From positions 124,001-188,000 of the forward strand of contig NIVC01001511.1 of the NCBI GenBank assembly GCA_002269645.1: a DNA stretch of 64,000 nucleotides, written 5' to 3'. The translations under genes and the position numbers were made by a program. This DNA comes from Macrostomum lignano. Lineage: Eukaryota. This document shows, piece after piece, positions 1 to 64,000 of this stretch (position 1 is the first letter of the stretch; every line of letters begins with the position of its first letter). The notes under the pieces are model-generated. The model did no database searches. It saw nothing but the letters and a program-made list of their open reading frames with translations, and had not been told where the DNA came from.

Positions 1-1246
1 CCTGTCTGTCTTTGTACCTGTCTGTCTTAGTGTCTGTCTGTCTTAGTGCCTGTCTGTCTTAGTGTCTGTCTGTCTTTGTACCTGTCTGTCTTAGTGTCTG
101 TCTGTCTTAGTGCCTGTCTGTCTTAGTGCCTGTCTGTCTTAGTGTCTGTCTGTCTTAGTGTCTGTCTGTCTTAGTGCCTGTCTGTCTTAGTACCTGTCTG
201 TCTTAGTGTCTGTCTGTCTTAGTGCCTGTCTGTCTTAGTGTCTGTCTGTCTTAGTGCCTGTCTGTCTTAGTGTCTGTCTGTCTTAGTACCTGTCTGTCTT
301 AGTGCCTGTCTGTCTTAGTGCCTGTCTGTCTTAGTGTCTGTCTGTCTTTGTACCTGTCTGTCTTAGTGTCTGTCTGTCTTAGTGCCTGTCTGTCTTTGTA
401 CCTGTCTGTCTTAGTGTCTGTCTGTCTTAGTGCCTGTCTGTCTTAGTACCTGTCTGTCTTTGTACCTGTCTGTCTTAGTGTCATTCTGTCTTAGTGCCTG
501 TCTGTCTTAGTGTCTGTCTGTCTTAGTGCCTGTCTGTCTTAGTGTCGGTCTGTCTTAGTACCTGTCTGTCTTAGTGTCTGTCTGTCTTAGTGCCTGTCTG
601 TCTTAGTGTCTGTCTGTCTTAGTGCCTGTCTGTCTTAGTGTCTGTCTGTCTTAGTACCTGTCTGTCTTAGTGTCTGTCTGTCTTAGTGTCTGTCTGTCTT
701 AGTGCCTGTCTGTCTTAGTACCTGTCTGTCTTTGTACCTGTCTGTCTTAGTGTCTGTCTGTCTTAGTGCCTGTCTGTCTTAGTGTCTGTCTGTCTTAGTG
801 CCTGTCTGTCTTAGTGTCTGTCTGTCTTAGTGCCTGTCTGTCTTAGTGTCGGTCTGTCTTAGTACCTGTCTGTCTTAGTGTCTGTCTGTCTTAGTGCCTG
901 TCTGTCTTAGTGTCTGTCTGTCTTAGTGCCTGTCTGTCTTAGTGTCTGTCTGTCTTAGTACCTGTCTGTCTTAGTGCCTGTCTGTCTTAGTGTCTGTCTG
1001 TCTTTGTACCTGTCTGTCTTAGTGTCTGTCTGTCTTAGTGTCTGTCTGTCTTAGTGCCTGTCTGTCTTAGTACCTGTCTGTCTTAGTGTCTGTCTGTCTT
1101 AGTGCCTGTCTGTCTTAGTGTCTGTCTGTCTTAGTACCTGTCTGTCTTAGTGTCTGTCTGTCTTAGTGCCTGTCTGTCTTAGTGTCTGTCTGTCTTTGTA
1201 CCTGTCTGTCTTAGTGTCTGTCTGTCTTAGTACCTGTCTGTCTTAG

Positions 1247-1309
<63 letters not shown>

Positions 1310-1340
1310 ATTAGTGTCTGTCTGTATTAGTGTCTGTCCG
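1..1340. repeat. 16-bp minisatellite (CTGTCTGTCTTAGTGY)n grading into (GTCT)n
   Basis: Tandem unit read directly from the sequence; array runs off the left edge of the window. Confidence 0.95.
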
Positions 1341-2102
1341 TCTGTCTGTCTGAATATCTGTCTAATCTTAGCATTTGTCTGTCCACCTGTCTACAGACTT
1401 TCTGTCATATCTAAAATCTCTGCATAAATGTAGCAGATGGGAAGGCATTCATAGGTTTGAATTCTCCAGCAATCAGTCCACGTGTTTACCAATGACCTGA
1501 CTGACCCTGGAATCAAGGTTTGAGTTCGAATAGCCAAGATCAAACCCCTTGTGCTCAGCTCAGCCCCAGAGCTCTTATCATTTTGTTTCGCTAATCAAGC
1601 ATGACGAAATTCCCTAGCGAATATCCGCTACCAGCGTGGCCTAAATATTTATTTTGAGTCTTTTACGAGCTAGTTTCTTTAAAATTTGTCTTAATTTTCT
1701 GTCAGCTTTCTGCAGAAAGTACAACTGCTTATTGCTAGATTTTTCTGTTCTGGAATTTTACACCCGAGAGGAAAATCAGAGCAACTGGAAATCCAATAGC
1801 CGCGGTGCAATGAGAACAGTAAAGGTTTGCACCTGCTCAAACTTTACAAGTGAGGTTTGCTGTCTGCGAGTGCCCGTACTGCAAAAAGACACGCCTGGGT
1901 CGCACAACTGAGAACAGTGCTTCCTGTAATCTCTCAGCGATACGGGGTGGGTTAATTGTGAGTGCATGTCAGCTACTGAGCAAGGGCTACCTTGAATAGA
2001 ATGGCCATCTTGTTGTGACTGCGGTGTGAGCAGTGCAATTGAGTTCGCTCATGTCCGCCTCGGAAAGTCTCTGTGCAAACTGCTGACTCTGTTACAGTGA
2101 TC

Positions 2103-3540
2103 TCTGACTCTCTGACTCCTGACTCTCTGACTCTCTGACTCTCTGACTCTCTGACTCTCTGACTCTCTGACTCTCTGACTCTCTGACTCTCTGACTCTCT
2201 GACTCTCTGACTCTCTGACTCTCTGACTCTCTGACTCTCTGACTCTCTGACTCTCTGACTCTCTGACTCTCTGACTCTCTGACTCTCTGACTCTCTGACT
2301 CTCTGACTCTCTGACTCTCTGACTCTCCGAGTCTCTGACTCTCCGAGTCTCTGACTCTCTGACTCTCTGACTCTCTGACTCTCTGACTCTCTGACTCTCT
2401 GACTCTCTGACTCTCTGACTCCCTGACTCTCTGACTCTCCGAGTCTCTGACTCCTGACTCTCTGACTCTCTGACTCTCTGACTCTCTGACTCTCTGACTC
2501 TCTGACTCTCTGACTCTCTGACTCTCTGACTCTCTGACTCTCTGACTCTCTGACTCTCTGACTCTCTGACTCTCTGACTCTCTGACTCTCTGACTCCTGA
2601 CTCTCTGACTCTCTGACTCTCTGACTCTCTGACTCTCTGACTCTCTGACTCTCTGACTCTCTGACTCTCTGACTCTCTGACTCCCTGACTCTCTGACTCT
2701 CTGACTCTCTCTAACTATCTGACTCTCTGACTCTCTGACTCTCTGACTCTCTGACTCTCTGACTCTCTGACTCTCTGACTCTCTGACTCTCCGAGTCTCT
2801 GACTCTCCGAGTCTCTGACTCTCTGACTATCTGACTCTCTGACTCTCTGACTCTCTGACTCTCTGACTCTCTGACTCTCTGACTCTCTGACTCTCTGACT
2901 CTCCGAGTCTCTGACTCTCCGAGTCTCTGACTCTCTGACTCTCTGACTCTCTGACTCTCTGACTCTCTGACTCTCTGACTCTCTGACTCTCTGACTCTCT
3001 GACTCTCTGACTCTCTGACTCTCTGACTCTCTGACTCTCTGACTCTCTGACTCTCTGACTCTCTGACTCTCTGACTCTCTGACTCTTTGATTCTCTGACT
3101 CTGTCTATCTGACTCTCTGACTCTCTGACTCTCTGACTCTGTGACTATCTGACTCTCTGACTCTCTGACTCTCTGACTCTGTCTATCTGACTCTCTGACT
3201 CTCTCTGACTCTGTGACTATCTGACTCTGTGACTCTGTGACTCTCTGACTCTTTGATTCTCTGACTCTGTCTATCTGACTCTCTGACTCTGTCTATCTGA
3301 CTCTCTGACTCTGTCTATCTGACTCTCTGACTCTCTCTGACTCTGTGACTATCTGACTCTGTGACTCTGTGACTCTGTGACTCTTTGATTCTCTGACTCT
3401 GTCTATCTGACTCTCTGACTCTCTGGCTCTTTGATTCTCTGACCCTGTCTATCTGACTGTCTAACTCTCGGCCTCCCTGACTCTCTGACTCTCTGACTCT
3501 CTGACTATCTGACTCTCTGACACTGATCTCTGACTCTCTT
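2103..3540. repeat. 8-bp tandem repeat (GACTCTCT)n with variants
   Basis: Direct periodicity in the sequence. Confidence 0.95.
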
Positions 3541-4374
3541 TAACGCGATCTTCAGTTCTCCACATTATTCCTTTTCCGAGCACTAAGCTCACTCTCCACA
3601 ATCAGCTCCGAAAAAAGGGTTCACTTTCCTCCATAAGCAAACAGCTACAGCAGTGAGTGGAGCAAGTGGGTGTTGCTACCCGGGCAGAAGCCGCGCCAAC
3701 ACCGGCATGGGCGCTATACGCGGACAATAAACTGAAAGTGAGAAAAGCTCGGTGCGACAGACGCAGAAAGCTATTTACAATCGCGTTCCTTTTTAGAGGC
3801 CAAAAAGCTGAACTATGCAGTTGACTTAGCGAACTCCGACAATGCAAAACCGGAACTTAAATAGAAGCACACATACATGTAGTTATAGAATTCTGTGGTA
3901 AGCGGGTAACTAACAATCGGGGCTGAGCTCCCTCTCGATAAATTATTTGGATCTACTAGAGGATGAGAATGTGCATTTTCTTTATTTTCCCTTATGGGGC
4001 CTCATATTATTTTCTTTTTTTATTTCTTCTTCTGGACTGTCTTTTTGGCATCGTGCTTGGTTGCCAACATGGGCGGATTAACCTCGCGAAAAATGAGCGC
4101 ACAGTATACAATACGGAGGTTGATTTTTCCCATCTGGCAGGAGTAGATTCAGGCTTGCCCATAGACAATAGACAGACTGGAAAAAGGCAATCAGATTGAT
4201 AAATTTTGATTTTCATACTGCATGAAAGTTCTTCTTTAATTTGCTGATGTCTATGGCCGAATTATCAACTCTTCTCTTCGGCCTTTTGGCGTTTTAAAAT
4301 CACCTTTCTCTTTTATTCTTTCGTTGTTGACTGCACTAGATCTCAGGGTTTATTGTGTTGTCTATAGCAGGCTG

Positions 4375-4665
4375 ATGACACAATTCCTAGAAGAACTGTG
4401 GACACAATTTCTAGAAGAACTAAGGATACAATCCGCAGAATTACGGACACAATCCCCAGAAGTACAGACAATACGCAGAGGGACTGCGGACACAATCCCC
4501 AGAAGTACGGACACAATACACAGAGGAACTAAAGACAATCCCCAGAAGTATGGACACAATCCCCAGAAGTACGGACACAATACACAGAGGAACTAAAGAC
4601 AATCCCCAGAAATACGAACACAATTCCCAGAAGTGCGGACACAATCCCCAGAAGTACGGACAGTT
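4375..4665. repeat. Degenerate ~21-bp repeat (GAAGTACGGACACAATCCCCA)n
   Basis: Repeated motif lying just 3' (on - strand) of the splice donor at 4672. Confidence 0.8.
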
Positions 4666-4672
4666 GCCTCAC

Positions 4673-5131
4673 CGTTTCGGCTCCATAAGGCAGGCTGGGG
4701 TGCAGCCCGTATCCAATGCACACAATTCTCAGCTGATTGCACGCCAGCACGAGCTGCGGCGACAGAGTGGGCGAGTACACTACGGCAACCCGACGGTCGT
4801 CGTCAGCACCGGCTGTCTGCAGCAGACGAACAAGACCCAGCAGGTCTCGCGTATTGGTGTACACCACCTGTACAGGCAGATAATTAGGCTGGTGCCTCAG
4901 CTCCTGCATCAGCTTAGACACATAGTGCTGCAGCACGATGGACTTCTTAACGTAGCTCTGCGGCTTCAGGCGTGCAGCGATGGGCCGGCTTGGCTCCAGA
5001 ATCAGCAGCGACTTCAGGCCGGGCAGCGGGCTGGACGCGTTCTCAACCACGGCAGCGGTTGCCAGTAGCAACAGGAAAAACAGCAACGCTCCCGTAGCTT
5101 GAGGGGGCGCTGCCGACCCCATCGGGTCCAT
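4673..5131 (-). CDS. Probable first coding exon of a secreted or membrane receptor protein (signal peptide + alpha/beta ligand-binding-like domain)
   Basis: ATG (MDPMGSAAPPQ), hydrophobic GALLFFLLLLATAAVV signal-like segment, protein-like sequence (LILEPS, RRVAVVYSP, LVLACNQLRIVCIG), ends at GTGAGG donor at 4672 where the repeat begins. Family (ANF-receptor/iGluR ATD-like) is a guess. Confidence 0.55.
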
Positions 5132-5313
5132 GGGTTGACCTGAAAGCGGCGGCCCTACAAAAAGGAGCCCCCTAAGGGTTGACAAAAATATTCTGATCTG
5201 TTTTGAAGCCGATCGGCTCTTCTATCTGTCTGGTTAATCAATTTGCCAATCAATGACCTGTTTGCGTATAGAGTATTATTAGTTCTGAACTCCGCCTTTG
5301 GGATGAAAGCTGC

Positions 5314-5772
5314 TCACAGCTGGCAATTCAGCTGCCTGTTCGATTGGCTCAGCGGAGTTGAGAAGGGGGTGTGAAATTGCTCAGCGAAGGCCAAGCCGTC
5401 AAGAAAGAGAATTGGGAGTTGGTTGGCAAGAATCCCTTCTTTTGCTTTCGAGAACTCAGCCAACCATGGCGAGGGGAGCCTGAGCAATTTCATTCGGTTC
5501 TCTAAGACCGGCTTGAACCAATGAGGACTTTCCAAGCAGTTGACAAATCTCCCATCGGGAAAGCGTCGTATGGGGTAACGTTGGTCCCTGTCTAACCCTA
5601 TATCTCCCCCGTCCTCTGCTGTCCCCCCGGAGTCCTCATTGCAGTTTCGATTTACTTTCACAAGTGGCCCAGCTGGAATGGAGAGTCTGACGATAAGAAG
5701 GAGTTCGATGGCGCTGCTCAGAGTAAAGAATTCCGGGTCCACGAAAACTTGGAAAGAACTGCTGGCAAACAA
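5314..5772 (-). CDS. Unassigned 152-aa open frame, possible exon
   Basis: Non-repetitive open frame preceded by a pyrimidine-rich TTTGTTTGCCAG acceptor-like site; no recognisable motif. Confidence 0.25.
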   Translation of the reverse strand: MFASSSFQVFVDPEFFTLSSAIELLLIVRLSIPAGPLVKVNRNCNEDSGGTAEDGGDIGLDRDQRYPIRRFPDGRFVNCLESPHWFKPVLENRMKLLRLPSPWLAEFSKAKEGILANQLPILFLDGLAFAEQFHTPFSTPLSQSNRQLNCQL

Positions 5773-5909
5773 ACTGTAAACGCCTATAATACTTGTACAC
5801 TATGCATGCTCGGAAAACTTATGTTTCGGAACTTTATGTATGTACATTGGTAAAGGAGAGAAACTTCTTACAAAATTATGACAAAGCGTGTCTTTACTTT
5901 TGTGCATTG

Positions 5910-7045
5910 ATCTAGGAGCGGATCTTGGGGTGAATCAAGGGACAGATCTAGGGGCGGATCTAAGCAGAATCTAAGGGTGGATCTAGGGCGGATCTAGGTG
6001 CGGATTTAAGGTGGATCTAGGTGCAGATCTAGGGTGGATCTAGGTGCGGATCTAGGTGCGGATCTAGGTGCGGATCTAGGGCGGATCTAGGTGCGGATCT
6101 AGGGCGGATCTAGGGGCGGATCTAAGCAGAATCTAAGGGTGGATCTAGGGCGGATCTAGGTGCGGATTTAAGGTGGATCTAGGTGCAGATCTAGGGTGGA
6201 TCTAGGTGCGGATCTAGGTGCGGATCTAGGTGCAGATCTAGGGGCTACCGGACATTTGCCCTCCGGCATTTGCCCTCCGGACATTTGCCCTCCGGCATTT
6301 CCCCTCCGGACATTTGCCCTCGAGGACATTTGCCCTCGGGGACATTTGCCCTCCGGACATTTCCCCTCTGGAAAAGTACAGGTAAGGCTGGGGATAGGGT
6401 AGGGCGCGGGTATATATTGCTTACTAGAAAAGGATGAGTTGTTGGCTGGAGAAGAACCTGATGGATGCAAGAGGCGGGAGGATGAGGTTGGTGCTGGAGG
6501 AACTACGGGTGGGTACAGGAGGAGGTGAGGTGAGTAATGTGCGAGGGGGTAAATTTGCAGAGGGCAAATGTCCGGAGGGCAAATGTCCGGAGGGCAAATG
6601 TCCCCGAGGGCAAATGTCCCCGAGGGGAAATGTCCGGAGGGCAAATGTCCGGAGGGGAAATGTCCCGGAGGGCAAATGTCCGGAGGGCAAACGCCGCCGA
6701 GGGGAAGTGCCGGAGGGCAAGTGCCGGAGGGGAAGTGCCGGAGGGCAAATGTCCGGAAGCGAGATCTAGGGTGGATCTAGGTGCGGATCTAGGGTGGATC
6801 TAGGTGCAGATCTAGGGTGGATCTAGGTGCAGATCTAGGGTGGATATAGGTGCGGATCTAGGGCGGATCTAGGATTCTAGGTGCGGATCTAGGGCGGATC
6901 TAGGGTGGATCTAGGGGCGGATCTAGGTGCGGATCTAGGGGCGGATCTAGGCGGGGATCTAGTAGGGGCGGATCTAGGGGCGGATCTAGGGGCGGATCTA
7001 GGGGCGGATCTAGGGGCGGATCTAGGGGCGGATCTAGGGGCGGGA
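5910..7045. repeat. 11-12 bp GGATCTAGG(T/G)GC satellite, interrupted by an inverted-repeat element
   Basis: Tandem GGATCTAG cores on both sides of 6244-6760. Confidence 0.9.
6244..6760. mobile_element. Foldback/MITE-like element with tandem-repeat inverted arms
   Basis: Left end GCTACCGGACATTTGCCCTCC vs reverse complement of right end GCTTCCGGACATTTGCCCTCC; arms are tandem (GGACATTTGCCCTCC)-like units around a ~180-bp unique core. Confidence 0.75.
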
Positions 7046-7846
7046 TCAATAAAAAGCGCCCCTGAGGAGTGCCACCAGCAGAGAAAATGTTCCAAGCACA
7101 ATAACAAGTGCAAGTGCGACCTAACAGTCTGCCTGCTCCCTGCTCCCAGCTTAAACCCTGAGTGCAGCTCGACGTCCCCATGATTGCGCTGTGTCCTAAG
7201 TGTGCCATCCATAAAAACCTAAACCACCCATCTAAGCCAACACCGGTAAGGATCTGCCTTTTCATTCTCCTTATAATGACTTGTTGCTTTCTACAGTTGG
7301 CTTGGTCAGCAGAATATTTTCGATTCTACATATACTAGTATACGGCACTTTGAGCCTAATTTTTTCATTCCTTGCCCAGCTTGGGAAATCAAGCGGGACT
7401 TGCTGGTCGACATCTCTTACGGGATGGCTTCGGCATTCCATAAGCGCGGCCTGCCCTGAAGGCGTTCCATTTGGGCCCAGGCGGATACCGTATGCATGTT
7501 ACGAGCGTAGGCCAGAGCGCAGTGCCGATCCGTGGGGATTTGAATTCACCCTGATCCAGTTGTCATACAGTCTCACTGACACGGCGGTTATACTGTAGAA
7601 GACACAATTTGGCTTTTTTTGCTGGAGGCATCTCTCTTAAGATTGCCGACAGTTTTGCATATTTATGCAGCATGCAGTCTATTGCAGGCGTGCGTCCATT
7701 ACGAATGCTGTAAGCCCGAATCCGAATCTCTAAAGCCTACGGAGTTCGGTGTAAAGGGTACTGCACTCTCGTATTTTCTTTGAATGCTTCAGGACGCGAG
7801 TGCTCACATCCTCCCGGAATCTGGAGTTTTAGGCTGCACCTAGATA

Positions 7847-8188
7847 GACACCAGCCTCCTGCAGCTAGCTAGGCGTCAGGATGCTAAGACACCAGCCTCC
7901 TGCAGCTAGCTAGGCGTCAGGATGCTAAGACACCAGCCTCCTGCAGCTAGATAGCGTCAAGATGCTAAGACACCAGCCTCCTGCAGCTAGATAGCGTCAG
8001 GATGCTGACACCATCCTGCAGCTAGCTATAGGCGTCAGGATGCTAAGACACCATCCTGCAGCTAGCTATAGGCGTCAGGATGCTAAGACACCATCCTGCA
8101 GCTAGCTATAGGCGTCAGGATGCCAAGACACCAGCCTCCTGCAGCTAGCTAGGCGTCAGGATGCTAAGACACCAGCCTTCTGCAGCTA
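7847..8188. repeat. 41-bp minisatellite, ~8 copies
   Basis: Unit GACACCAGCCTCCTGCAGCTAGCTAGGCGTCAGGATGCTAA; starts at 7847 and 7888. Confidence 0.95.
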
Positions 8189-11100
8189 CAATCCACCACC
8201 CACCACAGACCCCCCTCCCGTCCCGACGTACACGTAACGACCATGCACACCAACCAATCACAACACGAAGGGGAGAGAGCTGAGAAAGCTGCATGGCTGG
8301 CACCATGGCCCAGCCAATCAGCTCTGCGCAGCTCCCAGAGCCTGGGCTAAAAAATAATAAATTATTACTGCCTGCAAATATAAATTAGGTCAAGGCTGCA
8401 GACGAGAGCATGGGGGGATGCAGACGCACTGAACCATGCAGCGACTGAAAATTGCAGAAAATAACCCATTTATGTATACATGTACATGTAAAAGCGTATA
8501 TAGCAAGTCCTTATGCATTCAACCTCGACGACGTCTACATGTAAGATGAGGTTTACATGTATTCTATATTCTTACGCATTTGATATGCTCCCTATACTAG
8601 TATTCGCACCACCAAAATAACTCAGTATTGCATTGTTATTCAACCCTATAACAGGACGCATAATAAAATGACTTTAAAGAAGTTGAACGGAGCACAAAAG
8701 GTTCTCAAAAGATGCATGGTGCAATCTGACTTTCCGGCTTAAAGGCTCATTCACACTGCCATCAAAAGAGCCACCAATTTACACGAAAAAATGTACCAAG
8801 GAATAAAATTTTATGTGCAAGTTGTGTAATCACGCAAAATTTAATCGTACATGTATTTGATGGCGAAGCGGAGATGGTAATGGACTGAAGGAAAACTGCA
8901 AGGTGACTAGAGGAAAAAATGTTTTGGGTTTTTATAAATTGATAAATATTTATCAGCTAAAAATTAGAATATTACTTAGCAGTAATTAAACACTGATAAA
9001 ATTTTGTTATTCTATTTATGTGGCCATTAGAATAGATTCGGTCGTTGCAGTTTCTTATAAAATTAAGCTGACATCAAATGAATGAGAAAACTTTATCAAT
9101 GTTTTCGTTGTTTTCCTGTTAATAATGGCATAGTAGACGGCCTCCCGTTAGCGTCTTTTTATCATCAAGTGCCTTACTTTGTGAGCTTGTAGAGCTAAAT
9201 CAGCAGATGGCTGACGACGAATTGGAAGAGGACATCACAGGGAATGGAAATGGAATCAAATTGGAAGAGTAAGTAGGGATTTTTACTAATATACTTTGTC
9301 TTTATGAGCTTATTTTAGTATTTTTTCGTATATAATACTGATCTTTTAATAGAAAATGAAATAAAAACAATAGATGTAATTTTATAAATGATATTACAAA
9401 CACAATTTGTTACTAAAATTAAATAAATATTTGAATACAAAATTTTAGTTGTTTTCCTTTCATTTTATTTTATTCCAATGCATAATTTCTATATTTCTTT
9501 AAAAAAACACTAGTTCTTACCTTTTTGACTTAAATTGGCTCACTGGATTCCCTAACTGCGATAGGGCCTAGGCCTATCTAAGACGTTAAGAAGTATAATA
9601 AAAACTGGTTTTGTACCATAGTCAAGAAGGTGGCACAGTGTGCGCCGGAATAATTTTTTGGGGACAATTTGTGCATGTGCACCATCTATGTGCCATCTAT
9701 GCGCCATTTGTGCACTCTGTGTGCCGTCTGTGCGCCACTCTTCACAAATAGAGTTTTCTAAGAAAGGCCTTCGTACAAAAGCCTTTTTAAAATGTTACGC
9801 ATATTTTCATTTTAAACAAACTTAAATTATACCTACAAATAGGGTAATGCAAAATTGAAATTTTTAGCAATTATTTATACTAATTTTATTTACTGTTAAT
9901 TTTAAAGAAGCAAAAAGTTTATCACTGACTTTCTAGACTATACAAATCTCCTTTATTTTATGTAAAATTGTTAATTTGCATTATAATTTTCATGCATGTT
10001 AGGAACCTTATGCGCCACATGTGCTAGGGACCTCAGTGTGTGCCATGATTGTGGGCGCATGACCAAGACCGCCACACACCAAGACCGCCACACACCAAGA
10101 CCGCCATAGCTCTTACTGGCTACTGGAATTGAGGGGGAGCTACTAATCTTCCAGCATTGCTATTGGTTATGATGGGTTGTGGAGTTAGATGAGGAGGAAG
10201 CGTCCCAAGATTGGTCACGAATAAGTGGCCCAAAACGATTGCAAGTCAACCAGGGCAATTTTAACAATATCTTTAACAAAACCACAATTTGTTACTTTTA
10301 GCAGTAGATGAGCATGAATAATGCTTTTGATAGCAAAAGCTTGAGTAATTAGATTTAACTTCACTTTCAAAAAAGTGCCTCTCAAAATGCAATTGCAGGT
10401 TGCTGTAATTTGAAAAGTTTTTTATGAGCTCGCACATTCGTATATTCGGCGTCTGGGTGCGTAGTGCATTACGACAAACAAATTTAAGCGTCTTGATATG
10501 TGCTATGGTATGTGGATTTAGAGGTGCCATTCATTTTGACGAAGGTTTACATGTATTTTGATGAAAGCAAGTTAACAACTATCGTTCACTCACATAACAG
10601 AAAAAGCGCATCTTAGGCCCAATGCCTATGATATGTTAAACATGTCTGGAAATGTATGAGCATGAGCACTGTGTATTTTATTGTGTACTCAAAGCCGGGA
10701 ATTTCGGAGAAAGCAAAGAGAGGGGATGAGAGTAAATTTACATGCACATGTAATGAGAGAATATATGGAGAGGGGTTAGGAGATCTTGATCTCTCTCACT
10801 CTCACTCTCTCTGGCTCACTCATTTTATACCCACTCCCACACTGACACACTCTCACTCTCACTCTCTTACTCACTCATTCACTCACTCACTCGCTTTTAA
10901 TTCATTTCTGAATTTCAGGCACTATAATAAATTACAGTATATTTCATACATTTGATCTTTTGCCTCCAATTTTTAAATGCAAATATCCTTTACTCTCGCG
11001 CACTGCGGCAACTTTGCACAGGTATAGTGTGAACAACTTGTACATGCATTTTTTCAAAGGGTACTGATTGATAAATACTGATTTTGACAATTCTGACATC

Positions 11101-13079
11101 TCTTCAAAATATAACAAACTTATTGATACATTTAATGTAATAAATGTAATACAGAGATGCACATATGTGTATATGAGTGCAAGGTACATGTACAAGTACA
11201 CGTTATCCAATCTATCTGTGACGTTTTTTCCAGCCAATCAGGAATTATCAATAGCAGTCAAATTTTTGCAGCTGAAATCACATTCAGCGTTAGGCAAAAA
11301 GGAAATATTTGCGAAATCAAAAAGCCGTTTTTAAAGCACTGCAAACTGTGGTCTGAGCCTTGCCACTCGCAAATAAGTATTGCGGTGCGATGCGCTCCGT
11401 TTATATTTCGGGAGTCCATGCGGTGGAGATGCTTGAATTAGGTGAAAAATCTGCAAACTTGAAGATATCAGTGGATAGGGCAGATCGAAGGGAGATTTGC
11501 GAACAAATTGTTAGAAAACAATGGTTGCATACTTTTGCAAAATGCTTGCTGCATTCATCTGTTAGTACAGTTGTAGCTAGTATCGGACATGCGAAATATG
11601 CAAAATACCATAAGATCGGACCAATGGCACAATCATTTTTTATTTTAGATAGACTTCTTTTAGTCCCATCAAAGTTTGCATGTACTTCTGAGGTCATGAC
11701 CTCATGCTCATGCTATACTTGGCAGATCCAGGTTTTCGCTCCTGCAGGGACCTCGCTTGGTTGCACTATTACACATGGGAACACCAACTGCAATATAGAT
11801 GCCACGCCCACATACGCTCGTACGTTGCTCAGAATTTAATTGAATTCAATCTGATCACACTATATTGAATACCCGCAGCTATTTTGGAATATTTGATAGC
11901 TATATCTCTAATGCCGGCCCCTCGTAAAAAATCTGTTACTATCCAAATCTTTTTTGTGCCCTCCTTTTGAACTCAGTACATTAATTGGAACTCACAGTTA
12001 TATATACAAACAGTTTTTTTAAGCTCGACTCAAGTCCATGCAGTTCAGGGGTTGCACCCAGAGGGGGAGGGGTCAAGGGAGGAAAATTCCGGGGTCTGCC
12101 CCCTCTTGCCAGTGCCACCTCTCTCCGTAACACCCCGCCCCCCTAAAATTTTTTGAGTGCGCCCCTCGTTCCATTTAAAATTTATGGCTTGGTATTTTAA
12201 AAATGCACAGCCATTGCATATAGCCTATAAGCGATGAATTTCAGAACCTATAAGAGATAACAAGTTAAGTACAGCTGTTTTTGTTACTATACAATCTATT
12301 CGTGGTAACTGGGTGGAGAGTATTTGCTTCCTGTCTTGATTTAATAAGAACCCTGAGACAGTTGGCTAACCAAGCCAGCTGTCAATGCATTCATTCTAAA
12401 AAGTGATAAATTTTTGTTACCTTGCCTGACAATATGCTATTGCTGGAGTAGCTAATTTATGATAGTGTTATGCAAAGCTGGAAAAGACGTCGCTTTGATT
12501 TAAACTATCAGAAGGAGAGACAAAGATGTGGTAGAGAGGGATCACAAACAGAGATGGGGTCGTGTATTGAAATTAAATTTGAACTTTTTGCGCAAGCTAT
12601 TCTGTGCGCAGTTTAAACAGTGATTATGCAATCTAGTAGTTCTACCTCATTAGTACATGCAGATATAGTAATTTTAGCATATTATTAGAGATTTAGTATA
12701 TTTAGACTAGAGCGCTATGGACAAGCAAACATACAAATCTTAGAGATTTAGTATATTTGGATTTTAAGAAAATCGGTCAAGGACAGTGAGCTCTAGAGCT
12801 TTATAGACAAGCAAGCAAACAAACCTTAGAGATTTAGCATATTTGGATTAGAGATTAAGTATAAATAAGTGCCACATTGAGTTAGGGCTCGAGATGACCT
12901 ATGGAGCTGGCAGCACATTTCGCTTTAAGCACGGTGTAAAAGTTTAAGATCTTGTTATTCGCGCTCACAAGCCAAATGTGCCCCCGCTTCCACAATCTAG
13001 CAGGGGGTGCAGTGAAATAAAACTGGAGGGGCAGTGGATAAGATGCAAGCAAATTTAGCGAATATGCAGATTTTTTCTT

Positions 13080-13510
13080 TTTTACCTGTGGGCCACATAT
13101 GGACTGAAATAAAAGTGCAGAATGTAATGGCATGCAAAAAATGATGGCGTTTAGAAGGTAATAATTAATAGCTTTACCTGTGCACTGCATATGGACTGAA
13201 ATAAAAGTGCAGAATGTAATGGCATGCGAAAAATGATGGCATTTAGAAGGTAATAATTAATAGCTTTACCTGTGCACGGCATATGGACTGAAATAAAAGT
13301 GCAGAATGTAATGGCATGCAAAAAATGATGGCGTTTAGAAGGTAATAATTAATAGCTTTACCTGTGCGCCGCATATGGACTGAAATAAAAGTGCAGAATG
13401 TAATGGCATGCGAAAAATGATGGCATTTAGAAGGTAATAATTAATAGCTTTACCTGTGCGCCACATATGGACTGAAATAAAAGTGCAGAATATAATGGCA
13501 TGCGAAAAAA
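13080..13510. repeat. 92-bp tandem repeat, ~4.7 copies, just downstream of the MULE transposase
   Basis: TACCTGTG anchor at 13083, 13175, 13267, 13359, 13451. Confidence 0.95.
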
Positions 13511-13630
13511 TGATAATGAGGGAGCTATTTGCTAAGCAAGCAATGAATTGAGATTTATAACTCAATTTAAGTAAAATGGTTAATTATTAAAAGTTGCCAC
13601 TTGAATCAGGCAAAACGGGAGAGATTGCAA

Positions 13631-15489
13631 TCAATTCTGCTGCGCATCATCCTCGCCCTCTTGCTGCCATCCAGGTTGCGCAGGAATATGGCTGCAGGCC
13701 CGGAGAAATGCAGCAATCGACATAGTGCCCTCTCTCAGGTGTTGGCAGAATGTCTCAAAGCAGACATTCACTCGCGCGTACCTAGCATGTACTTGCTGGT
13801 GGTGCGTGACAGCTTGGCCTTGATGAACTTGCTGCAGCAGACGTTGCACCCACTCTGCATCACGCTGAAGCAGGGTCAGCAGAAGATAGAAATTAAGCGC
13901 TTTCTCTCCACACTTGTTGAGCTGCGCGTGCCAAGCCTCCACGGCATTGTTCATCCTTGTGAACCGCTCAAAGACGCAAATGGCATCCCGGTCCCACACA
14001 GGGTGCTATAGCCAGGTTGCACGCACATATTCCGTTAGCTCTAGAAGGCGCTGATTCTCTCCTGCCATTGCAGTGCAGGCTGCAAGGCCATCTAGCATGC
14101 AAGGAGCCGGCAGACAAGGAATCGAAAGCAGCATGCATACTAATAACTTTACCGCAGGGGAAGTCGCATACTGCACCTGCAATCCAAGAGACTGGACTCG
14201 CCTGAAAACAGCCTGGCAGTAATGAAAAAAGCAGCCACGAACTTGGGCTGCTGGATAAACTAGCCGAATGGCTTGCCAGGCGGCCGACTCAAAGTCGCAG
14301 ATAAATTGGACAGGTGCATTACCAGTCAACTCCCATACCTGCCGGAAGCAGGCTTGGTAGTCAGCCTGAGCCTTACCTGACATCAGAAAGAATGCCAGTG
14401 GTACCAGACGCTCTTGATTGTCGCAGCGAATGGCTCCATGAAGGCTGTACAGCTGCATGAAAGGCGCCTTGACAATGCTGAATGTGCCATCACAGTGCAG
14501 AATGCGTCGTGTGGACAGGATCTCCCGTTGTGTTGCAGACATGAAGACAAAGTGCCGTCCATTTGTCTCTGGCACAGTAACGTCCTGCAAATGGAACTCT
14601 GGGGGCACGTGCTCGGATCAACCTGAAAATGGATGTTAGCTGGCTCCGCGGGGCGGCTTTTTTTACGAGAATAATTAGCATTGCGACTTAAGGAATCTAT
14701 ATTAATCACTGCCTGCACTTCTTGGGGGAGCTCTCTTACTTTCTCCTCAGCGATGATGCCAGCAGATTTGAATGGCGCTCGCTTTGCTTCCGTTTTTACC
14801 TGAGCTGCAATACGTGGTTTTTTAACTGGCTGATCGACTGGATCGCAGGTGTGCTCTTTCAAGGCTTCAATGGTTCCGTCTTGTCGCTTGACGGCTGAGC
14901 CCAGGCATTTCGGTGCAGTTTTGTTGCAACGGTAGTAAGTGTTGCCATTTCGCCGGCTCTTGACATGCATCAAGCAGCCAAGATCACGCCTGACGTACTG
15001 CACTAGCAAGTCTTTGCCGTGGCTTAATCCAGCACCTGGAAAATGCTCAAAAGCCTGCGGCGATGGGCTACGAGGCGGCGCCAACTCTGCTGGAGGCTCG
15101 TGAATTGATTCTTCGAGCACAGGTTCAGCATCAGCGAAATCGGGATACTGAAATAAAAACCTCTCTTCCACTTCTACATGAGGGACTGGAAGCAATGGCT
15201 CCTCTTGGTCAATAGGCTCACCACCTGGTCCTGATCCTAGAAAGGTTGGCGGCACAGTAGCTGCTGGGGCAGCTGAAGGTGCAGATGAAGGCACACCTGT
15301 AGTTGGCCTAAGGCATCGGTTGCACAGCCAGAAAAACTCGCGTACACGTTTCATCGCAGCGTACTGCTCCGGTGTAACGCGACTGTTACACGCACGATGC
15401 TGCCATTCGCTACACTGCGAGCACTCAATAGCTTCCTCTCCATTGACAACAGGCTGTACACACACTACACATAGGTATGCACCTGCCAT
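13631..15489 (-). mobile_element. Disrupted Mutator-like (MULE) transposase with N-terminal PHD finger and FLYWCH-like domain
   Basis: C4HC3 PHD (CVVC..CSQC..WQHRAC..WLCNRC); FLYWCH-like YYRC..C..EHTC; MULE core ILHCDGTF, FICDFE, GCFFHYCQ, RMNNAVEAWH. One frameshift near 14608 and an in-frame TAG at 14006-14008. TIRs not found. Confidence 0.9.
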
Positions 15490-15724
15490 TTTAATGATAT
15501 TTCTTGATCAAAAACTATTTAAGCTCCGATATCAGATAATCAGTTTTTATTGTATAGATATGCTATTCTAATACAATTATAGATAAACAGAAAATTCAAA
15601 TTCGGGGTGTATCAGTGGAGGATAACTGCTATTTGATGAGCGCCCAGCCAATGAGAGTTCTGGCATTTTTGGAAGAGCGATCAATCCACTGCCAAAAATG
15701 AATTTTATGGTAAAAAATCACTGT

Positions 15725-16150
15725 TTCTTACCCACTGTTTCACCCACTGTTTCACCCACTGTTTCACCCACTGTTTCTCACCTATTGTTTCTCGGAGAGT
15801 GGATAGAGTGAGAGTGGAGAGAGGGTGGGAGTTGAAAGAGAGGCTGAAAGTGGAGAGAGGGTGAGAGTTGAAAGAGACTGAGAGTAGAGGCTGAGAGTAA
15901 AGAGAGGCTGAAAGTGGAGAGAGGGTGAGAGTAGAGGTAGGGTGAGAGTGGAGAGAGGGTGAGAGTGGAGAGAGGGTGAGAGTGGAGAGAGGGTGAGAGT
16001 GGAGAGAGGGTGAGAGTGGAGAGAGGGTGAGAGTGGAGAGAGGGTGAGAGTGGAGAGAGGGTGAGAGTGGAGGGAGGGTGAGAGTAGAGAGAGGGTGAGA
16101 GTGGAGAGAGGGTGAGAGTGGAGAGAGGGTGAGAGTGGAGAGAGTGTGAG
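15725..16150. repeat. 12-bp (CCCACTGTTTCA)n followed by 17-bp (GGGTGAGAGTGGAGAGA)n
   Basis: Direct periodicity. Confidence 0.9.
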
Positions 16151-16172
16151 AGAATTAAAGAGAGACCTCGAG

Positions 16173-16930
16173 CAGCAGTGTCGGAAAATATTTCAAAGTG
16201 GAGGGGGGCTATTGTTGGAAGGGCACATTGCACATAATTTCTTTTAATCTAAGGGCACTCAAACTCCTGATGTTAGCTATATCAGTTTGTGAAATCGTCC
16301 TCTCCTCTCCTCTCCCCTCTCCTCTCATCTCTCCACTCTTATCATCTCCTCTCCTCTCTTAGCTCGTATCAGCTCTCATCTCCCTTTTCCTCTCCATTCT
16401 CTTCTCCCTTCCCTTGTTCTCTCCTCTCTCTTATATCTCGACTCTCCTCATTCCTCTCCCCTCTCCTATTTTATCTCTTTTCTTGTCTACTCTCTTCTCC
16501 TTTATTCCTTAGCCTCTCCTTTCTCCTACGCTCGTACTCGTATAGTTCTCTTCTCTATTCCCTATCCTCTCCCTTCTCTTGCCTGCAATCATCAGGGACT
16601 CCTGGGCACGTTTTGCTTAGGGGGCCCACGGAAGCAGACCCAGAAGGGCAGTCATTGCGCCACGCTAGTTCTTAATCTGGCCCTTGAGGTAAAAAGTTTG
16701 CTGACCCCTGCACTAAAAGCACTAGGCTTAGGCACATTAGATAAAACTATAGTGAATGGGATTGAGAACAACATTAACTATTATATCAGCCCTTAGCTTC
16801 CAAGACTCAGAAAAGCCAAAGCCGAAAACTGGCCAACACTTGCTTAAAATTCAAAAAGGGCACTTGATGGATCATGCTAAAAAGTGGGGGGGGCTCCAGC
16901 CCCTGTGACCCCTGGTTCTGACCACCCCTG
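16173..16930. mobile_element. Non-autonomous hAT-type element (758 bp) with 8-bp target-site duplication
   Basis: ACCTCGAG at 16165-16172 and 16931-16938; imperfect CAG...CTG termini (CAGCAGTGTCGGAA vs rc CAGGGGTGGTCAGAA); internal CT-rich tract. Confidence 0.8.
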
Positions 16931-19499
16931 ACCTCGAGAGATGATTTCCTGATCCAATTTAGCTGTACAGAGCATGGATATACATGTATCTATCACACAA
17001 TGCGCATACTGTGTACCAGGTCGATCATTGCCAATTGATTGCATGGTAAATTAAAAGCAAGTGTAGCGATATACTGTCCATCTGTTGTATGGTTAGGGAT
17101 CAGAACTGCATGTTACATGCACGAGTACACTGGTAGCCAATGTGATATATAGTACAAATGTACAATTGTAGCTAATATTCGTTCAAATAGTTTTAGAACG
17201 TATTTTTTAATAAACAGGGAGAACATCCGAAATCAAAGTAAACAATTACATGTACATGTGATGTGCATGCATTTTTGTGCCATACATTTTGATTGTATTA
17301 AGAGCGATCAGAGTAACTTTTGAGTGAGTGATCAGTGTGCAAGTGAGTGAGTGAGCAAGTGAGATACATGTAGAGAGTGAGTGAGTTAGTGATTGAGTGA
17401 TTTAAAGTGAGCATGAAAGCTGCTTTACAGGCCTCGTACAACTCAATCAAGGCCCAGCTCGTACAAATCACGGACTACTTTAGTGTCGTTTTTATAAAAA
17501 GCCTGTACATGTACACATAATAAAAATGGTATGGCTGCACGACTCACGACTCACCAGTCTGCCTGCCTGCGATCGAATTGGCAAATTTGCATTGGCAATC
17601 AGACATGCTCGAATCACACATGAAAACTCACATTATAACAAATTATAACAATGATAACCAACTCAAGGACCACATTCAAAACTGCGAATTAAGAATGCAG
17701 TTAAGTCAAGAGCCTTTTTTCACAGCTTTCTACTAATAGTAGCTGTTTATTTAGGATTGATAGTTCCTTTACAATTCAAATTGAATGAAAAAACGAGGAG
17801 GGCTCACTCACCCACCTGGCCCGCTCACCGGTTCCTCTCTTGCGGCCTTGTCGTCCCCATTTCACCCCTCCCCCAGCACCATCCAATAACATGGCGAGCC
17901 AAATTCCTCCCCCTAGCTCCCCCAAGTGTGGCAGTCTTGGTGTGTGGCAATCTTGGTCCTACGCCTGATTGTGCGCCAAGTGCGCCAAGGACCCCTTGTG
18001 TGCGCTGCGCTTGTATGCCAATGTGCGCCGAGACCTTTTGTGTGCACAGGAATTTCCCCCCTCAAAGGCCACCTTCCTGACTATGGGTTTTGTATAGGTT
18101 ATAGAAAATAATGGCAATGCCCATGTTCCTTCTGAATTCAAAACAATTTATAAAAAAGGTACTAATATTTCTTTTTTCTTATAAAATCATACATTAAGTG
18201 AAAGAATAATAAAAATAATTATCTAGGTATAAGAAAAATGGAATTTTTTTATTTATTAAAAAAGCTTTATCAATAATAAAAAAATATTTCAGATATTAGA
18301 GTAGATGATTAAAAAAGCTTTATTAGGGGGCCTTGAGGTGGGGATAGAGAAAGAAAATAGAAATTTGGATTTGGAAAAAAAGTTGGGGGTTTTCTTTGAA
18401 ACCAGTAGCATTGCATTCGCGCAAATGAAGCTGGAAAATTGTGCAGACAAATCACAACAAAATTTCTTTCTCCTGTTTTACTCTGACTACCAGGTTCTCA
18501 AGTCCGGGGGAAGGGTAGTCGCAATCGTAGCGGAGCGGTCGTGTAGTGGCATGGTCGTTCAAAACAATGAAACACTGTAAATTCTAACACCATAGATAAT
18601 TGCTTCAAGTGCTAAGCTTATTACTCTCAGTAGGGTAGTTGCTGCCACCACCGTAATTTATGTATTACGGAATGGATGAAGTCTCAGAGCTTTCATGAGA
18701 TGAGAACTTTGGTTGTTTTATGCCCCACAGGCAAATTACTTAAGATAAGCTATGGCTTAGACAATGCAATTAGACCGAACAAATTAGCTGCTGTCGCTAT
18801 TATTTATTATTACTATTTAACAAAATATTAGGCGCTAGCAGGCGTATTAATTATTAAGTTGTTATCAAGCAAATGAGAATTATCAACGATGGTGGATGTC
18901 GAAGTAGCAGAAAAGTTAGTTAGTGACCAATATAACATACGCAGGGGAGAGTTTCATAAGGAGTTACAATGCACAGGGCAGACAAATGGCACTGGAAAGG
19001 GGAGCCAAACTGGTGGCCCTCACAAAGTCCAGGCTCGAGCAAAAATTTGAACAAAGAACAGGGATTGCATCCTCAAATGCCCTCTGCTAAGGACAGGCCT
19101 AGATCCAGGGCTTGACCTGAGTGGGGCACAGACTGCTTGGCCTTAGACAGCAGGCTCAAGGAAAATTGAGAGACAGATACCTTTCAGTTATATCAAAACT
19201 GAGAAGGTTTACAATTAGCTAGCTGCTTTTCTACTGAAAGCATAAGGTGAAAGGGGGGACACTTCCGCACTTTGAGCGCGTGCAGGGAAGCTCACATTAA
19301 ATGGGGATATGCAATGAAGCAATAGATTTACTGTATTGCATTTTTTTAATATTTCGCATAGGATAAATATTGCCGCATGGTTGCGGGCTTTTGCCAGAAA
19401 GTGTAAGGATAAATAAAGAGAGCAAAAGTGCTGAACTAATGAAACACATTGGATAAATACAAATCGTGCACTATACATGAGCACTGAGACTATTCAAAA

Positions 19500-19790
19500 T
19501 GTACATTGCTTTTACCCTGAAGCATAAGGAAAAGTACAAAACTGACTGCTTTTGAACCCCAAGCCTAAGGAAAGTACAAAATTGATTGCTTTTGACCCTC
19601 AAGCATAAGGAAAAGTACAAAATTGATTGCTTTTGACCCTCAAGCATAAGGAAAAGTACAAAACTGATTGCTTTTGACCCTCAAGCATAAGGAAAAGTAC
19701 AAAACTGATTGCTTTTGACCCTCAAGCATAAGGAAAAATACAAAATTGATTGCTTTTGACCCTCAAGCATAAGGAAAGTACAAAATTGAA
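19500..19790. repeat. 41-bp minisatellite, ~6-7 copies
   Basis: Unit AAGCATAAGGAAAAGTACAAAATTGATTGCTTTTGACCCTC. Confidence 0.9.
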
Positions 19791-19818
19791 TGGAAAATTA
19801 CAATTGACACCTGCTTTT

Positions 19819-20329
19819 ATCCTGAAAGCATAAGGAGAAATTGAATGGGAAATTACAGCAAATTGAACCGCAAAATTAAAAAATTCTGCTTTTAGCACAG
19901 AAAAGGTACAGAGAAGGCTTACATCAATTTAAAACCTCAGAAATGCATTTCACAAAATTGACTACTACTAGTAATGCGCATCGAAAGTTAGCAACTTGGC
20001 GCAACATATCCTGAAAGCATAAGGAGAAATTGAATGGGAAATTATAGCAAATTGAACCGCAAAATTAAAAAATTCTGCTTTCAGCACAGAAAAGGTACAG
20101 AGAAGGCTTACATCAATTTAAAACCTCAGAAATGCATTTCACAAAATTGACTACTACTAGTAATGCGCATCGAAAGTTAGCAACTTGGCGCAACATATCC
20201 TGAAAGCATAAGGAGAAATTGAATGGGAAATTATAGCAAATTGAACCGCAAAATTAAAAAATTCTGCTTTCAGCACAGAAAAGGTACAGAGAAGGCTTAC
20301 ATCAATTTAAAACCTCAGAAATGCATTTC
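19819..20329. repeat. 189-bp tandem repeat, ~2.7 copies
   Basis: ATCCTGAAAGC anchor at 19819, 20008, 20197. Confidence 0.95.
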
Positions 20330-20341
20330 GCATTTCTGAGG

Positions 20342-21050
20342 TTAAATTACAGCGCCGATGTCAGGCAGATCTAGGTCGCCTTCAAGCAGCACTTCCGGAT
20401 AGTGCAGGCTTGGCTCAAACAATTGGCTGCCATGCTGGTCAGGCTGAGCTGCGACTGGCTGTTCTAGAGCAGGCTGTTCGGCTGAATCATCTTTGCTTTT
20501 GTCACTCAACTCGTAGGGCAGCATTGGCCGCTCTGTTTGGTGCGGCGGCTCCTGCAGTCGGTCTGCCATCATCTGTGGCACCTTTGATTATGTTGTTGCA
20601 ATGTACTAACATTTTGGCTAGACATCCATGTTGGGCTGTTGCAGGCTAGATCCAGTAGGCTACCTTGCCGACCTTTCTGTTGACCTTGTACATGCTCTTG
20701 TATGGCCAATGAAACTTTGGTAGCTTGCCCAACTCGAGCTTCGGGTTGGCCAGGCAGACCAGATCTCCGGGCTGCAATTCCACGGGCTTAGGTCAGTTCT
20801 CGTAATTGGCCCAGGGCAAGTATGGCAGCTTTGTTGTTTGTTGAATGCCATAGACTTCGCAGAAATGTCGAAACTCATGCCCCATAAACTGCTTGCCTTG
20901 GTCTAAATGGATCCACATGGGGATTCCGGTGATTGGGAAGACTTGCTCTTGCAGGAGAGTTATTATCATCTTGGCACTCTGATTTTTCATGGCAAAGGCA
21001 AAGGGGTACTTCGATGTAGTATTGACATAGGTGAGAATGTATTTGTTACC
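20342..21050 (-). pseudogene. Ty3/Gypsy LTR-retrotransposon integrase remnant
   Basis: rve-like KYILTYVNTTSKYPFAFAMKNQSA..GIPMWIHLDQGKQF..FCEVYGI..PY; then LQPGDLVCL..GKLPKFHWPYKSMYKV (GPY/F-like C-terminus) after an internal deletion and frameshifts. Confidence 0.85.
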
Positions 21051-21163
21051 TTGGTTTATCAATAATAATAATAATATTTTGGATATTAGAGTAGATGAGT
21101 TGTCAAACACCTTTTGCAGTCTTTTCTAGCATCATAGTATGATACTTAGGTCATGTACATAAG

Positions 21164-22700
21164 CAGTGATGGGCACCACTAAATTTATTTTTAGTGCCGC
21201 TAATTAGTGCTATTGCTAACTGATAAAAGAAAAAAAAATTGCAATTGCTAATAGTGGTAGCCATTTCTACTTTGAATTTAGTGCAATTAGTGCCACTAAT
21301 TTTGAAATACACTAATTAATAAGTACATTTAATATAAACTGCCATTTCATATATATTTAGGCATTTTTGCATATTTTTAACTCACGTTTTAAATGAATAT
21401 GTTAATAATGCTATTGCTAATAATTTGTTTTTATTATCAATCCTAATAAAAAATTCTCAAGCTGCTGAACTGTCAGAGCAACAGTTGGTAGAAAGAGTTC
21501 CTAAATTACAATGCTGTTTGCCTTAAAAATGTCAAGGGCCCTTGCTACCATGGCCATGACCTTTTTATACACAAGAAGAAAAGCATGATCATCAGCTTCA
21601 AATGGTGGTATGGGATTTATTAACCCCACCATCACCCTGTTGATATAGCATGTTGCTTCACATCATTGTTTAGAATATCAACTGAGTTGAACGTTGAAGT
21701 CTGATTAAATTATTAAATCTAGTATTCTAGTATGCATTTTATCTTCAAGACTATAGGCTACATATTATCTATCAAACCTAACTAGGGCATTTTTGTCAAT
21801 TTTGCTAGGCTATTTTGCTATATATGTCAATGTTGGACCTAAAAATTATATAAACTAAATATTAGCCAAGGTTCTTTCAAAAAGGCATAAATATGCTAGA
21901 ATTTTTCAGCATAAAGGCTATCTTCTGGATTATATATTTAATCAAGGTTTATTGACTATTTCAAGCAAGCAAAAAGCATTTCAACTATATAAAATGTATT
22001 TAATCCTTTTTGAAATATTAATGATATAGCTCTTTACTATAAAATAATGATTCTATATTTATTATATTGTCTACAGAACTGTTATTATAACATGGCTATA
22101 ATTATTCTCAGATAGCAAATATCTTAAGCCTTTATTATAGACATTATACCCAAGCTAAAGATATAAAAATAATTCTAAACTAAATAAGTCAGTTTGGCAT
22201 GAATCTAATCATGTACCATAGCACTTGGGCAAACTATATAGCCAACTATGTAAGTTAATAACATATTTATAAATAAAAATCTTTATATATCTGATCTAAT
22301 TTTTTTAAAGTTGAAAGACTTTTAAATTAAATTAAAGCAATTGACAATGAACAAATAGAACAGGAAAGAAATTATGGAAAATATATAAGCTAAATGTATA
22401 TATTTGTACAATGAAAAAATAAGGTATATATAGTACAAAATATTAATTATTATAAAGTATTTATGTCTAAAATAACTTAGTCTTTATCATTTGTTCTATA
22501 TATAAAAAATTGCTAGAGGGTTATAAGCACATTTTGAACTGTCTTTGGTGACATTGTCATATAAATAATAATGAGACAATCCTATCTATTTAGCTAACAT
22601 AGGCATTTATAAATGTGCCAATACTGTATATAGGTACTCCCTTATACGGACATAGTATACAATGGCCTTGATTTTTTAATTATCAGGCATGTACACTCTC
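21164..22700. mobile_element. Highly decayed AT-rich, CpG-depleted block, possibly an hAT remnant
   Basis: Starts with hAT-like CAGTGATGGGCA; weak SSAA-(E)RIF-like dimerisation motif on - strand near 21450; matching right TIR not found. Confidence 0.35.
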
Positions 22701-22766
22701 TACTTTGAAAGTTGGCCTTGCCCTCCTAATAGGGTACAAATTACCCCTGGCCAATTTTTGTTTACA

Positions 22767-23102
22767 AGCCCCAAATTAATGTGCAATACAGAATTGACCT
22801 AAGCATTATCACAAGATACAGCTGCATTTATATTAATTTATGCTAAACTTAGTTTAGGCATAGGGGCTGTAGCCCAGTGTTCTAGCTTGGCACTCTGATG
22901 ACCCACCCAGACTCACATTAATTTGGGGCTAAATTCGAATCTTGGCTTAGCTCTGCTTGTGTAATCAACACTTTTGAGGCCCAACTCCCAAGGCACAGTG
23001 AAGTGTACATGCCTAACGATAATTAGAGTCAGGGCCGCTGTACACTCCTGTGTGAGTGTGTGCCTGCGTACGTATCCGCGCGCTTGTGTGCCTGCTCAGG
23101 GG
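22767..23102. repeat. Dispersed repeat with internal 17-bp perfect inverted repeat
   Basis: AGCCCCAAATTAATGTG (22767-22783) / CACATTAATTTGGGGCT (22914-22930); 22913-23102 recurs inverted at 63789-63988. Confidence 0.85.
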
Positions 23103-23235
23103 AGTCGGCGGAATGGGCAGCAATGCCTCTTGCCGGTTGTGACAATATTGCTTCAAGTGCACCAGGGTGCCCACAGCTTAAATGCCATTTGAAATCTTTA
23201 CGAAATCTCAAATTAACAATTTATCTATAATTTAG

Positions 23236-23415
23236 TTTCTTCCATGGCCAAATGGACCAGCTGAAGGCTGACGAGTTGCTAAATCAGTATGAGCCCGACA
23301 ACTATTACCTAGTTCGAGAGAGGGTCATCACTGAGTCATCTGAGAAACCTGATGAGCAGTTCTGTATATCTTTGCATACCAGAGTGAATGGGCAGCCAAA
23401 GAAAGTTCATTTTAG
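23236..23415 (+). CDS. RASA1: p120 RasGAP exon: N-terminal SH2, first part
   Basis: FFHGQMDQLKADELL..YYLVRE..KVHFR; TTTAG acceptor, GTAAGC donor, phase 2. Confidence 0.85.
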
Positions 23416-23469
23416 GTAAGCTAATTAAATATTAAATTTGAAATCACCTGAAAATTCTTTTAGTCTTTC

Positions 23470-23725
23470 TTGTTGTTGTCATTTTTCAATGCCATTGGAT
23501 CTATCTTGCTGTCATTTTGCAATGCCCTTGGATCTATCTTGCTGTCATTTTGCAATGCCATTGGATCTATCTTGCTGTCATTTTGCAATGCCATTGGATC
23601 TATCTTGCTGTCATTTTGCAATGCCATTGGATCTATCTTGCTGTCATTTTGCAATGCCATTAGATCTATCTTGCTGTCATTTTGCAATGCTATTAGATCT
23701 ATCTTGCTGTCATTTTGCAATGCCT
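23470..23725. repeat. 33-bp intronic minisatellite
   Basis: Unit TTTTGCAATGCCATTGGATCTATCTTGCTGTCA. Confidence 0.95.
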
Positions 23726-24028
23726 GAGAGTGCAGAATGAGCATGAATGCTAGCTAGGAGGAGACTGCATTTGAGCATTGCGAGCAACAGGCAAATATAG
23801 CACTGATGATGCGGTAGCCTATTTTTAGCATAATTTATTACTCTGCGCAGTTTAGAAAAATATAAATAAGTGTTAATTCTGGAGTCCCCGCTCTCCTCGC
23901 TGTACATTTACCGTTTCGTCACTTTCTAATCCTGGGCTTTTTTGTTCCTTGTTATTGTAAAAGGCATCAAATATCCAGATATTATCGAGTAAAGCTAGGC
24001 TAATTCCTTATCAAATTTGCCTTGCCAG

Positions 24029-24110
24029 AATACGACAGTCCTACGACCTGTGTGTTATTGGCGGTCTGGTGTTTCACTCGCTGTCTGAGCTGGTCACCTA
24101 CTATACTCAG
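24029..24110 (+). CDS. RASA1: p120 RasGAP exon: N-terminal SH2, second part
   Basis: IRQSYDLCVIGGLVFHSLSELVTYYTQ; CAG/GTAATG; phase-compatible with previous exon. Confidence 0.9.
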
Positions 24111-24289
24111 GTAATGATTTGATACTTTTGTGCTTGGTCTATTCATCAGTATTCTGTGTTCTTGAATTCTAACTACCTTCATTGCTTACTGAGTCCTCTG
24201 TCTGTCTACCTCCCAGCTCTCGCCTCTCTCCCTCTAGCGCCCTGTTGGCCTCCTAGCACCATGTCTGCATTTCACTTCTCAGCTCTCTA

Positions 24290-24740
24290 CCTCCCAGCTG
24301 TCACTTCTACCTCCCAGCTCTCCTCTGCCTCTCAGCTCTCCCCTACCTCTCAGCTCTCCCCTACCTCTCAGCTCTCCCCTACCTCTCAGCTCTCCGCTAC
24401 CTCTCAGCTCTCCCCTACCTCTCAGCTCTCCCCTACCTCTCAGCTTTCCCCTACCTCCCAGCTCTCCCCTACCTCTCAGCTCTCCTCTGCCTCTCAGCTC
24501 TCCCCTACCTCTCAGCTCTCCCCTACCTCTCAGCTCTCCCCTACCTCTCAGCTTTCCCCTACCTCCCTGCTCTCCCCTACCTCTCAGCTTTCCCCTACCT
24601 CCCAGCTCTCCCCTACCTCTCAGCTTTCCCCTACCTCCCAGCTCTCCCCTACCTCTCAGCTCTCCCCTACCTCCCAGCTCTCCCCTACCTCTCAGCTCTC
24701 CCCTACCTCTCAGCTTTCCCCTACCTCCCAGCTCAACCTC
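24290..24740. repeat. 18-bp intronic minisatellite
   Basis: Unit CTCAGCTCTCCCCTACCT. Confidence 0.95.
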
Positions 24741-25005
24741 AACCTCTACCTCATAGCTCTCCTTATCTTCATCTCACCCTCTACATCCCATCTCACCCTC
24801 TACATCCCATCTCACCCTCTACATCCCGTCTCACCCTCTACCTCCTAGCTCTCTCTACCTCCCATCTCACACTGCCCCCCCATCTCACACTACCTCCCAT
24901 CTCACCCTCTACCTCCCAGTTCTTCATGTCTACATTTCACATCTCACTCTCTACCTCTCAGCTCAGTTATACCTGTAACTCGCTCACGCCACAAAACTTT
25001 GCCAG

Positions 25006-25245
25006 GTGGAAATCTACCCAGGCGGCCGGCTGGAGCACCCGATCCGGCCGAAGCACAGCTGTCCAAGCAATCGCTGCGTGATGGCCATCATGAACTATAC
25101 GAAATCGGCTGGCACTGACGAGCTGTCGCTGACTGCTGGTGACGTGTGCCAGGTGCAGCACAAGAACCAAGACGGCTGGATGTGGGTGGCGCATGTCAAA
25201 TCTGCTCAGAGCGGTTGGGTCTACGATGGAATGGTTGAGGACCTG
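25006..25245 (+). CDS. RASA1: p120 RasGAP exon: SH3
   Basis: VMAIMNYTKSAGTDELSLTAGD..DGWMWV..GWVYDGMVEDL, matching the RASA1 SH3 pattern; CAG/GTGAGT. Confidence 0.92.
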
Positions 25246-25304
25246 GTGAGTGTTGCTATGGTCATAGGGAGCTATGCTTTCATCCCGGATCCCCTGAGGC
25301 CGAG

Positions 25305-25975
25305 GCTCTAGCGGTGGTCCCTGAATCCCTGAGGCTGAGGGGCTAGCGGTGGTCCCTGAATCCCTGAGGCTGAGGGGCTAGCGGTGGTCCCTGAATCCCT
25401 GAGGCTGAGGGGCTAGCGGTGGTCCCTGAATCCCTGAGGCTGAGGGGCTAGCGGTGGTCCCTGAATCCCTGAGGCTGAGGGGATAGCGGTGGTCCCTGAA
25501 TCCCTGAGGCTGAGGGGCTAGCGGTGGTCCCTGAATCCCTGAGGCTGAGGGGATAGCGGTGGTCCCTGAATCCCTGAGGCTGAGGGGCTAGCGGTGGTCC
25601 CTGAATCCCTGAGGCTGAGGGGATAGCGGTGGTCCCTGAATCCCTGAGGCTGAGGGGCTAGCGGTGGTCCCTGAATCCCTGAGGCTGAGGGGCTAGCGGT
25701 GGTCCCTGAATCCCTGAGGCTGAGGGGCTAGCGGTGGTCCCTGAATCCCTGAGGCTGAGGGGATAGCGGTGGTCCCTGAATCCCTGAGGCTGAGGGGATA
25801 GCGGTGGTCCCTGAATCCCTGAGGCTGAGGGGCTAGCGGTGGTCCCTGAATCCCTGAGGCTGAGGGGATAGCGGTGGTCCCTGAATCCCTGAGGCTGAGG
25901 GGCTAGCGGTGGTCCCTGAATCCCTGAGGCTGAGGGGCTAGCGGTGGTCCCTGAATCCCTGAGGCTGAGGGATAG
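25305..25975. repeat. 35-bp intronic minisatellite, ~19 copies
   Basis: Unit GCGGTGGTCCCTGAATCCCTGAGGCTGAGGGGCTA. Confidence 0.95.
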
Positions 25976-26465
25976 CGGTGGGTCCCAGAATACCTCAGGA
26001 AACTGTTACACTAAATGGGGGGAGTAGCGGTTGCCCCTTCATTTCTAATGTTAAGTCTATCGTTAAGGCGACAATTGAACTTCAGGTAGCAGTTATGAAT
26101 GATTGTTGCACCATCATCTGCTAAACATACTGAGGTGTAAATGTTGTGTTCCATTTTTGTGTTGACGAGTCTTCATGCCAGTCAAAAGTTAGCAGTCTGG
26201 AGACAATTTAAAGAGTGCGTACGACTATGCAGTGCTTTGTTTCGGTGCGCGTGCACCAGTTCTCTGTTTGACTCCGAGTCTCCGGTTTAATAGCTTCTTA
26301 GCCTGTACGCTCGCTCGTAGGCTGGGGGCTGGGGTGCAAGGCAGTGGCGCTGGGGCCGCTGCGAAGCATGAAAATTTCTCAGTGCCTCCCGTGATTCTTT
26401 TATTTATCAGATTTTCTCCAATGGTGTTGCTTTGTTTACTCACCGCTTCGGTGACCAAATTAATC

Positions 26466-26486
26466 AGATAGATAGGTAGATAGATT

Positions 26487-26519
<33 letters not shown>

Positions 26520-26520
26520 G

Positions 26521-26615
<95 letters not shown>

Positions 26616-26616
26616 G

Positions 26617-26647
<31 letters not shown>

Positions 26648-26650
26648 GTG
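26466..26650. repeat. (GATA)n microsatellite
   Basis: Direct. Confidence 0.98.
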
Positions 26651-27029
26651 GGTAGAAGGTCACCCTGTACTTAGCCGGTAGAGACCGCCTGTCCGCTGCC
26701 TCCCTCACTATTTTACAGCTAACTCGTACTCAGCCTCTGATTGGTTGTCAAAACAGCGGGCCTGGAGGTTTCCCAGTTCTCCCCTCATCCCACAATGATA
26801 ATTTCATTCAGGCGCATCCAGGACCCTGGGAATGACAACAGTGTCGCATCTTTTATATAACAGAAAAAAACTGACTCTGTTTACTTATTAAACGCTTCTG
26901 GCAACATTGAATGCCGGTAACATTAAGATTTTTTCTTTAAGTGTGAACCTTATCACATGACTGGCACACATCATGCTTCATCTGTGTGTAAGTTTCTTAA
27001 ATATTTAATTATAAACATTTCCAACAGCT

Positions 27030-27650
27030 GTGACTCACTGAATGATCATCAAGGAATATCAGCTCAGTGACAATGACTCACTGAATGATCATCGATGAAT
27101 ATCAGCTCAGTGACAATGACTCACTGAATGATCATCGATGAATATCAGCTCAGTGACAATGACTCACTGAATGATCATCGATGAATATCAGCTCAGTGAC
27201 AATGACTCACTGAATGATCATCGATGAATATCAGCTCAGTGACAATGACTCACTGAATGATCATCAAGGAATATCAGCTCAGTGACAATGACTCACTGAA
27301 TGATCATCAAGGAATATCAGCTCAGTGACAATGACTCACTGAATGATCATCACTGAATATCAGCTCAGTGACAATGACTCACTGAATGATCATCAAGGAA
27401 TATCAGCTCAGTGACAATGACTCACTGAATGATCATCAATGAATATCAGCTCAGTGACTCACTGAATGATCATCAAGAAATATCAGCTCAGTGACAATGA
27501 CTCACTGAATGATCATCAAGGAATATCAGCTCAGTGACAATGACTCACTGAATGATCATCACTGAATATCAGCTCAGTGACAATGACTCACTGAATGATC
27601 ATCACTGAATATCAGCTCAGTGACTTACTGAATGATCATCAAGGAATCAT
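27030..27650. repeat. 43-bp minisatellite, ~14 copies
   Basis: Unit GACTCACTGAATGATCATCGATGAATATCAGCTCAGTGACAAT. Confidence 0.95.
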
Positions 27651-28429
27651 CAAGTTCTCTCATGTCTCTCATCTCTCACGCCCTCATTTTCTTGCCCACT
27701 GAAACGCTAGATTTTCAGTGGATAATCTTCACATACGACAATTATACAGTTTCAATCTTTGTCTTCGTGTATTTGGCTAGTAGTAGGGTAAAATATATAA
27801 ATGCAAGCAAATTAGTCATATACATTGGTATTTCCCATCTGCCTCCGCAGCCCCCGTGACCCTCCTGTAACCCGCCACCGAATCAATGTTGTTTAGTTGC
27901 ATTAGTGGAATAGTGGAACGTGCTGCTTCGATCAAAAAATGTGTCCTAAGGTCAGAATATAAAAAATAAATAACTTAATATACCTTGCAAGATAAGGGAA
28001 CTGGTGTTTGTGCGTGTGTTATTTTCAAACCAGATTCCTATATTCCAGCATCTTGATATTGTAGCTTCATCATTCTCTTTGTGCGCCGAAATTTTCTGCT
28101 CTGTCCCTCCCTCACCTCTCACTTCAGTGAACTTGTGTGGTTGACCTTTGTTTGTGTGAACTTTGATTGCTATAAATGAAAGAGCCAGGTCTTTATAGAC
28201 TTAGTGGAGCCCAGTAAATCTTGAATTCCTTTCATCCCCATCGTATCCCATGAAGTTCCATCTTCAAAAGCAGTTTATTTGGAATTTTAGTTAATTTTAA
28301 GTTTTAGAAGGCGAAACATTTATATACCTGACTTGTATTATGAATTCTATTTCTCTTGACATGTGCAGTCCCGCCTCAAATGGTCTTGAGGTTTACCTAA
28401 GAATATTTAGACTCAAATCATTGAGAATG

Positions 28430-29730
28430 GGTATTCAGTCTCATTGTTAATCGGTGTTCAGTCTCATTGAGAATGGGCCTTCAATCTCATTGAGAATCGT
28501 CTTCAATATCATTGAGAATCGTCCTTAAATCGCATTGAGAATCGGTATGCAGTATCATTGAGAATCGGTATGCAATTTCATTGAGAATCGGTATGCAGTC
28601 TCATTGATAATCGGTATGCAGTCTCATTGAGAATCGGTATGCAGTCTCATTGAGAATCGGTATGCAGTCTCATTGAGAATCGGTATGCAGGCTCATTGAG
28701 AATCGGTATGCAGTCTCATTGAGAATCGGTATGCAGTCTCATTGAGAATCGGTATGCAGTCTCATTGAGAATCGGTATGCAGTCTCATTGAGAATCGGTA
28801 TGCAGTCTCATTGAGAATCGTCCTTTAATCTCATTGAGAGTCGTCCTTCAATCTCATGAGAGTCGTCCTTCAATCTCATTGAGAGTCGTCCTTTAATCTC
28901 ATTGAGAGTCGTCCTTTAATCTCATTGAGAGTCGTCCTTCAATCTCATTGAGAGTCGTCCTTTAATCTCATTGAGAGTCGTCCTTTAATCTCATTGAGAG
29001 TAGTCCTTCAATCTCATTGAGAGTCGTCCTTCAATCTCATTGAGAGTCGTCCTTCAATCTCATTGAGAGTAGTCCTTCAATCTCATTGAGAGTAGTCCTT
29101 CAATCTCATTGAGAGTCGTCCTTCAATCTCATTGAGAGTCGTCCTTCAATCTCATTGAGAGTAGTCCTTCAATCTCATTGAGAGTCGTCCTTTAATCTCA
29201 TTGAGAGTCGTCCTTTAATCTCATTGAGAGTCGTCCTTCAATCTCATTGAGAGTAGTCCTTCAATCTCATTGAGAGTCGTCCTTTAATCTCATTGAGAGT
29301 CGTCCTTTAATCTCATTGAGAGTCGTCCTTCAATCTCATTGAGAGTCGTCCTTCAATCTCATTGAGAGTAGTCCTTTAATCTCATTGAGAGTCGTCCTTT
29401 AATCTCATTGAGAGTAGTCCTTTAATCTCATTGAGAGTCGTCCTTCAATCTCATTGAGAGTAGTCCTTTAATCTCATTGAGAGTCGTCCTTTAATCTCAT
29501 TGAGAGTCGTCCTTTAATCTCATTGAGAGTCGTCCTTCAATCTCATTGAGAGTAGTCCTTTAATCTCATTGAGAGTAGTCCTTTAATCTCATTGAGAGTC
29601 GTCCTTTAATCTCATTGAGAGTCGTCCTTTAATCTCATTGAGAGTCGTCCTTCAATCTCATTGAGAGTAGTCCTTTAATCTCATTGAGAGTAGTCCTTTA
29701 ATCTCATTGAGAGTCGTCCTTTAATCGGTA
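28430..29730. repeat. 23-bp minisatellite with TCTCATTGAGA core, two sequential variants
   Basis: TCTCATTGAGAATCGGTATGCAG up to ~28820, then TCTCATTGAGAGTCGTCCTTYAA. Confidence 0.95.
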
Positions 29731-30384
29731 TTCAGTCTCATGAAGAATCGCATTGAGGCTGTCCATAAGAATCGCCCCATAAAATTTTTCTACTGACCTT
29801 TTCTGTTCTTTTTCATTTTCGGATCAGCAATCAGGAAATGCAGCAGCAATATGGCTCGGTACTTGTAATGAAAGTCTCTACCAAGCGTTCTGAGTCATTG
29901 CTTTTTCTCTGTCCATATCTGAATTCTGGTAGATTTCTGCTTTTTGATTTTTTCCTTCCGCGTGCTCCCCCCCCATTAGCGCTCGTCTTTCCCGTTTATT
30001 TTTGCTCAAACTCGAATCCACAACGCGGAAGCAAAAAAATGTCGAACTATTAAGGACGGAAGTTAAAATAGAAACATTTTCTGGTGGAAAATTCTCCAAA
30101 TCTTGTCGTTCATTTTTCCTGCCTATATAAGCGGCCTCTGTTGGGTCCGAGAATTGTCAGCCATCTTTTATTGAATAAAAGCCTGCTAAGCATGAGCTGG
30201 CTTCCATTGAGACTTCCTGATCTGTTTGCTAATTGGTGTCGCTCCATTCGGCAACAGGCTGCTCAGGTGCTCAATCAATTGCTGTCAGATTTTTGCATTG
30301 GCTTCGCTTTGTAGATGTCAAGTAAATATTGAAAGTTTATAAACATCATTAGATAATAATCAAGACGGACACTAAGGCACAGGC

Positions 30385-30385
30385 C

Positions 30386-30431
<46 letters not shown>

Positions 30432-30455
30432 TAGACAGAGACACCGACAGACAAT

Positions 30456-30504
<49 letters not shown>

Positions 30505-30510
30505 TGTGTG
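30385..30510. repeat. Compound (GACA)n/(GA)n/(GT)n microsatellite
   Basis: Direct. Confidence 0.95.
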
Positions 30511-30665
30511 TGTAAGACAGACACACAGTAAGACCGACAGGCTGGCAGACAGACGTACTAACACAGGCGTACAGGCGCAATGCACACAAAGACCTTGATA
30601 TTTGCACGAAAAAAGACGCGCAGGTAAGCAGGGACGCATCAATGCTATCCCCATTGTGCCCGCAG

Positions 30666-31478
30666 AACTCACCCAACTACGACCCGGAGCTAGAGAGCTG
30701 CGAGTTCTACCATCCCAGCCACAGGGAGGAGCGCGTCGAGGAGCTGAAGAGCCGCCCAACCGGGACCTACTTCCTTCGGCCGAGCGCCAAGAGCCGCAGC
30801 GTGTCCGTGCTCTGCGTCAATTGTAACGACGCTATAAAAAAATTCGAAATCGAGAGAATCCCGGGCGGCTTCAATCTGTCCGGCAAAGCATTTCGCACTA
30901 TTGACGAAGTCATCCAGCGCTACTCCGTTAAGTACATCGACGAGAAGAACGAGGTGAAGTTGCGCGAGCCGCTGCTCAGACGGAGTCACGCCGCATCCAA
31001 CCTACCGCAGGAGGACATCTACGCTCCCAATCGGGCTTCATCAACTCAGATTCGGGAGTGCCAGCTGGCCGCCGAGTTTCACTGCCTGTTCCCGAAGCGT
31101 CGGAGTCGGCAGCGGGCCTGGAAACGGCAGCGCTGCATTCTGCATCGGCGGCAGGACGAGAATCACGAGGTGCTGATCACGTCCAGCTCGGAGGTTGGCA
31201 GGCAGCCGAAGGGCAAGCCAAAAGGCTTGATAGCGTTGGAGTTCGCTCACCTGTACCCTGTGTGCCACGGCGCTTATGACAGGCCGCACTGCCTGCAGTT
31301 GGTCATCTTCAATGAGGTGTCTGCGAATTCGACACCGCCTGATGTCTACGTGCTGGCGGCCGACTCGCAGGCTGTGCTGGCCGAGTGGCTGGCCGCTCTC
31401 AAGCCGCTGTGCAAGTGCAGCAAGGTGTGCAACCACGGCCAGAGGAGCGGGCACGTCAGGCATGTCAGCACGCTGGAG
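30666..31478 (+). CDS. RASA1: p120 RasGAP exon: second SH2 + PH
   Basis: EFYHP..GTYFLRPS..FRTIDEVIQRY; PH ending VLAADSQAVLAEWLAAL; CAG/GTGAGC, phase 0. Confidence 0.92.
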
Positions 31479-31499
31479 GTGAGCTGATTAGGTTTGTCG

Positions 31500-31740
31500 G
31501 ATTTCTAGTGTGGGGTTTCTAGTTTTGGATTTCTAGTGTGGCATTTCTAGTGTGGGGTTTCTAGTTTTGGATTTCTAGTGTGGCATTTCTAGTGTGGGGT
31601 TTCTAGTTTTGGATTTCTAGTGTGGCATTTCTAGTGTGGGGTTTCTAGGTTGGTGATTTTTTGTGGGATTTTTAGTGTGGGTTTCCAGTGGGGACTTTTA
31701 GTGTGGGATTTCTAGTGTGAGATTTTAGTGTGGGATTTCT
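31500..31740. repeat. ~15-bp intronic repeat (TTTCTAGTGTGG..)n
   Basis: Direct; begins ~20 nt after the donor at 31479. Confidence 0.85.
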
Positions 31741-31823
31741 ATTATGGGATTTTCAGTGTGAGCTTGCTGTTTAGGGTCATTATTTAGCTGCATGATGGCT
31801 ACCTCCCGCCTGCGCCCATCCAG

Positions 31824-31975
31824 GTGGCCGTCAAAGGCGTCCGCAATCTCAACGTCAGCTGTAAGACCGCATTCGTCGCGGTTCACTTTAACGGGGTTGT
31901 GGTGGCGAAGACCCGGTCCAACCGGCGGGAGCAGGACGATGACAGCGTGCTCAACTGGGACGAGCAATTTCACTT
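31824..31975 (+). CDS. RASA1: p120 RasGAP exon: C2, first part
   Basis: VAVKGVRNL..FNGVVVAKTR..LNWDEQFH; CAG/GTGAGT; alternative acceptor at 31786 possible. Confidence 0.85.
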
Positions 31976-32149
31976 GTGAGTGCTTCTCATTTTAATTCTC
32001 TTTGTCTACCTCTGTATCTGCATTTTAATTTGATTTCCTCTGGCTATCACTCTGAATTTGGCACTCTCAATTGACTCTGTATATCCCTTTTTATTTACCT
32101 TTGTAGTCCACTTCTCTGCTTAGAGTCTGCCTCTTAATCTACCTCTCAG

Positions 32150-32830
32150 TCTACTTCTGTCTGGTAATTAGTCTACTTTTCAGTCTACTTCTTCTGATAA
32201 TTAGTCTACCTATCAGTCTACTTCTCCTTTTTAGTCTACTTCTTAGTCTACTTTCCTGTCTGGTAATTAGTCTACTTCTCAGTCTACTTTTCTGTCTGGT
32301 AATTAGTCTACTTCTCAGTCTGGTAATTAGTCTACCTATCAGTCTACTCTGTCTGGTAATTAGTCTACTTCTCAGTCTACTTCTCAGTCTGGTAATTAGT
32401 CTACCTATCAGTCTACTCTGTCTGGTAATTAGTATTAAGAAAGCCTTGTTAAGTTATAATGAATCGCGTTTATTGAGTTTTGAGAAAGATAGCAAAAGAA
32501 GGGTTAACATGGAATTTAGCACTGGCGTAGCTCAAACAAAACTTAGTGGTACAGGTAAGGGAGTCGAAAACCATAGATATAATTAAGAAGTCTGTTATAG
32601 AAAATTCTAGAAGGAAAACTTGGATTCACTTACTATAAATATAAAGTTGACTATTTTAAGATAAACGATTACTTATAACATCTTTAACAATTAGTCTACT
32701 TCTCAGTCTACTTCTCAGTCTGGTAATTAGTCTACCTATCAGTCTACTCTGTCTGGTAATTAGTCTACTTCTCAGTCTACTTCTCTGTCTGGTAATTAGT
32801 CTACTTATCAGTCTACTTCTCTGTCTGCTT
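32150..32830. repeat. AGTCTACTTCTC/CTGGTAATT mixed repeat interrupted by a ~255-bp insertion (~32434-32688)
   Basis: The same repeat resumes after an unrelated AT-rich segment. Confidence 0.8.
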
Positions 32831-33219
32831 ATACATGTACGTTGGAGTATTTTGCAGAACTTTATGTCACTCTGTGTCCCCAGCAATAAAAGTACACCTC
32901 GTAGAACTGCCCTAGATAAATGAAATTGTACAGAATTGAGGCCACTCTGCGTGGGAGGCGAGAGGTCACATGGTGCACAGTGTGTATACACAGATTGAAC
33001 TGGTAATTCGCCTGATTTCAGCATGAGTCATAGGATAGTGGAATTGTCACCCTAATATGCAAGTATGCCCATTTTTAAGTAGAATTCCAAGCTTTTCATT
33101 ATTAAAAATGTTACAATTATATAGCATTTCGCTTGTTAAACTTATGTTGCATTGAGCAGCCCCTCAAGAAATTTTGATTGTCTTTATGCTATAGTAAATT
33201 GAGTGTAGTACAGGAATGT

Positions 33220-33700
33220 ACATCTTCCATAGGGTGCAGAGGTGTACATCTGTTCCATAGGATGCAGAAGAGGTGTACATCTGTTCTAAAAGGTGCAGAA
33301 GTGTACATCTGTTCCATAGAGTGCAGAGATGTACATCTGTTCCATAGGGTGCAGAGGTGTACAAGTGCATCTGTTCCATAGGGTGCAGCAGAGGTGTACA
33401 TCTGTTCCATAGGGTGCAGAGGTGTACAAGTGCATCTGTTCCATAGGGTGCAGCAGAGGTGTACATCTGTTCCATAGGGTGCAGAGGTGTACAAGTGCAT
33501 CTGTTCCATAGGGTGCATCAGAGGTGTACATCTGTTCTATAGGGTGCAGAGGTGTACAAGTACATCTGTTCCATAGTGTGTAGAGTTGTACAAGTGCATC
33601 TGTTCCATAGGGTGCAGAGGTGTACAAGTGCATCTGTTCCATAGGATGCAGCAGAGGTGTACATCTGTTCCATAAGGTGCAGAGGTGTACATCCGTTTCT
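33220..33700. repeat. ~28-37 bp intronic minisatellite
   Basis: Core CATCTGTTCCATAGGGTGCAGAGGTGTACA. Confidence 0.9.
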
Positions 33701-33752
33701 GTAGCATGTACTGAACAGCAAAAGCTTCAACCCTTACGCCTCTCCACTGCAG

Positions 33753-34281
33753 CGAGTTCTTCCCAGAGTGCATTCACACTCTCAGCCTGCACATGACTCG
33801 ACGTAAGACGCCCAAGACTACCAAAGTGATGAAGCACGACGTTCGAGTGTCCGATTTAAGCCTGGGTCGAACCTCAGACTTCAAAGTGCCGGCGGCGCAG
33901 GACAAACTGCAGTTGTGCTTCTCCGTCCGCAGAGTCGGGTACGCGGTGCTGCAGGCCAGCAAAGACTACGTCCCAATTCGGGATATTTTCCTCAAGTCAA
34001 AAGACGATCCCACTGAATGCCTGCGAGCACTTGCCGAGGTGTGCACCTCCGAGGATTTGACTTACCTGGCCAGGGCCATCTACAAGGTGTTCGCTTATTA
34101 CGATCAAGTGGCGAACCTGCTAACCAGCCTCCTGCTTAGAGAAATTCAGTCTATTAGCTGCGAGTCCGAGGGTGTGTTGTTCAGGACCACCACTATTGGC
34201 ACTTCGGTGCTTGAAGTCTACCTGGTCACCGATGAGCCTATGCAGTTTGTGCGCCACTGTCTCGGCGAAATGGTTCAAGAG
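33753..34281 (+). CDS. RASA1: p120 RasGAP exon: C2 end + RasGAP N-half with arginine finger
   Basis: LAEVC..LARAIYKVF..LLLREI..LFRTTTIG (Arg finger) ..QFVRHCL; CTGCAG/GTGCGT; phase-compatible. Confidence 0.92.
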
Positions 34282-34419
34282 GTGCGTCTTTTGCTCGATT
34301 GAGATCCGTTCGGGCCAGGATCAGTGTTGCTTGTCAGTAGTGTCATAGATTATATCATGGTCATTCATGACCTGTGTCAGTGGCTAGAGAATCATAGGCA
34401 GTGTCAGTGCCTAGTGCTT

Positions 34420-34978
34420 GGAATTGTCAGCAGATGCTCATAGCGAGTTTCAGTCAGCAAGATGCTCAAAGCCACAGTCAGCAGATGCTCATAGCGAGTT
34501 TCAGTCAGCAAGATGCTCAAAGCCACAGTCAGCAGATGCTCATAGCCACAGTCAGTCAGCAGATGCTCATAGCCAGAGTCAGTCAGCAGATGCTCATAGC
34601 CACAGTCAGCAGATGCTCAAAGCCACAGTCAGTCAGCAGATGCTCATAGCCAGAGTCAGTCAGCAGATGCTCATAGCCAGAGTCAGTCAGCAGATGCTCA
34701 TAGCCAGAGTCAGTCAGCAGATGCTCATAGCCAGAGTCAGTCAGCAGATGCTCATAGCCACAGTCAGCAGATGCTCATAGCCAGAGTCAGTCAGCAGATG
34801 CTCATAGCCACAGTCAGTCAGCAGATGCTCATAGCCACAGTCAGCAGATGCTCATAGCCACAGTCAGTCAGCAGATGCTCATAGCCACAGTCAGTCAGCA
34901 GATGCTCATAGCCAGAGTCAGTCAGCAGATGCTCATAGCCACAGTCAGTCAGCAGATGCTCATAGCCACAGTCAGCAG
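34420..34978. repeat. 23/27-bp intronic minisatellite
   Basis: Unit (AGTC)AGTCAGCAGATGCTCATAGCCAS. Confidence 0.95.
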
Positions 34979-34995
34979 TCATTTCTCCCTCGCAG

Positions 34996-35493
34996 ATCGT
35001 CAACAGCAACGCCAACCTGGAGCTGAAGGCGGACCGCCTGTTGCACTCGAGTGGCGAGATGAGCGACCTGGACGAGGCGGACTCGATTGCTAGGAGGAAC
35101 GCGGCCCGGCTCATCGAGCTGCTGAACAGCTGCATGAGGCGGACATTGCGGCACTGCCAGGCAAACGGCTGCCCGGCCATCCTGCACCAGGTGAGCGTGG
35201 CCTGTCAGCAGGAGACAACTCGGCGCTTTCCGCAGGCCACGGCTCGCGTTCTGTCTGCTTTCTTCTTTCTGCGCCTGTTCTGCCCGGCGTTGACCACGAA
35301 GTTTAGGCAGGTGTTCGGAGCCGAGCTCCATCAGGAAGTCAGTCCGCAGGTGCTGCGATCTCTGCAGCTGGCCGCCAAGGCTCTGCAGTTGTTTGCTAAT
35401 CAGTCAAAAACTATGCGAGAGGCTTGCATGGAGCTGGTGCGACCCTTTGTGTGCGAGAATACGGATTTGTTTAACCAGCTCAATACTTGTCTG
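34996..35493 (+). CDS. RASA1: p120 RasGAP exon: RasGAP core
   Basis: ARVLSAFFFLRLFCPAL (FLR motif), LAAKALQLFAN; CAG/GTGAGT. Confidence 0.95.
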
Positions 35494-35559
35494 GTGAGTT
35501 GTCTGGCATGGCATTGATTTCCTGTTCTGTGTGATTTTTGTTTTTTAAATTGGGACAAT

Positions 35560-36310
35560 TTGTGGCAATTTTCTCCACTCGAATTGAGATAATCTGTGGC
35601 TAATTTCCCCACTCGAATTGGGATAATCTGTGGCTAATTTCCCCACTCGAATTGGGATAATCTGTGGCAATTTTCCCCACTTAAATTGGGATAATCTGTG
35701 GCTAATTTCCCCACTCGAATTGGGATAATCTGTGGCAATTTTCCCCACTTAAATTGGCATAATCTGTGGCTAATTTCCCCACTCGAATTGGGATAATCTG
35801 TGGCAATTTTCCCCACTTAAATTGGCATAATCTGTGGCTAATTTCCCTACTCGAATTGGGATAATTTGTGGTAATTTTCCCCACTCGAATTGGGATAATC
35901 TGTGGCGATTTTCCCCACTCGAATTGGGATTATTTGTGGCGATTTTCCCCACTTGAATTGGGATAATCTGTGGGAATTTTCCCTAATTAAATTGGGATAA
36001 TCTGTGGCAATTTTCCCCACTCGAATTGGGATAATTTGTGGTAATTTTCCCCACTCGAATTGGGATAATTTGTGGCGATTTTCCCCACTTGAATTCGGAT
36101 AATTTGTGGCGATTTTCCCCACTGGAATTGGGATAATCTGTGGGAATTTTCCCCATTCCAATTGGGATAATCTGTGGCGATTTTCCCCACTGGAATTGGG
36201 ATAATCTGTGGTAATTTTCCCCACTCAAATTGGGATAATCTGTGGCGATTTTCCCCACTCGAATTGGGATAATTTCTGACAATTTTCCCCACTGGAATTG
36301 GGATTATTTG
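35560..36310. repeat. 34-bp intronic minisatellite
   Basis: Unit AATTGGGATAATCTGTGGCAATTTTCCCCACTCG. Confidence 0.95.
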
Positions 36311-36420
36311 TGTCTATTTTTTCAGTAACTCGGATGTAAGATGTTATGGGGATTTTTTTATGTTGTAGACTTTTTTATTGAGGCTATAAAGAAATACAAG
36401 TTATCCCCTCTCAACTCCAG

Positions 36421-36702
36421 ACGGCTTCCCCGGATCCGGTGGCTCCCTTCTCCGCCGGTTCCTCCGCCGACGCTCCGTCCTCTTCGTCCGCCGGCGCCGC
36501 CGCTGCCGCCGCGTCAAGCAGCCCGTCGGATTTGCAGAACATCAGCCTGACGTTCGAGCTGGCCAGCGTCCACGATTTCTGCGCCCGACATCTCGACGAC
36601 CTGCGCAATTTGCAGACTCGCTCAGGCAGTCAGAATCTCAACACGCTCATCAAGGCCACAGAGTTCCTATCGAACCGGCTGTCAAATGAGACGAACAGGT
36701 GA
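36421..36702 (+). CDS. RASA1: p120 RasGAP last coding exon
   Basis: LTFELASVHDFCARHLDDLRNL..LIKATEFL, resembling the RASA1 C-terminus; stop at 36702. The eight exons sum to 925 codons in frame. Confidence 0.9.
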   Translation, partial: TASPDPVAPFSAGSSADAPSSSSAGAAAAAASSSPSDLQNISLTFELASVHDFCARHLDDLRNLQTRSGSQNLNTLIKATEFLSNRLSNETNR

Positions 36703-36794
36703 ACCTGACTTAGAGAGCTTGCGCTTCCGCTCTACTGATAGTAGTAAGCCGTAGCATTTCTCCTGTATTTCTGGGTCCGTTTCTAATACCCGCT

Positions 36795-37655
36795 GTGCAT
36801 CCCCACTGATGAACAACCCCTTGTGCATCCCTACTCTGATTTACATCCCCACTGATGTACATCCCCACTCTGATGTACATCTCTATTCTAATGTATATCC
36901 CCACCCTGATGTACATCCCCACTCTGATGTACATCTCTATTCTAATGTATATCCCCACCCTGATGTACATCCCCACTCTGATGTACATCCCCACTCTGAT
37001 GTACATCCCCACTCTGATGTACATCCCCACTCTGATTTACATCCCCACCCTGATGTACATCCCCACTCTGATGTACATCCCCACTCTGATGTACATCCCC
37101 ACTCTGATGTACATCCCCACTCTGATGTACATCCCCACTCTGATGTACATCCCCACTCTGATTTACATCCCCACTGATGTACATCCCTACTTTGATGTCC
37201 ATCCCCACTGATGTACATCCCCACTCTGATGTACATCCCCACTCTGATTTACATCTCTATTCTAATGCATATCCCCACCCTGATGTACATCCCCACTCTG
37301 ATGTACATCCCCACTCTGATGTACATCCCCACTCTGATGTACATCCCCACTCTGATTTACATCCCCACCCTGATGTACATCCCCACTCTGATGTACATCC
37401 CCACTCTGATGTACATCCCCACTCTGATGTACATCCCCACTCTGATGTACATCCCCACTCTGATGTACATCCCCACTCTGATGTACATCCCCACTCTGAT
37501 GTACATCCCTACTTTGATGTACATCCCCACTCTGATGTACATCCCCACTCTGATGTACATCCCTACTTTGATGTACATCCCCACTCTGATGTACATCCCC
37601 ACTGATGTACATCCCCACTCTGATGTACATCCCCACTCTGATGTACATCCCCACT
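36795..37655. repeat. 18-bp minisatellite 3' of the RASA1 stop
   Basis: Unit CTGATGTACATCCCCACT. Confidence 0.95.
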
Positions 37656-38204
37656 GTACGCCCCATTTCCCACCGAAAGTCTGATATTCACTGCGGTTAA
37701 ACAAACTTCAACTTCAATGTAAATCGGCTTTGCCCAGCTGTTAGAATCTGCCAGTTTTATTCATGATTTGCGAACCCTCACTGTTTATTGCGCTCCGATC
37801 TGGTTATCTTGGATTAAAACATTGATTGATTAGTACACCTTTGCAGTGATTATTACAAATTTAATAAAAATTGCATGTAAACTCGTACACTGTGCGATAC
37901 TTGTATCTGTGCCATCCGTCTGCTCATCACGGGCACGGAAATGATGCATGATTTCTGATCCTGTTTTAATGCTCAGTGCGTGTAGCATGGTATCACGTGA
38001 CTTAATTAATTTTCTATATTCCTGTCATGCTGGAAATTTCACTGTGCGATTTTAAACTTGCGATTTCAATATAATTGATTAATTATGTTACCAAATTTTC
38101 GGCTGATTGATTATGCTGTACTTCAGCATAGTCTGCTTTGTAAAGCAGCGGGTTTTGAAATAAATTTGTTTCCCACTTTCTGTTGCGATTCGCTGATGCC
38201 AGTA

Positions 38205-39362
38205 ATGAAATCCCAGATTCTCAAATCCCAGAATCCCATATCCTCAAACCCCAGATTCCCAGATCCTCAAAACCCGATTCCCAGATCCTCAAAACCCAGA
38301 ATCCCAGATCCTCAAATCCCAGAATCCCAGATCCCCAAACCCTAGAATCCCAGATCCTCAAATATCAGAATCCCAGATCCCTAAACCCCAGAATCCCAGA
38401 TCCCCAAACCCCAGAATCCCAGATCCTCAGATACCGGAATCCCATATCACCAAATCCCAGAATCCCAGATCCCCAAACCCCAGAATCCCAGATCCCCAAA
38501 CCCCAGAATCCCAGATCACCAAACCCCAGAATCCCAGATCTCAAATCCCAGAATCCCATATCCTCAAATCCCAGAATCCCAGATCCTCAAAACCCGATTC
38601 CCAGATCCTCAAAACCCAGAATCCCAGATCCTCAAATCCCAGAATCCCAGATCCCCAAACCCTAGAATCCCAGATCCTCAAATATCAGAATCCCAGATCC
38701 CTAAACCCCAGAATCCCAGATCCCCAAACCCCAGAATCCCAGATCCTCAGATACCGGAATCCCATATCACCAAATCCCAGAATCCCAGATCCCCAAACCC
38801 CAGAATCCCAGATCCCCAAACCCCAGAATCCCAGATCACCAAACCCCAGAATCCCAGATCTCAAATCCCAGAATCCCAGATCCCCAAACCCCAGAATCCC
38901 AGATCCTCAAAACCCAGAATCCCAGATCCTCAAATCCCAGAATCCCAGATCCCCAAACCCTAGAATCCCAGATCCTCAAATACCAGAATCCCAGATCCCT
39001 AAACCCCAGAATCCCAGATCCCCAAACCCCAGAATCCCAGATCCTCAAATACCGGAATCCCATATCACCAAATCCCAGAATCCCAGATCCCCAAACCCCA
39101 GAATCCCAGATCCCCAAATACCAGAATCCCAGATCACCAAACCCAGAATCCCAGATCCCCAAACCCAGAATCCCAGATCCCCAAACCCCAGAATCCCAGA
39201 TCCTCAAATACCAGAATCCCAGATCCCCAAACCCAGAATCCCAGATCCCCAAACCCAGAATCCCAAATCCCCAAACCCCAGAATCCCAGATCACCAAATC
39301 CCAGAATCCCAGATCTCAAATCCCAGAATCCCAGATCCTCAAATACCAGAATCGCAGATCCC
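38205..39362. repeat. CCCAGAAT/CCCAGAT/CCCCAAA satellite
   Basis: Direct; core is the reverse complement of the GGATCTGGG array to its right. Confidence 0.95.
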
Positions 39363-39831
39363 AATAGAAAAATATCGTTATGCTTTGTACAAGTATTAAA
39401 TATTTGTAAGCTGAATCACAATTTTTGTTAATGAATCATTCTGATTTTCTTATATACTGAGTCCTGTTCTTTAAATAGTTTAGGTTTAAAGCGTTAATTT
39501 GCGTTGGCAAAGCGAAAGAAACTCTGGTGTCTTCTTAATTTAGTATTGTCCAAGCCAAGCTTTTCTATAATCCTAACTTTTGCTGCATGTACTACTTCTA
39601 TTTTTGCCCCACCAGTAGTTGTAGTGGCATATGCGGTCATTCTGTTTCCGTTATTTTTGTTTTACAGATTAAAATTGTGCACCCTAAATACATAGTATTT
39701 TTATTATTGACATGCTTTTAATGTCAATAAGTGCGTTTCATTTCTTATCGAATTTTATTCGATCCTGAAGGCTTGAGTCTGTCTGTTTCTTTAAGCCAAT
39801 AATTTTAAGTGTTTTAATCTAGGATTTTTTG

Positions 39832-40438
39832 GCATCTGGGATCTAGGATCTGGGATCTAGGATCTAGGATCTGGGATCTAGGATCTGGGATCTAGGATCT
39901 AGGATCTGGGATCTAGGATCTGGGATCTGGGATCTAGGATCTGGGATCTAGGATCTGGGATCTAGGATCTGGGATCTAGGATCTAGGATCTGGGATCTAG
40001 GATCTAGGATCTGGGATCTAGGATCTGGGATCTAGGATCTGGGATCTAGGATCTGGGATCTAGGATCTGGGATCTGGGATCTGGGATCTAGGATCTGGGA
40101 CCTAGGATTTGGGATCTGGGATCTAGGATCTGGGATCTAGGATCTTGGATCTAGGATCTGGGATCTAGGGTCTGGGATCTAGGGTCTGGGATCTAGGATC
40201 TGGGATCTAGGATCTGGGATCTAGGATCTGGGATCTAGGATCTGGGATCTAGGATCTGGGATCTGGGATCTAGGATCTAGGATCTAGGATCTAGAACCTG
40301 GGATCTAGGATCTGGGATCTAGGATCTGGGCTCTAGGATCTGGGACCTAGGATTTGGGATCTGGGATCTAGGATCTGGGATCTAGGATCTGGGATCTAGG
40401 GTCTGGGATCTAGGGTCTGGGATCTAGGATCTGGGATC
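39832..40438. repeat. Heptamer satellite (GGATCTG/GGATCTA)n, left of the retrotransposon
   Basis: Direct; shares variant markers (AGAACCTGGG, GGGCTCTAGG, GGACCTAGGATTTGGG) with the right-hand array. Confidence 0.95.
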
Positions 40439-40440
40439 AG

Positions 40441-41331
40441 CTTCAAAAAGTGTGGAGTGCTGTTGACTCCTATCTGATTGAGCTGACTGTCGAGGAGGGA
40501 ATCTCCATCGGCATTGAGCGGATGGTGCTACGAAGCACATTCGTTCTTATTGCTCCTAGCAGCGAGGAGGACGCTCGGCAGCTGCTCCAGCGGCTACCGA
40601 CGGTCTCCTTGGATGCTGACCTTGGTGGAGCTCTTTTTCTTCGCGAGGGCCAGCGTCCAAAGACGATACCCTACGTGGTTTTCGTTCCTGCTAAGAGCAC
40701 CGCAGCTGGACCAGACGTTATCGCCGGGTCCTACTGCGTCTGAACCCCGACCTCCCTGCTAGTGGACTGGTGTATCACCGCCGAGTCCGCAGGGGGGAGA
40801 CGGGCAACTCAATTGTCCTCGGCCTTTCCAACGCTTGGGCGAGTCGGTACCCTAATGGATCCTCTTTCCAGCTGGGTGCCCTCAAGCTCAAGTTGCGCCG
40901 AGGAAAGTCTGCCAAAGGGAAGGCTACTGCCAACCCCGGCATCTCCGGCAAGAGCGGGGCGCAGTCTAAGGCCCAAGGAAAGGCGCAAGCCGATCCCAAA
41001 GCCAAAGCTGCATCTCGCCCCTCTGCTAGCAGCAGTTCGGCGACCGCGGTAACGGCTCCGGCCGAGCCCCGGGAACCAAACCTGCCAGTCGGAGAAGGAG
41101 TTGAGGACGAGGCCGGGTCTTCGGAATCCGAGCTCTCCTCGGTCACCCTGGTGGGGTCTGAAGGTAAAGATGCAGATGAGGAAGCTTCCTCCATCCTGTC
41201 ATCGGAGCCTGAGGACTCTGCTGGGGGGGGCCGGTGGGGGTGAGGAGGCCATGGACGTCGACCAACTCCCATCTCCCAGTCAAGCCCCAGCGGCCTGGGA
41301 CGAGGACGATCTGTTGTCCAAGTCTCCTTGA
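40441..41331 (+). pseudogene. ORF1 fragment (DUF4780-like), frameshifted, no start codon
   Basis: YVVFVP..VI/LLRLNPDL..SIVLGLS..FQLGALKLKL resembles ORF1 of LOA-like elements; frame switches near 40730 and at the G-run near 41225. Confidence 0.6.
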
Positions 41332-44300
41332 TGGCCCTGGGCTCTAGCCAGACACTGCATTTAATACGTATGACTAAGCTCCACGCTGCCAAAGGAGCGA
41401 CATTCTGTCTGCAAATAAATTTACAGCATTGCGTATCTGCGTCAGTAAATCTGATGAAGATTGCTGAGCTGTACAGGCCAGGCCTCATCCTGATCCAGGA
41501 ACCCTGGATGCGCAACGGTAAGTTGCCCAACATTCCCTCTGGCTACTCTGAATTTTGTGTGTGGCCCGGGGAACAACCGCCCTAGAGCGACTATCCTCGC
41601 TGCTAGCCATCTCCAGGCTTGGCTGAGGACTGATCTCTCTGATGGAGACCTTTGTGTCATCCAATCTAATCATTTCTCTCCGCGTACGTGTCTTGTTGCC
41701 TCGGTTTATATCCCAGGCGACAGAGACCCTGCTCCTGAGAGTTTACTGCGCCTCGCGCAGTACTGCAAGTCCCAGAACGCTGAGCTGTGCTTAGGGGGTG
41801 ACCTCAACGCGCACCACAAGCACTGGGGCAGCAAAAGATACCAACACTAGAGGAGAGGAGCTTCTGGCCCTCATCTCTAACACAAACCTCATGCTCTGCA
41901 ACCGCGGCAGCACTCCTACCTTTAATAATGGCAGATGGACCGAGGTCCTCGACGCCACACTCGTTACCCCAAGACTCTTTGACAGAGTTGAGGAGTGGAG
42001 AGTCTGGTCTGAGGAGCCCTCCCTGTCTGACCACTGCTTTATCGCCTTTAATATCGCGGACACTAAAACCCAGTCTCCGATCACTTGGAGGCGCAATATC
42101 CGCAACACTGATTGGGCGGCCTACAAGGCTGCCCTTGATCTGCACCTGCAGGAACTCACGGACTTACGTCCGATTGAGACCTGCGAGGATGTGGATCATA
42201 TGGCTGAGACGCTGACAGGTTGCATTATTGCAGCCTACGAAGCGGCTTGTCCTGCTCGCGCCTACAAAGGCAAGACCTCGGCGCCGTGGTGGAACCCAGA
42301 GCTGGGGAAACTCAGGCGGAAGGCCAAAAGCCTTCATCGCCGTGCCATGAAGACCGGAAACCCGGAGGACATGGAGCTTTTCCGGCAAGCCTCCCGCAAT
42401 TTCAAATCTGAAGTGCGCAAGGCCAAGGAATGTAAGTGGCGCCAATTCTGCAATGATTTGGATCAAGACAGACCTACTTCTAGGCTTGTCAAGGCCCTTA
42501 CAATAGACAAAATGTCCAAATTAGCCATGATCAAAAAATATGATGGCTCTCTTACTAAAGACCCTGAAGAAGTGCTTCAGCATATGCTCAGCACATTCTT
42601 CCCGAGGGTACCTACTGCTAGACCGGAGCCCAACCATTCGATGGAGACCTAAGAATGTGCTGAGCTGAAGACCTAATCGCTCGTGCGGTCAGAACCTTCA
42701 AACCCTTCAAATCTCCTGGACCTGATGGTATCTACCCTGTTCTCCTTCGTGAAGCAGCCAAGATACCCTCGTTCCTGAGACTCACCCGCAATCTTATGCG
42801 GGCCTCTATCCAGCTGGGATACGTTCCCAAATGCTGGACTGAAGCTCGGGTAGTCTTTATTCCCAAACCTGGGAAGGGTGACTACCAAAGCGTCAAGGCC
42901 TTCCGGCCAATTAGCTTAACGTCAGCAATGCTTAAGCTCACGAGAGGCTTATTCTCTGGCGGCTGCTCTCCTGCGAGCTGACAGCGATGCCCCTCAGCAA
43001 TAATCAGCACGCCTTCCGTACCGGGAGGTCGACTGACAGCGCCCTGCATGCGATTGTCGAGAAGATTGAACGGGCGGTACTGGGTGACGGTTACGCCCTG
43101 GCTCTCTTTCTTGACATTGTTGGCGCCTTCGACAACGTTATCTTTGAAGCGTTTCAGAGGGCCCTTCAAAATCGCAAAGCTCATGCTACCCTCATACGGT
43201 GGATCATGTACATAATCTCCAACCGTACGGTCACTGCCCAACTTCTTGGGCAAACTGCCTCCACCAGAGTCTGTAAGGGTGGACCCCAAGGCGGAGTCCT
43301 CACCCCGACGCTCTGGAACCTGGTCATGGACGCTCTTCTGAGTGACTCCCGACCCGACCCCGTCTTCAAAGTCGGGTATGCTGATGACGTCACGGCCATT
43401 GTGGCAGGACCGTCTCCCAGCACGCTCAGGGATCTGATGCAGAGCTTTATCCGCAAAGCAGAATCCTGGGCCAATGACAATGGTCTGGAACTCTCTGAGC
43501 CCAAAACCGTTGCCATTATGTTTACCAGCAGACTACGCTGGAACATACGTCCTCTGCAGCTCTACGGCAGAGATATTGCCTTCGCGCACCAGACCAGATG
43601 TCTCGGGGTCATACTTGACCACCGGCTCAACTGGTCCTTCCACGCGAAAGCAAAAGCCAAGCGTGCCTCAGCCATCCTGGCCCAGCTCCGACGAGCACTT
43701 GGCACTTCTTGGGGTCTATCCCCAAAGCGGCTTTGGTGGATCTATACTTCCGTAGTTAGACCTGCCATTACGTACGCCTCTGTTGTCTGGGTTAGCGCTA
43801 CCCAGGTCAAAAGCCATGCAGACCTGCTCAACAAGATCCAAGGCAGAGCGTGTAGGCTCATCTGCAACGCCACCAGGTCCACGCCCTTTGCTGGCATGGG
43901 GGCCTTCCTTAATCTACCGCCTCTTGACCTCTTCGTCAGGGGTGAGGCGGCTAGAACGACGCGGCGTCTAATTGATGCCGGCGTCAAATTCATTTACATG
44001 AGAGCACCTGCTAAGCGGAACCTTGTCCCGCATAGCGACCTGTGCCTCAACTTTCTCAACGAGTGTCAGGCCAATCGCGTCTTCACCGATGGCATTGCCT
44101 CAACGCTCAACCTGAGACAGCGCTACTCCGTAGCTATCGACTCGCGCGATAACATCAATGACCAATGGAACCCTGGTGAGCTTCATTGCTACACCGACGG
44201 TTCTAAGCAGTCAGCCAACACCGGCTTTGGTGTTGGAATCTTTCTGAACGGGAGGGTCATCGCTACCCACGCTCAATACACTGGGGTCAACTCCAGTGTT

Positions 44301-45102
44301 TTCCAAAATGAAGTTCTGGCCATCAGCTCCTGCACTGCAGAGCTTCTCGCCACTGGCGTTATTGGCAAGAACATCATTTTCCATTCGGACAGCCAAGCTG
44401 CCTTGCACGCCATCAGTGGCTGCAGCACCAACTCTGCTACAGTCCTCGACTGTATCAAACTTCTCAACGTGTTGGGTTCCGCCAACAAAATTACCCTTAA
44501 GTGGGTTCCGGGGCATGTGGGGATCCGAGGAAATGAGTTGGCTGACTGACACCCTTGCAAAAGTTGGTGCCTCCGGCTCCTCTCTCGGCCCCGAACCCCT
44601 TGTCCCGATTCCTGGCTGTGTCATCGACTCGCGCATCAAAGCGTGGATCAGGACTCAGCACCGCTCGACTTGGGCGAACCGCACGAACTGCAGGCAATCC
44701 AGAGGCGCTGTCCCTCAGCCCTCTCACCAGCTCCGGAAGCTCCTCTTGCGCCTCTCGCGCAGAGACATCCGGGCTGCCACCATGACCCTCTCTGGTCACG
44801 GCTGCTTCTCCAGGCACCAGTACCTGCAGGGCAACGCCACCAACAACACCTGTAGTTTCTGCAACTCAGGTGACGAAACTGCTGAGCATTTCGTCAGCAT
44901 CTGTCCCGCCTTCACGCGGGCCAGACTCACTTACCTCGGGCCACACACATGTATTACTGAAGCGTGCAAACCCGAAAACTTTAATCAGCTCATGCGCTAC
45001 CTTCGGGCCACCCGCAGGGCTGAACTCTCCTTTCCAGAGAGCACTATAGCTGCTGGCGACACTGGGGGACCTCCCTGGGCGGCGCCAACCCTCCGTCCAT
45101 AG
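41328..45102 (+). pseudogene. ORF2 pol (AP endonuclease, reverse transcriptase, RNase H, CCHC zinc finger), broken by several frameshifts
   Basis: LQINLQH, LIQEP, GDLNAHH, SDH (APE); FRPISL, FLDIVGAFD, QGGVLTP, YADD (RT); YTDGS, QNEVLAI, HSDSQAA, WVPGH..GNELAD (RNase H); CSFC-x8-H-x4-C. Confidence 0.95.
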
Positions 45103-45206
45103 CGACGCGTCGGCCGTTCAGGGATTAGCGGAATGGGCGCCCGCGCCTTCCCGCTGTATCCCCTCCGGGACAGCCCTGCAGCTAAGTCAAGTAAGTCAAG
45201 TAAGTA

Positions 45207-48200
45207 TCTGGGATCTAGGATCTGGGATCTAGGATCTGGGATCTAGGATCTGGGATCTAGGATCTGGGATCTAGGATCTGGGATCTAGGATCTGGGATCT
45301 AGGATCTGGGATCTAGGATCTGGGATCTAGGATCTGGGATCTAGGATCTGGGATCTAGGATCTGGGATCTAGGATCTGGGATCTGGGATCTGGGATCTAG
45401 GGTCTGGGATCTAGAATCTGAGATCTTAAATCTAGCGTCTCAGATCTAGGATCTGGGGTCTAGGATCTAGGGTCTGGGTTCTAGGGTCTGGGATCTAGGA
45501 TCTGGGATCTAGGATCTGGGATCTAGGATCTGGGATCTAGGATCTGGGATCTGGGATCTAGGATCTGGGATCTGGGATCTAGGATCTGGGATCTGGGATC
45601 TAGGATCTGGGATCTAGGGTCTGGGATCTAGGGTCTGGGATCTAGGGTCTGGGATCTAGAATCTGAGATCTTGAATCTAGCGTCTCAGATCTAGGATCTA
45701 GGTTCTAGGATCTGGGATCTGGGATCTAGGATCTGGGATCTGGAATCTGGGATCTAGGGTCTGGGATCTAGAATCTGAGATCTTAAATCTAGCGTCTCAG
45801 ATCTAGGATCTGGGATCTAGGATCTAGGGTCTGGGATCTAGGGTCTGGGATCTAGGATCTGGGATCTAGGATCTGGGATCTAGGATCTGGGATCTAGGAT
45901 TTGGGATCTAGGATCTGGGATCTAGGATCTGGGATCTAGGATCTGGGATCTAGGATCTGGGATCTAGAATCTAGGATTTGAAATCTGGGATCTAGGGTCT
46001 GGGATCTAGGGTCTGGGATCTAGAATCTGAGATCTTGAATCTAGCGTCTCAGATCTAGGATCTAGGTTCTAGGATCTGGGATCTGGGATCTAGGGTCTGG
46101 GATCTAGGATCTGGGATCTAGGATCTGGGATCTAGGATCTGGGATCTGGGATCTGGGATCTAGGATCTAAGATCTGGGATCTGGGATCTAGGATCTGGGA
46201 TCTGGGATCTAGAATCTGGGATCTAGGATCTGGGATCTGGGATCTGGGATCCAGGATCTGGGATCTAGGATCTAGGATCTAGAACCTGGGATCTAGGATC
46301 TGGGATCTAGGATCTGGGCTCTAGGATCTGGGACCTAGGATTTGGGATCTGGGCTCTAGTATCTGGGATCTGGGATCTGGGATCTAGGATCTGGGATCTA
46401 GGATCTGGGATCTAGGATCTGGGATCTGGGATCTAGGATCTGGGATCTGGGATCTAGGGTCTGGGATCTAGAATATGAGATCTTGAATCTAGCGTCTCAG
46501 ATCTAGGATCTGGGATCTAGGATCTGGGATCTAGGATCTGGGATCTGGGATCTAGGATCTGGGATCTAGGATCTGGGATCTGGGATCTAGGGTCTGGGAT
46601 CTAGGGTCTGGGATCTAGAATCTGAGATCTTGAATCTAGCGTCTCAGATCTAGGATCTAGGTTCTAGGATCTGGGAACTAGGGTCTGGGATCTAGGGTCT
46701 GGGATCTAGGATCTGGGATCTGGGATCTAGGGTCTGGGATCTAGAATCTGAGATCTTGAATCTAGCGTCTCAGATCTCGGATCTAGGTTCTAGGATCTGG
46801 GATCTGGGATCTAGGATCTGGGATCTAGGATCTGGGATCTAGGATCTGGGATCTAGGATCTGGGATCTGGGATCTGGGATCTAGGATCTGGGATCTGGGA
46901 TCTAGGGTCTGGGATCTAGAATCTGAGATCTTGAATCTAGCGTCTCAGATCTAGGATCTAGGTTCTAGGATCTAGGATCTGGGATCTAGGGTCTGGGATC
47001 TAGGATCTGGGATCTAGGATCTGGGATCTAGGATCTGGGATCTGGGATCTAGGGTCTGGGATCTAGAATCTGAGATCTTGAATCTAGCGTCTCAGATCTA
47101 GGATCTGGGATCTAGGATCTGGGATCTGGGATCTGGGATCTAGGGTCTGGGATCTAGGATCTGGGATCTAGGATCTGGGATCTAGGATCTGGGATCTAGG
47201 ATCTGGGATCTAGGATCTAGGATCTAGGATCTGTGATCTAGGGTCTGGGATCTAGGGTCTGGGATCTAGGATCTGGGATCTGGGATCTAGGATCTGGGAT
47301 CTAGGATCTGGGATCTAGGATCTGGGGTCTAAGATCTGGGGTCTAGGATCTGGGATCTAGGATCTGGGATCTAGGTTCTGGGATCTATGGTCTAGGATCT
47401 GGGATCTGGGGTCTAGGATCTATGGTCTGGGATCTAGGATCTGGGATCTAGGGTCTGGGATCTAGAATCTGAGATCTTAAATCTAGCGTCTCAGATCTAG
47501 GATCTGGGATCTAGGATCTAGGGTCTGGGATCTAGGGTCTGGGATCTAGGATCTGGGATCTAGGATCTGGGATCTAGGATCTGGGATCTAGGATTTGGGA
47601 TCTAGGATCTGGGATCTAGGATCTGGGATCTAGGATCTGGGATCTAGGATCTGGGATCTAGAATCTAGGATTTGAAATCTGGGATCTAGGGTCTGGGATC
47701 TAGGGTCTGGGATCTAGAATCTGAGATCTTGAATCTAGCGTCTCAGATCTAGGATCTAGGTTCTAGGATCTGGGATCTGGGATCTAGGGTCTGGGATCTA
47801 GGATCTGGGATCTAGGATCTGGGATCTAGGATCTGGGATCTGGGATCTGGGATCTAGGATCTAAGATCTGGGATCTGGGATCTAGGATCTGGGATCTGGG
47901 ATCTAGAATCTGGGATCTAGGATCTGGGATCTGGGATCTGGGATCCAGGATCTGGGATCTAGGATCTAGGATCTAGAACCTGGGATCTAGGATCTGGGAT
48001 CTAGGATCTGGGCTCTAGGATCTGGGACCTAGGATTTGGGATCTGGGCTCTAGTATCTGGGATCTGGGATCTGGGATCTAGGATCTGGGATCTAGGATCT
48101 GGGATCTAGGATCTGGGATCTGGGATCTAGGATCTGGGATCTGGGATCTAGGGTCTGGGATCTAGAATATGAGATCTTGAATCTAGCGTCTCAGATCTAG

Positions 48201-49200
48201 GATCTGGGATCTAGGATCTGGGATCTAGGATCTGGGATCTGGGATCTAGGATCTGGGATCTAGGATCTGGGATCTGGGATCTAGGGTCTGGGATCTAGGG
48301 TCTGGGATCTAGAATCTGAGATCTTGAATCTAGCGTCTCAGATCTAGGATCTAGGTTCTAGGATCTGGGAACTAGGGTCTGGGATCTAGGGTCTGGGATC
48401 TAGGATCTGGGATCTGGGATCTAGGGTCTGGGATCTAGAATCTGAGATCTTGAATCTAGCGTCTCAGATCTCGGATCTAGGTTCTAGGATCTGGGATCTG
48501 GGATCTAGGGTCTGGGATCTAGGATCTGGGATCTAGGATCTGGGATCTAGGATCTGGGATCTAGGATCTGGGATCTAGGATCTGGGATCTGGGATCTGGG
48601 ATCTAGGATCTGGGATCTGGGATCTAGGGTCTGGGATCTAGAATCTGAGATCTTGAATCTAGCGTCTCAGATCTAGGATCTAGGTTCTAGGATCTAGGAT
48701 CTGGGATCTAGGGTCTGGGATCTAGGATCTGGGATCTAGGATCTGGGATCTAGGATCTGGGATCTGGGATCTAGGGTCTGGGATCTAGAATCTGATATCT
48801 TGAATCTAGCGTCTCAGATCTAGGATCTGGGATCTAGGATCTGGGATCTGGGATCTGGGATCTAGGGTCTGGGATCTAGGATCTGGGATCTAGGATCTGG
48901 GATCTAGGATCTGGGATCTAGGATCTGGGATCTAGGATCTAGGATCTAGGATCTGTGATCTAGGGTCTGGGATCTAGGGTCTGGGATCTAGGATCTGGGA
49001 TCTGGGATCTAGGATCTGGGATCTAGGATCTGGGATCTAGGATCTGGGGTCTAAGATCTGGGGTCTAGGATCTGGGATCTAGGATCTGGGATCTAGGTTC
49101 TGGGATCTATGGTCTAGGATCTGGGATCTGGGGTCTAGGATCTATGGTCTGGGATCTAGGATCTGGGATCTATGGTCTGGGATCTAGGATCTGGGATCTA
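45207..49200. repeat. Heptamer satellite (GGATCTG/GGATCTA)n with a ~1.7-kb higher-order duplication
   Basis: Rare markers recur 1694 bp apart (46251/47945, 46358/48052, 46471/48165). Confidence 0.95.
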
Positions 49201-50049
49201 AGGATGTTTTTATTTGAGGTAAGTCATTTCTGATCTGTAGCTGGCTAGAGAATGACAGGGAGGGGGTAGATGGAAAGTATCTCATGACTGCTCCCCGGAT
49301 TATAAACAGTGGAGAGGAAGCGAGAGACAGAGTGTGCAGGAAAAATTCGGTTCGGAGAAGAAGAGACCTGCCCCAATCTTGAAGCAACAATATTCGGGCT
49401 GATGGCAGCTCAACTTATCAGGTTTGTTCTCCAATTCACAGTCACAATTGACTACTTGCTGGCTTCTCAGTTTCTCCAAGGCAGGCATGGGAATAATGAA
49501 TGCAAGCAGCGAGGTAGCTGACTCAGGCAATTTCCGCTGTTGTGAGCTGATCGCTGCTGCTAGGCGTGGCGGATAGCGGAATCCCAACTAGAGCAGCTGT
49601 CGTATTTAGTCACGGCATGGTCTTAGCAGCTGTGAGGCGGAAATCTCAGTCAATATTTGTCCCAGGATGTTTTTTACGTGCTCGAGGCCTGCTTTTTTCT
49701 ATTCTGGCCACTGGCTGTAAAGTGCGGTCCGACCTTGAGATACCCTGTCTGAGAACTGCATGGCATGGCACAGAAAGGATTTAACTCAAGCAAATTTATA
49801 CAAGCAGCGCTACAGACGTGACTTTTGTATTTTTATTTTTTGATAAACAGTTATAACAAATAACTGATAAAATAATACAAGGATTTTGTACCAGTATACA
49901 GCCAAGCCGCTTGAATATCTGTTGCGGTGCAAGTGGGATTAAGTTGCCTACAAATAACACGAAACTTGTTTGCGAGGGGGTAGGTGATATCAATAAAATG
50001 AATTACTCATGAATTTTTGCAATCTGAACAGCTGAAACTGAAATACAGA

Positions 50050-50570
50050 AATTTTCTCAGGGGTGGGGTCATTAACCCTAATTTTCTCAGGGGTGAAGTC
50101 ATGACCCTAATTTTCTCAAGGGTGGGGTCATGACCACTAATTTTCTCAGGGGTGGGGTCATGAACCCTAATTTTCTCAGGGGCGGGGTCATAACCCCTAA
50201 TTTTCTCAGGGGTGGGGTCATGACCCCTAATTTTCTCAGGGGTGGGGTCATGAACCCTAATTTTCTCAGGGGTGGGGTCATGGACCCTAATTTTCTCAGG
50301 GGTGGGGTCATGAACCCTAATTTTCTCAGGGGTGGGGTCATAACCCCTAATTTTCTCAGGGGCGGGGTCATGACCCCTAATTTTCTCAGGGGTGGGGTCA
50401 TGAACCCTAATTTTCTCAGGGGTGGGGTCATGACCCCTTATTTTCTCAGGGGTGGGGTCATGAACCCTAATTTTCTCAGGGATGGGGTCATGACCCCTTA
50501 TTTTCTCAGGGGTGGGGTCATGAACCTTAATTTTCTCAGGGGCGGGGTTCAGGACCCCTAATTTTTTCAG
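50050..50570. repeat. 30-bp minisatellite, followed by an hAT-like end (CCCCCCTAGATACGTTAGTG, ~50620)
   Basis: Unit AATTTTCTCAGGGGTGGGGTCATGAACCCT. Confidence 0.9.
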
Positions 50571-50619
50571 GGAGGAGTCCGCCGACTCCCTTGTCGTCCC
50601 CCCCCTAGATACGTTAGTG

Positions 50620-50867
50620 GGTAAAAAGCAGAAACATGTAGCAAAACACGTGCAACATTCCGGATAAAATTGAAGTTACACAAAGAAATCACAAACAAAA
50701 ATATGGTTGGATAATAGCATAATTCTTTTTTTCAAAAAACACTTTTGACTTTACCAAGTCGGACTAGTTTAAAAATACACCGATCAAAAGTTTTACAGCC
50801 TTCCGCCAACTTGCATAAATGTACGAGTGTAGTAAAACAAAAAACGCGGCGCATCGAAAGAGTTAAA
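50620..50867. mobile_element. Possible piggyBac-like element end
   Basis: Ends CGCGGCGCATCGAAAGAG|TTAA; partner terminus not found. Confidence 0.3.
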
Positions 50868-51384
50868 CAAAATAATTTTTTGAACAAAAAACTTTCTTAG
50901 AAATGGGGCAAATTTGATTTATATAACAACTGTCGATGAGTTGCGGATTAAATAATGCATAAATATAGATTAAAAAATAAAAAAATAAACTGATATTAGA
51001 GCAAACATAGTTCACACGCATACAATTTTATAAGCCATTTGTACAGCGTTACAAGCGCTGCATCAAATTATAATATTGAAAAAGCGGAAACAAAAACTGC
51101 CTACAGATTTCACCAAACCGACTCAAAAGCGGACTATAAAGCTACGGAAAACTTTTTACAACAGCCATGCGCGCGTGCAATCAATCGTGCAGTCTTGCAA
51201 TGCGGACGCTTCGTTTCTTCTGTAGTTTATTGGAATTGAAGTTCGAATTGCTTATTAAATATTCGACTTGGGCGTCCCAACTATGGTCGCGCAATGTTTC
51301 ACTGAATCATTGTTACTTTGCTCTCCTCTCCAGGTTCGCCTTTCTCGTACCTGAGTTGAGTGAAGTCGGTTCGCGACTTTATTC

Positions 51385-51401
51385 TTAACTAACTAACTAA
51401 G

Positions 51402-51469
<68 letters not shown>

Positions 51470-51531
51470 CAACTAACTAACTAACTAACTAACCAACTAA
51501 CTAACAAACAAACTAACTAACTAACTAACTC

Positions 51532-51617
<86 letters not shown>

Positions 51618-51618
51618 C

Positions 51619-51662
<44 letters not shown>

Positions 51663-51687
51663 CACTAACTAACTAACTAACTAACTC

Positions 51688-51730
<43 letters not shown>

Positions 51731-51757
51731 CACTAACTAACTAACTAACTGACCAAT

Positions 51758-51815
<58 letters not shown>

Positions 51816-51845
51816 GCTAGCTAACTAACTAACTAACTAACTAAC
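51385..51845. repeat. (CTAA)n microsatellite immediately 3' of the GPCR stop
   Basis: Direct. Confidence 0.98.
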
Positions 51846-51863
51846 CAATAGAAAACCTCTCTC

Positions 51864-53084
51864 TCACCTGACTGTCAAGTCAGCGTCGCGGTCGACACGG
51901 TCAACGTCTTCAGCCTCGTGAACTTCGCATTCGGTTTCAGTAGTCCCGTTATTTGAGGCGGCGGCGCCAGTCTCGGCAATCATCGCAGCCTCCTGATTGG
52001 TCCCGGTGGCCTCGTTGTTGTCCTCCGTCAGGTTGTCATCCTGAATTCCGTCCTCAGGTCCGACGTGGCCACCGTTCTGACGCTGGCGGCTCTTGTCGAC
52101 GGTGGAGTACCGGTAGGACGTGTTCAGCCGCGAGTCACTCCGAGCGGCATTGGGGGGCCGCTTCGGGAACAAGCAGGGCAGGATGTTGCGGAACTCGTTC
52201 TGGAAGTTGGCGTTCATCCAGCCGTACAGGAACGGGTTGTACATCACGGAGCTCATGGCCAGCAGGTGGCACACGAAGAAGAGGCTGCGGAACAGGCCCT
52301 CCGAGGTTATGCCGACATCGTTCAGCATCCACAGCAGGTTCAGCGGGATCCAGCACACCACGAAGATGACCACCATGGCGATGAGCATCCGGTTGGTGCG
52401 CCGCTTCCTGCGGATGTCCAGCTCCTCCTTGCTGCGCGACTTCTTGGCCAGAGTTTTCTTGTGGCGATTCTTCAAGCTGATGCTCACCTTGGAGTAGCAG
52501 GCCGTGATGATGGAGCAAGGAATGAGGAACTGCAGCACGAAGCTGATCACGGTGAAGACTGGCCGGTATTCGGGCTTCCAGTCCTCCACGCAGCTCTCCG
52601 TTGCCGCCTCGTCCGAAGACTTCACGCGCTGGAACACGGCGATGGGCAGGCTGATGAGCACGGCCACCAGCCAGATGATCACCACGATGAGCAGGCAGAG
52701 GCCCGTCTTCATCCGGGGCACGAACGGGTGCACAATCATGCAGTAGCGTTCAACGGCGATGGCCGTTGAAGTCAGGGTCGACACGTACACGGAGACGCCC
52801 ATGGTCATCGGCATGAGCTTGCACACTGCGCCCGGCAGCGTCCAGGTCTGCATGAACATCACCGTCGGCGTCAGCGGCACGTTCACCGTGCTCATGATGA
52901 CGTCAGAGATGGCCAGGTTGGTGATGAGGATGTTTGTGATGGTCTGCATGCTGCGCTTCCTCAGTACAACTGTGATCACCAGCAGGTTGCCCAGGGTGCC
53001 GAGCATGCAGATGATGGAGTAGAACAGGACGCACAGCGACTTCATCCACATCGGGTGGGTGGGGATGGTCGCGTTGTGGCTCAT
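51864..53084 (-). CDS. Intronless class A GPCR, neuropeptide Y/F / PrRP-receptor-like (~406 aa)
   Basis: GN(TM1), NLAISD(TM2), AVERY(TM3), W(TM4), FLIP(TM5), CWIP(TM6), CHLLAMSSVMYNPFLYGW(TM7); start MSHNAT with an N-glycosylation site is preferred over upstream non-ATG starts. Confidence 0.95.
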   Translation of the reverse strand: MSHNATIPTHPMWMKSLCVLFYSIICMLGTLGNLLVITVVLRKRSMQTITNILITNLAISDVIMSTVNVPLTPTVMFMQTWTLPGAVCKLMPMTMGVSVYVSTLTSTAIAVERYCMIVHPFVPRMKTGLCLLIVVIIWLVAVLISLPIAVFQRVKSSDEAATESCVEDWKPEYRPVFTVISFVLQFLIPCSIITACYSKVSISLKNRHKKTLAKKSRSKEELDIRRKRRTNRMLIAMVVIFVVCWIPLNLLWMLNDVGITSEGLFRSLFFVCHLLAMSSVMYNPFLYGWMNANFQNEFRNILPCLFPKRPPNAARSDSRLNTSYRYSTVDKSRQRQNGGHVGPEDGIQDDNLTEDNNEATGTNQEAAMIAETGAAASNNGTTETECEVHEAEDVDRVDRDADLTVR

Positions 53085-53329
53085 TGCAGGCGGGCGACTC
53101 GGTCTGGGTTTAATGGAATGGGTGGCTACGCGTGTATACAGACAGCACTCAGCAACGGTTGAGGCTGACCCCGCCTGACTCGGACAGACATTATCAGTCA
53201 GAAGACGCGGGTCACGAGCACGCAAAAGTGGCGTCCGTGGTGGTGGCATCAGGGAGGCGCAGCCAGGTACTTTCCTATGTTTGCATGCAACCCGGAGTTC
53301 GATTCCTGCTCGCGCGGTCACATTACTGT

Positions 53330-53505
53330 GAAATGGCGCCAGAGCTATATACTGTGGAATGGTGCCAGAGCTATACACTGTGGAATGGCGCCAGAGCTAT
53401 GCTGTGAAATGGCGCCAGAGCTATACTGTAAAATGGCGCCAGAGCTATACTGTAAAATGGCGCCAGAGCTATACTGTAAAATGGCGCCAGAGCTATACCG
53501 TGAAA
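53330..53505. repeat. 24-bp repeat upstream of the GPCR
   Basis: Unit AAAATGGCGCCAGAGCTATACTGT. Confidence 0.9.
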
Positions 53506-53944
53506 TGTGGTTACCTAACCTTGATCTAAGGCTCAAAAATAGTTCTGGCTTCAAAACGCATTGAGCTGCATATTTTATTAATAGAACTCCAAAAAAAGAG
53601 TTGAGTGCAATTCTCACTTGAATAAAACTTCAATTTGCCTTTCGTTGGCAGGCAGGCTAAGGCAGAGTCTGCCCCAGCATATGCAAATATGCCAGCCCAG
53701 TGCCAATACGAGAACCGGGTTGGGTAAGTTTGCTCAGGGGATTAATAAGTGCCTTCACTGCTGCTGCCATTAATGATTGAGTTGATTGATTGGCGCTGTC
53801 CTGAGGAATTCATTATCAATCATCAGGCTTACTACTCTCCTAATAATGATGATTTGACAGCATTATCGAGGCTCTGGACTCTCTTTAGATCGCATCCGAT
53901 AAAGTAACTCGGCAGCCTTGATGACTTCAGCGACTGTATCGATA

Positions 53945-55100
53945 CAGAGACATGCCCCCCCCCCGACAAAGACATGGCTCCCCCCCGACAAAGACATGGC
54001 TCCCCCCGACAAAGACATGGCTCCCCCCGACAAAGACATGGCTCCCCCCCCCGACAAAGACATGCCTCCCCCCGACAAAGACATGGCTCCCCCCGACAAA
54101 GACATGGCTCCCCCCGACAATGACATGGCTCCCCCCCGACAATGACATGGCTCCCCCCCCCCGACAAAGACATGGCTCCCCCCCGACAATGACATGGCTC
54201 CCCCCCGACAATGACATGGCTCCCCCCTCCGACAAGACATGGCTCCCCCCGACAATGACATGGCTCCCCCCTCCGACAAAGACATGGCTCCCCCTCCGAC
54301 AGAGACATGCCCCCCCCCCGACAAAGACATGGCTCCCCCCCGACAATGACATGGCTCCCCCCGACAATGACATGGCTCCCCCCTCCGACAAAGACATGGC
54401 TCCCCCCGACAATGACATGGCTCCCCCCTCCGACAAAGACATGGCTCCCCCCCGACAATGACATGGCTCCCCCCCGACAAAGACATGGCTCCCCCCGACA
54501 ATGACATGGCTCCCCCCTCCGACAGAGACATGCCCCCCCCCGACAAAGACATGGCTCCCGCCGACAAAGACCTGGCTCCCCCCCCCCGACAAAGACCTGG
54601 CTCCCCCCGACAATGACATGGCTCCCCCCGACAATGACATGCCCCCCCCCCGACAAAGACATGGCGCCCCCTCCTGAAAAAGACATGGCGCCCCCCCCCC
54701 CGACAAAGACATGACTCCTCCCCGACCCCGACAAAGACATGGCGCCCCCTCCTGAAAAAGACATGGCGCCCCCCCCCCCGACAAAGACATGACTCCTCTC
54801 CGACCCCGACAAAGACATGGCGCCTGGCGCCCCCTCAAAGACATGGCGCCCCCCAAGGACAGGGCGCCCCCTAACAAAGACATATGGCGCCCCCAAGACA
54901 TGGCGCCCCCAAAGACATGGCGCCCCCCAAAGACATGGCGCCCCCCCCCCAAAGACATGGCGCCCCCCCAAGACATGGCGCCCCCCAAAGACATGGCGCC
55001 CCCCCCAAAGACATGGCGCCCTTCCAAAGACATGGCGCCCCCCAAAGACAGGGCGCCCCCTAACAAAGACATGGCGCCCCCCCCCCGGACAACGACAAGA
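53945..55100. repeat. C-run-rich minisatellite (GACAAAGACATGGC(T/G)CCCCCCC)n
   Basis: Direct; unit length varies with the C-run. Confidence 0.95.
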
Positions 55101-55911
55101 CATGAAACCCTCCCCCCGACAGACATGGCAACACAAATGTTTCAAGCTCACCAAATGCAAGGCAAAAATCTGTTGTCCAGAATTGAAAAATAGCTTTAAC
55201 TGAAATTCAACCAAAGACATTGATTTAATAAACAGGATCCAAGCTTAAAGTACTCAAATCCTATTATGAGAATCAGAAGAAAGCTTCTCAGATCAACTCA
55301 CCCGCTGAGAGCAAATCCTTGAGCAAAACTGCCGCCGCCCACGTTTTGCCTTCTCATTCTGTCTCTTTTTTTCAAATCCCCTTTAAAACCCTTCGCCCCC
55401 TGCCTCTCGGATCCCCGATTTTTCTTCCCCGCACTCGCACCGTCTCCTGCCCAGACAGCCAATCCGCTAAGCAGCAGCATCTAGAAAAGGTGAGCCCCGT
55501 CTGCTCAAAGGGAGACGGTAGAGATGGAGGAGTTCGAAGGAATGAAGACGGGAAGGAGTGCAGAGGGGGACAGGAAAACAGTGGAATTTGGCAGCCAATA
55601 GCAGTGCGGATGGGGGGGGGCGAGTTTCACTTGTTTCAATTGCTTCCCCCGTGTCTACATCAGCTCCCTGCCTTCACCCTGTGTTCCCCGCGCGTCTTTT
55701 GAAGTCCCCGCTGCTCCTGATGGGCCTCTCGAAAGCGATGTCTGTGTGGGTGGGTGGGAGCGCAGCTAAGCAGCTTCTCCGTCACTCTCACTCACTGCCT
55801 CACTGCCGAGATGCGGAAAAACAATTTCTGAAAGGATTTCATTCCAAATATTCTAAAAATAGTTCTCTTGATTGTATCGCGTTTCTGTGTCTCTGCCTGC
55901 TAGAAGAAGAT

Positions 55912-56275
<364 letters not shown>

Positions 56276-56837
56276 CCCCAAGCCCTTAAAAACGAAGAGC
56301 TCGAAATCCGACAGCGCCTCGTGCATCTCTTTGATCCTTCGCGAAGAAAATGCTTACAGGATGAGATTAAAAACAGGGTGATTAAAGGCCGCTCTTCATT
56401 TAGCCCTCGAAAACAGCTTTTGCCTCATCACATCACCCCAGCCTGTCCGGAGCCGGGGGGGGGGGTTCGCGTGATGGGGATCTACAGATAGAGTCGCCAT
56501 TAGCCTGGGATTAGCACGCCACTTCCCTCTCTCCTCGCCCTCCTTCCTCAGTGATTCGATCTGCCCGAAAATGGATATTAAATTTTTATTCATCTGGGCC
56601 ATCACGAGATGGATTAAATGAGCTTTTAATCTGCCTAAAGAGCCTTCGAAAAAAGCAGTGGCTCTCCGTTGTCCGGTCAAGACTAACAGTTGGGTAGCTG
56701 AGGCAGCTGAGAAAACAGGATAAAATAGAATCGGATTTAGTTGCATTTAAAAAGATTTTTCTGGTTTTTGAAGGCCTCAAATTTCGATTTAAATGTGGCT
56801 TGGAAAATTACATATTTACCTGCCAGGTTTCGAGGGC

Positions 56838-59172
56838 ACTCAGATCCCACACTGTCTCACTCAGATCCCGCACTGTCTCACTCAGATCCCGCACTGTCTC
56901 ACTCAGATCCCAAACTGTCTCACTCAGATCCCAAACTGTCTCACTCAGATCCCAAACTGTCTCACTCAGATCCCAAACTGTCTCACTCAGATCCCACACT
57001 GTCTCACTCAGATCTCACACTGTCTCACTCAGATCCCACACTGTCTCACTCAGATCCCACACTGTCTCACTCAGATCCCACACTGTCTCACTCAGATCCC
57101 ACACTGTCTCACTCAGATCCCACACTGTCTCACTCAGATCCCAAACTGTCTCACTCAGATCCCACACTGTCTCACTCAGATCCCACACTGTCTCACTCAG
57201 ATCCCACACTGTCTCACTCAGATCCCACACTGTCTCACTCAGATCCCACACTGTCTCACTCAGATCCCACACTGTCTCACTCAGATCCCACACTGTCTCA
57301 CTCAGATCCCGCACTGTCACTCAGATCCCACACTATCACTCAGATCCCACACTGTCTCACTCAGATCCCACACTGTCCCACTCAGATCCCACACTGTCTC
57401 ACTCAGATCCCACACTGTCTCACTCAGATCTCATACTGTCACTCAGATCCCACACTGTCTCACTCAAATCCCACACTGTCTCACTCAGATCCCACACTGT
57501 CTCACTCAGATCCCACACTGTCTCACTCAGATCCCACAGTGTCACTCAGATCCCGCACTGTCACTCAGATCCCACACTGTCACTCAGATCCCACACTGTC
57601 TCACTCAGATCCCACACTGTCACTCAGATCCCACACTGTCTCACTCAGATCCTACACTGTCTCACTCAGATCCCACACTGTCTCACTCAGATCCCAAACT
57701 GTCTCACTCAGATCCCACACTGTCTCACTCAGATCCCAAACTGTCTCACTCAGATCCCACACTGTCTCACTCAGATCCCACACTGTCACTCAGATCCCAT
57801 ACTGTCACTCAGATCCCACACTGTCTCACTCAGATCCCACACTGTCTCACTCAGATCCCACACTGTCTCACTCAGATCCCACACTGTCTCACTCAGATCC
57901 CACACTGTCACTCAGATCCCATACTGTCACTCAGATCCCACACTGTCTCACTCAGATCCCACACTGTCTCACTCAGATCTCACACTGTCTCACTCAGATC
58001 TCACACTGTCTCACTCAGATCTCACACTGTCTCACTCAGATCCCACACTGTCTCACTCAGATCCCACACTGTCTCACTCAGATCCCACACTGTCTCACTC
58101 AGATCTCACACTGTCTCACTCAGATCCCACACTGTCTCACTCAGATCCCACACTGTCTCACTCAGATCCCACACTGTCTCACTCAGATCCCGCACTGTCA
58201 CTCAGATCCCACACTATCACTCAGATCCCACACTGTCTCACTCAGATCCCACACTGTCTCACTCAGATCCCGCACTGTCACTCAGATCCCACACTGTCTC
58301 ACTCAGATCCCACACTGTCTCACTCAGATCCCGCACTGTCACTCAGATCCCACACTGTCACTCAGATCTCACACTGTCTCACTCAGATCCCACACTGTCA
58401 CTCAGATCCCATACTGTCACTCAGATCCCACACTGTCTCACTCAGATCCCACACTGTCTCACTCAGATCCCACACTGTCTCACTCAGATCCCACACTGTC
58501 TCACTCAGATCCCACACTGTCACTCAGATCCCATACTGTCACTCAGATCCCACACTGTCTCACTCAGATCCCACACTGTCTCACTCAGATCTCACACTGT
58601 CTCACTCAGATCTCACACTGTCTCACTCAGATCCCGCACTGTCACTCAGATCCCACACTGTCACTCAGATCCCACACTGTCTCCTCAGATCCCGCACTGT
58701 CACTCAGATCCCACACTGTCACTCAGATCCCACACTGTCTCACTCAGATCCCACACTGTCACTCAGATCCCATACTGTCACTCAGATCCCACACTGTCTC
58801 ACTCAGATCCCACACTGTCTCACTCAGATCCCACACTGTCTCACTCAGATCCCACACTGTCTCACTCAGATCCCACACTGTCACTCAGATCCCATACTGT
58901 CACTCAGATCCCACACTGTCTCACTCAGATCCCACACTGTCTCACTCAGATCTCACACTGTCTCACTCAGATCTCACACTGTCTCACTCAGATCTCACAC
59001 TGTCTCACTCAGATCCCACACTGTCTCACTCAGATCCCACACTGTCTCACTCAGATCCCACACTGTCTCACTCAGATCCCACACTGTCTCACTCAGATCT
59101 CACACTGTCTCACTCAGATCTCACACTGTCTCACTCAGATCTCACACTGTCTCACTCAGATCCCACACTGTC
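56838..59172. repeat. 21/19-bp minisatellite (CTCAGATCCCACACTGTCTCA)n
   Basis: Direct; explains the three ~830-aa ORFs. Confidence 0.98.
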
Positions 59173-59624
59173 CCAAAGTGCTTCAAACAAAATTACAACC
59201 CGTCAGAGGGAGTTTCAGCAGCTACCTGCAGCCTGAACAATGCCATTTCATCTACGGGAAGTTAAAGCCGCTGCTATTCACTACTGCAGCGTGAGAAACA
59301 AAAAGCAGTCTGAAAGGCCCCCCCATCCATCTGTCTGATTAAGTGGAGCCCTTGCTCACGGCTGATAATGACAGGATGCGGGACAAAGGAAGCATTCCAT
59401 TAGTCTTTGCATTCGGCTGTCGCTCTTTCCCCACTCGCAGATGATGCCAGCTGACTGATGCGGCGCTCTGAGAGGCTGCGCCCTTCCTTTTTTTCCGCAC
59501 CTGCTGCACCTCTTTATTGAACAGAAAATGTTATTGAAAACGGAAAAGCATGCCGTTCGGGAAATATGTTGCTCAAAGGTTTTTTTCACTTGTATTTTAT
59601 CGCGATTTTAGAGGCCAGTCTCTT

Positions 59625-60042
59625 TCAGATCTCTTTCAACCGATTCTCCAGCTCAGGAAAGGCCATTAGCAGCAGCATTTTGTTATACTTCATGACGCTT
59701 TTCACCGAGTCAAACGACACGGAATGACCTGTGAACCAGGTGCGCCTGAAGCCCTGCACTTGGTCAAGGATTCGCCACAGAACCCCATCGGCGATTTCCG
59801 GTATGGTGTATCGAGGCATGTAGTTGAAGGTTATTGAGGCCAGGGTGTCGCCACTAGCCAGGGGGTCGTGAGCTTCCGGCGCTGTCTGCAGGTCGCTGCT
59901 TGAGCCTTCCGAATTGGAGTAGCCTGACAGGTAGTAGGCTACGATGGTGGAGGAGGCTGGAGTCTCCGGGCTTCGATTGAAATCTGGCGAGTTCAGAGCC
60001 AGTTCGGAGTTGCGAATGGCCAGGAGCCGATCGAGACTGGGG
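59625..60042 (-). CDS. PUFA-isomerase-like oxidoreductase, exon 4 (stop)
   Basis: FNYMPRY..QVQGFRRTWFTGHSVSFDSVKSVMKYNKMLL; acceptor phase-compatible; spliced total 1566 nt = 521 aa + stop. Confidence 0.85.
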
Positions 60043-60119
60043 CTGCGGATTGCCGTGCGGGGGTTGATATTAGGGGGGTGCAGACTGTGAGTAGAGGGTG
60101 TAACTGTGAAGGATCGCCA

Positions 60120-60265
60120 CAGAGGGTGTAGAATGTGAGTTGAGGGTGTAGACTGTGAGGGGAGGGTGTAGACTAATAGTAGAGGGTGTAGAATTTGAGT
60201 GGAGGGTGTAGACTGTGAGTGGAGGGTGTAGACTGTGAGTGGAGGGTGTAGACTTTTAGTGAAGG
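60120..60265. repeat. ~20-bp intronic repeat (GAGGGTGTAGACTGTGAGT)n
   Basis: Direct. Confidence 0.85.
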
Positions 60266-60321
60266 GTTTCGATTGAAGCTAGAGATGGAGCTGCTGCAGA
60301 CAATGGATTTCCATCACATAC

Positions 60322-60665
60322 TTCTCCGTGTCCAGCTGGTCCAGGTAGTAGGCCACAGGGTGGGCCGCCACTTCCGGTTGACCGGAAAAGCGCACCAGCT
60401 TAGTCAGAAACTTTCTGGACTTCAGTCTGGAGAACACATCCTTCTCGGCCGGGGTCAGGTCATCCAACAGGCCGCCCGTGACCGCCTGCGCGCTGGGAGT
60501 CCACACCAGCCAGTCCACCGTCTCCATGCTGTTGTCAAGGAGTCGAATCTTGATGGGACGACCACCGCCACCACCGCTCCTGCTGACACCAACGACACGA
60601 CTGTTCATGCGGAACTGCACACCGCCAGCCAGCTGGAGACGGTCGCGCGCCGACTCCCAGAAAGT
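60322..60665 (-). CDS. PUFA-isomerase-like oxidoreductase, exon 3
   Basis: TFWE..FRMNSRVVGVSR..VDWLVWT..AEKDVFS; CAG/GTATGT; phase 2. Confidence 0.82.
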
Positions 60666-60769
60666 CTGGGTGGATAGAATTCAATAATAACGATATGAAA
60701 TGAGAGCTAAGATGGCCAGTTTACACTCTGGTGCTTTGGAGTGGGGTAGACTTTGGATTGAAGACAAGA

Positions 60770-61400
60770 TCGTCAATGTACAGTCTAGCTTTGGTGGTAT
60801 TGGGGTGGGGTAGGAATTAAAGATAAGCTCGCCTATGTACAGTCTAGCTTTGGTGGTATTGGAGTGGGGTAGGAATAGGAGATAAGATCGCCAATGTACA
60901 GTCTAGCTTTGGTGGTATTGGAGTGGGGTAGGAATAGGAGATAAGATCGCCAATGTACAGTCTAGCTTTGGTGGTATTGGAGTGGGGTAGGAATACGAGA
61001 TAAGATCGCCAATGTACAGTCTAGCTTTGGTGGTATTGGAGTGGGGTAGGAATAGGAGATAAGATCGCCAATGTACAGTCTAGCTTTGGTGGTATTGGAG
61101 TGGGGTAGGAATAGGAGATAAGATCGTCAATGTACAGTCTAGCTTTGGTGGTATTGGAGTGGGGTAGAAATAGAAGATAAGATCGTCAATGTACAGTCTA
61201 GCTTTGGTGTTATTGGAGTGGGGTAGAAATTGAAGACAAGATCGTCAATGTACAGTCTAGCTTTGGTGGTATTGGAGTGGGGTAGAAATGGAAGATAAGA
61301 TCGCCAATGTACAGTCTAGCTTTGGTGGTATTGGAGTGGGTAGGAATAGGAGATAAGATCGCCAATGTACAGTCTAGCTTTGGTAGCATTGGAGTGGGGG
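60770..61400. repeat. 59-bp intronic minisatellite, ~10 copies
   Basis: CAGTCTAGC anchor at 60781, 60840, 60899. Confidence 0.95.
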
Positions 61401-61480
61401 AGGAATCGAAATGGGTTGAAGATGGCAAGTAGAGCAATCTGTAATCACCTAATACAGAGCACAAGAATGGTCGGGCGCAC

Positions 61481-61894
61481 CTGGAATCCCTTGCGCAACA
61501 TGCCGAGCCTGGACTCCTTCCGGGGCACCAGCAGGTCAGTCAGGTAGGCCTCCGACATCCACATGAGTCCGTAGAGAGCGGAGGTGTCGCTGGGACTGCC
61601 GTAGCCCATGGCGGTCATGCCGAACAGAAAGTAGGGCTCCAGAGCCAGCAAGCCGTTCTTCTCCAGATAGCTGAGCGCGCTGCAGTTCAACTTGGCCAGC
61701 GCCTCGCTTGACGGCTGGGCCAGCGGGAACTCCAGGAAGTCCGGCTGCTGGGCCGGATAGAGCTTTGAGCGCAGGCGGATGTAACGCTGACTGGCCTGCA
61801 GAATGTGCTGCTTGACCTCCTCATCGGATGCGTTGGGCCGCAGCGTTGGATCCAGGCGTCGAACCCTGCCGAACACGAACTGCTCAAGGTCCAT
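61481..61894 (-). CDS. PUFA-isomerase-like oxidoreductase, exon 2
   Basis: YLEKNGL..GMTAMGYG..GFQ; TAG/GTGCGC; 414 nt, phase 0. Confidence 0.88.
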
Positions 61895-62061
61895 CTAGAA
61901 GTTGGAAAAGTTTCTTTCCTAACTTACGGATTTGCCACTTACTGGAGTGGTTGGAACCGTGATCGGAGACAGTTCTGCTCATTCCACTGCCTCCTGAGCA
62001 CACAAGCACGCCAAGACTGCACGCAGGCACCCACTCGTGCACACGCTCACACAGAGTGCAC

Positions 62062-62440
62062 AGGGGCGCCAGCACCAGGGGCTTTAGCACCAGGGGCGCC
62101 AGCACCAGGGGCTTTAGCACCAGGGGCTTTAGCACCAGATGCTTTAGCACCAGGGGCGCCAGCACCAGAGGCGCCAGCACCAGGGGCGCCAGCACCAGGG
62201 GCGCCAGCACCAGGGGCGTCAGCACCAGAGGCGCCAGCACCAGGGGCGCCAGCACTAGGGGCGTCAGCACCAGAGGCGCCAGCACCAGGGGCGTCAGCAC
62301 CAGAGGCGCCAGCACCAGGGGCGCCAGCACTAGGGGCGTCAGCACCAGAAGCGCCAGCACCAGGGGCGTCAGCACCAGAGGCGCCAGCACCAGAGGCGCC
62401 AGCACCAAGGGTGCCATCACCTGGGGCGCCAGCACCAGAA
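62062..62440. repeat. 15-bp intronic minisatellite (GCACCAGGGGCGCCA)n
   Basis: Direct. Confidence 0.95.
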
Positions 62441-62537
62441 AAACTTGTGAACCAGCGCAGGATCAGAACAGCGCAAAATTCAGTGCTACTGAAAACTCGC
62501 AAGTTTCGAGTTCAGGATCGCGGCCGACAGCTCATAC

Positions 62538-62927
62538 CTGGCGAGCGGATGGCTCAGACGATTCTCTGATCACCGCGGCAGGCAGGGTGGCTTCATCCAG
62601 ATCGTAGCCGATGCCCTGAGCCATGCGGCGCAGGTCTCGGTAGTCGCTGCTCACGTAGCAGGTGCCCAACTCGTGCGGCAGCGGGTCCGCCTCCGAGACC
62701 TTCAGCGTGACGGAGCGCCCGCCGACCCGGCCGGAGGACTCCAGCACGAGGAGATTCTTGAAGCCCAGACTGCGGAGCAGGTAGGCCATATGCATCCCGG
62801 CTGGGCCGGCGCCCACAATGGCCACCCTCGAAGACCGGCTGGGCCGCTCGGCAGCTGTCGGCAGGCAGGCGGCGTCATGGTTGCTAAGCAACTGCAGCAG
62901 CAACAGCAGCAGCAGTGATGATGTCAT
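62538..62927 (-). CDS. Secreted FAD-dependent oxidoreductase / PUFA-isomerase-like, exon 1
   Basis: Signal peptide MTSSLLLLLLLQLL; Rossmann RVAIVGAGPAG..VLE..RVGGR..ELG; donor GTATGA, phase 0. Confidence 0.92.
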
Positions 62928-63788
62928 GCTTTATCACTCGCCTTATAGTCTCTAAATCAGCTGTTAGGAATAATTAGTTTAAATGAGTACAATTAGCAGG
63001 CTAGCAAGCGCAAAACTCTGCTGTGAGAAAAGACTTAATAAGGGCCTATAAGTCGAGGCTCTTATCGGAAACCCCCCCACCCCCTAATGCAGCAGCTCAA
63101 TGGGCCGGCCCCTGCCATGTGTTATTGTTCCATTGTTTGAAGGCAAAATAATTTGTGACAGGAGTTGGCGATTATTTATGACTGATAATAAAATACTCAC
63201 GATTCCAGAGTTCGACCGGATTGCCCCCCATGCGGGATTGCGTGCGCACTACTTGAAATTAATTCTGTCACTTTTTGCCAGGCGTTGTTGCTATTTATAG
63301 CTTTAGTTGACGTTTTACCGGCCCGCGAGATATGGCATGAGTTCGTGGAGGATCGCGGCAAAATTTGAAGTGCCATGCACTTGAGAAAAAAACTATTATG
63401 GCCGAGATTTGAAAAGCTGCACGAAATTATTCCACGGCTGATTGAACTGCTCGAAATCTGCGCAATTTTACCAGCAGGGATCGACTTTCGAAAAGCCAAT
63501 GAAATAACAAATTAATCGATTTAAATGATTTAATCGATCGATTTTTATCGATTTTTATCGATTTTCATTGAATTTATCAATTTTCATCGAATTTATCTAT
63601 TTTTTCGGACCTTTGAGATTTTTTCTCAGTTTTATCGATTCTTATCGATTTTTATTGACTTTCATCGATTTTATCGATTTTATTGAGCATATTCTTTAGC
63701 AGTTGCTAATCGGAGTCCAGATTCTGGGTTAGTTCGATGTGTTTTGTAATTTTTTTGCTAATGTAATTGCAAGACACGCACACGACTG

Positions 63789-63988
63789 CCCCTGAGCAGG
63801 CACACAAGCGCCCGGATACGTACGCAGTCATACGCAGGCACACACTCACACAGGAGTGTACAGCGGCCCTAACTTTATTTACCGATAGACATGTACACTT
63901 CACTGTGATTTGGGGGTTGGCCTTCAAGGCCGTTAATTGCGCAAGCAGAGCCAAGCCAAGACTCCGATTTAGCCCCAAATTAATGTGA
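63789..63988 (-). repeat. Inverted second copy of the dispersed repeat at 22913-23102
   Basis: Shared CCCCTGAGCAGGCACACAAGCG..GGAGTGTACAGCGGCCCT..AGCCCCAAATTAATGTG. Confidence 0.9.
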
Positions 63989-64000
63989 CTGCACTGGGAA

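Follow-up and report, generated by a model that had tools for sequence, protein, structure and literature searches.

The locus examined here raises the question whether the flatworm Macrostomum lignano encodes, in a gene of its own, a flavoenzyme of a kind that conjugates the double bonds of polyunsaturated fatty acids (PUFA), and if so, how such a gene came to be held by an animal. To our knowledge, this chemistry has been ascribed so far to bacteria and algae only; its redox-neutral, FAD-dependent form is known to us biochemically from two enzymes, one of a skin bacterium and one of a red alga. The gene is located on the minus strand at 62927-59625 of the window (the whole stretch of 64,000 nucleotides that was analyzed, taken from contig NIVC01001511.1 of assembly GCA_002269645.1), and its product is annotated by NCBI as "hypothetical" only (BOX15_Mlig024262g1; P0001 in our set). 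The explanation that best accommodates the data as a whole, with a probability of roughly 0.55, is that of a probably secreted M. lignano flavoenzyme of the PAI type (PAI: the fatty acid isomerase of Cutibacterium acnes) with presumed isomerase activity, whose gene is not a foreign one specific to Macrostomum.

The preliminary description had proposed four phase-compatible exons encoding a protein of 521 amino acids, and this model is borne out by canonical splice sites and by the identity of the product to the NCBI protein: exons 62927-62538, 61894-61481, 60665-60322 and 60042-59625 are joined across GT-AG introns to a coding sequence of 1566 nt, which starts with the ATG at 62927 and ends with the TGA at 59627-59625. 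Exon 1 (62538-62927; 390 nt, codons 1-130) comprises the start codon, a signal-like hydrophobic segment and the FAD-binding beta-alpha-beta unit with the dinucleotide-binding motif GAGPAG (codons 39-44, 62796-62813; identified by translation and family alignment), the conserved E63 and the GG motif. It is followed by intron 1 (61895-62537; 643 nt, phase 0; CAG/GTATGA...TTCTAG), most of which is a 15-bp minisatellite at 62061-62438 (25 copies). Exon 2 (61481-61894; 414 nt, codons 131-268) aligns to PAI residues 121-200 and encodes part of the helical substrate domain, including the family motifs YLEKNG and TAMGYG...ALYGLMW; intron 2 (60666-61480; 815 nt, phase 0; CAG/GTGCGC...ACCCAG) is again largely minisatellite, here with a 59-bp unit (60762-61406, 10.9 copies). 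Exon 3 (60322-60665; 344 nt), bounded by the acceptor ACCCAG and the donor GAA/GTATGT, extends from codon 269 to the second base of codon 383 and is separated by intron 3 (60043-60321; 279 nt, phase 2; GAA/GTATGT...CCGCAG), which contains a 20-bp repeat (60122-60267, 7.3 copies), from exon 4 (59625-60042; 418 nt; last base of codon 383 to codon 521 and TGA). The latter aligns to PAI residues 359-422 and carries the C-terminal strands of the FAD domain, a helix and the motif QG..RTWFTGHSVSFDSV. All motifs quoted in the preliminary description (SRVAIVGAGPAG, ELG, YLEKNG, TAMGYG, GFQ/TFWE and YMP..QG..TWFTG..SF) were recovered in the same order, with GFQ/TFWE straddling intron 2.

The junction of exons 3 and 4 allows a second in-frame reading: an acceptor 42 nt upstream (exon 4 start at 60084) would add 14 residues and yield a protein of 535 amino acids. 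This acceptor is preceded by the better polypyrimidine tract, but the tract is a copy of the 20-bp repeat of intron 3; because the homologues have no counterpart of the 14 residues, the 521-residue model was preferred and the longer one retained as no more than a potential splice variant. Another database model, P0002, differs in the donor of exon 3. With homologues down to an E value of 1e-55 in a single-sequence search and Pfam domains above their cut-offs, the reality of the gene is far beyond chance: it is a nuclear M. lignano gene for a 521-residue FAD flavoprotein with a signal-like N-terminal segment.

The FAD Rossmann fold assumed for the protein was confirmed at the level of single residues, as GAGPAG (39-44), E63 and G69-G70 coincide with columns that are invariant in the family alignment (G39, A40, G41, G44, E63 and G69), all of them intact in the flatworm protein. 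Pfam assigned both Amino_oxidase (PF01593) and NAD_binding_8 (E 2.9e-9) above the cut-offs; the Amino_oxidase match, however, was limited to positions 2-259 of the 443 profile positions. A family profile built from 22 homologues was searched against the solved structures and matched PAI (2b9w) with an E value of 2.2e-53 over residues 4-77 and 121-422 of 424; with the single sequence as query, 2b9w was likewise the best PDB match, in three collinear stretches. The next profile matches, i.e. MAO, LAAO and polyamine oxidases, followed at about 1e-12 to 1e-13 and were aligned at the Rossmann end only, the sole exception among these weaker matches being the beta-cyclopiazonate dehydrogenase CpaO (query residues 30-343, E 9e-12). 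The similarity to amine and amino-acid oxidases was restricted to query residues of about 28-112 (E 1e-9 to 1e-12).

The predicted structure led to the same assignment: the AlphaFold (AF2) model (pLDDT 82, pTM 0.86) retrieved 2b9w ('CLA-producing fatty acid isomerase from P. acnes') as top Foldseek match (E 2e-25, target TM 0.85, rmsd 3.8) and reproduced the three-domain PAI fold, whereas all other matches remained at TM values of 0.72 or below and rmsd values of 5.6 or above. PAI is thus the best and the only full-length match among the solved structures by both profile and fold, in agreement with the preliminary description, which had placed the protein with PAI rather than with MAO or LAAO. 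Neither by sequence nor by Pfam or Foldseek was a full-length match to MAO, LAAO or PAO including the amine substrate domain obtained; MAO, LAAO and the polyamine/spermine oxidases (PF01593) have the superfamily and the FAD-binding N-terminal fold in common with the flatworm protein, but resemble it over no more than the first 70-100 residues. An LAAO of the mollusc escapin/achacin kind was ruled out on the same grounds, as LAAOs align at the Rossmann end only. Judged by profile and modeled fold, the protein is almost certainly a member of the PAI-type branch of the flavin amine-oxidase superfamily, so that a "hypothetical protein" gains a specific and well-supported family assignment.

The likeness to the red-algal polyenoic fatty acid isomerase (PFI) of Ptilota, also claimed in the preliminary description, stands less directly: it runs through the name 'polyenoic fatty acid isomerase-like' given by NCBI to a scallop member of the family (P0035, Pecten maximus; 463 bits against the family profile), the Ptilota sequence not being among the proteins returned by the homologue searches. 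By this naming, the PAI-type branch also includes the red-algal enzyme. Ptilota PFI is a glycosylated flavoprotein synthesized with a signal peptide; like the gene under study it is eukaryotic, although from a red alga and not from an animal. The flatworm protein and PAI are about 20% identical overall; common to both are the FAD fold with GxGxxG at the N-terminus, the GYG...A.Y.L element in the substrate domain and the motif QG..T.(F/Y).G in the C-terminal part. In contrast to the bacterial, cytosolic PAI, which starts at the Rossmann fold, the flatworm protein possesses a signal-like leader, about 100 additional loop residues, three N-glycosylation sequons and, in its gene, introns. What is new is not an enzyme family but an uncharacterized animal member of one already known.

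As for the reaction, PAI makes t10,c12-CLA, and Ptilota PFI forms conjugated trienes from EPA and arachidonate. The PAI mechanism reportedly consists of hydride transfer to FAD N5 and back and is redox-neutral. By analogy, the flatworm enzyme would enter the secretory pathway and bind a free PUFA, or another lipophilic polyene of this type, in a channel that lies above the flavin; a hydride would be moved transiently to FAD N5 and returned, with the result that a double bond is shifted into conjugation without net redox change. The analogy with PAI makes such PUFA-isomerase chemistry a real possibility, at odds slightly short of even. The PAI residues R88, F168 and F193, which we take to form the gate for the carboxylate and the channel, correspond in the alignment to E, M and L, respectively, of M. 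lignano; these positions are variable across the family, and the loop that holds R88 is poorly aligned. The non-conserved channel residues would bear on substrate specificity rather than on family membership. A literature search yielded no activity report for any animal member of the family.

The same PAI-like fold might instead serve another chemistry: the flatworm protein would be an oxidase, dehydrogenase or cyclase whose substrate is some other lipophilic compound and which, like CpaO, passes electrons to O2 or a different acceptor in a net redox reaction. This reading appears rather unlikely, though it can draw on the low identity to PAI and on the non-conservation of the presumed channel residues, on Amino_oxidase being the only family-level Pfam label, and on the great diversity of the family (914 cluster representatives at E<=1e-30, many of them multidomain proteins). 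It can also draw on CpaO itself (PDB 9KP8/9VEX), an oxidative cyclase that ranks next after PAI among the solved relatives aligned past the Rossmann region and that in turn has PAI as its nearest structural homologue. CpaO is, however, a fungal enzyme of indole alkaloid formation, described as a subfamily of its own, and it resembles the flatworm protein far less than PAI does. Against a change of chemistry speak the extent of the PAI match, which covers the substrate domains in addition to the FAD domain, the restriction of the amine and amino-acid oxidases to the Rossmann end, and the two characterized members of the PAI/PFI group, both of which are isomerases, even if they come from a bacterium and a red alga.

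The isomerase reading outlined above includes secretion, for which the N-terminus was analyzed. A hydrophobic run (MTSSLLLLLLLQLLSNHDAAC) precedes the GxGxxG motif, with a Kyte-Doolittle maximum of 2.99 within the first 40 residues; the putative signal peptide would comprise codons 1-21 (62865-62927), the cleavage site being estimated by the -3/-1 rule. In the AF2 model this region forms a helix (residues 3-15) and then a linker of low pLDDT (14-26). A comparable signal-like segment, 30-75 residues ahead of GxGxxG, is present in most of the checked members of the animal-containing clade (the Pecten model P0035 is without it), whereas the bacterial relatives begin at the Rossmann fold. Of the signal peptide stated in the preliminary description, a signal-like N-terminus is thus retained, scored by a hydropathy heuristic; on this basis, targeting to the secretory pathway is probable.

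Homologues were collected by a full HMMER scan and cluster look-ups (30 clusters); further word-index searches with the family alignment (17 hits) and with a Rossmann-less alignment, chosen so that generic FAD words would not saturate the search (4 hits), added no new named proteins. Named animals in the 30 clusters were restricted to bivalves, one hydrozoan and M. lignano, i.e. the scallops Pecten maximus (XP_033763411.1), Argopecten irradians (XP_069114655.1, XP_069114854.1) and Ylistrum balloti (XP_060078027.1), the oyster Saccostrea echinata (XP_061179497.1) and the hydrozoan Hydractinia symbiolongicarpus (XP_057308028.1). These homologues, all uncharacterized, are nuclear and intron-bearing (introns in 4/4 genes retrieved from chromosome-scale assemblies), and most have a signal-like N-terminus; the two bivalve proteins above the BLAST cut-off are only 27-28% identical to the flatworm protein, the best bacterial relatives 24-29%. 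The contigs of the closest relatives (P0003-P0016, P0030, P0045) look eukaryotic, being gene-sparse and of 34-46% GC with retroelements. The gene belongs to a eukaryote-type group, mostly with signal-like N-termini, that is also found in bivalves and a hydrozoan. Of two neighborhoods of bacterial relatives (Myxococcota and deltaproteobacterial MAGs), one contained an esterase, a polyketide-cyclase-like and a beta-lactamase-fold gene, whereas the second yielded no finding; they support no functional conclusion, open reading frame picks in such high-GC DNA being unreliable.

A lineage-specific horizontal acquisition, raised as a possibility in the preliminary description, is not supported by these data: since homologues also occur in scallops (three species), in an oyster and in a hydrozoan, this is not a foreign gene of flatworms only. 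In the distance-based neighbor-joining (NJ) tree, which was calculated without Ptilota PFI and includes many unnamed clade members, the named animals including M. lignano were separated in 73/100 bootstraps from the chytrid and Arcella sequences, PAI and the named bacterial ones (32% for the exact 41-leaf clade), corresponding to moderate support for an animal clade. Group HMMs gave M. lignano 215-253 bits against the eukaryote-type groups and 153 bits against the bacterial/PAI group, without separating animals from the other eukaryote-type groups. GC3 and codon usage resemble those of the host neighbors (GC3 0.77 versus 0.79-0.80 in the adjacent GPCR and SH2-PH open reading frames; RSCU r = 0.91). 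Spliceosomal GT-AG introns and animal-gene neighbors, namely a rhodopsin-type GPCR, an SH2+PH protein, Myb on the same contig and, directly beyond the window, CCDC39, besides a non-LTR retroelement, point to host integration and not to contamination, and the description of the locus as an intron-containing animal gene was correct in this respect.

The introns themselves are less conclusive. All five animal genes compared (5/5) have an intron in one shared variable loop, 30-38 residues before a conserved (R/K)Y motif; two introns are common to the bivalves, and Hydractinia has an intron of the same phase in this loop. The flatworm intron there is of phase 0 and not of phase 1, and none of its intron positions coincides exactly with one in the other animal genes compared, positions and phases not being identical. 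Shared introns were therefore rejected as proof of vertical descent; the loop introns are at most suggestive of it.

A transfer from a bacterium or alga (e.g. diatom or algal food) into the Macrostomum lineage, with introns gained later and with the bivalve and hydrozoan genes as independent acquisitions, would fit the patchy occurrence among named animals, the absence of exactly common intron positions, the possibly young introns (mostly minisatellite arrays in 3/3 cases), the lack of introns in close relatives on eukaryote-like metagenome contigs, and the bootstrap value of only 73% by a distance method for the animal clade. It is nevertheless improbable in view of the distant best bacterial relatives and the deficit of about 100 bits of the bacterial group, the position of the flatworm gene among the other animal genes in the NJ tree, the host-like GC3 and codon usage, the signal-like N-terminus of most of the eukaryote-type clade and the loop intron common to all five animal genes. 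The appealing account of a recent horizontal transfer is hence unsupported, and the gene very probably did not arise in this way; a transfer in the distant past, into early animals or early eukaryotes, is still conceivable.

A broader and more speculative scenario may be considered, which we regard as doubtful at present: flatworms, bivalves and hydrozoans would keep an unrecognized secreted clade of PAI/PFI-type enzymes that convert PUFA of dietary or endogenous origin to conjugated polyenoic fatty acids, which would serve outside the cell as signaling, defensive or antimicrobial lipids, the gene having reached animals by an ancient transfer or being an old eukaryotic one that was lost from most lineages. 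If animals were shown to encode, and probably to secrete, such members, these would constitute a new class of animal lipid-modifying enzymes and, in addition, a source of catalysts for conjugated fatty acids. Because M. lignano is amenable to experiments such as RNAi by soaking and transgenesis, the question is directly testable.

Finally, an annotation artefact, pseudogene or contaminant without functional protein, to which the two in-frame acceptors at the exon 3/4 junction and the other exon 3 donor of P0002 might be taken to point, can practically be dismissed, given the open frame through four exons with canonical splice sites, the intact family-invariant FAD residues, the confident AF2 model and the position of the gene among animal genes on a contig of 362 kb.

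The gene under study (BOX15_Mlig024262g1 of Macrostomum lignano) is encoded on the minus strand by four exons (62927-62538, 61894-61481, 60665-60322 and 60042-59625), which were delimited by reading of the sequence and a scripted splice-junction test; its three introns are all canonical GT...AG introns of phases 0, 0 and 2, and the CDS of 1566 nt yields a 521-aa protein that is identical to the NCBI protein P0001. The four-exon, 521-aa gene of the preliminary description was borne out by the junction test and by this identity, and all motifs quoted there are present in the protein in the order stated. An alternative in-frame 3' splice site is located 42 nt upstream of the annotated acceptor: exon 4 would then begin at 60084 and contribute 14 extra residues (LHPPNINPRTAIRS; 60043-60084), resulting in a 535-aa isoform. 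Because this site falls in an imperfect copy of the 20-bp repeat of intron 3 and the extra residues have no counterpart among the homologues in the family alignments, the 521-aa form was kept and the 535-aa form is regarded as a possible splice variant.

Pfam assigned solely the generic Amino_oxidase and NAD_binding_8 domains to the protein. In a single-sequence search of all PDB sequences the best match was 2b9w, i.e. the isomerase of polyunsaturated fatty acids (PAI) from Cutibacterium acnes according to the Foldseek entry description and a 2026 paper; this match comprised the Rossmann stretch and two weak collinear stretches, mid-protein and C-terminal. A family profile built from 22 homologues (alignment A1) matched 2b9w with an E-value of 2.2e-53 over PAI residues 4-77 and 121-422 of 424, whereas flavin monooxygenase, spermine oxidase, LAAO, putrescine oxidase and MAO reached just 1e-9 to 1e-13, with alignments limited to the first 70-100 residues. 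The AlphaFold2 model built with A1 (mean pLDDT 82, pTM 0.86) is a confident prediction of a PAI-like, three-domain fold: Foldseek ranked 2b9w top of the PDB (E 2e-25, target-normalised TM 0.85, rmsd 3.8 Å), and all remaining matches had a TM of at most 0.72 and an rmsd of at least 5.6 Å. Since 2b9w leads by profile E-value, coverage and Foldseek TM, the earlier proposal of a resemblance to PAI rather than to MAO/LAAO proved correct; the additional likeness to red-algal polyenoic fatty acid isomerase (PFI) is linked indirectly, via the NCBI name of the Pecten maximus family member ("polyenoic fatty acid isomerase-like").

A HMMER scan of 1.84 billion representatives retrieved 914 clusters at E<=1e-30; with the looser cut-off of E<=1e-10, the number rose to 2503. 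Names were looked up for 30 of the top 150 family clusters; these included the animals Argopecten irradians (two paralogues), Pecten maximus, Ylistrum balloti, Saccostrea echinata and Hydractinia symbiolongicarpus, as well as the chytrid fungus Terramyces and the amoebozoan Arcella. Bacterial relatives in the GTDB scan (Myxococcota, Mycobacterium angelicum, M. simiae and others) were 24-29% identical. The closest relatives of the flatworm protein (~32% identity) are metagenome or SRA sequences, some of them intronless genes on 80-98 kb contigs whose sparse gene content, GC content of 34-36% and retroelements point to eukaryotic DNA. On one such eukaryote-like metagenome contig (L002, 9905-14447), the intronless homologue is a full ORF of 535 aa with a signal-like start; a reverse-transcriptase ORF lies directly upstream, and a second tandem copy ~1.4 kb downstream is broken into two ORFs and is probably a frameshifted pseudogene. 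Multidomain fusions also exist in the family, as the PAI-like module forms the C-terminal part of far longer proteins (P0036, P0042, P0048, P0060 and P0090, 790-1240 aa; among these long members is a 980-aa Arcella protein). The family itself is already known, the flatworm gene is deposited as a hypothetical protein and a scallop relative carries an automatic PFI-like label. The new points are the specific, tested assignment of the flatworm gene to this family and a clade, uncharacterised so far, that spans bivalves, a hydrozoan and a flatworm and has signal-like N-termini in most members.

In a neighbor-joining tree of 160 family members (395 columns, 100 bootstraps; PFI sequence not included), the M. 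lignano protein was placed within a 41-leaf clade containing all named animal sequences. This exact clade was recovered in just 32 of 100 bootstraps; some clade with every named animal, and without the chytrid, Arcella, PAI and the named bacteria, was present in 73. Group HMMs gave the flatworm protein 215-253 bits for each eukaryote-type group versus 153 bits for the bacterial/PAI group. In most clade members checked, though not in the Pecten model P0035, a signal-like hydrophobic segment precedes the GxGxxG motif by 30-75 residues, and the bacterial members start at the Rossmann fold. For four homologues from other animals, introns were mapped exactly on the genomic sequence: The scallop and oyster genes have two introns in common with identical phase, and a phase-1 intron of Hydractinia shares its variable loop with the phase-1 intron of the bivalves. 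The M. lignano intron in this loop precedes the conserved (R/K)Y motif by 36 residues, compared with 30-38 residues in the other animals, a suggestive coincidence; as it is of phase 0 and the others are of phase 1, no intron is provably common to M. lignano and the four mapped homologues. As far as a distance tree with many unnamed taxa can tell, the gene may have been transferred long ago into early animals or eukaryotes, or there may have been several old transfers. The horizontal acquisition suggested earlier lacks support as a recent event specific to Macrostomum, in view of the bivalve and hydrozoan homologues and the clade in the tree.

The locus is animal DNA rather than contamination; the window belongs to contig NIVC01001511.1 of assembly GCA_002269645.1. 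GC3 is 0.77 in the PAI-like gene and 0.79-0.80 in the GPCR and SH2-PH ORFs of the window, with a correlation of r = 0.91 in relative synonymous codon usage. The closest recognisable gene downstream is an intronless 504-aa ORF of a rhodopsin-family GPCR (51864-53378, minus strand; 7tm_1, E 6e-56); ORFs with domain matches to SH2+PH (30642-31487, plus strand) and PHD finger (14383-15489, minus strand) probably represent exons of regular animal genes. What remains of a non-LTR retrotransposon, with ORFs for endonuclease, reverse transcriptase and RNase H, occupies 41798-44549 (plus strand), and CCDC39 and a Myb gene are annotated by NCBI shortly past the window's end.

All FAD-binding invariants are intact in the flatworm protein (A1 alignment), which also has a signal-like leader and three N-x-S/T sequons; the enzyme is probably targeted to the secretory pathway. 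By analogy with PAI and PFI, it would isomerise a polyunsaturated fatty acid; the product of PAI is t10,c12-CLA, and those of PFI are conjugated trienes from EPA and arachidonate. A search for literature on any animal member of the family found none. In the accepted mechanism of PAI, flavin N5 transiently takes up a hydride from the bis-allylic carbon and then returns it, with no net redox change. For the flatworm enzyme, such isomerase chemistry is tentatively proposed with a probability of about 0.4-0.5. Several features caution against too firm an isomerase reading and speak for the alternative, in which flavin serves another kind of reaction with a lipophilic substrate and which is rated as somewhat less likely: Identity to PAI is ~20%; R88, F168 and F193, which we take to be the carboxylate gate and channel wall of PAI, align to E, M and L and vary family-wide (comparison with PAI residues 4-423 reconstructed from alignments); and the next-nearest solved relative, the beta-cyclopiazonate dehydrogenase CpaO, is an oxidative cyclase. 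The most far-reaching reading, secretion by animals of enzymes that produce conjugated polyenoic lipids, is less probable still.

The introns of the gene (within 60043-62537) consist mostly of minisatellites with a different unit in each: a 15-bp unit x 25 in intron 1 (62061-62438), a 59-bp unit x 10.9 in intron 2 (60762-61406) and a 20-bp unit x 7.3 in intron 3 (60122-60267), which raises the question whether repeat expansion made the introns grow, or arise. Approximately 600 bp upstream of the ATG, a degenerate 10-bp ATCGATTTTT array is located at 63537-63681, and an (AGAT)92 microsatellite lies downstream of the gene at 55908-56275. A 21-bp array (unit CACTCAGATCCCACACTGTCT; 56837-59172, 2.3 kb, 114 copies, 94% matches) starts ~450 bp past the stop codon and gives rise to spurious ORFs longer than 800 aa in each of the three forward frames.
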